Positions 1 to 64,000 of a stretch of 64,000 nt of DNA are shown here, piece after piece. How positions within the stretch are numbered: the stretch's first letter is position 1; the number at the start of each line of letters is the position of its first letter. Source of the DNA: Escherichia coli. GTDB taxonomy: Bacteria > Pseudomonadota > Gammaproteobacteria > Enterobacterales > Enterobacteriaceae. The position numbers and the translations under genes are program-made. Location of the stretch: NCBI RefSeq assembly GCF_003334255.1, contig NZ_QOWU01000004.1; one strand, written 5' to 3'. Below the pieces are notes generated by a model. The model worked only from the letters and a program-made list of their open reading frames with translations, did not search any database and was not told where the DNA came from.

Positions 1-269
<269 letters not shown>

Positions 270-282
270 TTAACCCTTAGGC

Positions 283-2409
<2,127 letters not shown>

Positions 2410-2493
2410 TTATCTTTTAGGCGTTCAATTTAAGTAGCCCAAAGCGGGCTGCTTACTGGAAGCGCCCGCCTGGTGACTAAAACTCCGAAGGGA

Positions 2494-2979
<486 letters not shown>

Positions 2980-3060
2980 TTAATTCAGGATTGTCCAAAA
3001 CTCTACGAGTTTAGTTTGACATTTAAGTTAAAACGTTTGGCCTTACTTAACGGAGAACCA

Positions 3061-3538
<478 letters not shown>

Positions 3539-3560
3539 GAAATATACAACGATCCCGCCA

Positions 3561-3848
3561 TCACCAGGCCATCTGGCTGGGGTGCTTAACCGTAAGTCTG
3601 ACGAAATCAGTATAGTCAATGAGAATGATGTCGTTCGAAATTTGACCAGTCAAACCGCGGGCAATAAGGTCTTCGTTCAGGGCATAGACCTTAATGGGGG
3701 CATTACGCAGACTTTCAAGGTAGCGGTTACCGTCAACTGCGGCAGTTACGCCATCTTGCAATAATAGCAGTTCGTCTCCTTCACTGAGCAGACGCAGCAG
3801 CGCAGCAAAATCCGTCAGCCAGGGTGAGCGATGTAATGTGTGCAGCAT
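3561..3848 (-). CDS. tusB: tRNA 2-thiouridine synthesis sulfur-relay protein TusB (95 aa)
   Basis: ORF track; [21 protein letters not shown]...; DsrH-like small protein in tusDCB order. Confidence 0.9.
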
Positions 3849-3855
3849 AAACGCC

Positions 3856-4214
3856 TCAAAACCTCAAAATAACATCGTAGTTGGCGAGTTCGCGGCGTAA
3901 GGCATCTGCTTCGAGCGGCGTGGCTTCGACAACAAAGGGTGTCTGCGGATCTAACCCGCGTTCGCGCAGTGAAGCCGCACAAACCCAGCACTGTTCAATG
4001 TCGTACAGACCCAACAATTTAAAAGTGGCAATGTAATCACGCGCCAGCACTGCATCGGGCTTTTGTCCTGGCAGCAGCTGAAAAACGCCATCAGCTATAA
4101 AGAAGACAGCCAGATCGTCAGTTAATGCGGAAGTTGCCAGTAAAGCATCTAAACCTTCCCGGCCTGCGGCTGTACCATGAGGTGCAGTAGAAAAAACAAA
4201 CGCAATTCGTTTCA

Positions 4215-4215
<1 letters not shown>
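3856..4215 (-). CDS. tusC: Sulfur-relay protein TusC (119 aa)
   Basis: ORF track; [26 protein letters not shown]..., DsrF-like; start overlaps tusD stop. Confidence 0.9.
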
Positions 4216-5323
<1,108 letters not shown>

Positions 5324-5452
5324 GAAAAAAAACACTCCTTTTCAGGAGCCTGTCGTTAACTTTTCAGGGCAGGCTCATTAATGATGCGGGTAACTAAATT
5401 AATACAGCGGAGGTTCCGCTTTCCAGCACTAATTATATCCGGCCTGTAATAA

Positions 5453-5485
5453 AAAAACCGCCGCCTGGTCAGGCGGCGGTTCTTA
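5453..5485 (-). terminator. Rho-independent terminator downstream of fkpA
   Basis: Minus-strand hairpin ccgccgcctgaccaggcggcgg followed by T8 run. Confidence 0.75.
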
Positions 5486-5489
5486 ATGC

Positions 5490-6302
5490 TTATTTTTTAG
5501 CAGAATCTGCGGCTTTCGCATCAGCTTCCGGCTTTGCATCAGCCTTCGGCGCTGGTTTCACATCCAGCAGCTCTACGTCAAACACCAGGGTAGAATTCGG
5601 TGGGATCCCCGGAACACCCGCTTTGCCGTAAGCCAGTTCTGGTGGAATAACCAGTTTGATCTTACCGCCTTTCTTGATGTTCTTCAGACCTTCTGTCCAA
5701 CCCGGGATAACACCGTCCAGACGGAAAGAAAGCGGTTCACCACGGGTGTAAGAGTTGTCGAACTCTTTACCGTCGATCAGCGTACCTTTGTAGTTCACTA
5801 CAACAGTATCGCTGTCTTTCGGTGCTTCGCCTTTACCGGCTTCTACTACCTGATAAACCAGACCAGTTGAAGAGGTTTTCACACCTTTCTCTTTGGCAAA
5901 TTTCTCGCGGTACTCTTTACCTTTTGCTTCGTTATCAGCCGCGTCTTTTTCCATCTTCGCCTGAGCAGAAGACTTCACGCGAGCTTCGAATGCTTGTAGA
6001 GTCTGTTCGATCTCTTGGTCGGAGAGTTTGCTCTTATCAGCAAATGCATCCTGAACACCAGCGATCAGCTGATCTTTATCCAGTTTGATGCCCAGTTTTT
6101 CTTGTTCTTTTAGAGAGTTTTCCATGTAACGACCCAGCGAGGCACCCAGTGCATAAGCTGATTTCTGATCGTCATTTTTGAACGCTGCTTTGCTGTCAGC
6201 AGCTGTAGCAGGTTTTGCAGCTTCAGCAGCAAAAGTGATTGGTGCATGCAGGGCAACGGCCATTGTGGTCGCCAGCAGCGTTACTTTAAACAGTGATTTC
6301 AT
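5490..6302 (-). CDS. fkpA: Periplasmic FKBP-type peptidyl-prolyl cis-trans isomerase FkpA (270 aa)
   Basis: ORF track; signal peptide MKSLFKVTLLATTMAVALHAPITFA; C-terminal FKBP domain (...GVIPGWTEGLKNIKKGGKIKLVIPPELAYG). Confidence 0.95.
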   Translation of the reverse strand: MKSLFKVTLLATTMAVALHAPITFAAEAAKPATAADSKAAFKNDDQKSAYALGASLGRYMENSLKEQEKLGIKLDKDQLIAGVQDAFADKSKLSDQEIEQTLQAFEARVKSSAQAKMEKDAADNEAKGKEYREKFAKEKGVKTSSTGLVYQVVEAGKGEAPKDSDTVVVNYKGTLIDGKEFDNSYTRGEPLSFRLDGVIPGWTEGLKNIKKGGKIKLVIPPELAYGKAGVPGIPPNSTLVFDVELLDVKPAPKADAKPEADAKAADSAKK

Positions 6303-6522
6303 CCATATCTCCAGGATCGGGGCATCTCACCCCAGGGTTAACTATTATCAGAAGGGTACTATAAAGCGTTGTCGAACAAATCTACATACAGACACGCCCT
6401 ATTATCATCTATTTTCAGACTCTTTTTGTTTAAATTAGTTTCGATGACCGCGAAATGAGTGCTGTCTCGGGCAGCAAAGTTAAGTAGAATCCGCGGCGAC
6501 CATTCGACAAAAGAGGTGAATC

Positions 6523-6741
6523 ATGCAGGATTTATCATTGGAAGCACGCCTGGCAGAGCTGGAGAGCCGACTGGCTTTTCAGGAAATCACCATTGAAGAA
6601 CTGAACGTCACGGTGACCGCTCATGAAATGGAGATGGCGAAACTGCGCGATCATCTGCGTCTGCTGACCGAGAAGTTAAAAGCCAGCCAGCCGTCGAACA
6701 TCGCGTCGCAGGCTGAAGAAACGCCACCGCCACATTATTGA
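6523..6741 (+). CDS. slyX: Protein SlyX (72 aa, coiled-coil)
   Basis: ORF track; [28 protein letters not shown]... Confidence 0.9.
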
Positions 6742-6745
6742 GGCG

Positions 6746-6776
6746 TAAAAAAAGCGGGGATTCCCCGCTTTTTTGT
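6746..6776. terminator. Bidirectional rho-independent terminator between convergent slyX and slyD
   Basis: A7-gcggggattccccgc-T6: perfect hairpin flanked by A-run and T-run. Confidence 0.8.
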
Positions 6777-6789
6777 CACTTTTTCGGTA

Positions 6790-7380
6790 TTAGTGGCAAC
6801 CGCAACCGCCGTTGCCTTTACCGCCACAGCAGCCTTCGCCACCGTGTTCATGACCGTGATCGTGGCCATGACCGCCGCAGCAACCGTCGTGGTCGTGATC
6901 GTGGTGGTGATCGTGCGCGCCGTGAACGTGACCATGAGCCAGTTCTTCTTCAGTCGCTTCGCGAATCGCCACAACTTCAACGTTGAATTTCAGGTTCTGA
7001 CCGGCCAGCATGTGGTTACCATCAACCACGACGTGATCGTCTTCAACCGCAGTGATTTCAACCGGTACCGGACCCTGGTCGGTTTCAGCCAGGAAACGCA
7101 TACCTACCTGCAGTTCATCAACGCCCATAAATACGTCTTTAGGAACACGTTGCACCAGGTTTTCGTCGTACTGACCGTAAGCGTCGTTCGCGCCAACAGC
7201 GACATCAAATTTGTCGCCAACTTCATGACCTTCCAGCGCCGTTTCCAGGCCAGAGATCAGGGAACCGTGACCATGCAGGTAGTCCAGCGGCGCACTCACC
7301 GGAGACTCATCAACCAACACACCGTCTTCTGTACGTACCTGATAGGCCAGGCTGACCACCAGGTCTTTTGCTACTTTCAT
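6790..7380 (-). CDS. slyD: FKBP-type PPIase / metallochaperone SlyD (196 aa) with His/Cys-rich C-terminal tail
   Basis: ORF track; MKVAKDLVVSLAYQVRTEDGVLVDESP...; tail HGHVHGAHDHHHDHDHDGCCGGHGHDHGHEHGGEGCCGG. Confidence 0.95.
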   Translation of the reverse strand: MKVAKDLVVSLAYQVRTEDGVLVDESPVSAPLDYLHGHGSLISGLETALEGHEVGDKFDVAVGANDAYGQYDENLVQRVPKDVFMGVDELQVGMRFLAETDQGPVPVEITAVEDDHVVVDGNHMLAGQNLKFNVEVVAIREATEEELAHGHVHGAHDHHHDHDHDGCCGGHGHDHGHEHGGEGCCGGKGNGGCGCH

Positions 7381-7474
7381 GATATCTCCTGAGCATGGGA
7401 AGAATAGTGGCGCAGATTGTAGCGGAATTCTGCAGCCGTGTACTCACTAGCTTAAAAAAACTCGGCGCATATCG

Positions 7475-7675
7475 CTAGTCCGGATGAAAAATCCCGATCA
7501 CTTGCTCATCTTTGCGAACGTGATCGCGGGCTTCTTTGTCTGCTTCTCGCATCTGATGTCCGCACTTAACACATTCAACAATATCAATATTATTTTCGCG
7601 CCACATCGCCATTGAATCCTGCGCCTGACAGGCCGGGCATTTTGCGCCCGCAATAAAACGTTTTCGGATTGCCAT
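7475..7675 (-). CDS. yheV: Small zinc-ribbon protein YheV (66 aa)
   Basis: ORF track; CPACQ...CVKCGH double CxxC pair; immediately downstream of kefB. Confidence 0.85.
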   Translation of the reverse strand: MAIRKRFIAGAKCPACQAQDSMAMWRENNIDIVECVKCGHQMREADKEARDHVRKDEQVIGIFHPD

Positions 7676-7684
7676 CTTTACCCT

Positions 7685-9490
7685 CTACTCAAATTCATCC
7701 CAGCCGTCCAGCTGGCGTCGTTCTTGTTGCATTTCACGCTGGAAAATCTCTTCCAGTTCGCGTCGGGCTTCCCTGGCGCGAGAAATTTGTACGGTATCGG
7801 CATGCATTGGGATGAGCTCTCGCAGCATCCGCATATCCAGGCGGCGAAAATGCAGTTGCGCTCGCTGTGCCTGATGCGGATGCATGCCAAGCGTGACCAG
7901 CGTCTTGCGCCCCAGCTCTAACGCACTGGAGAATGTTTCACGGGAAAACTGCGTCACCCCTGCCTGTAATAACTCATGCGCTTCCACACGTCCGCGCGCT
8001 CGCGCAAGAATATGCAAATGCGGAAAGTGCTGTTGGCATATTTCCACCAGCTTCATGGTGTCTTCCGGCTCGTTACAGGTAATGACGATAGACTCAGCGG
8101 CCTCTGCACCCGCAGAACGTAAAAGATCGACCTGCGTGGCGTCGCCGTAATAAACTTTGTAGCCGTATTTACGCATCAGGTTAACGGCGCTGATATCCCG
8201 CTCCAGCACGGTAATGCGCATTTTATTTGCCATCAGCAAACGACCAATCACCTGACCAAAACGCCCGAAGCCCACGACAATGACCTGGGGTTTATCATCG
8301 TTGACCCACGGTTTTTCGTCTTCTTCTTCCGGTCCGTTAAACTGGCGGGATAGCCATTTATCCACCAGCTTCATCAGCAACGGCGTGGTCATCATGGAAA
8401 GCGTCACCGTCACCAGCAACAACGCCATCTGGTCGCCCTGGAATAAGCGTTGTGAAGAAGCGGTAGAAAAGAGGACAAAGGCAAACTCACCACCCTGACT
8501 CAACACGCCAGCAAACTGCATCCGCTCTGAGCTACGCACGCCATACAATCGCGCCAGCAGATACAGCACGAGAATTTTCACCGCCACCAGCACAACCACG
8601 CTTATCACTACCCACAACAGATGGGTATAAAGCACCCCGAGGTTGAGTGACATGCCGACAGAGATAAAGAACAAACCGAGCAGCAAGCCTTTGAAGGGAT
8701 CGATAGCCGTTTCCAGTTCATGGCGATATTCACTTTCCGCCAGCAGCACGCCCGCAATAAATGTACCGAGCGCCATCGACAGCCCCAGCGCATCCATAAA
8801 CAATGCGGAACCCAACACCAGCAGCAGCGTCGCGGCGGTGAACACTTCCCGCACGCCAGAAGCTGCAATAAAGCGGAATACCGGACGCAGTAAATAGCGC
8901 CCACCAATCAGCATGCCGACAAACGCCAGCACCTTCATGCCGACCTTCATCCAGTCGAAATGTTCGTCTGCCGCCCCCGCCAACAACGGCACTAACGCCA
9001 GTGCTGGGATTACTGCCAGATCCTGAAACAGCAGAACCGAAAACCCGAGCTGGCCGGATTCGCTGCGATTCATCCCTTTCTCACGCATCAATTGCAACGC
9101 CATTGCAGTTGAAGACATCGCAAGGCCAATGCCACCGACCACCGCCGCCTGCCAGGCGAAATCCGTCAGCATCAATAATCCCGCCAGCAACGCCGCGCTT
9201 AACAGCACCTGTGCCGCGCCTACGCCAAAAATCGAACGCCGCAGTTGCCAAAGTTTGGAGGGATTCAACTCAAGGCCGATGATAAACATCAGGAATACCA
9301 CGCCGAGTTCCGAAAAGTGGAGGATCTCATCGACGTCGCTAATAAACCCCAGCCCCCACGGGCCAATTGCAATCCCTGCCAGCAAATATCCCAACACAGC
9401 GCCAATACCCAGCCGCGATGCCAGCGGCACCGCAGCCACCGCCGCGAAGAGAAACAGCACTCCTGCGAGTAAAAAATCGGAACCTTCCAT
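7685..9490 (-). CDS. kefB: Glutathione-regulated K+ efflux antiporter KefB (601 aa)
   Basis: ORF track; N-terminal multi-TM cation:proton antiporter domain, C-terminal KTN/RCK Rossmann motif [14 protein letters not shown]. Confidence 0.95.
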
Positions 9491-10044
9491 CAGCGGCCTC
9501 CTGGAGACAGCGGATTTGCCAGCCAGTCACCGTAGGCTCTGGCGTGGCTCGCCAGCTCCTGTGCGCTTTGCCGTCTCGCCCAGTAAATAATGATGGGACT
9601 TAACCAATGCATCCGGCACATGCCCGCCGCCAGTTCAAAGGGGCACAGCACATCGCTCATCGGGTAGCGATTCAGCGCGTCATAACGGTAAGCACTTTCC
9701 GGCTCGCCGGTGGTAATCACGCTACGCCAGTACTTTCCCGCCAGTTGGTTTCCTCCCGGCCCGCTGGCAAAACCACGACTTAATACCCGGTCCAGCCACT
9801 CTTTCAGTAGCGCCGGGCAGCTATAGGTATAAAGAGGATGCTGAAAGACAATCACCTCGTGCTCGCGCAGTAATGCCTGCTCACGGGGGATATCAATAAA
9901 AAAATCGGGATAGTGCGCGTAAAGGTCGTGCACGGTAACATTGCTGAGCTGCGTGGCCGGTTTAAGCAGTACCCGGTTTGCCACCGAGTCCTGAGATTCC
10001 GGATGGGCATACAGCAGCAAAACTTTCGCTGGCTGAGACATCAT
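9490..10044 (-). CDS. kefG: KefB ancillary protein KefG, flavodoxin-like quinone oxidoreductase fold (184 aa)
   Basis: ORF track; [27 protein letters not shown]...; stop overlaps kefB start. Confidence 0.92.
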
Positions 10045-10171
10045 CCCCCTCCCGGTATGGTTTTTGTGTATAGTCGCTGTTTTGGGCTACCATTGCGCCC
10101 GGTGCGGCAGCTCGCCCATACATTACATTATCATAATGATAAGTTAACATAGTCTGAACATACGGCACCTT

Positions 10172-12085
10172 ATGATTGTTTTCTCCTCGTTACAAATTCG
10201 TCGCGGCGTGCGCGTCCTGCTGGATAATGCCACCGCCACCATCAACCCTGGGCAGAAAGTCGGCCTGGTGGGTAAAAACGGCTGTGGTAAATCTACCCTG
10301 CTGGCATTGCTGAAAAATGAAATCAGCGCCGACGGCGGCAGCTACACCTTTCCGGGAAGCTGGCAACTGGCGTGGGTGAATCAGGAAACGCCGGCGTTAC
10401 CGCAAGCGGCGCTGGAATATGTCATTGACGGCGACCGTGAATATCGTCAACTAGAAGCGCAGCTACACGACGCCAACGAACGTAACGACGGGCACGCCAT
10501 TGCGACCATTCATGGCAAGCTGGATGCTATTGACGCATGGAGTATTCGCTCCCGTGCTGCCAGCCTGCTGCACGGCCTCGGTTTCAGCAATGAACAACTG
10601 GAGCGCCCGGTAAGTGATTTTTCCGGGGGCTGGCGTATGCGTCTTAACCTTGCCCAGGCGCTGATTTGCCGTTCAGACTTGCTGCTGCTCGACGAACCGA
10701 CTAACCACCTCGATCTCGATGCCGTTATCTGGCTGGAAAAATGGCTGAAGAGCTATCAGGGCACGCTGATCCTGATCTCTCACGACCGCGACTTCCTCGA
10801 TCCGATCGTCGATAAAATTATTCATATCGAACAACAAAGCATGTTCGAGTACACCGGCAACTACAGTTCGTTTGAAGTACAGCGCGCCACCCGTCTGGCG
10901 CAGCAACAAGCGATGTACGAAAGCCAGCAGGAACGCGTAGCGCATCTGCAAAGTTATATCGACCGTTTCCGTGCCAAAGCCACCAAAGCGAAGCAGGCCC
11001 AGAGCCGCATTAAGATGCTCGAGCGTATGGAGCTAATTGCCCCCGCGCACGTCGACAACCCGTTCCGCTTTAGCTTCCGCGCGCCGGAAAGCCTGCCAAA
11101 TCCGTTACTGAAGATGGAAAAAGTCAGCGCGGGCTATGGCGATCGCATTATTCTCGACTCGATTAAACTGAACCTGGTGCCCGGCTCGCGTATTGGTCTG
11201 TTAGGCCGCAATGGCGCGGGTAAATCGACATTAATCAAACTGTTAGCCGGTGAACTTGCGCCAGTCAGCGGTGAAATTGGTCTGGCGAAAGGGATCAAAC
11301 TCGGCTACTTCGCCCAGCATCAACTTGAATACCTGCGCGCCGACGAATCACCTATTCAACATCTGGCACGTTTAGCGCCGCAGGAGCTGGAACAAAAACT
11401 GCGTGACTACCTCGGCGGCTTTGGTTTCCAGGGCGATAAAGTAACCGAAGAAACGCGCCGCTTCTCCGGTGGGGAAAAAGCCCGCCTGGTGCTGGCATTA
11501 ATTGTCTGGCAGCGGCCGAATCTGCTGCTGCTCGACGAACCGACTAACCACCTTGACCTCGACATGCGTCAGGCACTCACCGAAGCATTAATCGAGTTTG
11601 AAGGCGCGCTGGTTGTCGTTTCGCACGACCGTCATTTGCTGCGTTCCACCACTGACGATCTCTACCTGGTTCACGATCGTAAAGTCGAACCGTTCGACGG
11701 CGATCTGGAAGATTATCAACAGTGGTTGAGCGACGTACAAAAGCAGGAAAACCAGACCGACGAAGCGCCAAAAGAGAATGCGAACAGCGCCCAGGCACGT
11801 AAAGATCAGAAGCGTCGGGAAGCTGAGCTGCGTGCGCAAACCCAGCCACTGCGTAAAGAGATTGCCCGTCTGGAAAAAGAGATGGAGAAGCTGAACGCGC
11901 AACTGGCGCAGGCGGAAGAGAAACTCGGCGACAGCGAACTGTATGACCAGAGCCGTAAAGCGGAGTTGACCGCCTGCCTGCAACAGCAAGCCAGCGCCAA
12001 ATCCGGCCTGGAAGAGTGCGAAATGGCATGGCTGGAAGCCCAGGAGCAGCTTGAGCAGATGCTGCTGGAAGGCCAAAGCAACTGA
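10172..12085 (+). CDS. yheS: ABC-F family ATPase YheS (two ABC cassettes, no TM domain; 637 aa)
   Basis: ORF track; Walker A motifs GKNGCGKST and GRNGAGKST, two LSGG-type signatures, charged coiled-coil C-terminus. Confidence 0.93.
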   Translation: MIVFSSLQIRRGVRVLLDNATATINPGQKVGLVGKNGCGKSTLLALLKNEISADGGSYTFPGSWQLAWVNQETPALPQAALEYVIDGDREYRQLEAQLHDANERNDGHAIATIHGKLDAIDAWSIRSRAASLLHGLGFSNEQLERPVSDFSGGWRMRLNLAQALICRSDLLLLDEPTNHLDLDAVIWLEKWLKSYQGTLILISHDRDFLDPIVDKIIHIEQQSMFEYTGNYSSFEVQRATRLAQQQAMYESQQERVAHLQSYIDRFRAKATKAKQAQSRIKMLERMELIAPAHVDNPFRFSFRAPESLPNPLLKMEKVSAGYGDRIILDSIKLNLVPGSRIGLLGRNGAGKSTLIKLLAGELAPVSGEIGLAKGIKLGYFAQHQLEYLRADESPIQHLARLAPQELEQKLRDYLGGFGFQGDKVTEETRRFSGGEKARLVLALIVWQRPNLLLLDEPTNHLDLDMRQALTEALIEFEGALVVVSHDRHLLRSTTDDLYLVHDRKVEPFDGDLEDYQQWLSDVQKQENQTDEAPKENANSAQARKDQKRREAELRAQTQPLRKEIARLEKEMEKLNAQLAQAEEKLGDSELYDQSRKAELTACLQQQASAKSGLEECEMAWLEAQEQLEQMLLEGQSN

Positions 12086-13107
12086 TGGCGCAGATAACGA
12101 CGACCGATGCCAATGAATTCAGCAGCAGTGCTGAATTCATCCCCATGCGCGGCTTTAGCAATTGTCATCTGCAAACCATGCTGCCGCGTCTGTTTCGTCG
12201 TCAGGTGAAATTCACCCCGTACTGGCAGCGGCTGGAGTTGCCCGACGGCGATTTTGTCGATCTTGCGTGGAGTGAAAACCCTGCACAGGCGCAACATAAA
12301 CCTCGTCTGGTGGTGTTTCACGGGCTGGAAGGCAGTCTCAACAGCCCTTACGCCCACGGTCTGGTTGAGGCGGCGCAAAAGCGCGGCTGGCTGGGCGTGG
12401 TGATGCATTTTCGCGGATGCAGCGGTGAACCAAACCGTATGCACCGCATTTACCATTCGGGCGAAACCGAAGACGCCAGTTGGTTTTTACGCTGGCTGCA
12501 ACGCGAATTTGGTCATGCGCCAACGGCTGCCGTCGGCTATTCGCTCGGCGGTAATATGCTGGCCTGTTTGCTGGCAAAGGAAGGCAATGATCTCCCGGTT
12601 GATGCGGCGGTGATTGTCTCTGCGCCGTTTATGCTGGAAGCCTGTAGCTATCATATGGAAAAGGGCTTTTCCCGCGTTTATCAGCGTTACTTGCTGAACC
12701 TGTTAAAAGCCAATGCCGCGCGCAAGCTGGCAGCCTACCCCGGAACGCTGCCGATTAATCTCGCGCAGTTAAAATCGGTACGTCGCATCCGTGAATTTGA
12801 CGATCTCATCACCGCCAGAATTCACGGCTACGCCGACGCTATCGACTATTATCGTCAGTGTAGCGCCATGCCGATGCTGAACCGGATCGCCAAACCGACG
12901 CTGATTATTCACGCCAAAGACGATCCGTTTATGGATCATCAGGTGATCCCGAAACCGGAAAGTCTCCCCCCGCAGGTGGAGTATCAACTGACTGAACATG
13001 GCGGTCATGTTGGCTTTATTGGCGGTACATTACTTCATCCGCAAATGTGGCTGGAGTCACGCATTCCTGACTGGTTAACAACGTATCTGGAGGCGAAATC
13101 ATGTTGA
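12085..13107 (+). CDS. yheT: Alpha/beta-hydrolase fold protein YheT (340 aa)
   Basis: ORF track; nucleophile elbow GYSLGG (GxSxG); start overlaps yheS stop. Confidence 0.9.
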
Positions 13108-13319
13108 TTCCGTGGCAAGACCTCTCCCCCGAAACGCTGGAAAATTTAATTGAAAGCTTTGTGTTACGTGAAGGCACCGATTATGGTGAACATGAGCGTA
13201 CACTTGAACAGAAAGTCGCCGACGTCAAACGCCAGCTACAGTGCGGAGAAGCGGTGCTGGTATGGTCGGAGCTGCACGAAACGGTCAATATTATGCCGCG
13301 CAGTCAGTTTCGCGAATAA
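13101..13319 (+). CDS. yheU: Small conserved protein YheU (72 aa, UPF0270-type)
   Basis: ORF track; [29 protein letters not shown]...; overlaps yheT end by 7 nt. Confidence 0.85.
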
Positions 13320-13372
13320 CCTGCAACCGTCGGCGGACGAGATAATAATGATAGCTAAGTCATGGAGTTACT

Positions 13373-14242
13373 ATGTCTGCCAAACATCCGGTCATTGCGG
13401 TAACAGGATCCAGCGGCGCGGGGACCACCACCACCAGCCTCGCGTTTCGTAAAATATTCGCGCAGTTAAATCTGCATGCAGCTGAGGTGGAAGGCGACAG
13501 TTTTCACCGTTACACCCGCCCGGAAATGGACATGGCGATCCGCAAAGCGCGCGACGCCGGGCGGCATATCAGCTACTTCGGCCCCGAGGCTAACGACTTC
13601 GGCCTGCTGGAACAAACCTTCATTGAATACGGTCAGAGCGGCAAAGGGAAATCTCGCAAATATCTGCATACCTACGACGAAGCCGTACCGTGGAATCAGG
13701 TACCGGGGACATTCACCCCCTGGCAACCTTTACCGGAACCCACTGATGTACTGTTTTATGAAGGTTTACACGGCGGCGTAGTCACGCCACAGCATAACGT
13801 TGCGCAGCATGTGGACTTACTGGTCGGCGTGGTGCCTATCGTTAACCTTGAGTGGATTCAAAAACTGATCCGCGACACCAGCGAGCGCGGGCACTCACGA
13901 GAAGCAGTGATGGACTCAGTAGTGCGTTCAATGGAAGACTATATCAACTACATCACACCGCAGTTTTCCCGCACCCATCTTAACTTCCAGCGCGTTCCCA
14001 CCGTCGACACTTCAAACCCGTTCGCGGCAAAAGGTATCCCGTCGCTCGATGAAAGCTTTGTGGTGATCCATTTTCGTAATCTGGAAGGGATCGATTTCCC
14101 CTGGCTGCTGGCGATGTTGCAAGGCTCATTCATTTCCCACATCAATACGTTAGTGGTACCGGGCGGCAAAATGGGTCTGGCAATGGAATTAATTATGCTG
14201 CCGCTGGTGCAACGATTGATGGAAGGAAAGAAAATCGAGTAA
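13373..14242 (+). CDS. prkB: Phosphoribulokinase-homologue PrkB (P-loop kinase, 289 aa)
   Basis: ORF track; N-terminal P-loop VIAVTGSSGAGTTTTS typical of PRK/uridine kinase family. Confidence 0.9.
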   Translation: MSAKHPVIAVTGSSGAGTTTTSLAFRKIFAQLNLHAAEVEGDSFHRYTRPEMDMAIRKARDAGRHISYFGPEANDFGLLEQTFIEYGQSGKGKSRKYLHTYDEAVPWNQVPGTFTPWQPLPEPTDVLFYEGLHGGVVTPQHNVAQHVDLLVGVVPIVNLEWIQKLIRDTSERGHSREAVMDSVVRSMEDYINYITPQFSRTHLNFQRVPTVDTSNPFAAKGIPSLDESFVVIHFRNLEGIDFPWLLAMLQGSFISHINTLVVPGGKMGLAMELIMLPLVQRLMEGKKIE

Positions 14243-14254
14243 CTCTGCTATTAC

Positions 14255-14276
14255 GCCGGATAAAATACTATCCGGC
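14255..14276. terminator. Hairpin between convergent prkB and yhfA (candidate bidirectional terminator)
   Basis: Inverted repeat gccggata-aaatac-tatccggc. Confidence 0.5.
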
Positions 14277-14296
14277 TTCACAACGGGATAGTTAAG

Positions 14297-14701
14297 TCAC
14301 GCGGCAACCACTTCATACGAGTGAGTAATATTCACCGCTTTTTCCAGCATCAACGCCACTGAACAATATTTCTCGGCAGAGAGATCAACCGCACGCGCAA
14401 CCGCTGCGTCTTTCAGGTCGCGACCGGTGACGATAAAATGCAGATTAATGTGCGTAAACAGGCGTGGTGCCTCTTCGCGGCGTTCAGAGGTCAATTTTAC
14501 TTCACAATCGACCACATCCTGACGCCCTTTTTGCAGGATCGAAACCACATCGATGGCACTGCAACCACCCGCCGCCATCAACACCATTTCCATCGGACTT
14601 GGTGCTTTATCGCCTGAGTTGCCGTCCATTAAAATCTGATGACCAGAGGCGGATTCGCCCAGAAAAGTTAACCCTTCGACCCACTTCACTCGCGCTTGCA
14701 T
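14297..14701 (-). CDS. yhfA: OsmC/Ohr-family protein YhfA (134 aa)
   Basis: ORF track; MQARVKWVEGLTFLGESASGHQILMDG... with paired Cys (GGCSAID ... KYCSV). Confidence 0.9.
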   Translation of the reverse strand: MQARVKWVEGLTFLGESASGHQILMDGNSGDKAPSPMEMVLMAAGGCSAIDVVSILQKGRQDVVDCEVKLTSERREEAPRLFTHINLHFIVTGRDLKDAAVARAVDLSAEKYCSVALMLEKAVNITHSYEVVAA

Positions 14702-15002
14702 TTTTGCTACTCCACTGCGTCAATTTTCCTGACAGAGTACGCGTACTAACCAAATCGCGCAACGGAAGGCGACCTGGGTCATGCTGAAGCGAGACACCAG
14801 GAGACACAAAGCGAAAGCTATGCTAAAACAGTCAGGATGCTACAGTAATACATTGATGTACTGCATGTATGCAAAGGACGTCACATTACCGTGCAGTACA
14901 GTTGATAGCCCCTTCCCAGGTAGCGGGAAGCATATTTCGGCAATCCAGAGACAGCGGCGTTATCTGGCTCTGGAGAAAGCTTATAACAGAGGATAACCGC
15001 GC
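14702..15002 (+). promoter_or_regulatory. crp promoter and long 5' leader / divergent yhfA-crp control region
   Basis: 300-bp non-coding gap ahead of crp; contains a 9-bp perfect inverted repeat TGTACTGCA (14857-14865) / TGCAGTACA (14892-14900) flanking a TCACA half-site; exact TSS not determinable by eye. Confidence 0.6.
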
Positions 15003-15635
15003 ATGGTGCTTGGCAAACCGCAAACAGACCCGACTCTCGAATGGTTCTTGTCTCATTGCCACATTCATAAGTACCCATCCAAGAGCACGCTTATTCACCA
15101 GGGTGAAAAAGCGGAAACGCTGTACTACATCGTTAAAGGCTCTGTGGCAGTGCTGATCAAAGACGAAGAGGGTAAAGAAATGATCCTCTCCTATCTGAAT
15201 CAGGGTGATTTTATTGGCGAACTGGGCCTGTTTGAAGAGGGCCAGGAACGTAGCGCATGGGTACGTGCGAAAACCGCCTGTGAAGTGGCTGAAATTTCGT
15301 ACAAAAAATTTCGCCAATTGATTCAGGTAAACCCGGACATTCTGATGCGTTTGTCTGCACAGATGGCGCGTCGTCTGCAAGTCACTTCAGAGAAAGTGGG
15401 CAACCTGGCGTTCCTCGACGTGACGGGCCGCATTGCACAGACTCTGCTGAATCTGGCAAAACAACCAGACGCTATGACTCACCCGGACGGTATGCAAATC
15501 AAAATTACCCGTCAGGAAATTGGTCAGATTGTCGGCTGTTCTCGTGAAACCGTGGGACGCATTCTGAAGATGCTGGAAGATCAGAACCTGATCTCCGCAC
15601 ACGGTAAAACCATCGTCGTTTACGGCACTCGTTAA
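15003..15635 (+). CDS. crp: cAMP receptor protein CRP (210 aa)
   Basis: ORF track; [50 protein letters not shown]...; C-terminal [23 protein letters not shown]. Confidence 0.98.
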
Positions 15636-15647
15636 TCCCGTCGGAGT

Positions 15648-15680
15648 GGCGCGTTACCTGGTAGCGCGCCATTTTGTTTC
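15648..15680 (+). terminator. Rho-independent terminator after crp
   Basis: Hairpin ggcgcgctacc/ggtagcgcgcc followed by ATTTTGTTT. Confidence 0.7.
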
Positions 15681-15685
15681 CCCCG

Positions 15686-17776
15686 ATGTGGCGCAGACTG
15701 ATTTATCACCCCGATATCAACTATGCACTTCGACAAACGCTGGTGCTATGTTTGCCCGTGGCCGTTGGGTTAATGCTTGGCGAATTACGATTCGGTCTGC
15801 TCTTCTCCCTCGTTCCTGCCTGTTGCAATATTGCGGGCCTTGATACGCCTCATAAACGTTTTTTCAAACGCTTAATCATTGGTGCGTCGCTGTTTGCCAC
15901 CTGTAGCTTGCTGACACAGCTACTACTGGCAAAAGATGTTCCCCTGCCCTTTTTGCTGACCGGATTAACGCTGGTACTTGGCGTCACTGCTGAGCTGGGG
16001 CCATTGCACGCAAAATTGCTTCCTGCATCGCTGCTCGCCGCCATTTTTACCCTCAGTTTGGCGGGATACATGCCGGTCTGGGAACCGTTGCTCATCTATG
16101 CGTTGGGCACTCTCTGGTACGGATTGTTTAACTGGTTTTGGTTCTGGATCTGGCGCGAACAACCGCTGCGCGAGTCACTAAGTCTGCTGTACCGTGAACT
16201 GGCAGATTATTGTGAAGCCAAATACAGCCTGCTTACCCAGCACACCGACCCTGAAAAAGCGCTGCCGCCGCTGCTGGTGCGCCAGCAAAAAGCGGTCGAT
16301 CTAATTACCCAGTGCTATCAGCAAATGCATATGCTTTCCGCGCAAAATAATACTGACTACAAGCGGATGCTGCGTATTTTCCAGGAGGCGCTGGATTTAC
16401 AGGAACATATTTCGGTCAGTTTGCATCAGCCGGAAGAGGTGCAAAAGCTGGTCGAGCGTAGCCATGCGGAAGAAGTTATCCGCTGGAATGCGCAAACCGT
16501 CGCCGCTCGCCTGCGCGTGCTGGCTGATGACATTCTTTACCATCGCCTGCCAACGCGTTTTACGATGGAAAAGCAAATTGGCGCACTGGAAAAAATCGCC
16601 CGCCAGCATCCGGATAATCCGGTTGGGCAATTCTGCTACTGGCATTTCAGCCGCATCGCCCGCGTGCTGCGCACCCAAAAACCGCTCTATGCCCGTGACT
16701 TACTGGCCGATAAACAGCGGCGAATGCCATTACTTCCGGCGCTGAAAAGTTATCTGTCACTAAAGTCTCCGGCGCTACGCAATGCCGGACGACTCAGTGT
16801 GATGTTAAGCGTTGCCAGCCTGATGGGCACCGCGCTGCATCTGCCGAAGTCGTACTGGATCCTGATGACGGTATTGCTGGTGACACAAAATGGCTATGGC
16901 GCAACCCGTCTGAGGATTGTGAATCGCTCCGTGGGAACCGTGGTCGGGTTAATCATTGCGGGCGTGGCGCTGCACTTTAAAATTCCCGAAGGTTACACCC
17001 TGACGTTGATGCTGATTACCACCCTCGCCAGCTACCTGATATTGCGCAAAAACTACGGCTGGGCGACGGTCGGTTTTACTATTACCGCAGTGTATACCCT
17101 GCAACTATTGTGGTTGAACGGCGAGCAATACATCCTTCCGCGTCTTATCGATACCATTATTGGTTGTTTAATTGCTTTCGGCGGTACTGTCTGGCTGTGG
17201 CCGCAGTGGCAGAGCGGGTTATTGCGTAAAAACGCCCATGATGCTTTAGAAGCCTATCAGGAAGCGATTCGCTTGATTCTTAGCGAGGATCCGCAACCTA
17301 CGCCACTGGCCTGGCAGCGAATGCGGGTAAATCAGGCACATAACACTCTGTATAACTCATTGAATCAGGCGATGCAGGAACCGGCGTTTAACAGCCATTA
17401 TCTGGCAGATATGAAACTGTGGGTAACGCACAGCCAGTTTATTGTTGAGCATATTAATGCCATGACCACGCTGGCGCGGGAACACCGGGCATTGCCACCT
17501 GAACTGGCACAAGAGTATTTACAGTCTTGTGAAATCGCCATTCAGCGTTGTCAGCAGCGACTGGAGTATGACGAACCGGGTAGTTCTGGCGATGCCAATA
17601 TCATGGATGCGCCGGAGATGCAGCCGCACGAAGGCGCGGCAGGTACGCTGGAGCAGCATTTACAGCGGGTTATTGGTCATCTGAACACCATGCACACCAT
17701 TTCGTCGATGGCATGGCGTCAGCGACCGCATCACGGGATTTGGCTGAGTCGCAAGTTGCGGGATTCGAAGGCGTAA
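15686..17776 (+). CDS. yhfK: Putative efflux-type inner-membrane transporter YhfK (~696 aa; ORF could begin at TTG 15674)
   Basis: ORF track 15674..17776; ATG at 15686 gives MWRRLIYHPDINYALRQTLVL...; many hydrophobic segments in both halves. Confidence 0.85.
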   Translation: MWRRLIYHPDINYALRQTLVLCLPVAVGLMLGELRFGLLFSLVPACCNIAGLDTPHKRFFKRLIIGASLFATCSLLTQLLLAKDVPLPFLLTGLTLVLGVTAELGPLHAKLLPASLLAAIFTLSLAGYMPVWEPLLIYALGTLWYGLFNWFWFWIWREQPLRESLSLLYRELADYCEAKYSLLTQHTDPEKALPPLLVRQQKAVDLITQCYQQMHMLSAQNNTDYKRMLRIFQEALDLQEHISVSLHQPEEVQKLVERSHAEEVIRWNAQTVAARLRVLADDILYHRLPTRFTMEKQIGALEKIARQHPDNPVGQFCYWHFSRIARVLRTQKPLYARDLLADKQRRMPLLPALKSYLSLKSPALRNAGRLSVMLSVASLMGTALHLPKSYWILMTVLLVTQNGYGATRLRIVNRSVGTVVGLIIAGVALHFKIPEGYTLTLMLITTLASYLILRKNYGWATVGFTITAVYTLQLLWLNGEQYILPRLIDTIIGCLIAFGGTVWLWPQWQSGLLRKNAHDALEAYQEAIRLILSEDPQPTPLAWQRMRVNQAHNTLYNSLNQAMQEPAFNSHYLADMKLWVTHSQFIVEHINAMTTLAREHRALPPELAQEYLQSCEIAIQRCQQRLEYDEPGSSGDANIMDAPEMQPHEGAAGTLEQHLQRVIGHLNTMHTISSMAWRQRPHHGIWLSRKLRDSKA

Positions 17777-17789
17777 TGCAGGCTAAACC

Positions 17790-19078
<1,289 letters not shown>

Positions 19079-19148
19079 TTACGCATAAACAAATGTGAAA
19101 TTATAACCACAAAATATGCATAAAAAATCACTAAATGGCAATCAGAAA

Positions 19149-19712
19149 TCAGCGATGCAGGAAATTAGCCAGCAGTTGATGTCCTTGTTCGCTAAGAATA
19201 CTTTCTGGATGGAACTGCACACCTTCCAGATCCCACTGGCGATGGCGAATCCCCATAATCTCGCGGGTTTCGCTCCAGGCCGTCACGTCAAAGCACGCTG
19301 GTAATGAGTCAGGTTCCACCACCAGCGAATGGTAGCGTGTCACGGTAAGTGGATTTGCCAGCCCCCGAAATACGCCCTCACCGTTATGTGTAATCGGCGA
19401 GGTTTTGCCGTGCATGACCTTTGCGGCGCGCACAACTTTACCGCCAAATGCCTGCGCCATTGCCTGATGACCGAGGCAGACGCCAAGAATCGGCAAGCGC
19501 CCGGCATAGTGGCGAATAACGTCAAGGGAGATCCCGGCTTCATCTGGCGTACAGGGGCCAGGTGAGATGACAATTTTTTGTGGTTTAAGGGCGTCGATAT
19601 CCGCCAGCGTCAACGCATCGTTGCGCTTAACCAGCACATCCGCCCCCAGTTCACAAAAGTACTGGTAGAGGTTCCAGGTAAAAGAATCGTAGTTATCTAT
19701 AAGCAGGATCAT
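19149..19712 (-). CDS. pabA: Aminodeoxychorismate synthase glutamine amidotransferase subunit PabA (187 aa)
   Basis: ORF track; [19 protein letters not shown]...; catalytic GVCLGHQ Cys motif. Confidence 0.95.
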
Positions 19713-19743
19713 GGCGGCTCCGGTACAAAAGAACCGCGCTATT

Positions 19744-20346
19744 TTACTCAGATTCCCCGGCTTCGCTTACCACTTTGCTAAATATCATCTGCAGTGCGGT
19801 GAGATCCCCCATTGCCCCACTCTGATTTGCCTGATTCCAGGCCTCTTTTTCGATACCCTGCCAGCTCAGTTGATATCCGGCATGAATCGCCAGTTGCTCG
19901 AAGAAGATCCGCTGTGCCAGACCACTTCCCACCCGGAAGGGATGCAGCACGTTGATTTCACAATAGTAATGCGCCAGCCGCTCGACGAACTTCGCTTTCT
20001 CCAGGCCAACCAGATAACCTTCTTCCTCCAGATCCTGCATCAGGGCATTGCCCTCTTTTTCGATATAAGCAAAGTGGCAGAACGGCGTATCACCCTGATA
20101 AATATCAACTTCACGCAGTTGCCCTGCCCAGTCGAAAATATCCTGATACAGCTGGCGATGGATAGTTCGCAAATGCGGTAAACCGCGCACCAGCGGACCA
20201 AGCTCAATGGTCGCAGCACGCAGCGCCGTCATTTCGTAAGCGGCCTGTTCCAGCCGCTGCTGCTGGCGGATGTTCAGCCGGTTACGCATGATATCAAGGC
20301 CTGGATAAAGATACGGATCGCGCCCTTCGCCGAATTTATCGCTCAT
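19744..20346 (-). CDS. fic: Fic-domain protein (200 aa) with non-canonical FIC motif [12 protein letters not shown]
   Basis: ORF track; G55 present in PLVRG; motif at residues 135-146. Confidence 0.93.
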
Positions 20347-20503
20347 AGTGACTCCTCAGCTCTTCAAGGCGCGCTAAAGCCTCTGCGGCAGTAAGAGTGA
20401 CTAAAGGCATCTCGACGCCTTCAAGACGGCGACTGGCCTGAAAATTACGATTACGCTGAAGCTCCCAGAGACGGGACTTTTGCTTATCGGTGAGTTTCTT
20501 CAC
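20336..20503 (-). CDS. yhfG: Small Fic-associated protein YhfG (55 aa), antitoxin-like, GTG start
   Basis: Manual translation of minus strand: GGAGG RBS then [58 protein letters not shown]; stop overlaps fic start by 11 nt; below the 60-aa cut-off of the ORF track. Confidence 0.8.
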
Positions 20504-20576
20504 TTGATGCCTCCCTGAACGTGTCCATTTGCCACAAGTATAAGCGGCAAATCCGGGTTACGCCGGGAGAGCAGAA

Positions 20577-20598
20577 GCGCGGGCAAGATTGCCCGCGC
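20577..20598. other. GC-rich hairpin downstream of ppiA (possible terminator)
   Basis: gcgcgggcaagattgcccgcgc inverted repeat; no strong T-run, so terminator function uncertain. Confidence 0.35.
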
Positions 20599-20607
20599 GA
20601 GAAATCA

Positions 20608-21189
<582 letters not shown>

Positions 21190-21310
21190 TTAACAAACAG
21201 AGCAGAAAAAAAGCAAGTGAAGAGATTCTAAATAGCCTTCAAGAACAAGGCCATCCCTTTACCTAATTTTACGTATCTGAAATATATGTAACCTGACGAT
21301 CACTTTTTAT

Positions 21311-21330
21311 TCCGTGATCAAAATCACCTC
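21311..21330. promoter_or_regulatory. CRP-like binding site in the ppiA-tsgA divergent region
   Basis: cGTGAtcaaaaTCACc fits TGTGA-N6-TCACA; 14-bp palindrome GTGATcaaaATCAC. Confidence 0.5.
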
Positions 21331-21450
21331 TTAAAATGCAATTTAGCAACCGATTGCAATAAAACATTTAAACAGATCACAAAATCACCTAAAATCGCCC
21401 GCTCGCGGCATATCCCGCTATGCCATTTTATTTTTGAACGCAGGCCAATC

Positions 21451-22632
21451 ATGACTAACAGCAATCGCATCAAGCTCACATGGATTAGCTTTCTCTCCTA
21501 CGCACTGACTGGTGCGTTGGTTATTGTCACCGGGATGGTGATGGGAAATATCGCCGATTATTTCAATCTGCCTGTTTCCAGTATGAGTAATACCTTCACC
21601 TTCCTCAACGCCGGCATTTTAATCTCTATCTTCCTCAACGCCTGGCTGATGGAAATCGTCCCGTTGAAAACGCAGTTACGTTTTGGCTTTCTCCTGATGG
21701 TGCTGGCGGTTGCCGGTTTGATGTTCAGCCACAGCCTGGCGCTGTTCTCGGCGGCGATGTTCATTCTCGGGGTGGTCAGCGGCATCACCATGTCGATTGG
21801 TACATTCCTGGTAACACAAATGTATGAAGGGCGTCAGCGCGGTTCCCGCCTGTTATTTACCGACTCCTTCTTCAGTATGGCTGGGATGATTTTCCCAATG
21901 ATCGCCGCGTTTCTACTGGCGCGCAGCATTGAGTGGTACTGGGTTTATGCCTGCATCGGGCTGGTGTATGTCGCTATTTTTATTCTGACCTTCGGCTGTG
22001 AGTTCCCGGCGCTGGGCAAACATGCGCCAAAAACGGATGCTCCGGTAGAGAAAGAAAAGTGGGGGATCGGCGTACTGTTTCTCTCTGTTGCGGCGTTGTG
22101 CTACATCCTCGGTCAGTTAGGTTTTATCTCCTGGGTGCCTGAGTATGCCAAAGGCCTGGGCATGAGCCTGAACGACGCGGGCACGCTGGTGAGTAACTTC
22201 TGGATGTCATACATGGTCGGCATGTGGGCGTTCAGCTTTATTCTTCGCTTCTTTGATTTGCAACGCATTCTGACCGTACTGGCTGGTCTGGCTGCGATTC
22301 TGATGTACGTCTTTAACACCGGAACACCAGCACATATGGCGTGGTCAATTCTCGCTCTGGGCTTCTTCTCCAGCGCGATCTATACCACCATCATCACCCT
22401 GGGTTCACAGCAGACCAAAGTACCGTCGCCAAAACTGGTTAACTTTGTCCTGACCTGCGGAACCATCGGTACTATGTTGACCTTTGTGGTTACCGGCCCG
22501 ATCGTTGAACATAGCGGTCCGCAGGCGGCACTGCTTACAGCAAACGGTCTGTACGCTGTCGTCTTTGTGATGTGCTTCCTGTTAGGTTTCGTCAGCCGTC
22601 ACCGTCAGCATAACACCCTGACCTCTCATTAA
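21451..22632 (+). CDS. tsgA: MFS-type transporter TsgA (393 aa)
   Basis: ORF track; 12 predicted hydrophobic segments; [26 protein letters not shown]... Confidence 0.92.
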
Positions 22633-22640
22633 TTGCTCAT

Positions 22641-22680
22641 GCCGGACGGCACTATCGTCGTCCGGCCTTTTCCTCTCTTC
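22641..22680 (+). terminator. Rho-independent terminator after tsgA
   Basis: Hairpin gccggacggcactatcgtcgtccggc followed by CTTTTCCTCTCTTCC. Confidence 0.65.
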
Positions 22681-22792
22681 CCCCGCTACGTGCATCTATT
22701 TCTATAAACCCGCTCATTTTGTCTATTTTTTGCACAAACATGAAATATCAGACAATTCCGTGACTTAAGAAAATTTATACAAATCAGCAATA

Positions 22793-22808
22793 TACCCATT
22801 AAGGAGTA
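22793..22808 (+). promoter_or_regulatory. NarL/NarP 7-2-7 binding site of the nir promoter
   Basis: TACCCAT-ta-AGGAGTA matches the TACYYMT-nn-AKRRGTA heptamer pair; centred 28 bp upstream of the FNR box. Confidence 0.75.
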
Positions 22809-22821
22809 TATAAAGGTGAAT

Positions 22822-22835
22822 TTGATTTACATCAA
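22822..22835 (+). promoter_or_regulatory. FNR box of the nir promoter
   Basis: Perfect TTGATttacATCAA (TTGAT-N4-ATCAA) ~60-70 bp upstream of nirB start. Confidence 0.85.
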
Positions 22836-22893
22836 TAAGCGGGGTTGCTGAATCGTTAAGGTAGGCGGTAATAGAAAAGAAATCGAGGCAAAA

Positions 22894-25437
22894 ATGAGCA
22901 AAGTCAGACTCGCAATTATCGGTAACGGTATGGTCGGCCATCGCTTTATCGAAGATCTTCTTGATAAATCTGATGCGGCCAACTTTGATATTACCGTTTT
23001 CTGTGAAGAACCGCGCATCGCTTATGACCGCGTACACCTCTCGTCTTACTTCTCTCACCACACCGCCGAAGAGCTGTCGCTGGTGCGCGAAGGCTTCTAC
23101 GAGAAACACGGCATCAAAGTTCTGGTCGGCGAACGCGCTATCACCATCAACCGTCAGGAGAAGGTGATTCACTCCAGCGCCGGACGTACCGTTTTTTATG
23201 ACAAGCTGATCATGGCAACCGGTTCCTACCCGTGGATCCCGCCAATCAAAGGTTCTGATACTCAGGACTGCTTTGTCTATCGCACTATTGAAGACCTCAA
23301 CGCCATTGAATCCTGCGCCCGTCGCAGCAAACGCGGTGCCGTTGTTGGTGGCGGCCTGTTAGGTCTGGAAGCCGCAGGCGCGCTGAAAAACTTAGGTATT
23401 GAAACCCACGTTATCGAATTTGCCCCTATGCTGATGGCAGAACAGCTTGATCAGATGGGCGGCGAGCAGCTGCGTCGCAAAATCGAAAGTATGGGCGTGC
23501 GCGTTCACACCAGCAAAAACACCCTTGAGATTGTGCAGGAAGGTGTTGAAGCGCGTAAAACCATGCGTTTTGCCGACGGCAGCGAACTGGAAGTCGACTT
23601 TATCGTCTTCTCTACCGGTATCCGTCCGCGCGATAAGCTGGCAACCCAGTGTGGTCTGGACGTTGCTCCGCGTGGGGGTATTGTCATTAATGATTCCTGC
23701 CAGACTTCCGATCCGGATATCTACGCCATCGGTGAATGCGCAAGCTGGAACAACCGTGTATTTGGTCTGGTAGCACCTGGCTACAAAATGGCGCAGGTCG
23801 CCGTTGACCATATTCTCGGTAGCGAAAACGCCTTTGAAGGTGCTGACCTTAGCGCCAAGCTGAAACTGCTGGGCGTAGACGTAGGCGGTATTGGTGATGC
23901 GCACGGTCGCACGCCTGGCGCACGTAGCTACGTTTACCTCGACGAAAGTAAAGAGATCTACAAACGCCTGATTGTCAGCGAAGACAACAAAACCCTGCTC
24001 GGTGCGGTACTGGTGGGCGATACCAGCGACTACGGTAACCTGCTGCAACTGGTGCTGAACGCTATCGAACTGCCGGAAAACCCGGATTCCCTGATCCTGC
24101 CAGCACACTCGGGTAGCGGCAAGCCGTCTATCGGTGTTGATAAACTGCCGGACAGCGCGCAAATCTGCTCCTGCTTCGACGTCACCAAAGGTGATCTGAT
24201 TGCTGCCATCAACAAAGGCTGCCACACAGTTGCGGCGCTGAAAGCTGAAACCAAAGCGGGTACTGGCTGCGGTGGCTGTATCCCGCTGGTCACTCAGGTA
24301 CTGAACGCGGAACTGGCGAAACAGGGCATCGAAGTTAACAACAACCTGTGCGAACACTTTGCTTATTCGCGTCAGGAACTGTTCCATTTGATCCGCGTTG
24401 AAGGCATTAAAACCTTCGAAGAACTGCTGGCGAAACACGGCAAAGGCTACGGTTGTGAAGTTTGTAAACCAACCGTCGGTTCGCTGCTGGCCTCCTGCTG
24501 GAACGAATACATTCTGAAGCCGGAACATACTCCGCTGCAGGATTCTAACGACAACTTCCTCGCTAACATCCAGAAAGACGGCACCTACTCGGTGATCCCG
24601 CGTTCTCCGGGCGGTGAAATCACCCCGGAAGGGCTGATGGCGGTAGGTCGTATCGCGCGTGAATTTAATCTCTACACCAAGATCACTGGCTCCCAGCGTC
24701 TGGCGATGTTTGGCGCACAGAAAGACGATCTGCCGGAGATCTGGCGTCAGCTGATTGAAGCCGGCTTCGAAACCGGTCATGCCTATGCGAAAGCACTGCG
24801 TATGGCGAAAACCTGCGTGGGTAGCACCTGGTGCCGCTACGGCGTTGGCGACAGCGTCGGCCTCGGCGTGGAACTGGAAAACCGCTACAAAGGCATCCGT
24901 ACGCCGCACAAAATGAAGTTCGGTGTCTCCGGCTGTACCCGTGAATGTTCAGAAGCTCAGGGTAAAGACGTGGGTATTATCGCCACTGAAAAAGGCTGGA
25001 ACCTGTATGTTTGCGGTAACGGCGGCATGAAACCGCGTCATGCGGATCTGCTGGCGGCGGATATCGATCGCGAAACGCTGATCAAATATCTCGACCGCTT
25101 CATGATGTTCTACATCCGTACTGCCGACAAACTGACGCGTACCGCACCGTGGTTAGAAAACCTCGAAGGCGGCATCGATTACCTGAAAGCAGTGATCATT
25201 GACGACAAACTGGGGCTGAACGCACATCTGGAAGAAGAGATGGCGCGCCTGCGTGAAGCGGTACTGTGTGAGTGGACTGAAACGGTCAATACGCCGTCTG
25301 CGCAGACTCGCTTCAAACACTTCATCAACAGCGACAAGCGTGACCCGAACGTGCAGATGGTGCCAGAGCGCGAACAGCACCGTCCGGCAACGCCGTATGA
25401 ACGTATCCCAGTAACTCTGGTGGAGGACAACGCATGA
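22894..25437 (+). CDS. nirB: NADH-dependent nitrite reductase large subunit NirB (847 aa)
   Basis: ORF track; N-terminal FAD/NAD fold IIGNGMVGHRF; sirohaem/Fe-S Cys cluster in C-terminal half. Confidence 0.97.
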   Translation: MSKVRLAIIGNGMVGHRFIEDLLDKSDAANFDITVFCEEPRIAYDRVHLSSYFSHHTAEELSLVREGFYEKHGIKVLVGERAITINRQEKVIHSSAGRTVFYDKLIMATGSYPWIPPIKGSDTQDCFVYRTIEDLNAIESCARRSKRGAVVGGGLLGLEAAGALKNLGIETHVIEFAPMLMAEQLDQMGGEQLRRKIESMGVRVHTSKNTLEIVQEGVEARKTMRFADGSELEVDFIVFSTGIRPRDKLATQCGLDVAPRGGIVINDSCQTSDPDIYAIGECASWNNRVFGLVAPGYKMAQVAVDHILGSENAFEGADLSAKLKLLGVDVGGIGDAHGRTPGARSYVYLDESKEIYKRLIVSEDNKTLLGAVLVGDTSDYGNLLQLVLNAIELPENPDSLILPAHSGSGKPSIGVDKLPDSAQICSCFDVTKGDLIAAINKGCHTVAALKAETKAGTGCGGCIPLVTQVLNAELAKQGIEVNNNLCEHFAYSRQELFHLIRVEGIKTFEELLAKHGKGYGCEVCKPTVGSLLASCWNEYILKPEHTPLQDSNDNFLANIQKDGTYSVIPRSPGGEITPEGLMAVGRIAREFNLYTKITGSQRLAMFGAQKDDLPEIWRQLIEAGFETGHAYAKALRMAKTCVGSTWCRYGVGDSVGLGVELENRYKGIRTPHKMKFGVSGCTRECSEAQGKDVGIIATEKGWNLYVCGNGGMKPRHADLLAADIDRETLIKYLDRFMMFYIRTADKLTRTAPWLENLEGGIDYLKAVIIDDKLGLNAHLEEEMARLREAVLCEWTETVNTPSAQTRFKHFINSDKRDPNVQMVPEREQHRPATPYERIPVTLVEDNA

Positions 25438-25760
25438 GCCAGTGGAAAGACATCTGCAAAATCGATGACATCCTGCCTGAAACCGGCGTCTGCGCGCTGT
25501 TAGGTGACGAGCAGGTCGCGATTTTCCGCCCGTATCACAGCGATCAGGTGTTTGCGATCAGCAACATCGACCCGTTCTTCGAGTCCAGCGTGCTGTCACG
25601 CGGACTGATTGCGGAACACCAGGGCGAGCTGTGGGTCGCCAGCCCGCTGAAAAAACAGCGTTTTCGCTTAAGCGACGGCTTGTGCATGGAAGACGAACAG
25701 TTTTCCGTCAAACATTACGAAGCGCGAGTGAAAGACGGCGTGGTGCAGCTGCGCGGTTAA
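25434..25760 (+). CDS. nirD: Nitrite reductase small subunit NirD (108 aa, Rieske-like fold)
   Basis: ORF track; MSQWKDICKIDDILPETGVCALLGDEQVAIFRPY...; start overlaps nirB stop. Confidence 0.95.
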   Translation: MSQWKDICKIDDILPETGVCALLGDEQVAIFRPYHSDQVFAISNIDPFFESSVLSRGLIAEHQGELWVASPLKKQRFRLSDGLCMEDEQFSVKHYEARVKDGVVQLRG

Positions 25761-25769
25761 TGTTTTAAC

Positions 25770-25795
25770 GGGAGGCGCAATGCCTCCCCTTTTTG
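25770..25795 (+). terminator. Intra-operon hairpin + T-tract between nirD and nirC (candidate attenuator/partial terminator)
   Basis: gggaggcgcaatgcctccc followed by CTTTTTG; then a ~50-bp T-rich tract before the nirC RBS. Confidence 0.55.
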
Positions 25796-25885
25796 CATGG
25801 TCCTGTAATAATCTTCGGTATATTGCAGGACATTTTTTAAACTTTTTGTTTTATTTTTTGTTTTTATTTTTTAAAGGATAATCAA

Positions 25886-26692
25886 ATGTTTACAGACACT
25901 ATTAATAAGTGTGCGGCTAACGCTGCGCGCATTGCACGCCTGTCGGCAAATAACCCGCTCGGCTTTTGGGTCAGCTCCGCCATGGCGGGCGCGTATGTGG
26001 GTCTTGGGATCATCCTGATTTTCACGCTCGGTAATTTGCTCGATCCATCCGTACGCCCTTTGGTGATGGGCGCGACCTTTGGTATCGCCTTAACGCTGGT
26101 GATTATCGCCGGTTCTGAACTGTTCACCGGACACACCATGTTCCTCACCTTTGGGGTAAAAGCGGGCAGCATCAGCCACGGGCAAATGTGGGCAATCCTG
26201 CCGCAAACCTGGCTGGGTAACCTGGTCGGTTCCGTCTTCGTTGCCATGCTCTATAGCTGGGGCGGCGGTAGCCTGCTGCCGGTAGATACCAGCATCGTTC
26301 ACTCCGTCGCGCTGGCTAAAACCACTGCACCGGCAATGGTACTCTTCTTCAAAGGTGCATTGTGTAACTGGCTGGTTTGCCTGGCAATCTGGATGGCGCT
26401 GCGCACTGAAGGGGCGGCGAAATTTATCGCTATCTGGTGGTGTCTGCTGGCATTTATCGCGTCCGGCTACGAGCACTCTATCGCTAACATGACGCTGTTC
26501 GCGCTCTCCTGGTTCGGCAACCACAGCGAAGCCTACACGCTGGCGGGTATTGGTCATAACCTGCTGTGGGTGACGCTGGGTAATACTTTATCAGGTGCCG
26601 TATTCATGGGATTGGGTTATTGGTATGCTACGCCGAAAGCGAATCGTCCGGTTGCGGACAAATTTAATCAAACTGAAACGGCTGCCGGTTAA
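25886..26692 (+). CDS. nirC: Nitrite transporter NirC (FNT family, 268 aa)
   Basis: ORF track; formate/nitrite transporter-like hydrophobic profile. Confidence 0.95.
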   Translation: MFTDTINKCAANAARIARLSANNPLGFWVSSAMAGAYVGLGIILIFTLGNLLDPSVRPLVMGATFGIALTLVIIAGSELFTGHTMFLTFGVKAGSISHGQMWAILPQTWLGNLVGSVFVAMLYSWGGGSLLPVDTSIVHSVALAKTTAPAMVLFFKGALCNWLVCLAIWMALRTEGAAKFIAIWWCLLAFIASGYEHSIANMTLFALSWFGNHSEAYTLAGIGHNLLWVTLGNTLSGAVFMGLGYWYATPKANRPVADKFNQTETAAG

Positions 26693-26710
26693 TTACTAAG
26701 GGGTTTTTAC

Positions 26711-50855: not shown

Positions 50856-51634
50856 CAGTACGCCTTCCCAAGCGCCAGCCCCAGCGCGATGGCAAAGTCT
50901 CCACCTGGCGGCGGTAGCGGCGGCTGACGAACAGAAACGGCCTCCCAGGGATCAAATCCGCCTTCGCCACATATCGCGACGCTTTCGGGATCAACGGATA
51001 ACGCTGCCGCCAGCTCCTTCGCGCTAGTCATCCCCACCGCCAGTTTGCGCCCCCAGCTATAGCGCGTCGCCCACAGCCACTGTTCGTTATCACGCCAGGC
51101 CAGACATTGCTGATGAGAAGGTAAAAAAGGCAGGAATCGCTGTAATGCACTGGCATCCGGGGTGATCGCGCTCACATGAACACGCAACCTTTCTGCCAGA
51201 GTAAGCAGCGTTGCCAGCTCTTTGCTTTGCGCGGCAGTCACGTTATAGGCGGGACTGAGTGAGTCTTCGCTGTAATCGAAGCGCAGGGAGTCCGGATCCA
51301 TATCCAGCTCGCGGGCCATCGTCCCTGACAGCCAGGCCGTTTGCTCCCGCTCACCAAGGGACATCGACGGGCGCGGAAATGACCGCTGTAATGTGCGACT
51401 GGCGGGAAACGCCAACATAATGTGATGACGCTGCGGCAGTTCGCGACTCCACGGTAACAACGTTTTAGCCAGCTGCTGCGCATCAACAATCCGCCCATCT
51501 TTGATAATGTCGTTCTCCAGCGGCAACCGCCACCAGCGTTGCAAAAAGCATTCTTTTGCGCCCCGCACGATCGCAACCGCTACCGCTTCTTGCTGTTGTA
51601 AATGCAAACCAATTTGCCAGATCTTAAATGCCAT
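50855..51634 (-). CDS. hofM: PilM-like (actin-fold) protein HofM (259 aa)
   Basis: Track ORF 50855..51661 trimmed to ATG 51634 preceded by AAGGAG (MAFKIWQIGLHLQQQEAVAVAIV...). Confidence 0.85.
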   Translation of the reverse strand: MAFKIWQIGLHLQQQEAVAVAIVRGAKECFLQRWWRLPLENDIIKDGRIVDAQQLAKTLLPWSRELPQRHHIMLAFPASRTLQRSFPRPSMSLGEREQTAWLSGTMARELDMDPDSLRFDYSEDSLSPAYNVTAAQSKELATLLTLAERLRVHVSAITPDASALQRFLPFLPSHQQCLAWRDNEQWLWATRYSWGRKLAVGMTSAKELAAALSVDPESVAICGEGGFDPWEAVSVRQPPLPPPGGDFAIALGLALGKAY

Positions 51635-51753
51635 TGTGATGATCTCCTTATCACCCGTCACTCTGACGGGTATATCAATGCGTCTGGCTTGCCTTTATAC
51701 TACCGCGCGTTTGTTTATAAACTGCCCAAATGAAACTAAATGGGAAATTTCCA

Positions 51754-54306
51754 GTGAAGTTCGTAAAGTATTTTTTGATCCTTGCAGTCTGTTGCATTCT
51801 GCTGGGAGCAGGCTCGATTTATGGCCTATACCGCTACATCGAGCCACAACTGCCGGATGTGGCGACATTAAAAGATGTTCGCCTGCAAATTCCGATGCAG
51901 ATTTACAGCGCCGATGGCGAGCTGATTGCTCAATACGGTGAGAAACGTCGTATTCCGGTTACGTTGGATCAAATCCCACCGGAGATGGTGAAAGCCTTTA
52001 TCGCGACAGAAGACAGCCGCTTCTACGAGCATCACGGCGTTGACCCGGTGGGGATCTTCCGTGCAGCAAGCGTGGCGCTGTTCTCCGGTCACGCGTCACA
52101 AGGGGCAAGTACCATTACCCAGCAGCTGGCGAGAAACTTCTTCCTCAGTCCAGAACGCACGCTGATGCGTAAGATTAAGGAAGTCTTCCTCGCGATTCGC
52201 ATTGAACAGCTGCTGACGAAAGACGAGATCCTCGAGCTTTATCTGAACAAGATTTACCTTGGTTACCGCGCCTATGGTGTCGGTGCTGCGGCACAAGTCT
52301 ATTTCGGAAAAACGGTCGACCAACTGACGCTGAACGAAATGGCGGTGATAGCCGGGCTGCCGAAAGCGCCTTCCACCTTCAACCCGCTCTACTCGATGGA
52401 TCGTGCCGTCGCGCGGCGTAACGTCGTGCTGTCGCGGATGCTGGATGAAGGGTATATCACCCAACAACAGTTCGATCAGACACGCACTGAGGCGATTAAC
52501 GCTAACTATCACGCGCCGGAGATTGCTTTCTCTGCGCCGTACCTGAGCGAAATGGTGCGCCAGGAGATGTATAACCGTTATGGCGAAAGTGCCTATGAAG
52601 ACGGTTATCGCATTTACACCACCATCACCCGCAAAGTGCAGCAGGCCGCGCAGCAGGCGGTACGTAATAACGTGCTGGACTACGACATGCGCCACGGCTA
52701 TCGCGGCCCGGCAAATGTGCTGTGGAAAGTGGGCGAGTCGGCGTGGGATAACAACAAGATTACCGATACGCTGAAGGCGCTGCCAACCTATGGTCCGCTG
52801 CTGCCTGCCGCAGTCACCAGCGCCAATCCTCAGCAAGCGACGGCGATGCTGGCGGACGGGTCGACCGTCGCATTGAGTATGGAAGGCGTTCGCTGGGCGC
52901 GTCCTTACCGTTCGGATACTCAGCAAGGACCGACGCCGCGTAAAGTGACCGATGTTCTGCAAACGGGTCAGCAAATCTGGGTTCGTCAGGTTGGCGATGC
53001 ATGGTGGCTGGCACAAGTGCCGGAAGTGAACTCGGCGCTGGTGTCGATCAATCCGCAAAACGGTGCCGTTATGGCGCTGGTCGGTGGCTTTGATTTCAAT
53101 CAGAGCAAGTTTAACCGCGCCACCCAGGCACTGCGTCAGGTGGGTTCCAACATCAAACCGTTCCTCTACACCGCGGCGATGGATAAAGGTCTGACGCTGG
53201 CAAGTATGTTGAACGATGTGCCAATTTCTCGCTGGGATGCAAGTGCCGGTTCTGACTGGCAGCCGAAGAACTCACCACCGCAGTATGCTGGTCCAATTCG
53301 CTTACGTCAGGGGCTGGGTCAGTCGAAAAACGTGGTGATGGTACGCGCAATGCGGGCGATGGGCGTCGACTACGCTGCAGAATATCTGCAACGCTTCGGC
53401 TTCCCGGCACAAAACATTGTCCACACCGAATCGCTGGCGCTGGGTTCAGCGTCCTTCACCCCAATGCAGGTGGCGCGCGGCTACGCGGTCATGGCGAACG
53501 GCGGCTTCCTGGTGGACCCGTGGTTTATCAGCAAAATTGAAAACGATCAGGGCGGCGTGATTTTCGAAGCGAAACCGAAAGTAGCCTGCCCGGAATGCGA
53601 TATTCCGGTGATTTACGGTGATACGCAGAAATCGAACGTGCTGGAAAATAACGATGTTGAAGATGTCGCTATCTCCCGCGAGCAGCAGAATGTTTCTGTA
53701 CCAATGCCGCAGCTGGAGCAGGCAAATCAGGCGTTAGTGGCGAAGACTGGCGCGCAGGAGTACGCACCGCACGTCATCAACACTCCGCTGGCATTCCTGA
53801 TTAAGAGTGCTTTGAACACCAATATCTTTGGTGAGCCAGGCTGGCAGGGTACTGGCTGGCGTGCAGGTCGTGATTTGCAGCGTCGCGATATCGGCGGGAA
53901 AACCGGGACCACTAACAGTTCGAAAGATGCGTGGTTCTCGGGTTACGGTCCGGGCGTTGTGACCTCGGTCTGGATTGGCTTTGATGATCACCGTCGTAAT
54001 CTCGGTCATACAACGGCTTCCGGAGCGATTAAAGATCAGATCTCAGGTTACGAAGGCGGTGCCAAGAGTGCCCAGCCTGCATGGGACGCTTATATGAAAG
54101 CCGTTCTTGAAGGTGTGCCGGAGCAGCCGCTGACGCCGCCACCGGGTATTGTGACGGTGAATATCGATCGCAGCACCGGGCAGTTAGCTAATGGTGGCAA
54201 CAGCCGCGAAGAGTATTTCATCGAAGGTACGCAGCCGACACAACAGGCAGTGCACGAGGTGGGAACGACCATTATCGATAATGGCGAGGCACAGGAATTG
54301 TTCTGA
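51754..54306 (+). CDS. mrcA: Penicillin-binding protein 1A, bifunctional transglycosylase/transpeptidase (850 aa from GTG 51754; in-frame ATG at 51730 would add 8 codons)
   Basis: ORF track 51730..54306; glycosyltransferase motif EDSRFYEHHG; transpeptidase SxxK (SNIK) and KTG motifs. Confidence 0.95.
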   Translation: MKFVKYFLILAVCCILLGAGSIYGLYRYIEPQLPDVATLKDVRLQIPMQIYSADGELIAQYGEKRRIPVTLDQIPPEMVKAFIATEDSRFYEHHGVDPVGIFRAASVALFSGHASQGASTITQQLARNFFLSPERTLMRKIKEVFLAIRIEQLLTKDEILELYLNKIYLGYRAYGVGAAAQVYFGKTVDQLTLNEMAVIAGLPKAPSTFNPLYSMDRAVARRNVVLSRMLDEGYITQQQFDQTRTEAINANYHAPEIAFSAPYLSEMVRQEMYNRYGESAYEDGYRIYTTITRKVQQAAQQAVRNNVLDYDMRHGYRGPANVLWKVGESAWDNNKITDTLKALPTYGPLLPAAVTSANPQQATAMLADGSTVALSMEGVRWARPYRSDTQQGPTPRKVTDVLQTGQQIWVRQVGDAWWLAQVPEVNSALVSINPQNGAVMALVGGFDFNQSKFNRATQALRQVGSNIKPFLYTAAMDKGLTLASMLNDVPISRWDASAGSDWQPKNSPPQYAGPIRLRQGLGQSKNVVMVRAMRAMGVDYAAEYLQRFGFPAQNIVHTESLALGSASFTPMQVARGYAVMANGGFLVDPWFISKIENDQGGVIFEAKPKVACPECDIPVIYGDTQKSNVLENNDVEDVAISREQQNVSVPMPQLEQANQALVAKTGAQEYAPHVINTPLAFLIKSALNTNIFGEPGWQGTGWRAGRDLQRRDIGGKTGTTNSSKDAWFSGYGPGVVTSVWIGFDDHRRNLGHTTASGAIKDQISGYEGGAKSAQPAWDAYMKAVLEGVPEQPLTPPPGIVTVNIDRSTGQLANGGNSREEYFIEGTQPTQQAVHEVGTTIIDNGEAQELF

Positions 54307-54308
54307 TT

Positions 54309-54332
54309 AAAAAGGCGCTTCGGCGCCTTTTC
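54309..54332 (+). terminator. Rho-independent terminator after mrcA
   Basis: aaaaggcgcttcggcgcctttt: hairpin flanked by A4/T4. Confidence 0.75.
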
Positions 54333-54360
54333 AGTTTGCTGACAAAGTGCACTTGTTTAT

Positions 54361-54390
54361 GCCGGATACGGCGTGAACGCGTTATCCGGC
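54361..54390. repeat. REP palindromic element
   Basis: gccggatacggcgtgaacgcgttatccggc. Confidence 0.7.
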
Positions 54391-54433
54391 TAACAAAATC
54401 GTGAAAACTCAATAAATTGCAGAAACCCCATAA

Positions 54434-54458
54434 GCCTGATAAACATTGTGCATCAGGC
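54434..54458. other. Hairpin downstream of nudE (gcctgataaacattgtgcatcaggc); REP-like or terminator
   Basis: 8-bp perfect inverted repeat 14 bp beyond the nudE stop. Confidence 0.4.
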
Positions 54459-54471
54459 AAACTTCACGCAT

Positions 54472-55032
54472 TTACACTCGCCCCTTCCCTTTCAACCATT
54501 CGCGCACGAGGAACAGCGCACTGACATTGCGCGCTTCATTGAAGTCAGGGTCTTCCAGCAAATCCATCATATGCGCCAGCGGCCAGCGCACCTGTGGTAG
54601 CGGCTCTGGCTCATCGCCTTCCAGTGATTCCGGGTAGAGATCTTGCGCTACCACGATATTCATTTTGCTGGAAAAGTAAGACGGTGCCATGCTGAGCTTC
54701 TTCAAAAAAGTCAGATCGTTCGCTCCAAATCCAACCTCTTCTTTTAGCTCGCGGTTAGCGGCTTCGTAGACGCTTTCACCCGGATCAATTAATCCTTTCG
54801 AAAAACCTAATTCGTAGGATTCAGTTCCCACTGCGTATTCGCGGATCAGGATCAGGTGATCGTCCACAATCGGCACAATCATCACTGCTTCCCGGTTGGT
54901 TGGACGCATTCGTTCATAAACACGCCGCACGCCATTGCTGAACTCCAGATCCACGCTCTCGACGGTAAACAGTCGGGAACGGGCTACAGTTTCAACATTC
55001 AGAATGGTGGGTTTTTGTAATGATTTGCTCAT
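54472..55032 (-). CDS. nudE: Nudix hydrolase NudE (ADP-sugar/diadenosine-polyphosphate pyrophosphatase type, 186 aa)
   Basis: ORF track; Nudix box GLIDPGESVYEAANRELKEEVG. Confidence 0.93.
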   Translation of the reverse strand: MSKSLQKPTILNVETVARSRLFTVESVDLEFSNGVRRVYERMRPTNREAVMIVPIVDDHLILIREYAVGTESYELGFSKGLIDPGESVYEAANRELKEEVGFGANDLTFLKKLSMAPSYFSSKMNIVVAQDLYPESLEGDEPEPLPQVRWPLAHMMDLLEDPDFNEARNVSALFLVREWLKGKGRV

Positions 55033-55351
55033 CGTGGGATCTATGCTGTGAAATCAGCGGTTATTGTGCGATATCGGACACGCTTTCGGCAATGTGAATT
55101 GCATGTTATTTACATTTATGTAACTTAATAAATAATCGTCCTCAAATCAAATTAAAAGTCAATAGGTTGAAATAACTCCAGGAATTTGCTGATATTCCGC
55201 CTTCAGAGGGTTTGCTATGATCAGCGGTTACTGTGATGTGCTTAATGATGCTCAAGTTAAACTCCACGCTTGCCGATAGCCAACCGCAGAATCATGTATT
55301 GTGTCCGGTGCGACTGACCACGCCTGACAGACTAAGTAAGATGGGGAAAGC

Positions 55352-57487
55352 ATGAGCACCATTGTGATTTTTTTAGCTGCTTTGCTGGCCTGCTCACTAC
55401 TTGCGGGATGGCTGATAAAAGTGCGATCCAGACGGCGTCAGCTGCCCTGGACCAACGCCTTCGCGGATGCGCAAACGCGTAAACTCACACCTGAAGAACG
55501 TAGCGCCGTTGAAAATTATCTTGAGAGCCTGACGCAGGTATTACAGGTGCCTGGCCCAACGGGAGCCAGCGCGGCACCGATCTCTCTGGCGCTGAATGCC
55601 GAAAGCAACAACGTCATGATGCTGACACACGCTATCACGCGTTACGGCATCTCTACCGACGATCCGAATAAATGGCGTTACTACCTCGATTCGGTAGAAG
55701 TCCACCTGCCCCCTTTCTGGGAACAGTACATCAACGATGAGAATACCGTTGAACTGATTCATACCGATTCGCTGCCGCTGGTTATTTCACTCAACGGTCA
55801 TACGCTGCAGGAGTACATGCAGGAAACTCGCAGCTATGCCTTGCAACCTGTTCCGTCAACGCAGGCGTCGATTCGCGGGGAAGAGAGTGAGCAAATCGAG
55901 CTACTCAATATTCGCAAAGAAACGCATGAAGAATATGCGCTGAGTCGTCCGCGCGGGCTGCGTGAAGCGTTGCTGATCGTCGCCTCCTTCCTGATGTTCT
56001 TTTTCTGCCTGATTACCCCGGATGTATTTGTTCCGTGGCTGGCAGGCGGCGCGTTACTGCTGCTGGGCGCAGGTCTGTGGGGGCTATTCGCGCCCCCGGC
56101 AAAATCCTCCCTGCGGGAAATTCATTGTCTGCGCGGTACACCCCGTCGTTGGGGATTGTTTGGCGAAAACGATCAGGAACAGATCAACAATATTTCACTC
56201 GGTATTATCGACCTGGTCTATCCCGCACACTGGCAGCCATACATTGCTCAGGATCTCGGTCAACAAACCGATATCGATATCTATCTCGACCGCCATGTAG
56301 TGCGTCAGGGACGATATCTTTCGCTGCATGATGAAGTAAAAAACTTTCCGTTACAGCACTGGCTGCGCAGTACGATTATCGCTGCGGGCTTGCTGCTGGT
56401 GCTGTTTATGCTGTTATTCTGGATCCCGCTGGATATGCCGCTGAAATTCACTCTCTCATGGATGAAAGGCGCGCAGACCATTGAAGCCACCAGCGTAAAA
56501 CAACTGGCTGACGCTGGCGTGCGGGTAGGCGATACATTGCGTATTAGCGGTACGGGAATGTGTAATATTCGAACTTCCGGAACCTGGAGCGCGAAAACCA
56601 ATTCACCTTTTTTACCGTTTGACTGCTCGCAGATCATCTGGAACGACGCCCGCTCATTGCCATTACCAGAATCTGAACTGGTCAACAAAGCGACGGCATT
56701 GACTGAAGCAGTTAATCGCCAGCTGCACCCTAAACCGGAAGATGAATCTCGCGTCAGTGCCTCATTACGTTCAGCAATTCAAAAATCCGGCATGGTATTG
56801 CTTGATGATTTTGGCGACATTGTACTGAAGACAGCGGATTTATGTTCTGCCAAAGATGACTGTGTGCGACTGAAAAATGCGCTGGTCAATCTCGGCAACA
56901 GTAAAGACTGGGACGCGCTGGTAAAACGCGCCAACGCCGGGAAGCTCGATGGCGTGAATGTGTTATTACGCCCGGTGAGTGCGGAATCGCTGGATAACCT
57001 GGTGGCAACCTCCACCGCGCCGTTTATCACGCATGAAACGGCGCGAGCGGCACAATCACTAAACAGTCCGGCCCCCGGCGGATTCCTGATTGTCAGCGAC
57101 GAAGGCAGCGATTTTGTTGATCAGCCCTGGCCTTCGGCATCACTTTACGACTACCCGCCGCAAGAACAGTGGAACGCTTTCCAGAAACTGGCACAAATGC
57201 TGATGCATACGCCGTTTAACGCCGAGGGTATCGTCACAAAAATCTTCACTGACGCCAATGGTACGCAGCATATTGGCCTTCATCCGATCCCGGATCGTTC
57301 CGGCCTGTGGCGCTATCTCAGCACCACATTGCTGCTACTGACGATGCTGGGTAGCGCCATTTACAATGGCGTACAGGCCTGGCGTCGTTACCAGCGTCAT
57401 CGCACTCGCATGATGGAGATTCAGGCCTATTATGAAAGCTGCCTGAACCCGCAACTGATCACCCCTTCAGAAAGCCTTATCGAATAA
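55352..57487 (+). CDS. igaA: Inner-membrane Rcs-phosphorelay attenuator IgaA/YrfF (711 aa)
   Basis: ORF track; N-terminal TM, several internal TM segments, large periplasmic-type domain. Confidence 0.92.
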   Translation: MSTIVIFLAALLACSLLAGWLIKVRSRRRQLPWTNAFADAQTRKLTPEERSAVENYLESLTQVLQVPGPTGASAAPISLALNAESNNVMMLTHAITRYGISTDDPNKWRYYLDSVEVHLPPFWEQYINDENTVELIHTDSLPLVISLNGHTLQEYMQETRSYALQPVPSTQASIRGEESEQIELLNIRKETHEEYALSRPRGLREALLIVASFLMFFFCLITPDVFVPWLAGGALLLLGAGLWGLFAPPAKSSLREIHCLRGTPRRWGLFGENDQEQINNISLGIIDLVYPAHWQPYIAQDLGQQTDIDIYLDRHVVRQGRYLSLHDEVKNFPLQHWLRSTIIAAGLLLVLFMLLFWIPLDMPLKFTLSWMKGAQTIEATSVKQLADAGVRVGDTLRISGTGMCNIRTSGTWSAKTNSPFLPFDCSQIIWNDARSLPLPESELVNKATALTEAVNRQLHPKPEDESRVSASLRSAIQKSGMVLLDDFGDIVLKTADLCSAKDDCVRLKNALVNLGNSKDWDALVKRANAGKLDGVNVLLRPVSAESLDNLVATSTAPFITHETARAAQSLNSPAPGGFLIVSDEGSDFVDQPWPSASLYDYPPQEQWNAFQKLAQMLMHTPFNAEGIVTKIFTDANGTQHIGLHPIPDRSGLWRYLSTTLLLLTMLGSAIYNGVQAWRRYQRHRTRMMEIQAYYESCLNPQLITPSESLIE

Positions 57488-57551
57488 CACGTTTGCGCGG
57501 CAGGTTATGCTACCCTGTCGCGCAAATTGCTTCACTCTGGAGATTTCCCTC

Positions 57552-58220
57552 ATGCATATCAACATTGCCTGGCAGGACGTAGATACCGTTCTGCTGGATA
57601 TGGACGGCACGTTGCTCGACCTCGCCTTCGATAACTATTTCTGGCAAAAGCTGGTGCCTGAAACATGGGGCGCGAAAAACGGGGTTACGCCACAGGAAGC
57701 GATGGAATATATGCGCCAGCAATATCACGACGTACAGCATACGCTAAACTGGTACTGTCTTGATTACTGGAGTGAGCAACTGGGTCTGGATATCTGTGCG
57801 ATGACCACCGAGATGGGACCGCGTGCCGTACTGCGTGAAGATACCATTCCGTTTCTTGAGGCACTGAAAGCCAGCGGTAAGCAGCGAATTTTGCTCACCA
57901 ATGCGCATCCGCACAACCTGGCGGTAAAACTTGAGCATACCGGTCTGGACGCACACCTTGATTTATTACTTTCCACCCACACATTTGGTTATCCGAAAGA
58001 GGATCAGCGGTTATGGCATGCGGTGGCCGAAGCTACGGGTCTGAAAGCTGAAAGAACGCTGTTTATTGATGACAGCGAAGCGATTCTCGATGCTGCCGCG
58101 CAATTTGGTATTCGTTACTGCCTCGGCGTGACTAATCCTGATTCCGGGATTGCCGAGAAACAGTATCAACGCCATCCGTCACTGAATGACTACCGCCGCC
58201 TGATCCCCTCGCTAATGTGA
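57552..58220 (+). CDS. yrfG: HAD-superfamily nucleotidase YrfG (222 aa)
   Basis: Track ORF 57507..58220 trimmed to ATG 57552 after GGAG (MHINIAWQDVDTVLLDMDGTLLD...); HAD motif I DMDGTL. Confidence 0.9.
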   Translation: MHINIAWQDVDTVLLDMDGTLLDLAFDNYFWQKLVPETWGAKNGVTPQEAMEYMRQQYHDVQHTLNWYCLDYWSEQLGLDICAMTTEMGPRAVLREDTIPFLEALKASGKQRILLTNAHPHNLAVKLEHTGLDAHLDLLLSTHTFGYPKEDQRLWHAVAEATGLKAERTLFIDDSEAILDAAAQFGIRYCLGVTNPDSGIAEKQYQRHPSLNDYRRLIPSLM

Positions 58221-58230
58221 AGGAGACGCC

Positions 58231-58632
58231 ATGAAAGAGAAACCTGCTGTTGAGGTTCGACTGGATAAATGGCTATGGGCTGCCCGTTTTTATAAAACCC
58301 GCGCGCTGGCCCGTGAAATGATTGAAGGCGGTAAGGTGCATTACAACGGGCAGCGCAGCAAGCCGAGCAAAATCGTCGAGCTGAATGCCACGCTCACTCT
58401 GCGCCAGGGAAATGACGAACGCACGGTGATTGTAAAGGCGATTACTGAACAGCGTCGCCCCGCCAGCGAGGCAGCCTTGCTGTATGAAGAGACTGCGGAA
58501 AGTGTAGAGAAACGCGAAAAAATGGCGCTGGCACGTAAACTTAATGCCTTAACCATGCCGCACCCGGACCGACGCCCGGACAAAAAAGAGCGCCGCGACC
58601 TGTTACGATTTAAACACGGCGACAGTGAATAA
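58231..58632 (+). CDS. hslR: Heat-shock protein Hsp15, S4-domain ribosome-associated protein (133 aa)
   Basis: ORF track; S4 RNA-binding motif (VRLDKWLWAARFYKTRALAREMIEGGKVHYNG). Confidence 0.95.
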   Translation: MKEKPAVEVRLDKWLWAARFYKTRALAREMIEGGKVHYNGQRSKPSKIVELNATLTLRQGNDERTVIVKAITEQRRPASEAALLYEETAESVEKREKMALARKLNALTMPHPDRRPDKKERRDLLRFKHGDSE

Positions 58633-58656
58633 CTGTCACCTGCAAGAGAGATGATT

Positions 58657-59535
58657 ATGCCGCAACATGACCAATTACATCGCTATCTGTTTGAAAACTT
58701 TGCCGTGCGCGGCGAACTGGTAACCGTTTCGGAAACCCTGCAACAGATCCTTGAGAACCACGATTATCCGCAGCCCGTTAAAAACGTGCTGGCAGAACTG
58801 CTGGTTGCGACCAGCCTGTTAACCGCTACGCTGAAGTTTGATGGTGATATCACCGTACAGCTGCAGGGCGACGGTCCGATGAATCTGGCGGTTATTAACG
58901 GTAACAATAACCAGCAGATGCGCGGTGTGGCGCGCGTGCAGGGCGAAATTCCAGAAAATGCCGACCTGAAAACGCTGGTCGGCAATGGTTACGTGGTGAT
59001 CACCATTACCCCGAGCGAAGGCGAACGCTATCAGGGCGTAGTTGGTCTGGAAGGTGATACCCTGGCGGCCTGCCTGGAAGATTACTTTATGCGTTCTGAA
59101 CAGCTGCCGACGCGCCTGTTTATTCGCACCGGCGACGTAGACGGCAAACCGGCTGCAGGCGGTATGTTGTTGCAGGTAATGCCTGCGCAAAATGCCCAGC
59201 AGGACGACTTTGACCACCTGGCGACGCTAACCGAAACCATCAAAACCGAAGAACTGCTGACCTTACCGGCAAACGAAGTGTTGTGGCGTTTGTATCACGA
59301 AGAAGAGGTGACGGTTTACGATCCGCAGGATGTGGAGTTCAAATGCACCTGCTCGCGTGAACGTTGCGCCGATGCGCTGAAAACGCTGCCTGATGAAGAA
59401 GTTGATAGCATCCTGGCGGAAGATGGCGAAATTGACATGCATTGTGATTACTGCGGTAACCACTATCTGTTCAATGCGATGGATATTGCTGAAATCCGCA
59501 ACAACGCGTCTCCGGCAGATCCGCAAGTTCATTAA
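58657..59535 (+). CDS. hslO: Redox-regulated chaperone Hsp33 (292 aa; ATG at 58651 would add 2 codons)
   Basis: ORF track 58651..59535; C-terminal zinc centre CTCSRERC...CDYCG. Confidence 0.95.
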
Positions 59536-59544
59536 TGAGTATGT

Positions 59545-59574
59545 CCGGCAGAGAGGGCTCTGCCGGATTTTACG
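59545..59574 (+). terminator. Rho-independent terminator after hslO
   Basis: Hairpin ccggcagagagggctctgccgg followed by ATTTTACG. Confidence 0.7.
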
Positions 59575-59597
59575 ACTAATACACCTGATGCGCTTTG

Positions 59598-61322
59598 TCA
59601 CTCATTCAGATTCACATTCAGCCTTTCACCATCCACTACAAGATCGCGCCACGCTTTAGGCTTCGTCCCCAGTTTTCCATCCTTCGCAGCTGTGAGTAAT
59701 TTTTCTTTCGTTATTTCGTTCGGAAGTAAACTCATATCAAGCGCGTCCCATTCTTTTCTGTCTGAGTCAAAGCCATAGACAATGACTCTGTCATCATTAA
59801 AAGCAAACAGGATCCGCTCCGCCTGACCATCACTATTCAGATCTTGCTCGACCAGGACGCAGGCGTCTTTTTCAATACAGGTCATCACGTTATAGCGATC
59901 CTGGATTAAGGCCGACCAGAATGTCGCATCAGGTTTAACAGAACCAGGGGCAATTAACACATTATCGGCTAATACTTTTTCCGATACCTGTTGCTGAAGA
60001 TGTTGCTCTCCATCTAACGCCATCAGCAGATCCCGCGCGCGTTTCGGGTCTTTCATAAACCCGGCATCGCTTTTCAGCGACTCAAGCGCAGCACGTCCAT
60101 AGCGACCGCTCTGCTCGAGCATGTAGATAGTTACCTGGTCTGACGTGTTTTTGCCGCTCTGATAACGCGCCATATGGCTGTTCACGCTAATGCGCATACT
60201 GTCCAGCACCGGCGAATTAAGAAGCACCAGTATCACCAACACCAATAACGAAACCGCAAGGTTCACTTTGCCCTGAAGAACAACGGGATTTTGCCCTTTA
60301 CGCCAGACGATGCTGACAAAATACCCCAGCGACCACACCAGTAACACCAGCACCGCCAGCACGCCCTGCAAGCGGTCGACAGTCCAGCCGTACTGAGCGA
60401 CCCGCAGCCATAACGCCCAGGCGGCGACGAACACATACAGCGGAGCAACCAGCAAAGCGGTTTTAATCAGGCAACGCAACGGCCCTGTCCAGGGAAGTGA
60501 CGCTTTTTGCGGATCGCGGACAATAGCCATTAAGATCAATTGCAAAAAGGCCAGCGTCAACAGCAACCCGGCGGCGGAGATGTGGCGAGAAATCGCGCTC
60601 AGGCCCGTAAACGGCAGGGTGATGATAAACATCAGGGTTAGCAATGATACTAACGGCAGCAACCCCGTGGCGATTAACGTGAACAACTTTTGAATAGAGT
60701 CGATTAAACGTGACTGTGTTCGCGCGAGGATCACCGCCAGCGCGGTAACCAGACCTAACGTGAGATAAATAAACCAGTCGGTTGCAAAAAAGAGCGTATT
60801 GAAAAACGTGATGCCAACAAGTTTAAACAACTCACTCCACAGTAAAAGCACCAGCCACGTCAAGCCATTGGCGAGAAAAATCACCAGTAATATAAGTACG
60901 TTATGCCATACTGACTGGTAAAAATAGCGATAGCGGCTACTGTCATTGCGGATGCGAAGGCTTTGTTGTATCCACGGTAGCAACAACATTGCCATCAACA
61001 GCAGATAGCAACCAAAATCCCAAAGCGCCTTTTCAGCTCTCCAGGGGTTCATGCCATCAGTTTGCCACTTCAGCCAGCCGCTCATCCCCAGCGTGGCAAT
61101 AAACACTAGCGCCAGCCATCCCCAAAGGCGCTTCTGTTTAAAAGAGATCACGGAGAAGAGTAAAACGGATGAAAACGCGACGGTCGCAGGCACGCCATAA
61201 ACAATCCAACTGTGATTTTTTCCGGAAAGCCAGGCGATCAGCAGGTAGCAAACCAGACCCTGAAGTAATCCGGTAGCAATCATCCCCCAGCGTGTTGCGG
61301 GTGAAAGTTCAACGTTATCCAT
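59598..61322 (-). CDS. yhgE: Large polytopic inner-membrane protein YhgE (574 aa), function unknown
   Basis: ORF track; many hydrophobic segments plus a hydrophilic C-terminal domain. Confidence 0.85.
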
Positions 61323-61564
61323 GTTGGTTATCCAGAATCAAAAGGTGGGTTAATTATCGCATCCGGGCAGTAGTATTTTGCTTTTTTCAGAAAATAATCA
61401 AAAAAAGTTAGCGTGGTGAATCGATACTTTACCGGTTGAATTTGCATCAATTTCATTCAGGAATGCGATTCCACTCACAATATTCCCGCCATATAAACCA
61501 AGATTTAACCTTTTGAGAACATTTTCCACACCTAAAATGCTATTTCTGCGATAATAGCAACCGT

Positions 61565-61584
61565 TTCGTGACAGGAATCACGGA
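61565..61584 (+). promoter_or_regulatory. CRP-like site in the pckA promoter region
   Basis: tcGTGACaggaaTCACGga fits TGTGA-N6-TCACA, ~125 bp upstream of pckA start. Confidence 0.45.
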
Positions 61585-61700
61585 GTTTTTTGTCAAATAT
61601 GAATTTCTCCAGATACGTAAATCTATGAGCCTTGTCGCGGTTAACACCCCCAAAAAGACTTTACTATTCAGGCAATACATATTGGCTAAGGAGCAGTGAA

Positions 61701-64000: not shown

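Follow-up and report, generated by a model that had tools for sequence, protein, structure and literature searches.

The question raised by this locus is what Escherichia coli does with prkB, a gene for a phosphoribulokinase (PRK) homologue. It is among the better-conserved E. coli genes without a demonstrated function, and its product retains the complete catalytic machinery of a Calvin-cycle enzyme. In the engineering literature, PRK and RuBisCO are regarded as non-native to E. coli; of the product, ribulose-1,5-bisphosphate (RuBP), it is said that it 'cannot be further metabolized in E. coli', and PRK is called toxic (PMC7463662). Substantial native synthesis of RuBP should therefore be wasteful or harmful to the cell. 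The tension is real: RuBP is reported to be poisonous to E. coli and of no use to it, yet the apparently competent PrkB is more tightly conserved than ArgD.

Neither the gene nor the puzzle is new. prkB has been annotated for decades, and putative PRKs of heterotrophs are already in print (Gurrieri et al., bioRxiv 10.1101/422709). A full-text literature search returned no biochemical or genetic characterization of E. coli PrkB and no published assay of the formation of RuBP by PrkB from ribulose-5-phosphate (Ru5P). The boundary of the clade to which PrkB belongs, the arginines it has lost, the strength of selection on the gene, and its linkage to yheU, as described below, sharpen the question without answering it.

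The prkB gene and its family

We analyzed a 64-kb stretch of E. coli DNA, referred to here as the window, in which the following features define the gene.

13373..14242, + strand: prkB coding sequence, an uninterrupted 289-aa open reading frame with its ATG at 13373 and its TAA at 14240-14242
13364..13367, + strand: ribosome-binding site GGAG, read from the sequence, 5 nt 5′ of the prkB ATG
13406..13429, + strand: codons of the atypical P-loop, G12-S-S-G-A-G-T18-T19, in which Thr replaces the Walker-A Lys
13850..13930, + strand: codons of the mobile-lid segment of PrkB, residues 160-186

The open reading frame list and the sequence agree with the first-pass annotation of a 289-aa product at 13373-14242, and the N-terminal P-loop that it described is present exactly as given (residues 9-22, AVTGSSGAGTTTTS). 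The 1.8-kb prkB region is 100% identical to that of E. coli K-12 MG1655, whose counterpart is named prkB, phosphoribulokinase, in RefSeq, and it was matched in all 5,426 of 5,426 complete E. coli genomes, each time with at least 95% identity.

The PRK/uridine-kinase character attributed earlier to the protein held up well. A single Pfam domain, PF00485 (PRK/uridine kinase), was found in PrkB with an E value of 1.6e-76, and the NCBIfam equivalog NF011997 'phosphoribulokinase' scored 524.7 bits (cut-off, 362), the match spanning residues 1-288 of PrkB on a model of 290 positions. The biochemically studied enzymes from Cupriavidus necator (CbbP, 505.7 bits) and Rhodobacter sphaeroides (486.5 bits) both score below PrkB. 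As judged by this model, PrkB is indistinguishable from bona fide PRKs.

Among solved structures, the best match was the R. sphaeroides PRK (PDB: 1A7J; E = 8e-94). Residues 1-288 of PrkB are collinear with residues 1-289 of 1A7J, the C-terminal oligomerization domain included, with 50% global identity and a lone one-residue gap, a match that settles the fold. Identity to PRKs from cbb operons is 59-61%, and any two class I PRKs share roughly 50% identity or more. Structures of class II and archaeal PRKs matched only remotely (E ~1e-9 to 1e-4). The model for the cyanobacterial/plant-type enzyme, NF005655, gave PrkB 49.1 bits, below its cut-off of 236, and a class II reading was rejected on that score. 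On these alignments, PrkB is a full-length class I (proteobacterial) phosphoribulokinase homologue; placed against bona fide PRKs, it falls firmly within class I, 50-61% identical to characterized cbb enzymes.

Membership of a different kinase family was looked for and not found, uridine kinase being far off (27.5 vs 180 bits). That PrkB might be a mis-annotated uridine/cytidine kinase, or another PF00485 member, could be argued from the Pfam family common to both and from weak matches to the udk models NF004018 and TIGR00235. Those matches, of 27.5 and 22.7 bits, lie far under the respective cut-offs of 180 and 220.3 bits, and the C-terminal domain of PrkB (residues ~215-289) aligns with class I PRKs alone. 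We consider the chance of such a mis-annotation to be negligible.

One feature of the sequence might at first suggest a defect. In the alignment to 1A7J, Thr18 of PrkB stands at the position usually held by the Walker-A lysine. The same lysine-less P-loop is found in the R. sphaeroides enzyme, which is active, and Thr18 is therefore no sign of inactivity. By this comparison, lacking the Walker-A Lys is characteristic of class I and no defect.

A conserved heterotroph lineage and its neighborhood

For relatives of PrkB, a single genome of each GTDB species was scanned with NLEWIQK and LFYEGLHG as motifs, and the best 80 loci were retained. All 80 lie in heterotrophic Gammaproteobacteria. Their products are 80-99% identical to E. 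coli PrkB in Enterobacterales, 73-77% in Aeromonadales, 72-75% in Vibrionales, and 68-73% in Alteromonadales, the carriers in the last order including Idiomarina, Colwellia, Pseudoalteromonas, Rheinheimera, and Thalassotalea. A tblastn search of PLSDB likewise returned Enterobacterales sequences with at least 80% identity and an Aeromonas sequence with 77%. No PLSDB match fell between this group (at least 77%) and a second group of 61% or less, including Acidovorax (61%), Paraburkholderia (59.7%), C. necator pHG1 (58.7%), Sinorhizobium (53%), and Cereibacter (50%).

The two groups differ in their surroundings. Every one of the eight lower-identity loci that we sampled is a Calvin-cycle (cbb) cluster; the PRK gene lies directly 3′ of a class 1 fructose-bisphosphatase (FBPase) gene in at least seven of the eight, and most also have transketolase, RuBisCO, cbbX, and a LysR/CbbR regulator. 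Within 8 kb of the gene in the best 80 heterotroph loci, cbbL, cbbS, cbbX, fbp, and tkt were found in none (0/80). In a neighbor-joining tree, in which the cbb-type sample consisted entirely of plasmid-borne alpha- and betaproteobacterial sequences, the 81 heterotroph sequences formed one clade in 100 of 100 bootstraps, separated from the cbb-type PRKs by a long stem branch. Branching within the clade follows the four orders, and the topology fits vertical inheritance from a common ancestor of these orders. The best explanation of these sequence comparisons would be that prkB represents a distinct heterotroph lineage that has been inherited vertically, and not a stray Calvin-cycle gene.

The earlier statement that no RuBisCO lies nearby was upheld: tblastn of the window with ten C. 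necator cbb-operon proteins as queries gave no match to the large or small subunit (CbbL, CbbS). At the DNA level, a blastn search for form I cbbL in 20,395 E. coli records gave no match either.

prkB is under strong purifying selection without RuBisCO. Its dN/dS was 0.010, 0.020, 0.036, and 0.021 in comparisons with Escherichia albertii, Citrobacter, Enterobacter, and Pluralibacter, respectively, in each pair lower than that of argD, for which the same comparison gave 0.030-0.069. Relative to the E. coli protein, PrkB has a median identity of 90, 76, 74, and 72% in Enterobacterales, Aeromonadales, Vibrionales, and Alteromonadales, respectively; among ten neighboring genes compared across the four orders, only CRP is more conserved.

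These figures bear on the proposal that prkB is a decaying, functionless leftover of an ancestral Calvin-cycle cluster. That proposal can draw on rpe and gph, whose Calvin-cycle homologues are cbbE and cbbZ and which lie in the same window about 29 kb away, and on the absence of RuBisCO from both the window and the E. coli DNA search. It has to contend with dN/dS values of 0.01-0.04, with the presence of the gene in all 5,426 E. coli genomes, with the rank of PrkB as the second most conserved protein of its neighborhood across four orders, and with the invariance within the clade of 107 of its 289 positions. The low dN/dS and the high cross-order identity exclude a decaying relic, to which we assign a very slim probability. 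A relic origin of prkB is possible; loss of its function is effectively excluded.

The gene order around prkB is kefB-kefG (-), yheS-yheT-yheU-prkB (+), yhfA (-), crp-yhfK (+), and argD (-), which bears out the earlier description of prkB as following yheS-yheT-yheU and converging on yhfA. The flanking features are as follows.

10172..13319, + strand: yheS-yheT-yheU, upstream of prkB on the same strand, with a 53-nt gap
14255..14276, no strand assigned: hairpin GCCGGATA-aaatac-TATCCGGC between the convergent prkB and yhfA, -17.5 kcal/mol, z = -2.9
14297..14701, - strand: yhfA (OsmC family), convergent to prkB, syntenic in 51 of the 80 related loci
15003..15635, + strand: crp, a syntenic neighbor in Enterobacterales, Aeromonadales, and Vibrionales

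The order yheS-yheT-yheU-prkB, followed by yhfA and crp, is kept across Enterobacterales, Aeromonadales, and Vibrionales. In 55 of 56 loci, yheU shares its strand with prkB, the gap between them having a median of 64, 69, and 108 nt in the three orders. In Alteromonadales, prkB lacks the linkage to yheT and yheU, and the protein is still ~70% identical to E. coli PrkB; here the gene has yhfA and argD nearby or lies 3′ of what appear, by gene sizes, to be the secY...rpoA-rplQ ribosomal genes. Neighbors specific to Alteromonadales, named by eye, resemble purD, speD, rlmJ, yjjX, a HAD hydrolase, apbE, and the rpoA-rplQ operon.

When all open reading frames lying up to 6 kb from prkB were clustered for the 80 loci, the recurrent neighbors were argD, yheT, crp, yhfA, yheS, pabA, and kefG/kefB only, and they reflect regional synteny. 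No conserved sugar-phosphate enzyme was found among these reading frames. The first-pass remark that the substrate is not evident from context holds, and the neighbors in the 80 loci offer no metabolic clue. Searches against solved structures gave a sole match for YheU, to 1Y0N, a protein of unknown function, and no match for YheT.

As to expression, scans of the 53-nt yheU-prkB gap detected no terminator-like or promoter-like site. The sigma-70 scan found no site in the gap and one weak site at 13075-13102, and its count did not exceed that in shuffled controls; a promoter of its own for prkB was rejected on these grounds. prkB is probably co-transcribed with yheS-yheT-yheU, to judge from this arrangement, and its expression in E. 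coli would probably occur by read-through from these genes. yheT, yheU, and prkB have been taken as co-cistronic with yheS in a preprint on ABCF proteins (bioRxiv 10.1101/2023.06.11.543863). At the other end, the hairpin at 14255-14276, a probable transcript-end structure, has no clear U-tract and was not called by the terminator scan.

prkB may also be listed among CRP-regulated genes. A single CRP-like box is present, 319 nt upstream of prkB inside yheT (13046-13061, two mismatches); it is confined to Escherichia, and the 80 related loci gave no conserved box upstream of the gene. CRP control was accordingly rejected as far as sequence evidence goes, the lone box being within yheT and restricted to Escherichia.

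Active site and lost arginines

PrkB has all of the residues D42, H45, R49, Y97, H99, E130, K164, R167, D168, and R172, which in R. sphaeroides numbering are D42, H45, R49, Y98, H100, E131, K165, R168, D169, and R173. These catalytic and Ru5P/ATP residues are invariant across the 81 heterotroph-clade and 12 cbb-type sequences, as are G12, S14, G15, G17, and T18 of the P-loop. In their summary of mutagenesis and structural work on PRK, Kono et al. describe His45 and Lys165 of the R. sphaeroides enzyme as residues that help to bind Ru5P and Arg168 as one that helps to bind ATP, and the Arg/Tyr/His site for the substrate phosphate as conserved throughout all PRKs (PMC5241800). Since the known Ru5P-binding residues are all invariant, the sequence strongly indicates Ru5P as the substrate.

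By homology to the R. sphaeroides enzyme, ATP would be held by the atypical P-loop (G12-T19) and R167, and Mg2+ by E130 of the Walker B motif. The 5-phosphate of Ru5P would be bound by R49, Y97, and H99, and the sugar positioned by H45, K164, and R172, with D42 and D168 predicted to serve phosphoryl transfer to the C1 hydroxyl. The reaction is most probably still ATP + D-ribulose-5-phosphate -> ADP + ribulose-1,5-bisphosphate. Judged from these residues, the chemistry of PrkB appears clearer than its physiological role.

Outside these residues, the heterotroph clade has diverged. It keeps 79 of the 104 columns that are invariant in cbb-type PRKs. Eleven of the cbb-type-invariant residues are arginines, and of these, six are kept and five lost. 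The kept ones (R. sphaeroides numbering) are R49, R96, R168, R173, and R208, each in 81/81 sequences, and R186 in 79/81. The lost ones, R31, R187, R221, R234, and R257, are Arg in 12/12 cbb-type sequences. E. coli PrkB has no Arg at any of the five sites, the residues being Q31, S186, K220, H233, and H256. Across the clade, the R31 site is occupied by Q, M, T, or S; the R187 site, which is in the lid, by Ser in 81/81; the R221 site mostly by Lys; the R234 site by Arg or His; and the R257 site by Arg, His, Asn, or Gln.

Kung et al. in 1999 reportedly assigned R221, R234, and R257, together with R30/R31 of a neighboring subunit, to the NADH/AMP effector site; R187 was reportedly placed in the mobile lid, with an effect on ATP binding, by Runquist et al. 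in 1998. Four of the sites that have lost Arg in PrkB (R31, R221, R234, and R257) would thus belong to the NADH/AMP allosteric site. It is consistent with this reading that the residues so assigned are exactly the cbb-invariant arginines that the clade has lost. With the effector-site arginines gone, NADH is therefore predicted not to activate PrkB. We infer that its catalytic core has been preserved and the autotroph-style redox/energy switch has not, and that the regulation of PrkB has diverged from that of cbb-type enzymes.

Seven positions are fixed in the heterotroph clade to a residue different from that of the cbb-type enzymes, including Y68 for H69, H174 for Y175, S182 for T or V183, S186 for R187, and E272 for Q273. 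Three of the seven lie in the lid (H174, S182, and S186), alongside the invariant K164, R167, D168, and R172. The fixed substitutions in the lid and near the active site (Y68, H174, S182, and S186) could alter the nucleotide or sugar specificity of PrkB.

This leads to the idea that PrkB is a neo-functionalized kinase, in which the fold and the phosphoryl-transfer chemistry have been kept and the physiological substrate is another phosphosugar or polyol phosphate, for example, xylulose-5-phosphate or sedoheptulose-7-phosphate, with RuBP at most a side product. The seven clade-fixed positions, three of them in the substrate-covering lid, and the long, fully supported stem branch apart from cbb-type PRKs are in keeping with it; strong purifying selection implies a useful product, and we know of no RuBP consumer in E. 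coli. The reported toxicity of RuBP (PMC7463662) points the same way. However, the known Ru5P-contact and catalytic residues are invariant in both clades. Enzymes that take on a new substrate usually show a change in at least some of the residues that bind it. NF011997, moreover, ranks PrkB above two characterized PRKs, and no neighboring gene points to an alternative pathway. We regard a changed substrate as the leading alternative, though a rather unlikely one.

The same data can be set against the possibility that PrkB is mainly a non-catalytic regulator or scaffold, on the model of the PRK-CP12-GAPDH complexes that phototrophs form, with kinase activity that is only incidental. The complete catalytic set, in which the general-base Asp and Walker B Glu are counted, is invariant in 81/81 sequences, which would be hard to explain if this were so, and prkB is no longer linked to yheT and yheU in Alteromonadales, where PrkB is still ~70% identical. 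The remodeling of the former effector-site arginines, the conserved linkage to yheT, yheU, and yheS (which encodes an ABCF translation factor), with synteny to crp, and the lack of a metabolic partner among the neighbors would be accommodated by such a role, which we hold to be improbable.

Physiological reading and comparison with known kinases

The reading that we favor, with moderate confidence, is that PrkB is an active Ru5P kinase of a distinct, vertically inherited heterotroph subfamily, with altered allosteric control and a role outside the Calvin cycle; it is drawn from sequence comparison. A bolder proposal is that the PrkB clade consists of active kinases whose product, RuBP or a closely related sugar bisphosphate, is a native and functionally important metabolite of E. 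coli, Vibrio, and their relatives that is consumed or sensed by a partner. If true, this would amount to a conserved non-Calvin use of phosphoribulokinase in heterotrophic gammaproteobacteria, under effector control unlike the NADH/AMP switch of autotroph enzymes; we put this forward tentatively, as a possibility against which we still lean. Should PrkB make RuBP, models of enteric central metabolism would be short of one reaction and one consumer, a native PRK would be present, unacknowledged, in strains engineered to fix CO2, and the view of RuBP as a foreign, toxic dead end would need revision.

Compared with known kinases, PrkB shares with Udk the PF00485 family and the N-terminal P-loop kinase core, but Udk has nothing that corresponds to the C-terminal domain of class I PRKs. 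Class II PRKs (PDB: 6H7G, 6GVE, and 6KEV) and the archaeal PRK (PDB: 5B3F) have the Pfam family and the kinase core fold in common with PrkB, and the Ru5P and ATP residues are conserved between them. Their similarity to PrkB is remote (E ~1e-5), and class II PRKs form dimers, carry a canonical GK(S/T) P-loop, and are under redox/CP12 regulation.

Within class I, the R. sphaeroides enzyme (CbbP/PrkA; 1A7J) is an octamer that NADH activates and AMP inhibits. PrkB aligns with it over its full length (289 vs 290 aa, 50% identity) and has the same atypical P-loop, GSSGAGT(S/T), and the same catalytic and substrate residues. It differs in having Q31, S186, K220, H233, and H256 in place of Arg31, 187, 221, 234, and 257, and in being encoded outside a cbb operon in a host without RuBisCO. 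The highest identity to PrkB outside the heterotroph clade was found in CbbP of C. necator H16 (pHG1) and the PRKs of Acidovorax, Azoarcus, and Paraburkholderia, which are 58.7-61% identical to it over their full length and match the same NCBIfam equivalog. Genes of the C. necator type lie between class 1 FBPase and transketolase, adjoining RuBisCO and cbbX, whereas prkB lies between yheU and yhfA/crp.

yheU and the region upstream of prkB

The most faithful neighbour of prkB is yheU: across three orders, in 55 of 56 loci, the two genes share a strand and are separated by ~60-110 nt. The product of yheU is a small protein of unknown function, the sole structural relative of which is PA3463 (PDB 1Y0N). 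In E. coli, yheU and the end of yheT share 7 nt, and two candidate regulatory elements are found upstream of yheU-prkB, both of them inside yheT.

13046-13061 (+), CRP-like box TGTGGCTGGAGTCACG, 2 mismatches, within the 3' end of yheT
13075-13102 (+), weak sigma-70-like site, within the 3' end of yheT
13101-13319 (+), yheU, 72 aa, UPF0270 protein

The CRP-like box is confined to Escherichia and is therefore probably a chance occurrence.

Wider surroundings of prkB

In five loci from the Alteromonadales (L062, L070, L073, L075, and L076, representing Thalassotalea, an Alteromonadaceae MAG, and Colwellia), prkB is found directly 3' of a same-strand gene run that, as matched by gene size, fits the secY...rpoA-rplQ cluster of ribosomal-protein and RNA polymerase alpha genes. 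In PLSDB, the plasmid tag on several 4-5 Mb records (NZ_CP141089.1, NZ_CP134663.1, NZ_OL790811.1, and NZ_AP026896.1) is a labeling artefact: each is evidently a complete chromosome, from E. coli, Proteus mirabilis, or Aeromonas caviae. The Aeromonas prkB locus came from such a mislabeled record.

In the window, searches with proteins of the Calvin-cycle (cbb) operon of C. necator matched two genes ~29 kb from prkB.

42514-43272 (-), gph, 34% identity to CbbZ
43265-43942 (-), rpe, 63% identity to CbbE

The block that holds them is presumably the dam-rpe-gph-trpS block of the E. coli map. A stretch of 30 kb in a genome that lacks RuBisCO thus contains homologues of three genes of the cbb operon (prk, rpe, and gph). 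Their proximity may be what is left of an ancestral Calvin-cycle cluster, or regional synteny may have kept them close by coincidence.

Other database relatives of PrkB

One database match, P0001, is a 377-aa protein in which a plant RbcS-type chloroplast transit peptide, carrying the motif GGRVNCMQ twice, is joined to a PrkB part identical to E. coli PrkB except for residues 1-2 at the junction. P0001 is clearly an artificial construct, probably taken from a patent; it does not represent a natural PrkB fusion and has no bearing on PrkB activity. In a second database protein, P0132, a phosphoribulokinase homologue of 312 aa with 45% identity to PrkB, the P-loop is degenerate (GASDHSTT) and several catalytic positions are changed; P0132 may represent a pseudokinase lineage.

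Two deep-branching class I phosphoribulokinase (PRK) homologues, P0126 (L093-L095) and P0133 (L096-L097), share ~50% identity with PrkB and have no cbb neighbors. One of them comes from ocean metagenomes, where it adjoins a class I tRNA-synthetase gene and lptE on two contigs and genes for a UvrD-type helicase and DNA polymerase I on another; the other has a YkuD-domain gene on one side and a pseudouridine synthase gene on the other. Orphan PRKs thus also occur beyond the enteric/Vibrio clade. Unlike P0126 and P0133, the homologue P0129 (L092) adjoins a RuBisCO large-subunit gene, with the small-subunit gene absent; a LysR regulator is encoded two genes from P0129.

Follow-up and report, generated by a model that had tools for sequence, protein, structure and literature searches.

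crp encodes the master regulator of catabolite repression, and a previously undescribed control element in its leader would therefore matter. Its expression is autoregulated by cAMP-CRP via an operator, site I, and an overlapping divergent promoter (PMC3050693, PMC3950509 and PMC9600491). Site I has been placed some 40 bp downstream of the crp transcription start (PMC3050693). PMC9600491, citing Hanamura and Aiba (1991) and Okamoto and Freundlich (1986), states that CRP bound at site I activates the divergent promoter, that this promoter is now known to express yhfA, and that its transcription begins on the opposite strand, 3 nt upstream of the crp start. In the mechanism given in the literature, cAMP-CRP at site I represses the crp P1 promoter by way of RNA polymerase being recruited to the overlapping divergent yhfA promoter. 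No CRP autoregulation was found in Yersinia (PMC3050693). The crp 5′ UTR is 167 nt long (PMC3950509) and mediates a PNPase effect (PMC9927094).

Here we examine a perfect inverted repeat, TGTACTGCA-N26-TGCAGTACA, within the 301-bp intergenic region between yhfA and crp in Escherichia coli. The closest described system is site I itself (Aiba, 1983; Okamoto and Freundlich, 1986; Hanamura and Aiba, 1991). The repeat resembles it in that the core in its spacer is centred at +41.5 and the divergent start lies 3 nt upstream of the crp start, and differs from it in that the 9-bp arms fall outside the 22-bp site, the dyad is shifted by 1 bp and the arms are not conserved. Like the structured 5′ UTR hairpins of enterobacterial mRNAs, the repeat is transcribed, appears as a stem-loop in the predicted E. 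coli fold and occupies the zone that in other genera holds a hairpin, A′; unlike them, its sense-strand stability is not beyond that of shuffled sequence. In the crp leader, A′, B and C carry compensatory changes between genera, whereas the repeat stem is confined to Escherichia. Intrinsic terminators and cruciform-forming inverted repeats share with it a perfect inverted repeat, but its 26-nt spacer, short arms, lack of a U-tract and weak hairpin energy set it apart. No terminator-like site was found on either strand of 14680–15020, and there is no U-tract.

The functional element at this locus is CRP site I with its divergent promoter, and the locus is already known. For the repeat itself, we favour with moderate confidence the reading that it is a by-product or a minor leader hairpin and not an independent regulatory unit. 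As the functional element is an operator described decades ago, and the repeat is recent and limited to one genus, follow-up effort can be saved.

The repeat and the operator in its spacer

The window, that is, the whole stretch of 64,000 nt that was analysed, is E. coli DNA. A 401-bp query around the repeat matched 5426 of 5426 complete E. coli genomes, where the repeat falls between the annotated genes yhfA (OsmC family) and crp. Window positions equal genome positions in U00096.3 minus 3,471,117, which converts the published crp P1 start at 3,485,953 (PMC9600491) to 14836. The features of the region are as follows.

14297–14701, minus strand: yhfA (OsmC family), the divergent neighbour, from the ORF list and genome matches
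14833, minus strand: divergent (yhfA) transcription start, computed from the crp start as 3 nt upstream
14836, plus strand: crp P1 transcription start, placed at the ATG minus 167
14836–15114, minus strand: Ascrp, a published RNase III-sensitive antisense RNA (U00096.3 3,486,231 to 3,485,953; PMC9600491)
14857–14865: left arm, TGTACTGCA, +22 to +30 of the crp leader
14857–14900, plus strand: predicted leader-RNA hairpin of 9 bp plus two pairs (14866–14891 and 14867–14890), with the CRP-site sequence and GGA in the loop
14867–14888: CRP site I 22-mer inside the repeat spacer, core TGCAA-N6-TCACA at 14870–14885
14892–14900: right arm, TGCAGTACA, +57 to +65 of the crp leader, Escherichia-specific
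14912–14930, plus strand: leader hairpin B (CUUCCC...GGGAAG), from the RNAalifold consensus, 93% of cells paired, outside the repeat
14944–14974, plus strand: leader hairpin C (CCAGAGACAG...CUGGCUCUGG), from RNAalifold, outside the repeat
15003–15635, plus strand: crp coding sequence, from the ORF list and genome matches

The initial annotation of this DNA had reported a perfect 9-bp inverted repeat about 100–145 bp upstream of the crp start codon. Both arms are present, are 100% complementary and enclose a 26-nt spacer containing GTCACA, and they lie 103–146 bp from the ATG at 15003. The DNA repeat does not extend past these arms, its flanks being ...TTGA on the left and GTTG on the right. 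Ascrp spans the entire crp leader, so both strands of the repeat are transcribed (PMC9600491). In dinucleotide shuffles of the 64 kb, 11.7 ± 3.4 centres of perfect inverted repeats with arms of at least 9 bp and a spacer of at most 50 were expected per window, against 23 in the real window, where the excess consists mainly of longer, terminator-like stems. When the 301-bp intergenic region was shuffled, 3.5% of the copies contained at least one such repeat. The repeat is therefore real yet statistically weak, and only mildly unusual by itself.

The spacer contains the core TGCAAAGGACGTCACA at 14870–14885, which has two mismatches to TGTGA-N6-TCACA. Matches of this quality number 31 in the window against 25.6 expected, so that the core match by itself is not diagnostic. 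We take the spacer sequence to be that of the published site I. Its CRP-like dyad at 14877.5 lies at +41.5 from the crp start at 14836 and, with site I described about 40 bp downstream of that start, the repeat brackets the known autoregulatory operator. The expectation in the initial annotation that this region carries crp autoregulation and a divergent promoter agrees with the 167-nt leader, the position of site I and the divergent start (PMC3950509; PMC3050693; PMC9600491). A consensus promoter scan of 14680–15020 returned no sites and thus no independent support for the promoters. Across 27 species, the CRP 22-mer has a mean column identity of 90% compared with a leader mean of 80%, and nothing else in this part of the leader is as well conserved. 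We found no open paper in which the sequences of the arms or of the site are printed.

Within the CRP site, A-GGA at 14875–14878, the centre of its N6, is invariant or nearly so in the 27 species, as it is in Salmonella and Klebsiella. For a CRP spacer it is unusual that these bases exceed the TCACA half-site in conservation. A further conserved block, at 14768–14800, lies upstream of crp P1 and includes GGCGA-N6-TCATG centred at 14775.5 (−60.5), a position that would fit CRP site II. The motif is followed by GCTGAAGCGAGACACC, which resembles a Cra half-site, and Cra binding upstream of crp has been reported (PMC5888115).

It had also been proposed that the repeat marks a site for a dimeric protein. 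This holds for the spacer, where the CRP site is found, and not for the arms themselves, which are outside the CRP recognition site: they begin 4 and 6 bp beyond the core pentamers, are centred 1 bp away from the CRP dyad, and lack one partner in Klebsiella and Salmonella. The arms would have a role at the DNA level if the repeat were an extended palindromic site, in which they act as outer CRP half-sites or bind a second dimeric or tetrameric factor, such as Fis, straddling site I. The nearly symmetrical bracketing of the CRP site by the repeat would suit such a site, as would the Cra binding upstream of crp mentioned above and the binding of Fis at the crp promoter, reportedly described by Gonzalez-Gil in 1998. 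We nevertheless consider an extended site very improbable. The repeat dyad (14878.5) and the CRP dyad (14877.5) do not coincide, and each arm starts 13.5 bp out from the repeat centre, beyond the 22-bp CRP site. A distance of 35 bp separates the half-site centres; this is about 3.3 helical turns and hence does not place them on one helix face. Two extra bases (alignment columns 78–79) in Citrobacter and most other genera make the spacing differ, the right arm is not conserved (58%), and the left arm is without a partner in Klebsiella and Salmonella. We know of no transcription-factor motif that the arms match. The 1-bp distance between the repeat centre and the CRP dyad would rarely be expected from chance, and this closeness speaks against the by-product reading.

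Conservation of the arms and of neighbouring hairpins

The comparison drew on 80 crp loci, each from a different GTDB species. The leader was alignable solely within Enterobacteriaceae proper (27 sequences), and outgroup leaders of Salmonella and Klebsiella were added via their YhfA proteins; that of Yersinia was not alignable. The co-conservation of the arms across species, on which the initial annotation had staked its proposal, did not hold. Both exact arms were found in the window E. coli and in Escherichia albertii only, among the 80 crp loci; column identity over the 27 leaders averaged 72% in the left arm and 58% in the right, neither reaching the leader mean of 80%. The spacer also varies in length, as nearly all non-Escherichia species, including Citrobacter, carry the two extra bases of columns 78–79 between the CRP site and the right arm. 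The right arm of L004, a close relative labelled E. coli, reads TGCAGTTCA. In the 27-leader alignment, the Escherichia sequences form 9, 9 and 8 Watson-Crick pairs in register. Two Citrobacter species, Enterobacter cloacae and Kluyvera form 7, and the rest form 6 or fewer, falling to 0–2 in Cedecea and Mangrovibacter. Judged from the aligned leaders, the perfect repeat is a derived state of the Escherichia lineage.

The left arm is part of a conserved block, GTACTGCATGTATGCA, that adjoins the CRP site. Klebsiella quasipneumoniae carries the exact E. coli left arm, TGTACTGCA, without the right arm, and Salmonella has CGTACTGCA at the left-arm position, likewise without the right arm; CGTACTGCA is also found in Citrobacter and Kluyvera. 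The partnerless left arms of Klebsiella and Salmonella indicate that left-arm sequence is retained without a pairing partner. We propose a history in which the left arm, part of the conserved block next to the operator and partnerless in other genera, was joined by a young, Escherichia-specific right arm that would have arisen as an ancestral A′ decayed through a 2-nt deletion and several substitutions.

A GenBank record of 5.87 Mb labelled E. coli (CP092804.1; L097) has a yhfA–crp intergenic region essentially identical to that of K. quasipneumoniae (L099). This record is probably mislabelled.

In most other genera, the bases at the right-arm position pair downstream, with a probability near 1, into hairpin A′ (GGCYG...CRGCC), which occupies columns 77–102 of alignment A1 at non-Escherichia loci and reads GGCTAC...GTAGCC in Salmonella. 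A′ covaries, with UA in 13 and CG in 6 sequences at one pair, and 77% of its cells are paired. Escherichia lacks it as a result of two deletions, of 2 nt and 1 nt, and a C-to-T change. Two Escherichia substitutions, C to T at 14857 and G to A at 14874, either make for a better repeat stem or eliminate a mini-hairpin that competes with it. Hairpin C (CCAGAG...CUCUGG) is located just upstream of the Shine-Dalgarno sequence, and 7 of its 11 pairs are changed on both sides. Together, A′, B and C are conserved hairpins of the Enterobacteriaceae crp 5′ UTR with compensatory changes and match no Rfam family; an Rfam scan of 14200–15700 at E ≤ 10 gave no match on the leader. These hairpins could explain reported effects of the crp 5′ UTR, for example that involving PNPase, and are the more useful by-product of the analysis.

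Folding of the leader and of its antisense RNA

The initial annotation had raised the possibility of an RNA stem, and such a stem is predicted in E. coli. It is present in the minimum-energy fold of the leader, with a helix pair probability of 0.97, and is lengthened to 11 bp by two further pairs, U-G and G-C, beyond the 9-bp arms. The fold is ordinary on the sense strand of E. coli: the hairpin has a local energy of −15.2 kcal/mol and a z-score of −1.0, and the z-score of the entire leader is −0.5. Pair probability of the repeat helix is 0.98 in E. albertii, drops to 0.63 in L004, in which the arm mismatch is uncompensated, and is about 0 in the 24 other species.

The predicted apical loop of the repeat hairpin in E. 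coli leaves GGA (14876–14878) unpaired, in the manner of a CsrA-type GGA motif.

The RNAalifold consensus of the 27 leaders lacks the repeat stem and recovers two downstream hairpins. Within the same alignment, 65% of the cells of the repeat stem are paired, compared with 57% in column shuffles, and its covariation is 0.222 compared with 0.150, a value reached by 0 of 500 shuffles; both scores are inflated by sequence kinship and by the derivation of the structure from one of the aligned sequences, as the tool warns. The outer pairs swap UA for CG (7:5) and AU for UA (7:7). This mild excess of pairing over shuffles counts against the by-product reading but is within what relatedness can produce. 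The modelled per-species pair probabilities argue against a shared stem, and we found no compensatory pairing of the repeat stem across species, with at most 7 pairs outside Escherichia and a probability of about 0 in 24 species.

On the minus strand, the segment 14852–14905, which is inside Ascrp, folds in E. coli into a hairpin of 17 pairs (−17.1 kcal/mol, z = −3.1). The antisense fold is the stronger one because the CRP half-sites, using G-U wobble, also pair within the repeat stem. Its unusual stability is a further point against the by-product reading. The corresponding z-score is −1.65 in E. albertii and between −1.8 and +1.6 in other genera, so that the strong signal is limited to the E. 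coli allele, and the value of −3.1 is one extreme among about 58 species-by-strand tests.

From these predicted folds, the repeat probably forms a hairpin in both the crp leader and Ascrp. As a side effect of the history proposed above, the arms would pair in the crossing transcripts, that is, in crp mRNA (+22 to +65) and in antisense Ascrp, and the predicted outcome would be a lineage-specific hairpin with operator sequence in its loop. Any effect of this hairpin on mRNA folding or stability would probably be small and not conserved. Nothing in these comparisons and folds shows that the repeat hairpin is needed.

One alternative is a functional, Escherichia-specific RNA hairpin. It supposes that selection swapped A′ for the repeat stem, thereby showing the operator and GGA in the loop, and that the hairpin acts post-transcriptionally; it might, for instance, bind CsrA, determine sensitivity to PNPase or RNase III, or influence the form of the crp/Ascrp duplex. 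CsrA reportedly binds the crp leader, a finding attributed to Pannuri in 2016. The E. coli helix, with its probability of 0.97 and its place in the minimum-energy fold, is consistent with this alternative, as is a GGA that is invariant or nearly so and unpaired in the loop, but the sense-strand z-score is −1.0 and the uncompensated mismatch of L004 lowers the probability to 0.63. About 8 of the 22 Escherichia-specific changes in the leader fall in or near the segment and strengthen the stem, remove the competing mini-hairpin or destroy A′, although this directional reading of the substitutions is post hoc. The hairpin that most other genera have in the same zone suggests that some structure is wanted there; conservation of the repeat stem, however, ends at the genus. 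The PNPase effect via the crp 5′ UTR (PMC9927094) and the RNase III sensitivity of Ascrp (PMC9600491) also point towards a functional hairpin. So does the antisense z-score of −3.1, subject to the number of tests among which it is the extreme. Weighing these points, we regard a functional hairpin as unlikely, though to be taken seriously. More doubtful still is the specific scenario in which the Escherichia crp leader was remodelled, with the loss of A′, such that the repeat hairpin, through its loop of operator and GGA and the 17-bp hairpin of Ascrp, would add a genus-specific layer of CsrA, PNPase or RNase III control. Our preferred reading thus remains that of a by-product or minor leader hairpin.

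Cruciforms are extruded most readily from repeats with long arms and very short loops. The present repeat, which the initial annotation had suggested could form a cruciform, has 9-bp arms and a 26-nt loop, and as a single-strand DNA hairpin it reaches −7.5 kcal/mol with a z-score of −0.9. Extrusion under negative supercoiling, modulating the overlapping promoters, would gain plausibility from the position of a perfect inverted repeat in a divergently transcribed, and hence supercoiling-prone, region (PMC9600491), but the repeat is not conserved. Considering its geometry and energy, we judge a cruciform here to be extremely improbable.

An open reading frame running from an ATG at 14856 for 47 codons and ending in the crp Shine-Dalgarno region (part of ORF 14781–14996) was considered as a uORF and rejected, because it lacks an upstream Shine-Dalgarno sequence and indels of 1–2 nt in other genera break the frame.

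Variation within Escherichia coli

Over 52 bp around the repeat, 4341 genomes match the window exactly and 1052 (about 19%; 1052 of 5393 complete genomes) show a single mismatch. Every sampled case with one mismatch, comprising three genomes as well as independent contigs, carries T14881C, which turns TCACA of CRP site I into CCACA. T14881C is linked to C14851T, and neither lies within an arm. It represents a natural variant of the autoregulatory operator, and its carriers include an APEC O2:K1:H4 strain. C14890A is a rare variant. The arms are invariant in the sampled E. coli alleles, to which little weight attaches as the region is at least 99% identical among them and 32 divergent genomes fall outside the sample.

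Two strains carry larger changes. Strain CUPS04 (L096; NZ_CP180694.1) has an 8-bp deletion (TGCTACAG) at 14838–14845 (+3 to +10), in the overlapping core of the crp and divergent promoters. In strain E7476 (L084; NZ_CP035817.1), an IS3-family insertion is found after 14886, just past the CRP site, and this element splits crp from its promoter and site I.

The 32 divergent genomes, out of 5426 complete E. coli genomes, are only 80–90% identical to the window over the first 100 nt of the leader (14836–14935). This allele is further from the window than E. albertii is, and is still further from Salmonella (60–80%). An insertion of 21–25 nt in the CRP site was considered as its explanation and refuted by two flank searches, whose results are equally at odds with an inverted spacer between the arms. 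An exact look-up of the CRP protein returned just the two common E. coli alleles, and the members of the YhfA cluster included no divergent Escherichia allele. One copy of the yhfA–crp region is reported on a record typed as a plasmid.

Follow-up and report, generated by a model that had tools for sequence, protein, structure and literature searches.

The yhfG-fic pair of Escherichia coli has already been covered in a structural study by Stanger, Harms, Dehio and Schirmer (PLoS One 2016; PMC5033356), so that the observation described below is not new. The genes were renamed ecficA and ecficT in that work, and both chains, YhfG and Fic, are found in PDB entries 5JFF and 5JFZ. EcFicT binds EcFicA in a stable 1:1 complex with a Tm of 63 °C, which the E28G substitution lowers by 10 °C. 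The SRRLEG sequence of EcFicA is a canonical inhibition motif, and its S24 and E28 contact R146 of Fic in the crystal structure. The authors described a "somewhat degenerated signature motif" in EcFicT, with Leu replacing the first arginine (R1) and a hydrophobic residue at the acidic position, and neither auto- nor target-adenylylation could be demonstrated, regardless of whether the inhibition motif was mutated. They proposed that a new substrate binds in a clade-specific hydrophobic pocket composed of A36, T40, Y67, F71 and V139. The pair was found to be vertically inherited at a fixed position between ppiA and pabA, the Δfic strain is viable, and the fic-1 (G55R) allele resembles a gain of function (PMC5033356).

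Two other FIC systems are close enough to be informative. VbhT/VbhA of Bartonella schoenbuchensis (PDB 3SHG, 3ZC7, 3ZCB) is the prototype class I FicTA toxin-antitoxin, in which R2 of the signature is salt-bridged by a Glu of the partner. Fic-1/AntF of Pseudomonas bijieensis 2P24 (PDB 8WT0; PMC13327609) is the closest solved relative with demonstrated activity. Fic-1 AMPylates GyrB, and the complex that it forms with AntF deAMPylates, which needs E28 and a stable complex; the reaction requires a divalent metal, and a negatively charged cleft is made by E29, E36 and E139 together with E28 of AntF (PMC13327609). The same paper, published in June 2026, still terms the mechanism of EcFicT elusive. 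More remote members of the superfamily show that an altered FIC signature can go with altered chemistry, as Doc of phage P1 (Doc/Phd) is a kinase and AnkX of Legionella carries out phosphocholination (PMC5033356).

We analyzed a 64,000-nt stretch of an E. coli genome, referred to here as the window. The gene for the class I FIC-domain protein, fic (EcFicT), occupies 19744..20346 on the minus strand and encodes 200 aa from an ATG start. The gene for its FicA-type partner, yhfG (EcFicA), lies at 20336..20503 on the same strand and encodes 55 aa from a GTG start. The two open reading frames share 11 nt, ATGAGCGATAA (20336..20346, minus strand), running from the start codon of fic to the stop codon of yhfG. 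A preliminary description of the locus, made from the letters alone, had given yhfG the same length, start codon and overlap, and the coordinates of the open reading frames bear it out; its residue numbers and coordinates were also sound, but the span it gave to the pair (19909-20503) stops at the Fic motif, and fic continues to 19744. Downstream, pabA (19149..19712, minus strand) follows 31 nt after fic as context outside the Fic module, with argD beyond it. The upstream flank is ppiA (20608..21180 in the list of open reading frames), and past ppiA lies tsgA on the opposite strand.

The identity of the two proteins was clear from family models and from structures. Fic matched PF02661 of Pfam (E 1.5e-13, residues 58-152) with H135 present, as expected of the Fic/DOC superfamily, and reached 430 bits with the NCBIfam equivalog NF007672, whose cut-off is 181. 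YhfG matched PF10832 of Pfam (E 5.4e-24, residues 2-55), which places it in the YhfG family, and reached 126.9 bits with the NCBIfam equivalog NF007573, whose cut-off is 77. In phmmer searches of all PDB chains, Fic found 5JFZ_A and 5JFF_A with E values of 1e-133 to 1e-134, and YhfG found 5JFF_B with an E value of 6e-31 and identity over 55/55 aligned residues. The crystallized constructs differ from the proteins of the window by H27 in place of R27, by S2G where the tag is joined, and by the engineered mutations G55R and E28G. Fic was also matched by the PADLOC candidate-defence family PDC-S04 (E 4e-75). The 921-bp locus is 100% identical to that of E. coli genomes which include a strain named J53-p130; J53 is a K-12 derivative. 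The pair is the yhfG-fic (ecficA-ecficT) module of the E. coli chromosome and the Fic family's founding member, and its degenerate motif, inhibitory motif and ppiA-pabA locus are all identical to those of the crystallized EcFicT/EcFicA. A small gene upstream, the 11-nt overlap and the encoded S24RRLEG29 together give the layout of a class I FicTA module.

The signature motif of Fic in the window reads H135-P-F-R-V139-G-S141-G-L143-A-Q-R146 (19909..19944, minus strand). Set against HxFx[D/E]GNGRxxR, the acidic residue is replaced by V139, the Asn by S141 and R1 by L143, and Fic thus does not carry the canonical AMP-transferase signature. In the search of PDB chains, the region formed an ungapped alignment with NALHPFREGNGRTLREFIWQL from VbhT and NVVHPFREGNGRAQRILFEHL from Fic-1; a longer alignment, likewise ungapped, pairs it with LNALHPFREGNGRTLREFIWQL of VbhT and INVVHPFREGNGRAQRILFEHL of Pseudomonas Fic-1. 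Both reference proteins are experimentally proven AMP-transferases. No second match to H.F..G.G...R was found in the whole Fic protein, so the canonical residues are not concealed elsewhere in it. The V, S and L replacements that were read off at first sight are therefore genuine, and the alignment to characterized Fic proteins, which had been suggested as a check, confirms the register.

The altered motif is a property of the whole clade. Across the 120 closest clusters, which were formed at the 90% identity level, are 79-100% identical to Fic and come from Escherichia, Salmonella, Citrobacter, Klebsiella and Leclercia, the signature reads H-P-F-R-[LIVF]-G-[SN]-G-[LMI]-[AV]-Q-R, with the exceptions of one C at 138 and one C at 141. 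Position 139 is hydrophobic and position 143 is L, M or I in 120/120 of these clusters, and position 141 is S or N in 119/120. When the search was widened to 1.84 billion proteins, from which the 150 best representatives at the 50% identity level were taken, 112 of the 150 had the fully canonical motif. Only three full-length representatives among these 150 were without the GNGR core, two belonging to the enterobacterial clade and one being an outlier (P0236, 511 aa) with the motif HPFRRGNGLAIR. The remaining non-canonical entries among the 150 were enterobacterial fragments, one low-quality translation, or sequences changed only at or next to R2. Within the species, comparison across strains, another check suggested at the outset, found the Fic motif and SRRLEG kept in the most divergent E. 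coli sampled (96-98% DNA identity), apart from V139A in one strain, N96.

We compared the alignment columns of 113 close and 127 canonical relatives, all full-length. The three signature positions separate the groups: position 139 is L, I, V or F in the close clade and E or D in 122/127 canonical relatives, position 141 is S or N as opposed to N in 123/127, and position 143 is L, M or I as opposed to R in 122/127. Four positions outside the signature behave in the same manner, namely 36 (A in the close clade; E in 121/127 canonical relatives), 67 (Y; F in 123/127), 71 (F; Y in 115/127) and 84 (Q; K in 120/127). Residue 55, which is changed in the classical fic-1 (G55R) allele and whose codon was computed to lie at 20182..20184 on the minus strand, is Gly in 113/113 close homologues, whereas 102/127 canonical relatives have Asp there. 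The close clade (113/113) shows no variation at H135, P136, F137, G140, G142 and R146. The comparison reproduces the specificity positions that were already published. A non-catalytic binding role would match the same pattern of conservation.

Is the altered site then maintained by selection? The yhfG-fic locus was present in 5426/5426 complete E. coli genomes, and a contiguous copy was missing in only 2 of them. The gene order tsgA-ppiA-yhfG-fic-pabA-argD is common to Salmonella, Klebsiella, C. koseri and Leclercia, all of which also have a 55-codon yhfG and the identical 11-nt overlap, with 31-32 nt separating fic from pabA; across five other loci this gap is 31-33 nt. By the Nei-Gojobori method, dN/dS was 0.03-0.08 for fic in comparisons with other genera and 0.05-0.09 for yhfG in comparisons with three genera, against 0.05-0.08 for pabA and about 0.03 for ppiA, all of these values being rough as dS is saturated. 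Purifying selection on both genes is as strong as on pabA, and the signal is unambiguous despite the saturated dS. As strong purifying selection maintains the altered site itself, Fic is probably functional; as the acidic Mg2+ ligand, R1 and, in part, the Asn are lost, it is most likely something other than an AMP-transferase.

The distribution bears on the question of whether the pair is a toxin-antitoxin (TA) system. The pattern that is typical of, though not strictly defining for, mobile type II TA systems, namely patchy occurrence, transfer and variable context, is not seen with yhfG-fic, because the pair is universal in E. coli and has an identical context in four other genera. The operon layout and the complex expected of a TA pair are both present, and secondary accounts differ as to whether wild-type EcFicT is toxic (PMC5033356 versus PMC10886550). 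Disruptions or fusions turn up occasionally, and an IS-disrupted fic occurs in E. coli MS 21-1.

The inhibitory-helix motif of YhfG, S24-R-R-L-E28-G29, is encoded at 20417..20434 on the minus strand and conforms to [S/T]xxxE[G/N], as the preliminary description had stated. Taken alone, the motif is weak evidence, as [ST]xxxE[GN] is expected by chance in about 2% of 55-residue stretches of the proteins in the window and in 4% of shuffled YhfG sequences. We aligned YhfG of five enterobacterial genera with the small open reading frames found upstream of three FicT genes that are distant and have canonical motifs. In this 8-sequence FicA/YhfG alignment, no internal column is invariant except S24, L27, E28 and G29, so that S-x-x-L-E-G is as invariant in the E. 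coli clade as in the partners of active toxins. A search of PDB sequences with YhfG returned nothing but YhfG itself, even at E <= 10, and the evidence for its kinship to VbhA and AntF consists of the motif, the PF10832 matches of two of the canonical FicT partners and the published structures. The PF10832 match of YhfG, its invariant S/E/G motif and its co-crystal with Fic support the assignment of YhfG as a class I FicA-type partner.

Signals for the expression of both genes are conserved as well. A GGGAGG Shine-Dalgarno sequence (20510..20515, minus strand) lies 6 nt upstream of the GTG of yhfG, and CAGGGAGG is invariant in five genera. The GTG start is supported because Klebsiella yhfG has an ATG start at the unchanged position. 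The fic gene has its own AGGAG Shine-Dalgarno sequence (20352..20356, minus strand) within the 3' end of yhfG and 5 nt upstream of the ATG, and the junction (A/G)GGAG(G/T)CACTATGAGCGATAA, that is, (A/G)GGAG(G/T)CACTATG, is kept in five genera. No RNA structure hiding the ribosome-binding site of fic was detected at the yhfG/fic junction beyond that of shuffled sequence (z = 0.14), and Rfam, searched at E <= 1 with the two strands of 18500-22000, returned no RNA family. The overlap makes the translational coupling claimed in the preliminary description plausible, though fic has its own AGGAG and no structure that would enforce coupling was detected.

Between the terminator hairpin of ppiA (20577-20598) and the Shine-Dalgarno sequence of yhfG sits a 22-nt block, TTGCCGCTTATACTTGTGGCAA (20529..20550, minus strand), with a TATACT -10-like hexamer at 20537-20542 as part of a putative promoter. 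The block has the form TTGC(C/T)GCTTATACTTGTGGCAA and is identical in five genera save for the one C/T column. A scan for the sigma-70 consensus called no promoter upstream of yhfG; as the scan does not model sigma-S promoters, the assignment comes from the conserved TATACT block. The yhfG-fic genes are among the RpoS-dependent operons of O157:H7 (PMC2907692) and have been listed as a multi-stress-induced hub (PMC9501238), and the block is probably the stationary-phase promoter of yhfG-fic. On the other side of the pair, no terminator-like site was found on the minus strand in the fic-pabA gap, which makes read-through into pabA likely and pabA a probable operon partner of fic. Our literature search for a link between fic, pabA and folate brought up only papers on the "FIC index". 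A connection of fic with p-aminobenzoate or folate was reportedly made by Komano et al. in 1991.

Taken together, the findings point to a Fic that is functional and gated by YhfG, that acts as something other than an AMP-transferase and whose pocket has been remodeled for a different ligand or phospho-donor, and we consider this the probable explanation. The pair, of class I FicTA type, took a fixed place between ppiA and pabA in the Enterobacteriaceae and is inherited vertically. The two genes would be co-transcribed from the conserved RpoS-type promoter upstream of yhfG, a step for which the literature offers support, and the overlapping frames, each with its own Shine-Dalgarno sequence, may provide matched amounts of YhfG and Fic. 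In the published complex, YhfG binds Fic 1:1 and places S24 and E28 on R146, the arginine that ends the FIC motif. Fic retains His135 as the catalytic residue, the Pro, Phe and Gly with structural roles and R146, while the Mg2+-binding acid, the Asn (in part) and the ATP-binding R1 have given way to V, S and L, with the second-shell positions A36, Y67 and F71 changed alongside. The pocket remodeled in this way most likely holds a different ligand or phospho-donor and may still be gated by YhfG.

The strongest alternative to a catalytic role is that Fic is a pseudoenzyme or scaffold, in which catalysis has been lost and the stable YhfG-Fic complex would work in stationary phase through the binding of a ligand or a protein and not through its modification. 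The Mg2+ and ATP ligands are gone from Fic, no activity of it has been detected since the discovery of the gene (PMC5033356, PMC13327609), and the complex is very stable (PMC5033356); moreover, the Δfic strain is viable (PMC5033356) and the IS-disrupted fic of E. coli MS 21-1 is tolerated. The conservation of the site speaks against it. While the Pro, Phe and Gly of the signature are structural, His135, the anion-nest glycines and R146 are not needed structurally and yet are invariant in 113/113 close homologues, and the conserved pocket beside the signature loop suggests that a small molecule is bound at the catalytic site (PMC5033356). We regard the pseudoenzyme as unlikely.

Another possibility is that the working enzyme is the YhfG-Fic complex and not free Fic, either as an eraser of modifications or as some other complex-dependent catalyst that would employ E28, H135 and R146. 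By analogy with the Pseudomonas system this is conceivable, and we hold it to be doubtful. If it applied, it would explain why E28, H135 and R146 are invariant although the ATP and Mg2+ ligands are lost, and why the complex is unusually stable; it would also explain a vertically inherited, RpoS-controlled housekeeping unit upstream of pabA in place of a mobile TA system. In its specific form, the complex would be a deAMPylase-like hydrolase using E28 of YhfG and H135 of Fic, in the manner of Fic-1-AntF. That complex is colinear with EcFicT-YhfG down to the residue numbers of H135, R146, S24 and E28, its deAMPylase activity depends on E28 and a stable complex (PMC13327609), and the E. coli clade keeps exactly H135, R146 and S24/L27/E28/G29 while the AMPylation-specific residues are lost. 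Of the deAMPylase residues, E28 and H135 are present and invariant in the E. coli pair, but Fic-1-AntF needs a metal and the cleft of E29, E36 and E139 (PMC13327609), and the cleft positions of EcFicT are Q29, A36 and V139. No partner AMPylase whose action would be reversed was identified in this analysis either, and a hydrolase of this specific kind appears to us improbable.

The reading of the pair as a decaying TA relic, an inactivated toxin with a useless antitoxin on its way to loss, is very improbable and was rejected as largely refuted. In its favor, the catalytic motif is degenerate, the Δfic strain is viable (PMC5033356) and disruptions or fusions are occasionally present. Against it, all 5426 E. 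coli genomes have the pair and all but 2 have it as a contiguous copy, its dN/dS is as low as that of pabA, conservation across genera extends to the degenerate residues, and the Shine-Dalgarno sequences are conserved together with the overlap and the promoter block. The preliminary description had left the choice between an inactive relic and a Fic with a different chemistry. The second agrees with the proposal made in 2016 (PMC5033356), and the first is disfavored by the dN/dS of 0.03-0.09, the conserved motif and the universal locus.

The preferred explanation, a YhfG-gated Fic with a remodeled pocket, has to be seen in relation to what has been written about EcFicT since 2015. Two reviews, both citing Harms et al. 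2015, attribute growth inhibition or topoisomerase AMPylation to EcFicT (PMC10886550; PMC8097203), in conflict with the 2016 statement from the laboratory of Harms et al. itself that no adenylylation could be shown (PMC5033356). We give more weight to the later statement of the authors and to the sequence evidence than to the reviews. The sequence features were analyzed in depth in 2016, and the finding itself adds nothing new to the field. What the data on a 2026 scale do is to confirm the altered active site as a conserved and selected state and not as decay. The fic-1 phenotype was described over 40 years ago, and the mechanism of the founding Fic member is still called "elusive" (June 2026, PMC13327609), for which these sequence features are the reason; the sole fresh angle is the deAMPylase activity reported in 2026 for a colinear Fic-antitoxin complex (PMC13327609).

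Among solved relatives with a demonstrated activity, Fic-1/AntF stands closest to the E. coli pair. Fic-1 and EcFicT align with an E value of 2e-49 and are colinear over residues 1-196, and H135 and R146, as well as S24 and E28 of the partner, bear the same numbers in both pairs. Fic-1 carries HPFREGNGRAQR, and EcFicT is without its E139, R143, E36 and E29. VbhT aligns with EcFicT over residues 5-185 (E 6e-33); the two proteins share 33% identity and superimpose with an rmsd of 1.36 Å (PMC5033356). Like EcFicT/YhfG, VbhT/VbhA combines a FIC fold with a small upstream partner carrying [S/T]xxxE[G/N], with three helices in VbhA and two in YhfG (PMC5033356). VbhT, however, has the canonical HPFREGNGRTLR and AMPylates gyrase and topoisomerase IV, whereas EcFicT has V, S and L in its signature and its AMPylation went undetected (PMC5033356). 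VbhTA resides on the plasmid pVbh, whereas yhfG-fic is a fixed core locus.

Membership among Doc-like kinases or AnkX-like phosphocholinases was considered and rejected: Doc and AnkX were not retrieved by the Fic sequence search of PDB chains at E <= 0.01, and their signature variants differ. Doc has K for the second G and AnkX has DANGR, and both retain the acidic residue, the Asn and R1. EcFicT, unlike Doc and AnkX, is without all three. The signature of EcFicT is thus a third kind of variant, because the residues that are kept in Doc and AnkX are the ones that it has lost. Three relatives with canonical motifs (37-45% identity) each have a small upstream open reading frame abutting or overlapping the Fic gene. 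Two of these three open reading frames match PF10832, and the 11-nt overlap is also found at one canonical FicTA locus, L009. The neighborhoods of the canonical relatives are mutually unrelated, and two of them contain other TA/Abi genes (HigB-like, AbiEii). The E. coli pair has therefore kept the ancestral class I architecture at a fixed core-genome locus, with its active site remodeled.

The assignment of an activity to EcFicT, the 200-residue Fic protein of this locus, differs between sources. In two reviews EcFicT is said to inhibit growth or to AMPylate gyrase and topoisomerase IV (PMC10886550, PMC8097203), whereas the structure paper of the originating laboratory states that adenylylation by EcFicT could not be demonstrated (PMC5033356). 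The conflict looks like either an annotation error that was passed on or an unsettled point in Harms et al. 2015. At codon 27 (20266-20268) the window encodes Arg27; the crystallised EcFicT constructs 5JFF and 5JFZ carry His27, which also occurs in at least one further protein cluster (P0004). Codon 55 (20182-20184) encodes G55, the residue replaced in the classical fic-1 allele (G55R). Since Gly is fixed in the close homologues (113 of 113) and Asp predominates in the canonical FicT relatives (102 of 127), position 55 is, judged from these alignments, a clade-specific position and not a generally conserved glycine.

A contiguous copy of the locus, defined as at least 80% of the query covered, was absent in only 2 of the 5426 complete E. 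coli genomes. One of the two is E. coli MS 21-1 (L006; NZ_CP146670.1, 466490-472999), in which fic is interrupted by the IS21-family element ISEc10 while yhfG, ppiA and pabA are undamaged. This split gene shows that the loss of fic is tolerated.

Two other variants join the genes into one reading frame. In the first (P0001, 15 member sequences in Logan), the AGGAGT immediately 5' of the fic ATG, at the equivalent of window 20347-20358, has a 1-nt deletion that places yhfG in frame with fic and also disrupts the fic Shine-Dalgarno sequence. The product is 252 aa long with the junction EELRVTMSDKF, and may be a genuine variant or a sequencing error. The second (P0122; L005, 1011-1613; Logan run ERR4228981) is a single 200-aa ORF in a syntenic context between ppiA and pabA, where the yhfG-fic span is 157 nt below normal length. 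A YhfG-like N-terminus of approximately 33 aa is joined to Fic from residue ~37 onward, the inhibitory motif is changed to SSRLDI, and the Fic motif reads HPFFVGSGRAQR, with the first Arg retained. This fusion, known from one 2.7-kb contig, may represent a natural re-fusion into a single chain, a deletion that causes inactivation, or an assembly error.

On the minus strand, the ppiA terminator is followed, ahead of the yhfG Shine-Dalgarno sequence, by a conserved 22-nt block, TTGC(C/T)GCTTATACTTGTGGCAA (20529-20550), with a single variable column (C/T) across E. coli, Salmonella, Klebsiella, C. koseri and Leclercia. Within this block the imperfect inverted repeat TTGCCGC / GTGGCAA brackets a -10-like hexamer, TATACT; the block is probably the RpoS-type promoter, possibly accompanied by an operator. 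At the other end, the fic-pabA spacer (19713-19743 in the window, with equivalents in the comparison loci L001-L005) keeps a length of 31-33 nt across six loci of different genera, and no terminator-like hairpin was found in it. Such a spacer implies, from sequence, that yhfG, fic and pabA would be transcribed together and that Fic would have an old and lasting linkage to this p-aminobenzoate synthesis gene.

The Fic protein (19747-20346) strongly matches the PADLOC candidate phage-defence family PDC-S04 (E 3.9e-75). The E. coli copy resides in a housekeeping neighbourhood, whereas two distant canonical FicTA loci adjoin HigB-like or AbiEii genes.

Follow-up and report, generated by a model that had tools for sequence, protein, structure and literature searches.

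A long junction in a tightly packed operon

In Escherichia coli the genes of the nir operon lie close together, as the original prediction for this locus had observed: nirB runs 4 bp into nirD, and 18 bp lie between nirC and cysG. The nirD-nirC junction, in contrast, is 125 bp long. In order to determine what this gap does, we analysed it within a 64,000-nucleotide stretch of E. coli DNA (the window), to which all positions refer unless another reference is named (Table 1). The gap is identical to the K-12 sequence; in MG1655 (NC_000913.3), nirD lies at 3496551-3496877 and nirC at 3497003-3497809. The 601 bases around it were matched in all 5426 complete E. coli genomes, many at 100%, and 205 bp around the gap show 100% identity in K-12 derivatives and in BL21(DE3).

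We favour, with a probability of about 0.78, the reading that the gap is a layered intra-operon region that lowers and separately controls the expression of nirC, and of the promoter-distal cysG, relative to nirBD. NirC imports toxic nitrite and NirBD removes it. Keeping the transporter below the reductase, with an independent shut-off under nitrate, protects the cytoplasm. Such a region illustrates clearly that one operon can yield different outputs through the combination of a leaky terminator, RNA processing and a small RNA (sRNA). It is already known in kind, the orthologous Salmonella system having been published in 2020. Our analysis established the anatomy of the gap, the conservation and covariation of its first hairpin, the link of this hairpin to the presence of nirC, and the complementarity of the gap to the sRNA NarS. 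We conclude that the element is real and functional, that selection acts on it and that it takes part in the control of nirC at several layers.

Table 1. Features in and around the nirD-nirC gap, in window coordinates
Feature	Position	Strand	Remark
nirB	22894-25437		
nirD	25434-25760		
nirD stop codon TAA	25758-25760	+	9 nt upstream of hairpin 1
Aerobic H-NS ChIP-chip peak (U00096.2 3494898-3495161)	25759-26022		PMC3688515 Table S3
Hairpin 1, GGGAGGC / GCAAT loop / GCCTCCC	25770-25788	+	Conserved intra-operonic terminator stem-loop, from fold, covariation and Salmonella orthology
33-codon ORF (MPPLFAWSC...FFKG)	25780-25881	+	Non-conserved
U-tract 1 (C UUUUU G)	25789-25795	+	Tail of hairpin 1: C25789, T5 at 25790-25794, G25795
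Hairpin 2, stem-loop of 11-14 bp	25800-25831	+	Escherichia only; -14.9 kcal/mol, z = -5.11
U6 run	25833-25838	+	One base (A) past hairpin 2; possible second tandem terminator tail, a putative function
T/U-rich near-repeat, T5 G T4 A T6 G T5 A T6	25843-25872	+	nirC leader; AT-rich as DNA, U-rich leader as RNA
NarS sRNA pairing site AAAGGAUAAUCAAAU	25873-25887	+	Covers nirC AAGGA and the A and U of AUG
nirC, nitrite transporter	25886-26692	+	Cistron modulated by the gap
cysG	26711-28084		

The gap as a whole is predicted to fold with an energy of -40.2 kcal/mol (z = -4.94). Comparison of the gap with Rfam gave sroE as the best match, at chance level (22 bits, threshold 51; E = 0.05), and IsrM was also sub-threshold. 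A promoter scan of both strands of the gap returned no sigma-70-like site. The hexamers TTGCAT (25793) and TATATT (25819) are 20 nt apart, which is too long a spacing, and an internal nirC promoter is therefore unsupported.

A terminator-like stem-loop directly follows nirD

The original prediction described a GC hairpin right after the nirD stop codon followed by CTTTTTG, and both elements are present. Hairpin 1 has a 7-bp stem containing 6 G-C pairs and a 5-nt loop, as expected for the stem of an intrinsic terminator, and it is followed by the U-rich tail expected for such a terminator, a C and then U5 (25789-25794). A folding energy calculation, which had been proposed as a check, gave -14.7 kcal/mol (z = -3.55), and none of 200 shuffled sequences was equally stable. 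In a simple terminator scan hairpin 1 was the second-best site within 7 kb. Terminator-like sites were not enriched over this 7-kb region (12 versus 8.1 ± 2.9 expected), and the evidence for the significance of hairpin 1 must therefore be comparative.

A d'Aubenton-Carafa-type score was -5.9 for the E. coli element and +14.4 for that of Salmonella, values that serve for relative comparison only, as the formula was used with modern energies and left uncalibrated. The same score was negative for the proven NarS terminator (as sliced) and for the tsgA terminator. By this rough measure, the E. coli tail of five U after a C is short and weaker than the Salmonella tail.

Hairpin 1 is conserved together with nirC

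We compared 80 Enterobacteriaceae loci encoding NirD, taking one genome per species. In 51 species nirC follows nirD, and the gap, 67 to 402 bp long, is there mostly unalignable except at both ends. Its 5' end carries a GC-rich hairpin 3-10 nt past the nirD stop codon, followed by a T-run; with few exceptions this hairpin reads GGGAGGCGCAAYGCCTCCC or differs from it by compensated changes, for example CGGGGGYGCAATGCCCCCG. Its 3' end carries the Shine-Dalgarno block (A)AGGATAATCA. The middle is hypervariable between genera and filled by unrelated palindromic elements; ERIC-like or REP-like sequences occur at the equivalent place in other genera and are absent there in Escherichia.

Over 41 distinct enterobacterial sequences, the 7-bp stem of hairpin 1 is paired at 96.5%, and 3 of its pairs are altered on both sides. 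None of 500 shuffles matched the observed covariation, and sliding the partner column of the alignment brought pairing down to 56-67%. A hairpin with a T-run was found after nirD in 41 of the 51 species with nirC, versus 2 of the 29 species without it, in which cysG comes after nirD; one of these two still contains a nirC remnant. The hairpin and its T-run are tied to the presence of nirC in these species counts, which are not phylogenetically independent. For many Enterobacteriaceae this terminator hairpin is an ancestral feature, and it accompanies nirC.

The E. coli hairpin is the orthologue of the Salmonella intra-operonic terminator

The same nirD-nirC junction was studied in Salmonella by Wang, Chao, Matera, Gao and Vogel (Wang et al. 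2020, NAR; PMC7038943). A stem-loop of -14.9 kcal/mol and a uridine track after the nirD stop codon were named the intra-operonic terminator. Besides a full-length RNA of 5.4 kb and a cysG RNA of 1.4 kb, the study reported RNAs of 2.8 kb for nirBD and 2.5 kb for nirC-cysG, which appear as separate species on northern blots. Deletion of the terminator decreased the nirBD RNA and increased the nirC-cysG RNA, and NarS repression of nirC dropped from about 30-fold to about 5-fold. RNase E-dependent processing and 5' ends were observed within the U-rich region, and full repression by NarS required the U-track. The authors could not separate true termination from protection of the 3' end after RNase E cleavage (all PMC7038943).

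We compared the window with S. enterica subsp. arizonae L009 and subsp. diarizonae L028, used as stand-ins for S. Typhimurium. The hairpin region reads TAATTAATTTTGGGAGGCGCAACGCCTCCCCTTTTTTG in both subspecies versus TAATGTTTTAACGGGAGGCGCAATGCCTCCCCTTTTTG in the window, and the hairpin with its U-track aligns as GGGAGGCGCAATGCCTCCCCTTTTTG in E. coli versus GGGAGGCGCAACGCCTCCCCTTTTTTG in arizonae and diarizonae. Judged from sequence, E. coli hairpin 1 is clearly the orthologue of the Salmonella intra-operonic terminator. The original prediction had read the gap as an internal attenuator or partial terminator uncoupling nirC-cysG from nirBD. Because hairpin 1 is orthologous to the Salmonella element, this reading coincides with an experimentally supported model; it agrees with the Salmonella deletion data (PMC7038943) and with the drop in E. 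coli coverage analysed below.

The two modules share an element placed directly after the nirD stop codon, with the stem GGGAGGCGCAAYGCCUCCC in which one loop base differs, a U-run after this stem, an untranslated U-rich leader downstream, a NarS target over the nirC Shine-Dalgarno sequence and a separate cysG promoter within the operon. They differ in several respects. The gap measures 125 bp in E. coli and about 190-200 bp in Salmonella (81 bp in S. enterica subsp. diarizonae), and the ERIC-like insertion of subsp. arizonae L009 is absent from E. coli. The E. coli tail has one U/T fewer than those of Salmonella and Citrobacter, the Salmonella tail being composed of U6 and a second U7. E. coli alone of the pair has an extra stem-loop with a U6 run, which is confined to Escherichia, and its U-rich tract directly adjoins the NarS site, whereas the two are about 200 nt apart in Salmonella. 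The deletion and RNase E experiments, and with them all functional data on the terminator, come from Salmonella; from the orthology we infer that termination takes place at E. coli hairpin 1 as well.

The gap can also be compared with two broader classes. It shares with leaky internal intrinsic terminators a GC-rich stem and U-tail between cistrons, upstream RNA exceeding downstream RNA, and distal genes supplied by read-through; to this general scheme it would add sRNA targeting, RNase E processing and the effects of Rho and H-NS. With stabilisers of the REP type, such as the iscR REP in the RyhB-controlled iscRSUA operon (cited in PMC7038943), it shares an sRNA acting on the downstream cistron and a stem-loop preserving the upstream RNA. 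Unlike these elements, hairpins 1 and 2 are single-copy and not dispersed, and hairpin 1 has a terminator-type U-tail.

An exact complement of NarS covers the nirC ribosome-binding site

The original prediction did not include the NarS target at the nirC ribosome-binding site, nor hairpin 2 with its U6 run, nor the 33-codon ORF. In the K-12 RefSeq record narS (b4813) is annotated after narK. The narS segment ATTTGATTATCCTTT is the exact reverse complement of 25873-25887 (AAAGGATAATCAAAT), with 15 of 15 nt matching, and this is the longest NarS complement in the 64-kb window and the sole one of that length. It spans the nirC Shine-Dalgarno motif AAGGA (25874-25878) and reaches the nirC start at 25886. 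The core of the target, GGATAATCA, is kept in most nirC-containing species. In Salmonella, a duplex of 14 bp between NarS and nirC covers the Shine-Dalgarno sequence, for which E. coli RIL-seq data were cited in support (PMC7038943). RNAduplex runs with full-length NarS against long targets produced meaningless long duplexes; an exact-complement search and a short-seed duplex were used instead.

The middle of the gap carries features specific to Escherichia

Each of the 5426 complete E. coli genomes contains hairpin 2 once, and the compared nirD-nirC gaps of other genera lack it. Identity of hairpin 2 or of the gap with a dispersed repeat (REP/BIME, ERIC) was rejected, as each occurs at a single site in E. 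coli genomes. Another allele of hairpin 2, GATCCTGCA...TGCAGGATC, is carried by E. albertii and by two lineages related to it; in this allele the loop is unalignable and the stem is kept through changes from G-C to A-U and from U-G to C-G, with 94% stem pairing. Together with the U6 run, hairpin 2 may constitute a second, tandem terminator or a 5' protective structure; cleavage in the first U-run would leave it at the 5' end of the resulting RNAs.

The T-rich tract that follows had been described in the original prediction as a near-repeat of about 50 bp before the nirC ribosome-binding site. The repeat is indeed there, TRF detecting 2.4 copies of the 13-bp unit TTTTTGTTTTTAT at 25843-25872, but the whole tract is 40 bp long (25833-25872). 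It holds the sole 40-mers with at least 75% T in the 64 kb (0.75-0.80 T, versus a window mean of 0.235). In most genera that lack an ERIC insertion the nirC leader is likewise T-rich, with a mean of 0.53 T over positions -52 to -13. Among E. coli strains the tract shows indels of ±1 T, and one haplotype, in which the interrupting G is replaced by A, shows a clean allelic series (TTTTTA)n with n = 1, 3, 4, 5, 6, 7 and 8, in which the gap lengths are spaced 6 bp apart between 125 and 161 bp. By analogy with Salmonella, the U-tract is a candidate Hfq or RNase E site in E. coli. Its predicted pairing with the Shine-Dalgarno region is not significant in E. coli (z = -1.47).

DNA curvature, which the original prediction had raised as a possibility, is not supported. 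The coherence of the T-tracts is 0.28 at 10.5 bp, a value equalled by 64% of random placements, and 0.62-0.73 at 6-6.5 bp. Since the T-tracts recur every 6-6.5 bp and not every 10.5 bp, phased A-tract curvature is not expected.

These features leave room for a partly neutral gap, in which only hairpin 1 and the NarS/Shine-Dalgarno site would be functional, hairpin 2 being a leftover insertion and the T tract a slippage-prone sequence that is merely unstructured and untranslated. The hypervariability of the middle of the gap between genera (67-402 bp, with unrelated palindromic elements) is consistent with this, as are the confinement of hairpin 2 to Escherichia, the ±1 T indels and the (TTTTTA)n series running from n = 1 to 8, and the z value of -1.47 for pairing between the U-tract and the Shine-Dalgarno sequence. 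However, T-richness before the nirC Shine-Dalgarno sequence recurs in most ERIC-free genera, and in Salmonella the U-track is required for full NarS repression (PMC7038943). Moreover, two divergent Escherichia alleles preserve the stem of hairpin 2, one pair being compensatory, and expanded alleles of the tract are rare, amounting to about 40 of the 5426 E. coli genomes. We regard a partly neutral gap as possible, though on the doubtful side.

Published E. coli data show a loss of RNA across the junction

The original prediction proposed RNA coverage across the junction as a check. In E. coli this coverage is not uniform. DirectRNA-seq of LB-grown cells gave 586 reads in the 800 nt upstream and 24 in the 800 nt downstream of a Rho-termination region whose centre, at MG1655 3497031 (+), is internal to nirC and corresponds to 25914 in the window; with bicyclomycin the counts were 920 and 149, giving a Rho score of 3.95 (p = 6e-12; Adams et al. 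2021, PMC7815308 supplementary file 2). From these reads, coverage falls 24-fold in untreated cells and 6-fold when Rho is inhibited, over 800-nt windows that give no precise placement of the drop. The pattern fits an intrinsic or decay component combined with a Rho component. A Rho-terminated antisense RNA was also reported at MG1655 3496855 (-), corresponding to 25738 (PMC7815308). A C-over-G profile computed for a rut site in early nirC revealed nothing distinctive. The curated Term-seq lists for three aerobic E. coli conditions, in which the operon is poorly expressed, contain no 3' end at MG1655 34968xx-34970xx (PMC7815308). The aerobic/anaerobic expression ratios are 0.030 for nirB, 0.099 for nirD and 0.173 for nirC, cysG being unlisted (Myers et al. 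2013, PMC3688515 Table S12). As these ratios rise from nirB to nirD to nirC, anaerobic induction decays along the operon.

The original prediction had also raised the possibility that the gap serves as a binding platform, and an aerobic H-NS ChIP-chip peak gives this some support. After conversion with a coordinate offset of 1978, calibrated on two FNR sites, the peak extends over the gap and 137 bp into nirC. The peak list is dense, so that about 1 site in 10 would overlap by chance on a rough estimate, and the peak is thus supportive but not decisive. The lists of PMC3688515 contain no anaerobic H-NS peak and no IHF peak over the gap. A match of 9 out of 10 to the H-NS high-affinity motif at 25815-25824 is at chance level (4 found versus 2.45 expected).

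The peak raises the question of whether the gap acts mainly at the DNA level. In such a scenario the tract, 93% A+T, would be a nucleation site for H-NS, possibly curved, which together with Rho would impose polarity into nirC and block antisense transcription, the hairpins being incidental. The aerobic peak over 25759-26022, gone anaerobically, the Rho-termination regions flanking the gap on both strands, at 25914 (+) and 25738 (-), and the position of the tract as the most T-rich stretch of the window all point in this direction. Nevertheless, hairpin 1 covaries across genera and tracks the presence of nirC. In addition, the T-tract phasing of 6-6.5 bp argues against curvature, the motif match is at chance and peaks are numerous in the data set, and the H-NS peak is missing under anaerobic conditions, when the operon is in use. 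We therefore consider it unlikely that the gap acts mainly as DNA.

Alternatively, the gap could be an RNA stability element only. Hairpin 1, and possibly hairpin 2, would then be REP-like barriers against 3'-to-5' exonucleases after RNase E cleavage, and the stoichiometry of the cistrons would result from differential decay. This agrees with the RNase E-dependent processing in the U-rich region of Salmonella, where the authors left the option open (PMC7038943), with the lack of a curated Term-seq 3' end in the aerobic E. coli sets, with the short E. coli U-tail and with the REP-like or ERIC-like hairpins found in the same place in other genera. A pure exonuclease barrier needs no T-run, however, and one directly follows the stem in 41 of the 51 nirC species. 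Deletion in Salmonella increased the downstream nirC-cysG RNA (PMC7038943), and coverage in E. coli drops 6-fold even when Rho is inhibited, although differential decay is also compatible with this last result. On balance, stability as the sole function appears quite unlikely.

A layered model for the control of nirC

We thus return to the favoured reading, that of a layered region setting nirC and cysG apart from nirBD. Hairpin 1 and its U5 tail would act as a leaky intrinsic terminator and, at the same time, as a 3'-end cap shielding the nirBD RNA from exonucleases. RNAs that read through would carry a long, untranslated, U-rich leader, from which cleavage by RNase E may release a nirC-cysG RNA, by analogy with Salmonella. 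Hfq probably binds this leader. NarS, produced from the narK 3' UTR in the presence of nitrate, would pair over 15 nt with the nirC Shine-Dalgarno sequence and start codon and switch off nirC alone. Polarity may be added by Rho, acting on the RNA, and by H-NS, acting on the DNA, at least under aerobic conditions, since this stretch is AT-rich and not translated.

As far as we could find, hairpin 2 and the (TTTTTA)n length polymorphism have no earlier description. The residual novelty is modest and consists of the Escherichia hairpin, the U-tract adjoining the NarS site and the hexanucleotide repeat polymorphism. A more far-reaching proposal would be that the Escherichia gap has been rebuilt into a lineage-varying module, providing tandem termination or a 5' cap and a tract read by H-NS as DNA and by Hfq, RNase E or S1 as RNA, with (TTTTTA)n alleles (n = 1 to 8) altering nirC output or sensitivity to NarS. 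If so, the number of repeats would adjust nitrite uptake in certain E. coli lineages, mostly extra-intestinal or animal ones. We hold this to be very improbable.

The 33-codon ORF is not a gene

That the gap encodes a small protein is hardly credible: the 33-codon ORF starts with an ATG 4 nt behind the Shine-Dalgarno-like GGGAGG, but this ATG (in the loop) and the GGAGG-like sequence (in the stem) are both locked in hairpin 1, Salmonella and most Citrobacter have ACG in place of the ATG, E. albertii-type alleles close the frame after 6 codons, the +1 T alleles of E. coli shift it, and the peptide is a translated poly-T repeat. The ORF is not a gene. We take it to be, probably, the historical 'nirE' of Peakman in 1990 and Harborne in 1992, and a nirE-lacZ fusion was reportedly untranslated in the hands of Harborne et al. 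in 1992.

A predicted ERIC-like stem in the leader of S. enterica subsp. arizonae

In S. enterica subsp. arizonae the U-track and the NarS site are roughly 130 nt apart, and the intervening stretch presumably belongs to an ERIC element, judged by ERIC primer sequences. In the predicted fold (-74 kcal/mol, z = -5.96) this ERIC-like stretch forms one long hairpin. In this predicted fold the U-track lies beside the A-rich Shine-Dalgarno region and is partly paired with it, and in both E. coli and S. enterica subsp. diarizonae the U-rich tract directly adjoins the Shine-Dalgarno sequence. The predicted folding of the ERIC-like stem may explain why deletion of a U-track "about 200 nt away" impaired the action of NarS in Salmonella.

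Palindromic insertions between nirD and nirC

The nirD-nirC gap is an insertion hotspot for unrelated palindromic elements, in which hairpin 1, the conserved stem-loop following nirD, and the Shine-Dalgarno block of nirC stay fixed. In S. enterica subsp. arizonae (locus L009), an ERIC-like element, recognized from primer sequences, separates the U-track after nirD from the Shine-Dalgarno sequence of nirC, and seven other nirD-region loci carry one at the same position. In Citrobacter, REP/BIME-like palindromes fill the middle of the gap. Folding of the L009 element yielded a long hairpin (-74 kcal/mol, z = -5.96), predicted to place the U-track beside the site where the sRNA NarS pairs. In Salmonella, NarS repression requires the U-track although it is about 200 nt distant (PMC7038943); bridging of the two sites by the modelled hairpin may explain this requirement. 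We also observed an ERIC-like stretch (CACCCCAGTCACTTACTTTAGTAAGCTCCTGGGATTCA) inside the annotated narS of K-12, 5' of both the seed and the terminator of NarS.

Coordinates of features at and around the nirD-nirC junction
Feature	Position	Strand	Remarks
Terminator-like hairpin, strong	22641-22666		10 bp with 8 G-C; after tsgA, upstream of the nirB promoter
FNR site	22822		TTGATTTACATCAA
End of Rho-terminated antisense RNA	~25738	-	inside nirD; MG1655 3496855 (PMC7815308)
Hairpin 1	25770-25788		stem starts 9 nt after the nirD stop
Hexanucleotide length polymorphism	25843-25872		nirC leader; loci L094, L093, L092, L091, L002, L088, L090
Promoter-like site, weak	26387-26359	-	within nirC
ERIC-like element	L009:1825-2035		same gap position in L010, L014, L015, L019, L039, L060, L068
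REP/BIME-like palindromes	mid nirD-nirC gap		gcctgataagcgtagcgccatcaggc and similar; L008, L011, L012, L017, L021, L025-L027, L029 (Citrobacter)
narS annotation, K-12	L083:2338-2521		184 nt; outside the window

Variation of the nirC leader and loss of nirC

The nirC leader of E. coli is itself polymorphic in length. Alleles with 1, 3, 4, 5, 6, 7 or 8 copies of TTTTTA bring the gap from 125 to 161 bp in steps of 6 bp. The (TTTTTA)n haplotype, found for example in strains NC101, PSUO2, A4 and 04-00955, has an A in place of the interrupting G of K-12. Expansions are rare, being carried by about 40 of 5426 complete E. coli genomes.

In 29 of 80 Enterobacteriaceae species, among them members of Enterobacter, Kluyvera, Pseudocitrobacter and Lelliottia, nirC is absent and cysG lies 3' of nirD (L023, L030-L037, L042-L044, L046-L048, L050-L053, L055-L059, L062, L067, L071, L077, L078). 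At two of these loci, L023 and L030, a remnant of the 3' end of nirC survives. The terminator-like hairpin and its T-run are almost always missing from nirC-less lineages.

Hairpin 1, nirD translation and antisense transcription

Hairpin 1 begins so close to the nirD stop that ribosomes reaching the end of nirD would extend into it, and termination efficiency might thus depend on nirD translation. The 5' arm of the stem contains a strong Shine-Dalgarno-like GGGAGG, and its 3' arm reads CCUCCC, similar to the anti-Shine-Dalgarno sequence.

For the Rho-terminated antisense RNA whose end lies inside nirD, published read counts upstream/downstream are 262/12 in untreated cells and 405/66 with bicyclomycin (PMC7815308). 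The promoter-like site on the minus strand of nirC could be the source of this RNA.

Follow-up and report, generated by a model that had tools for sequence, protein, structure and literature searches.

The gene yhgE was studied within a window of 64,000 nucleotides of Escherichia coli DNA (RefSeq assembly GCF_003334255.1, contig NZ_QOWU01000004.1), and all positions refer to that whole stretch (Table 1). It stands alone as a transcriptional unit of one gene, and its product belongs to the DUF4153 family. Its 1725-nt reading frame has exactly the limits of the RefSeq CDS in the annotation of a strain that is identical over the stretch, and the coding sequence is 100% identical to that of E. coli K-12 MG1655; the gene name and the 574-residue product given by the initial annotation thus agree with both the reference genome and the list of open reading frames. 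The RefSeq name of the product is "DUF4153 domain-containing protein". As the same annotation stated, yhgE lies beside pckA. The two genes are divergently transcribed and are separated by a spacer of 378 bp, with the ATG of pckA at 61701, and on the other side hslO converges on yhgE. The genes igaA, yrfG, hslR, and hslO (+ strand) form the upstream neighbourhood, and envZ and ompR lie beyond pckA. Searches for RNA families in and around yhgE gave nothing credible.

Table 1. Coordinates of yhgE, of the domains and motifs of its product, and of the adjacent regulatory site.
Feature	Position (nt)	Strand	Residues	Description	Basis
yhgE CDS	59598..61322	-	1-574	574 codons plus stop, ATG start	ORF list; RefSeq CDS with the same limits
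Membrane domain	60219..61322	-	1-368		AlphaFold2 model, hydropathy scan, loop charges
Pfam DUF4153 (PF13687) match	60078..61169	-	52-415		hmmscan
TM helices 1-6			8-32, 40-57, 64-88, 93-123, 130-168, 182-202		AlphaFold2 model
TM helices 7-11			204-239, 250-268, 280-311, 315-339, 346-368		AlphaFold2 model
Short interfacial helix			173-180		AlphaFold2 model
LPFTGL motif	60600..60617	-	236-241	predicted periplasmic end of TM7	
LRVxQYGWTxxR motif	60372..60407	-	306-317	most conserved motif of the family; tight TM9-TM10 turn, predicted periplasmic side	
SP(L/V)LDxxRISVxS(Q/H)xAR stretch	60165..60215	-	370-386	just after TM11	
C-terminal soluble domain	59601..60200	-	375-574	putative divergent DUF7057-type, predicted periplasmic	AlphaFold2 models
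Parts of the C-terminal domain			375-483, 488-532, 539-547, 561-568	helical part, four-stranded sheet, helix, hairpin	
Cysteine pair and loop	59817..59879	-	C482/C488; D494-L-N-S-D498-G-Q-A-E502	DxNxDGxxE, calcium-binding type	
CRP-binding site	61464..61479	-		yhgE-pckA spacer, ~140 bp upstream of the yhgE ATG; exact match to the ETEC ChIP site	

The reading frame is a real gene and not a chance ORF, because it is universal in E. coli genomes, has 2043 cluster-representative homologues, and evolves with an omega of 0.27 (<1). In a megablast comparison, the yhgE region was found at no less than 80% of the gene length in all 5426 complete E. coli genomes (5426/5426). The start codon is supported by the alignment of the N-terminal methionine in at least 90% of 84 homologues. 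Neither the gene nor its family is new; both are on record as uncharacterised. Membership in Pfam DUF4153 was established using hmmscan, with an E value of 2.6e-31 over model positions 3-372 of 373; DUF4153 was the only name that Pfam and RefSeq gave, in keeping with the initial description of a large membrane protein of unknown function in which no catalytic motif could be recognised. The C-terminal 160 residues gave no Pfam match. The homologues were obtained using phmmer against 1.84 billion cluster representatives, which returned the 2043 proteins at E<=1e-3, 418 of them at E<=1e-30. Among the 150 matches listed of these 2043, most were 560-620 residues long with both domains aligned. Members or their loci came from Enterobacterales, Xanthomonadales, Burkholderiales, Microbulbifer, and Halothiobacillaceae, as well as from Sphingomonadales, Rhodobacteraceae, Kiloniella, and Bradyrhizobium. 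The architecture of YhgE is kept across Alpha-, Beta-, and Gammaproteobacteria, and the family is a proteobacterial one with a fixed two-domain layout.

Structure prediction was performed using AlphaFold2 with an alignment of 84 sequences as the input for the whole chain, and it yielded a model with a mean pLDDT of 93.1 and a pTM of 0.87. The many hydrophobic segments and the hydrophilic C-terminal domain of the initial annotation were recovered both by this model, which has 11 long helices followed by a mixed alpha/beta domain, and by a hydropathy scan, in which the protein was hydrophobic up to about residue 380 and then ended in a hydrophilic tail of ~195 residues (25 K+R and 32 D+E). With 11 helices, the termini would lie on opposite sides of the membrane. 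Loop charges were counted in the 84 homologues for the N-in orientation: the cytoplasmic loops carried a mean of 10.4 K+R with a net charge of +4.6, and the opposite, periplasmic loops carried 6.0 K+R with a net charge of -0.7. This bias, the pair C482/C488 with the even cysteine counts described below, and the calcium-type loop together favour the N-in/C-out orientation. A topology of 11 transmembrane helices with a cytoplasmic N-terminus and a periplasmic C-terminal domain is therefore predicted with high confidence; no experimental topology record for YhgE was found in the literature searched. Profile self-comparison detected no significant internal repeat in the membrane domain.

The C-terminal domain was also modelled alone and was predicted as confidently as in the whole chain (pLDDT 93.3). 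Judging only from the high pTM of the whole-chain model, its position against the periplasmic side of the helices is probably fixed. Its putative assignment to DUF7057 (PF23167) rests on the homologues, 6 of 42 aligned C-terminal domains matching that profile with a best E value of 1.9e-9; the E. coli copy had no Pfam match even at E<=10. Entries of the AlphaFold Database (AFDB) that are named DUF7057 superpose on the full YhgE model. Cysteines 482 and 488 are each conserved in at least 90% of the 84 sequences. The number of cysteines in the domain is two in 40 of the 84 sequences, four in 30, and even in 70 (70/84), as expected for disulfides in an oxidising compartment. A C482-C488 disulfide probably holds the domain, as far as the sequence patterns indicate. 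Residues 494-502 form a putative loop of the calcium-binding type, in which the motif itself suggests that calcium may be bound; D494 and D498 are conserved in at least 90% of the sequences of a second alignment of 25. When 134 representatives of at least 430 residues were scanned, the cysteine pair was absent in about a dozen, and the DxNxDGxxE loop persisted in the cysteine-less members.

Residue conservation was assessed in the 84 sequences, which share 23-44% identity with E. coli YhgE, and in the set of 25. Two columns, R307 and G409, were invariant in the larger set. Conservation of at least 90% was found for W139, W156, L161, L165, F166, F184, P223, F232, L236, G240, Q310, G312, and R317, and likewise for P371, Q383 (His in E. 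coli), R386, G406, A412, L413, C482, C488, and W525. Within the LPFTGL motif, L236 and G240 belong to this group, and P237 reached at least 90% in the set of 25. The QYG core of the LRVxQYGWTxxR motif was present in 90 of 124 full-length representatives, and the exact pattern R[VI]xQYGWTxxR in 52 of the 124. In the set of 25, R377 was invariant and D374 was at least 90% conserved. In the model, the conserved stretch at residues 370-386 leads into the C-terminal domain as a helix at 375-388, and a further conserved motif, GRxGxxAL, lies early in the same domain. No Asp, Glu, His, or Ser was found among the invariant and near-invariant columns of the membrane domain in the 84 sequences, and its conserved charged residues are arginines at helix ends only. 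Most of the polar residues with strong conservation, when placed by their position along the predicted helices, lie at the boundary between the outer leaflet and the periplasm. Conserved positions occur on the predicted cytoplasmic side as well, namely W139, N141, R201, and the NAVxQDG...PYP consensus of loop 8-9.

Comparisons with known families and folds were performed at the levels of sequence and structure. The initial annotation had named a clear homology to a known transporter family as the result that would overturn it; several kinds of search were run, and each time such a homology failed to appear. No Pfam or NCBIfam profile of the known transporter superfamilies (MFS, APC, ABC permeases, RND, DMT, and others) matched YhgE, and a known transporter fold was likewise rejected, there being neither a match to a solved transporter nor an internal structural repeat. 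NCBIfam searches with YhgE and 10 diverse relatives gave only chance-level matches far under the cut-offs. Neither PADLOC (defence systems) nor PHROGs (phage proteins) matched YhgE, and searches of PDB sequences with YhgE and with the family profile gave no match for the whole protein. Foldseek against AFDB50 returned only DUF4153 and DUF7057 proteins among the best 50 matches. We conclude from the model that the fold of YhgE has no solved counterpart detectable with the tools used.

The closest likeness is to inner-membrane proteins that combine Pfam DUF4153 with a C-terminal DUF7057 domain: most listed representatives have the same length and two-domain layout as YhgE, and AlphaFold Database entries of this family superpose on the YhgE model with TM-scores of 0.7-0.9. 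YhgE is a member and so is no different in kind; only the C-terminal domain of the E. coli protein has diverged too far for the DUF7057 HMM. Like the FG-GAP/VCBS blades of proteins such as CRTAC1, YhgE has a DxNxDGxxE loop with a hydrophobic strand after it. The profile of the C-terminal domain aligned this loop to five blades of the CRTAC1 propeller, at a whole-sequence E value of 0.069, which is not significant, and Pfam FG-GAP_3 matched one of 42 members at E<=1e-3 and four of 42 at E<=0.1, the E. coli protein not being among the matches at E<=1e-3. Whereas FG-GAP/VCBS proteins are seven-bladed propellers, YhgE has one loop in a small alpha/beta domain of four strands and helices. Membership in that repeat family was rejected, because there is a single loop (494-502) with no tandem repeats and the likeness is limited to it. 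The sheet-and-helix part of the domain also superposes on small periplasmic domains of the BLIP-like or PepSY-like type (PDB 4fr9, 3u1w, and 4hbr) over 70-82 residues at 2.5-3.4 A, and 3u1w is described as a calcium-binding periplasmic protein.

Three further candidate families were rejected. GT-C glycosyltransferases and the O-antigen ligases and polymerases share with YhgE an overall plan in which many bundled helices precede a C-terminal domain in the periplasm and basic residues lie where the membrane meets the periplasm; taking an acidic motif in a long first extracytoplasmic loop together with the GT-C fold as the mark of a GT-C enzyme, YhgE does not belong among them. The Cache superfamily, the former Pfam clan of DUF4153, is characterised by an extracellular alpha/beta sensor fold between two transmembrane helices, and the DUF4153 region of YhgE is almost wholly transmembrane helices in the model; Upadhyay et al. 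(2016) had already judged DUF4153 unrelated to Cache and removed it from the clan (PMC4822843). The YhgE/Pip "phage infection protein" family of Firmicutes gave no NCBIfam or Pfam match at E<=1. That family and the Lactococcus pilin gene yhgE have only the gene name in common with E. coli yhgE, and the proteins are unrelated.

Gene neighbourhoods were compared by clustering the neighbours of about 48 of 80 fetched loci, and further contigs were inspected. The 84- and 25-sequence alignments contained no stretch conserved enough to seed a genome scan, and the loci were located with nine sequences sharing QYGWTPER, so that the sample is biased to that motif variant. The hslO-yhgE-pckA arrangement is conserved in Enterobacteriaceae. 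In Sphingomonadales, the homologue adjoins gatA and gatB, and in some cases another paralogue lies beside it; in Rhodobacteraceae it is followed by an H-NOX gene and a GGDEF gene; and in Microbulbifer it lies between an RpiR-type regulator before it and an MFS gene after it. Other lineages have unrelated neighbours, among them beta-oxidation genes, an RND pump, spermidine synthase, uracil-DNA glycosylase, and 6-phosphogluconate dehydrogenase. Neighbours were kept within a lineage only, and no partner gene was common to several lineages among the loci examined, so the context gives no functional lead. Sphingomonadales are known to lack LPS, and the occurrence of homologues in them speaks against a function dedicated to LPS or enterobacterial common antigen.

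The rate of evolution of yhgE was compared with that of its neighbours because YhgE appears among the hotspots of phylogenetic incongruence that Touchon et al. (2009) listed for E. coli and attributed to diversifying selection (PMC2617782). Identity to K-12 fell to 90-95% for yhgE in 112 genomes; for pckA, hslO, and igaA, no genome was below 95%. Pairwise comparison of K-12 and eight alleles gave a mean dN of 0.024, a dS of 0.086, and an omega of 0.28 for yhgE, against a dN of 0.0012-0.0029, a dS of 0.04-0.10, and an omega of 0.012-0.071 for six neighbouring genes. Within E. coli, the dN of yhgE is thus ~10x that of its syntenic neighbours at a similar dS, and the mean amino-acid difference is 4.6% versus 0.26-0.66%; divergence from K-12 was the basis for choosing the alleles, which inflates absolute divergence and should affect omega little. 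Between genera the same disparity is seen, the identity to the syntenic Citrobacter orthologue being 56-57% for YhgE versus 83-96% for the neighbours, and that to Atlantibacter 31% versus 72-93%.

All 18 intact alleles sampled (18/18) encode distinct proteins. A parsimony count over these alleles gave the overall omega of 0.27 cited above, with 0.15 in the helices, 0.36 in the C-terminal domain, 0.54 in the cytoplasmic loops, and 0.78 in the periplasmic loops. Change is therefore mostly in the loops and the periplasmic domain, with a small set of residues fixed, and the overall value means that the gene is still under purifying selection. Numerous two-state sites show 3-5 changes on the tree, a recurrence that suggests recombination among yhgE alleles. 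A counting test for positive selection by site, underpowered with 18 alleles, found no significant site (all p>0.19). The data show weak constraint outside a small fixed core, and diversifying selection is not claimed. Natural disruptions occur: the gene has an internal stop in YA-1 and carries an IS insertion in two strains. For a universally retained gene, protein evolution ~10x faster than that of its neighbours was unexpected.

Taken as a whole, these results are best explained, tentatively, by a protein with 11 transmembrane helices and a periplasmic C-terminal domain that would act as a non-catalytic module facing the periplasm and that evolves fast around a fixed core; this reading is possible rather than probable. 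With low confidence, YhgE may be a binding or translocation module of that kind rather than a classical solute transporter coupled to ions, a hydrolase, or a transferase. The PFTGL and LRVxQYGWTxxR motifs, the residues P371/R377/Q383/R386, and GRxGxxAL, gathered at the periplasmic boundary, would form a putative recognition site. What is bound there, between the bundle and a calcium-stabilised cap formed by the C-terminal domain, could be an anionic head group such as that of a lipid-anchored or envelope-derived molecule. The recognition of an anionic group would suit the site, because conservation there falls on Arg, Gln, Trp, Tyr, Gly, and Pro rather than on Asp, Glu, His, or Ser. A tight turn between two helices is flanked by R307 and R317, whose role may instead be the purely structural one of stabilising that turn.

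Four other accounts were weighed against the non-catalytic module. A new family of solute transporters or permeases, as older automatic annotations ('transport protein') have it, in which YhgE would carry a small molecule over the inner membrane with the periplasmic domain as a gate or substrate-binding lid, would fit the polytopic model of 11 helices, the titles 'Transport' and 'Transport protein' of some homologue records (Hafnia and Lysobacter entries), and a possible substrate entrance made by the conserved Arg and Gln at the membrane boundary; TM3-4 and TM9-10 may also be faintly alike (hhalign P 0.002). We consider a transporter unlikely, however, since no transporter was matched in Pfam or NCBIfam or among solved structures by sequence or fold, no internal repeat was significant, the membrane domain lacks any conserved Asp or Glu that could serve proton or sodium coupling, and no binding-protein, ATPase, or catabolic neighbours are conserved across lineages. 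The make-up of the conserved residues argues against a proton- or sodium-coupled carrier and against a typical hydrolase or transferase. The second account is that of a membrane-embedded enzyme acting on a lipid-linked substrate at the periplasmic leaflet in the manner of GT-C enzymes or O-antigen ligases and polymerases, its arginines binding (pyro)phosphate. WaaL and Wzy, which bind undecaprenyl pyrophosphate via arginines of their periplasmic loops, are a precedent from general knowledge, and the modelled many-helix bundle with a periplasmic C-terminal domain and the Arg, Gln, and aromatic residues conserved at the periplasmic boundary would be consistent with such an enzyme, which is nevertheless distinctly improbable.

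The two remaining accounts turn on the rate of evolution. YhgE could be an inner-membrane entry receptor for phages, bacteriocins, or contact-dependent toxins, in which an arms race would drive diversification and the shuffling of alleles; the raised dN at a dS like that of the six neighbours, the distinct proteins of all intact alleles, the higher omega in the loops and the periplasmic domain than in the helices, and the recurrent two-state changes suggestive of recombination at a reported incongruence hotspot (PMC2617782) would all follow. Yet omega is below 1 in every region, no site passes the counting test, the alleles were chosen by divergence from K-12, and the divergence between genera, which is also very high, is more simply explained by relaxed constraint; moreover, the papers found mention no such role, and PADLOC and PHROGs do not link the family to phage biology. 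The probability of a receptor is low, lower than that of the enzyme. Alternatively, the protein may be weakly constrained and largely dispensable, under mild selection for a structural or condition-specific role and with no specific ligand, in agreement with an omega high relative to the neighbours, the natural disruptions, the loss of the start codon in an ampicillin-evolved line, the phenotype of which was attributed to cyaA (PMC7394356), and a transposon mutant that was viable with only a long lag (PMC5996734). Against this stand the presence of the gene in every complete genome compared, the persistence of the architecture, with its invariant residues, in Alpha-, Beta-, and Gammaproteobacteria alike, the confidence with which the fold is predicted, and the purifying selection that omega implies; we regard dispensability as improbable, somewhat less so than the enzyme. 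The most specific form of the preferred module is also the least probable of all: an unsolved fold that would hold an anionic, lipid-anchored envelope molecule under a calcium-stabilised cap and whose exposed surface would be targeted by phages or toxins crossing the inner membrane, a targeting that would account for the much faster diversification and recombination of this core gene relative to its neighbours.

Assigning a function to yhgE would leave one fewer unknown in the bacterial genome that has been studied most, and thousands of homologues in Proteobacteria would gain an annotation with it. The present analysis adds a topology model and a measure of the fast evolution, and it excludes membership in the known transporter, GT-C, Cache, and YhgE/Pip families. 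The residues to mutate are R307, Q310, R317, R377, R386, C482/C488, and D494/D498. If the rapid change stems from conflict with phages or toxins, YhgE would count as a new entry factor at the inner membrane; if not, it would be an ordinary, weakly constrained envelope protein.

The literature search found E. coli and Salmonella yhgE in incidental mentions only and no functional study; most papers under the name 'yhgE' concern unrelated Gram-positive genes. The CRP site in the spacer was assigned to 'yhgE/pck' by ChIP in ETEC (PMC4287617) and may regulate yhgE, pckA, or both. A GalR motif has also been assigned to yhgE/pck (PMC5110547), and it actually lies inside pckA, at 61762-61776. Weak sigma-factor SELEX peaks were reported between hslO and yhgE (PMC5493296), and in Salmonella yhgE belongs to the SprB regulon (PMC6726612). 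The expression of yhgE was 3.3-fold lower at a growth transition of O157 in glucose minimal medium (PMC2241611).

Within E. coli, amino-acid changes were found to accumulate in yhgE approximately ten times faster than in its six syntenic neighbours, with an omega of 0.27 for yhgE versus 0.01-0.07 for the neighbours. This comparison was performed for window positions 59598-61322 (yhgE) against the region 55352-63323, using the genome loci L086-L104. Across enterobacterial genera, the identity of yhgE was only 31-61%, while that of the neighbours was 72-96%. The yhgE allele tree shows homoplasies that point to recombination. Natural disruptions of the gene were also identified. In strain YA-1, yhgE is interrupted by a stop at codon 388 and carries a pseudogene annotation, and in two other strains (megablast matches H1 and H9) an IS1414 or IS1 element is inserted within the gene.

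The spacer between hslO and yhgE appears to be a variable junction. In many E. coli alleles the last 21 nt of yhgE differ from those of K-12, as deduced from megablast matches that begin at query base 22. In strain C9, hslO and yhgE are separated by an insQ/TnpB element plus a transposase remnant. Coordinates of these and other features are listed in the table below.

Coordinates of features in the window and in the compared genome loci (each locus in its own coordinates)
Feature	Locus	Position
hslO-yhgE spacer and yhgE 3' end	window	59536-59618
yhgE with internal stop, strain YA-1	L092	4301-6025
insQ/TnpB element and transposase remnant, strain C9	L094	2773-4182
GalR-type motif	window	61762-61776
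pckA-envZ spacer	window	63324-63398
RelE/ParE and NadS insert	L089, L092, L093	about 8120-8815
Sphingomonas/Sphingopyxis multi-ORF clusters	L042	5617-9455
	L033	5695-6159
Rhodobacteraceae DUF4153 loci	L037	6734-8343
	L060	5095-6710
	L069	9860-11481

The start of pckA was placed at a TTG (61632) in the mechanical ORF list versus an ATG at 61701 in RefSeq, and the RefSeq start implies that the 563-aa ORF is too long by 23 residues. A GalR-type motif, assigned to 'yhgE/pck' in PMC5110547, is located within the pckA coding sequence and outside the spacer. In some E. coli strains, a RelE/ParE toxin gene and a NadS gene are inserted between pckA and envZ; this pair is absent from the window (K-12). 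In one E. coli record, the entire igaA-pckA region occurs as a copy on a replicon designated a plasmid, and in one E. coli genome the region was matched at two places; such copies may represent misassembly or duplication.

Among DUF4153 relatives in other lineages, the Sphingomonas and Sphingopyxis loci have one or two additional family members immediately upstream of the DUF4153 gene in the same orientation. These ORFs are tandem paralogues or fragments, and gatA and gatB adjoin the cluster. Three Rhodobacteraceae loci carry two co-oriented genes downstream of the DUF4153 gene, one for a 195-aa protein judged from its sequence to be H-NOX-like and one for a GGDEF-motif protein of approximately 340 aa. 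This arrangement may reflect a connection with NO and c-di-GMP signalling that is specific to the lineage. In the AlphaFold DB fold search, the whole bacterial model was matched by A0AA38XYI1 (TM-score 0.74), a protein of 739 aa that is named 'DUF7057 domain-containing protein' and assigned to the fungus Knufia peltigerae. Its presence there could be due to contamination of the fungal assembly or horizontal transfer.

Follow-up and report, generated by a model that had tools for sequence, protein, structure and literature searches.

PEP carboxykinase, encoded by pck (pckA), catalyses the committed step that leads from the TCA cycle to gluconeogenesis, and the catabolite control of this step is textbook material. 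CRP-dependent promoters have been assigned to several classes. In class I promoters, CRP occupies a distal site, for example at -61.5 in lac P1, and synthetic or natural sites are found near -72.5, -82.5 and -92.5. In class II promoters, a CRP- or FNR-dependent site is located at about -41.5, to which class III promoters add a second site near -90. Sites from which CRP represses were described to lie downstream of the target promoters (Shimada 2011).

For E. coli, pck was identified as a direct target of cAMP-CRP by genomic SELEX, and its promoter activity, determined with lacZ, was shown to drop in a crp mutant (Shimada 2011, PLoS One 6:e20081). In Table S3 of the same study, two boxes are listed for yhgE< >pck, TGCGATTCCACTCACA at 3.53061e6 and CGTGATTCCTGTCACG at 3.53071e6. 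In ETEC, a CRP ChIP-seq peak was identified at yhgE/pck and assigned to TGTGAGTGGAATCGCA (Haycocks 2015). In a review citing Nakano 2014, one CAP site is described upstream and one downstream, and the promoter-downstream CAP is stated to repress pck at very high cAMP-CAP. It was further shown that the pck promoter responds to added cAMP with activation only in the presence of Crp; in that work, the reported repression of pck was ascribed to the overexpression of Crp, and the physiological effect of Crp-cAMP was argued to be activation (Kochanowski 2017).

This report deals with the yhgE/pck spacer in a stretch of 64 kb of E. coli DNA, which was analysed as a whole and is called the window here. 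In this spacer, an earlier note had flagged a palindrome as a CRP-like site. The palindrome is a genuine cAMP-CRP box which has been catalogued previously and is not new. The result re-identifies published operators and adds nothing new on the regulation of pck. However, it contains one correction, namely that a gene under catabolite control may have a CRP-like palindrome nearby which does not activate it, because the position of such a site relative to the start decides the sign.

The yhgE/pck spacer and its CRP boxes

The ORF list and the mapping of the MG1655 annotation place the divergent spacer at 61323-61700. The gene yhgE is encoded on the minus strand with its start codon at 61322, and the ATG of pck (pckA) is located at 61701, as mapped from the MG1655 annotation (pck 3532818). 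Window positions were obtained by subtracting 3471117 from the MG1655 position. The region 61183-61883 is identical to positions 3532300-3533000 of E. coli K-12 MG1655 (701 nt), and a 601-nt query across the spacer was found in all complete E. coli genomes searched (5426/5426), with yhgE and pckA/pck flanking it. The gap of 378 bp between the two divergent genes, as given in the earlier note, was confirmed, and so were its AT-rich stretches: the GC content of the spacer is 37.6% compared to 52.4% for the window, and homopolymer runs of T6, A7, T6 and A5 are present. For the comparison between species, pck loci were fetched from 80 species and 14 Enterobacteriaceae spacers were aligned, while the presence of CRP boxes was scanned in 12 fetched Enterobacteriaceae loci (L001-L011 and L021). 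Two CRP boxes are present in the spacer:

61464..61479 (centre 61471.5), no strand assigned: CRP box-1, TGCGAttccacTCACA, at about -90.5 from the predicted distal start, an activating position
61567..61582 (centre 61574.5), no strand assigned: CRP box-2, CGTGAcaggaaTCACG, at about +13.5 from the predicted distal pck start

The flagged palindrome, tcGTGACaggaaTCACGga, is found in the spacer and corresponds to box-2. As a 19-mer it extends over 61566-61584, so that the span of 61565-61584 reported for it before was off by one; the 16-mer CGTGACAGGAATCACG covers 61567-61582. After coordinate conversion, the positions of both pck boxes in Shimada 2011 are those of the two sites in the window, and the box CGTGATTCCTGTCACG is the reverse complement of box-2. 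The motif TGTGAGTGGAATCGCA assigned by ChIP-seq in ETEC (Haycocks 2015) is box-1. Two sites which are 103 bp apart cannot be separated by ChIP-seq, and the occupancy of box-2 in vivo is putative.

Whether box-2 exceeds chance expectation depends on the criterion: by loose matching it does not, while by the exact core or by a position weight matrix (PWM) it does. The sequence CGTGA-caggaa-TCACG fits TGTGA-N6-TCACA at 8 of 10 positions, and the GTGA/TCAC core is exact. When up to two mismatches to TGTGA-N6-TCACA are allowed, 31 matches are found in the window compared to 25.6 expected; at this level there is no enrichment, as would be the case if the palindrome were a chance match without function. 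In contrast, the exact core GTGA-N6-TCAC is present 6 times in the window, with 0.84 expected. A symmetric CRP PWM was derived from 149 published boxes (part 1 of Shimada 2011 Table S3, the pck region not being included), and its chance expectation was taken from Markov-shuffled sequence. With this matrix, box-2 obtains 12.2 bits and ranks seventh among about 64,000 positions; compared to the training boxes, its score falls at the 60th percentile. Scores of this kind are expected by chance about 2 times per 64 kb and about 0.012 times per 378 bp. The PWM scan, which had been proposed as a check in the earlier note, supports the palindrome as a CRP site. In the alignment, the half-sites of box-2 show an identity of 0.79 and 0.81, compared to 0.68 for the central 6-bp spacer and 0.61-0.64 for the flanks. 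The site is also catalogued as a CRP box inside the genomic-SELEX CRP target region. A chance match is refuted by the catalogued box, by a PWM score far above chance for 378 bp and by half-sites conserved beyond their flanks, and this reading retains next to no probability. The assignment as a CRP-like site held on the same three grounds, the listing in Table S3 of Shimada 2011, the PWM score and the conservation of the half-sites.

Box-1 has one mismatch to TGTGA-N6-TCACA and reaches 12.7 bits (rank 5 in 64 kb). It is absent from the earlier note and scores slightly above box-2. Its half-sites are conserved with identities of 0.90 and 0.99 in the alignment, and of the 12 Enterobacteriaceae loci scanned, 11 contain it. 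Box-2 is kept in 8 of these 12 loci and is degenerate or lost in the other 4 (Enterobacter cloacae, Superficieibacter, Enterobacter sp. Ag1 and a soil MAG), which fits an auxiliary operator of lower priority. Wherever both boxes are present, in seven loci and in the window (8/8), the distance between their centres is exactly 103 bp.

Elsewhere in the window, the top matches of the matrix include documented CRP sites at ppiA/tsgA (21313-21328, identified by SELEX and ChIP-seq) and inside hofM (51161-51176, identified by ChIP-seq). The matrix also selects an FNR-like palindrome, TTTGATTTACATCAAT, at 22821-22836 upstream of nirB, which we take to be the nirB FNR site; CRP and FNR-type palindromes can therefore not be separated with this matrix. 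A further CRP-like palindrome, CGTGAGCATCTTCACG, is located at 32848-32863 in the frlD-frlR spacer, with 12.0 bits and rank 8. Among the published CRP entries covered by the comparison, CGTGAGCATCTTCACG was not seen.

The distal promoter and the sign of box-2

According to the published description, the start is flanked by the two boxes, and the promoter should therefore be located between 61479 and 61567. The features of this part of the spacer and of the pck leader are:

61417..61428, plus strand: Cra (FruR)-like operator TGAATCGATACT, fitting the consensus TGAAWCSNTHHW
61505..61527, no strand assigned: conserved block TTAACCTTTTGAGAACATTTTCC, at about -57 to -35 of the distal promoter, identity 0.80 compared to 0.61-0.62 in its flanks
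61547..61555, plus strand: extended -10 element TGcGATAAT of the distal pck promoter, as read from the sequence, between box-1 and box-2
61688..61703, plus strand: Shine-Dalgarno sequence AAGGAG and pck start codon, invariant in the alignments, with the ATG at 61701

In 12 of the 14 Enterobacteriaceae, the extended -10 element reads TGCCATAAT or TGCGATAAT, and its identity across the 14 genomes is 0.91. Judged from the position of this element, transcription of pck is predicted to start at about 61562, 7 nt after the -10 hexamer, which would result in a 5'UTR of about 139 nt. With a start at 61562, box-1 would be located at about -90.5 and box-2 at about +13.5. In the abstract of the Nakano study, CRP box-1 is reportedly placed at -90.5 and box-2 at +13.5, with a higher affinity of CRP for box-1; gel-shift and AFM data on the binding of CRP at pck are also said to be part of that study. 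The 103 bp measured here are in exact agreement with these two positions (90.5 + 13.5 - 1). A canonical sigma-70 promoter was not detected in the spacer by a consensus scan, and both candidate promoters, the distal one and the one discussed further below, are without a good -35 element. No start-site entry for pck was found in the supplementary data of three genome-wide studies (Kim 2012, Ettwiller 2016, Latif 2018). By Term-seq, an RNA 3' end was identified at position 3532767 on the plus strand of MG1655 (Adams 2021). It corresponds to 61650 of the window, 51 nt upstream of the pck ATG. Plus-strand transcripts must accordingly run through the region downstream of box-2, with a start located upstream of 61650. 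This 3' end is located within a run of C residues and does not follow a U-run, and could result from processing or from premature termination in the leader.

In E. albertii (L001, 1100-1500), the pck leader from the extended -10 element to the ATG is nearly identical to that of E. coli, while the sequence upstream of the Cra-like site could not be aligned. This indicates that the constraint stops sharply at the edge of the regulatory region. On its minus strand, the block at 61505-61527 has a possible resemblance to ArcA-type direct repeats.

The centre of box-2 is situated 19 bp downstream of the extended -10 element and not at an activating position, whereas box-1, about 90.5 bp upstream of the predicted start, is located as in class I promoters. 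The palindrome is thus quite probably the lower-ranked of two cAMP-CRP operators of pck, which at about +13.5 would cap expression of pck at very high levels of cAMP-CRP. From box-1, in a class I-type arrangement, CRP would recruit RNA polymerase via the alpha-CTD. At moderate levels of cAMP-CRP, box-1 would be filled and pck would be switched on. At very high levels, box-2 would also be filled, over the initially transcribed region, where bound CRP would hinder open-complex formation or promoter escape and expression would be capped. The spacing of 103 bp to box-1 is invariant, while that between box-2 and the palindrome further downstream (box-3, see below) drifts between 55 and 57 bp, which argues that box-2 belongs with the distal core promoter. 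The repression via box-2 may be marginal in vivo, since it was seen with overexpressed CRP and Kochanowski 2017 argues for activation. The net effect of CRP on pck is activation.

The earlier note had proposed a catabolite-activated control of pck with multiple inputs. For the gene, catabolite activation stands, as pck is activated by CRP-cAMP. For the flagged site it does not, because a position downstream of the predicted start makes it the wrong site for activation. The multiple inputs could be substantiated at the level of the gene, by the effects of Cra and CsrA on pck given in the literature. Cra was shown to activate pck in vivo, and a Cra site at pck is known from in vitro work, but was not seen by ChIP-exo. 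The consensus of the Cra operator is TGAAWCSNTHHW. The corresponding pattern is found 3 times in the window compared to 2.3 expected, which is the chance frequency, so that the match at 61417-61428 on its own is no evidence; the site is conserved as GTGAATCGAT in 7 of the 14 Enterobacteriaceae.

[quoted passage not shown] This effect would be explained if the palindrome acted in the RNA, as a 5'-terminal stem-loop with GGA in the loop and hence as a CsrA-type site. With a start at 61562 the palindrome would be transcribed (+6 to +21), CGUGA and UCACG could pair with CAGGAA as the loop, a second GGA is present at 61582-61584, and a third one is part of the Shine-Dalgarno sequence. In most close relatives, the loop reads CAGGAA, CAGGAG or CTGGAG. 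However, in two species the centre of box-2 is completely replaced (GATGCGATTC and GACCATACTC), leaving no GGA between the half-sites, while the GTGA/TCAC arms are retained. This is the pattern of a DNA site for CRP and not of an RNA element which depends on its loop. The hairpin is also absent from the minimum-energy folds, which were computed for the first 35 nt and for the whole leader, and the stability was not better than that of shuffled sequences (z = -0.11 and -1.39). Using RNAalifold on 12 leaders, no covariation was detected (covariation term +0.36), and there was no match in Rfam; a scan with a permissive E-value returned a single hit, the OppA thermometer, which with 9.3 bits compared to a gathering score of 290 is noise. 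In the text of the CsrA CLIP-seq paper, pck is not mentioned, and many gluconeogenic genes are described there to change without CLIP peaks. A CsrA-type site in place of the CRP operator is on this evidence very unlikely.

A second role in the RNA would be that of an intrinsic terminator or attenuator, formed by the palindrome and the following T-run directly at the 5' end of the pck transcript. A consensus scan identified a terminator-like element at 61563-61592, in which a stem of 9 pairs and a loop of 6 nt precede TTTTTTG. However, only 3 of the pairs are G-C and three are G-U, the stem is not the minimum-energy fold, and the number of hits in the scan is at the level of shuffled sequence (1 compared to 0.5 expected). 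The T6 run is found only in E. coli and E. albertii, while other species have TTTTCC, TATTCA or AATT-C. In a look-up covering 61483-61682 of the window and the gene name, the sole Term-seq entry found for the pck leader is the one at 61650, with none near 61590. Intrinsic terminators are characterized by a stable, G+C-rich hairpin and a conserved U-run, and the palindrome has neither, which leaves the terminator reading with hardly any probability. The capping operator for cAMP-CRP remains the preferred assignment of box-2.

Box-3 and a candidate proximal promoter in the 5'UTR

A third palindrome is present further downstream, together with a -10-like hexamer:

61624..61639, no strand assigned: box-3, CRP/FNR-like palindrome TATGAgccttgTCGCG, half-site identity 1.00/0.96, inside the 5'UTR
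61662..61667, plus strand: -10-like hexamer TACTAT (TACAAT in most relatives), identity 0.93, 22 nt after box-3

Within the spacer, conservation is highest for box-3 and the hexamer TACTAT/TACAAT. The best-conserved elements, which are box-3, TACAAT and the block at 61505-61527, differ from those with published functions. In E. coli, box-3 obtains 6.4 bits with the CRP PWM, compared to about 8-10.5 bits in other Enterobacterales and Aeromonas, where it is present as TTTGATAGCTATCGCT and similar sequences. The gap between box-3 and the hexamer is fixed at 22 nt in the Enterobacteriaceae, and amounts to 20 nt in 11 of 13 other Enterobacterales and Aeromonas, with 21 nt in Brenneria and in 'Klebsiella sp. 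BIGb0407'. The module was identified in Yersinia, Serratia, Photorhabdus, Pectobacterium, Brenneria, Rahnella, Budvicia, Arsenophonus and Aeromonas, in the form T[TA]TGA-N6-TCGC[GT], a gap of 20 nt (21 nt in Brenneria) and TACAAT. In the genomes outside the Enterobacteriaceae which contain the module, the pck ATG and the terminator of the upstream gene are only about 150 nt apart. An additional CRP-like site (10.2-14.4 bits) precedes box-3 by 49-50 bp in Serratia, Budvicia and Arsenophonus. In the alignment, this site corresponds to E. coli box-2, which in the Enterobacteriaceae is located 55-57 bp upstream of box-3.

Compared across these genomes, box-3 and TACAAT look like an ancestral promoter of the class II/III type, dependent on a member of the CRP or FNR family, which is now contained within the 5'UTR of E. 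coli pck. Box-2 might then be, or originally have been, the upstream partner in a tandem-CRP, class III-like proximal promoter consisting of box-3 and TACTAT, and would activate rather than repress. The conservation of box-3 and the hexamer at the top of the spacer is in agreement with this, as is the near-fixed gap of 20 nt across other Enterobacterales and Aeromonas. The terminator of the upstream gene leaves scant room for another promoter in those genomes, and the sites of Serratia, Budvicia and Arsenophonus fall at about -90 and -40.5. However, E. coli box-3 has only 6.4 bits, and the PWM, which also picks the nirB FNR site, cannot tell CRP from FNR-type sites. The spacing of 55-57 bp between box-2 and box-3 is variable, while the distance of box-2 to box-1 and to the distal -10 element is invariant. 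Relative to a hypothetical proximal start at about 61674, box-2 would be located at about -99.5, out of phase and off the face of the helix used by upstream CRP sites. In addition, the -35-like sequence TTAACA has a spacer of 15 nt and was not picked up by the promoter scan. An activating role of box-2 at a proximal promoter is accordingly doubtful.

A related possibility concerns the origin of the arrangement. The 5'UTR might contain an ancestral second promoter, with box-2 being orthologous to its site at about -90, and the acquisition of a new distal promoter might have turned box-2 into a repressing site. From the comparison of genomes, this is conceivable but rather unlikely. If it were true, the Enterobacteriaceae would have placed the extended -10 element and box-1 just upstream of box-2, by which a formerly activating site would have been converted into a repressing operator downstream of the promoter. 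Box-2 would then be a switch between two promoters, damping the distal one and perhaps helping the proximal one.

Two further candidates in this region were rejected. A long-range helix between box-2 and box-3 was obtained with RNAalifold; it shows no covariation, and CRP-like palindromes are mutually complementary by construction. An upstream open reading frame of 24 aa extends from an ATG at 61625 to a TGA at 61699, which leaves 1 nt between its end and the start codon of pck. It probably does not encode a leader peptide, because it is without a Shine-Dalgarno sequence, its frame is broken by a 1-nt indel in other genera, and it contains an early stop in Citrobacter.

Comparison with known CRP-dependent promoters

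The site flagged in the window and CRP box-2 of the E. coli pck promoter (Shimada 2011) have the same sequence and the same genomic position, and are the same object. The module of box-3 and TACAAT, together with the site 49-50 bp upstream, has in other Enterobacterales the same geometry as class II/III promoters. In E. coli, however, box-3 is weak (6.4 bits), and the spacings are 33 and 57 bp and not about 32 and about 50 bp.

Like the sites of class I promoters, such as lac P1, box-1 is located upstream of the start, about 90 bp from its predicted position, in what is likewise an alpha-CTD arrangement. Box-2 differs from these sites in that it is located downstream of the predicted start. 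This geometry is shared with the group of talA and fbaB, which are repressed by CRP (Shimada 2011). In contrast to that group, pck is also activated by CRP from box-1, and with activation from box-1 and repression from box-2, the output of the pck promoter would be dose-dependent and not one of simple repression.
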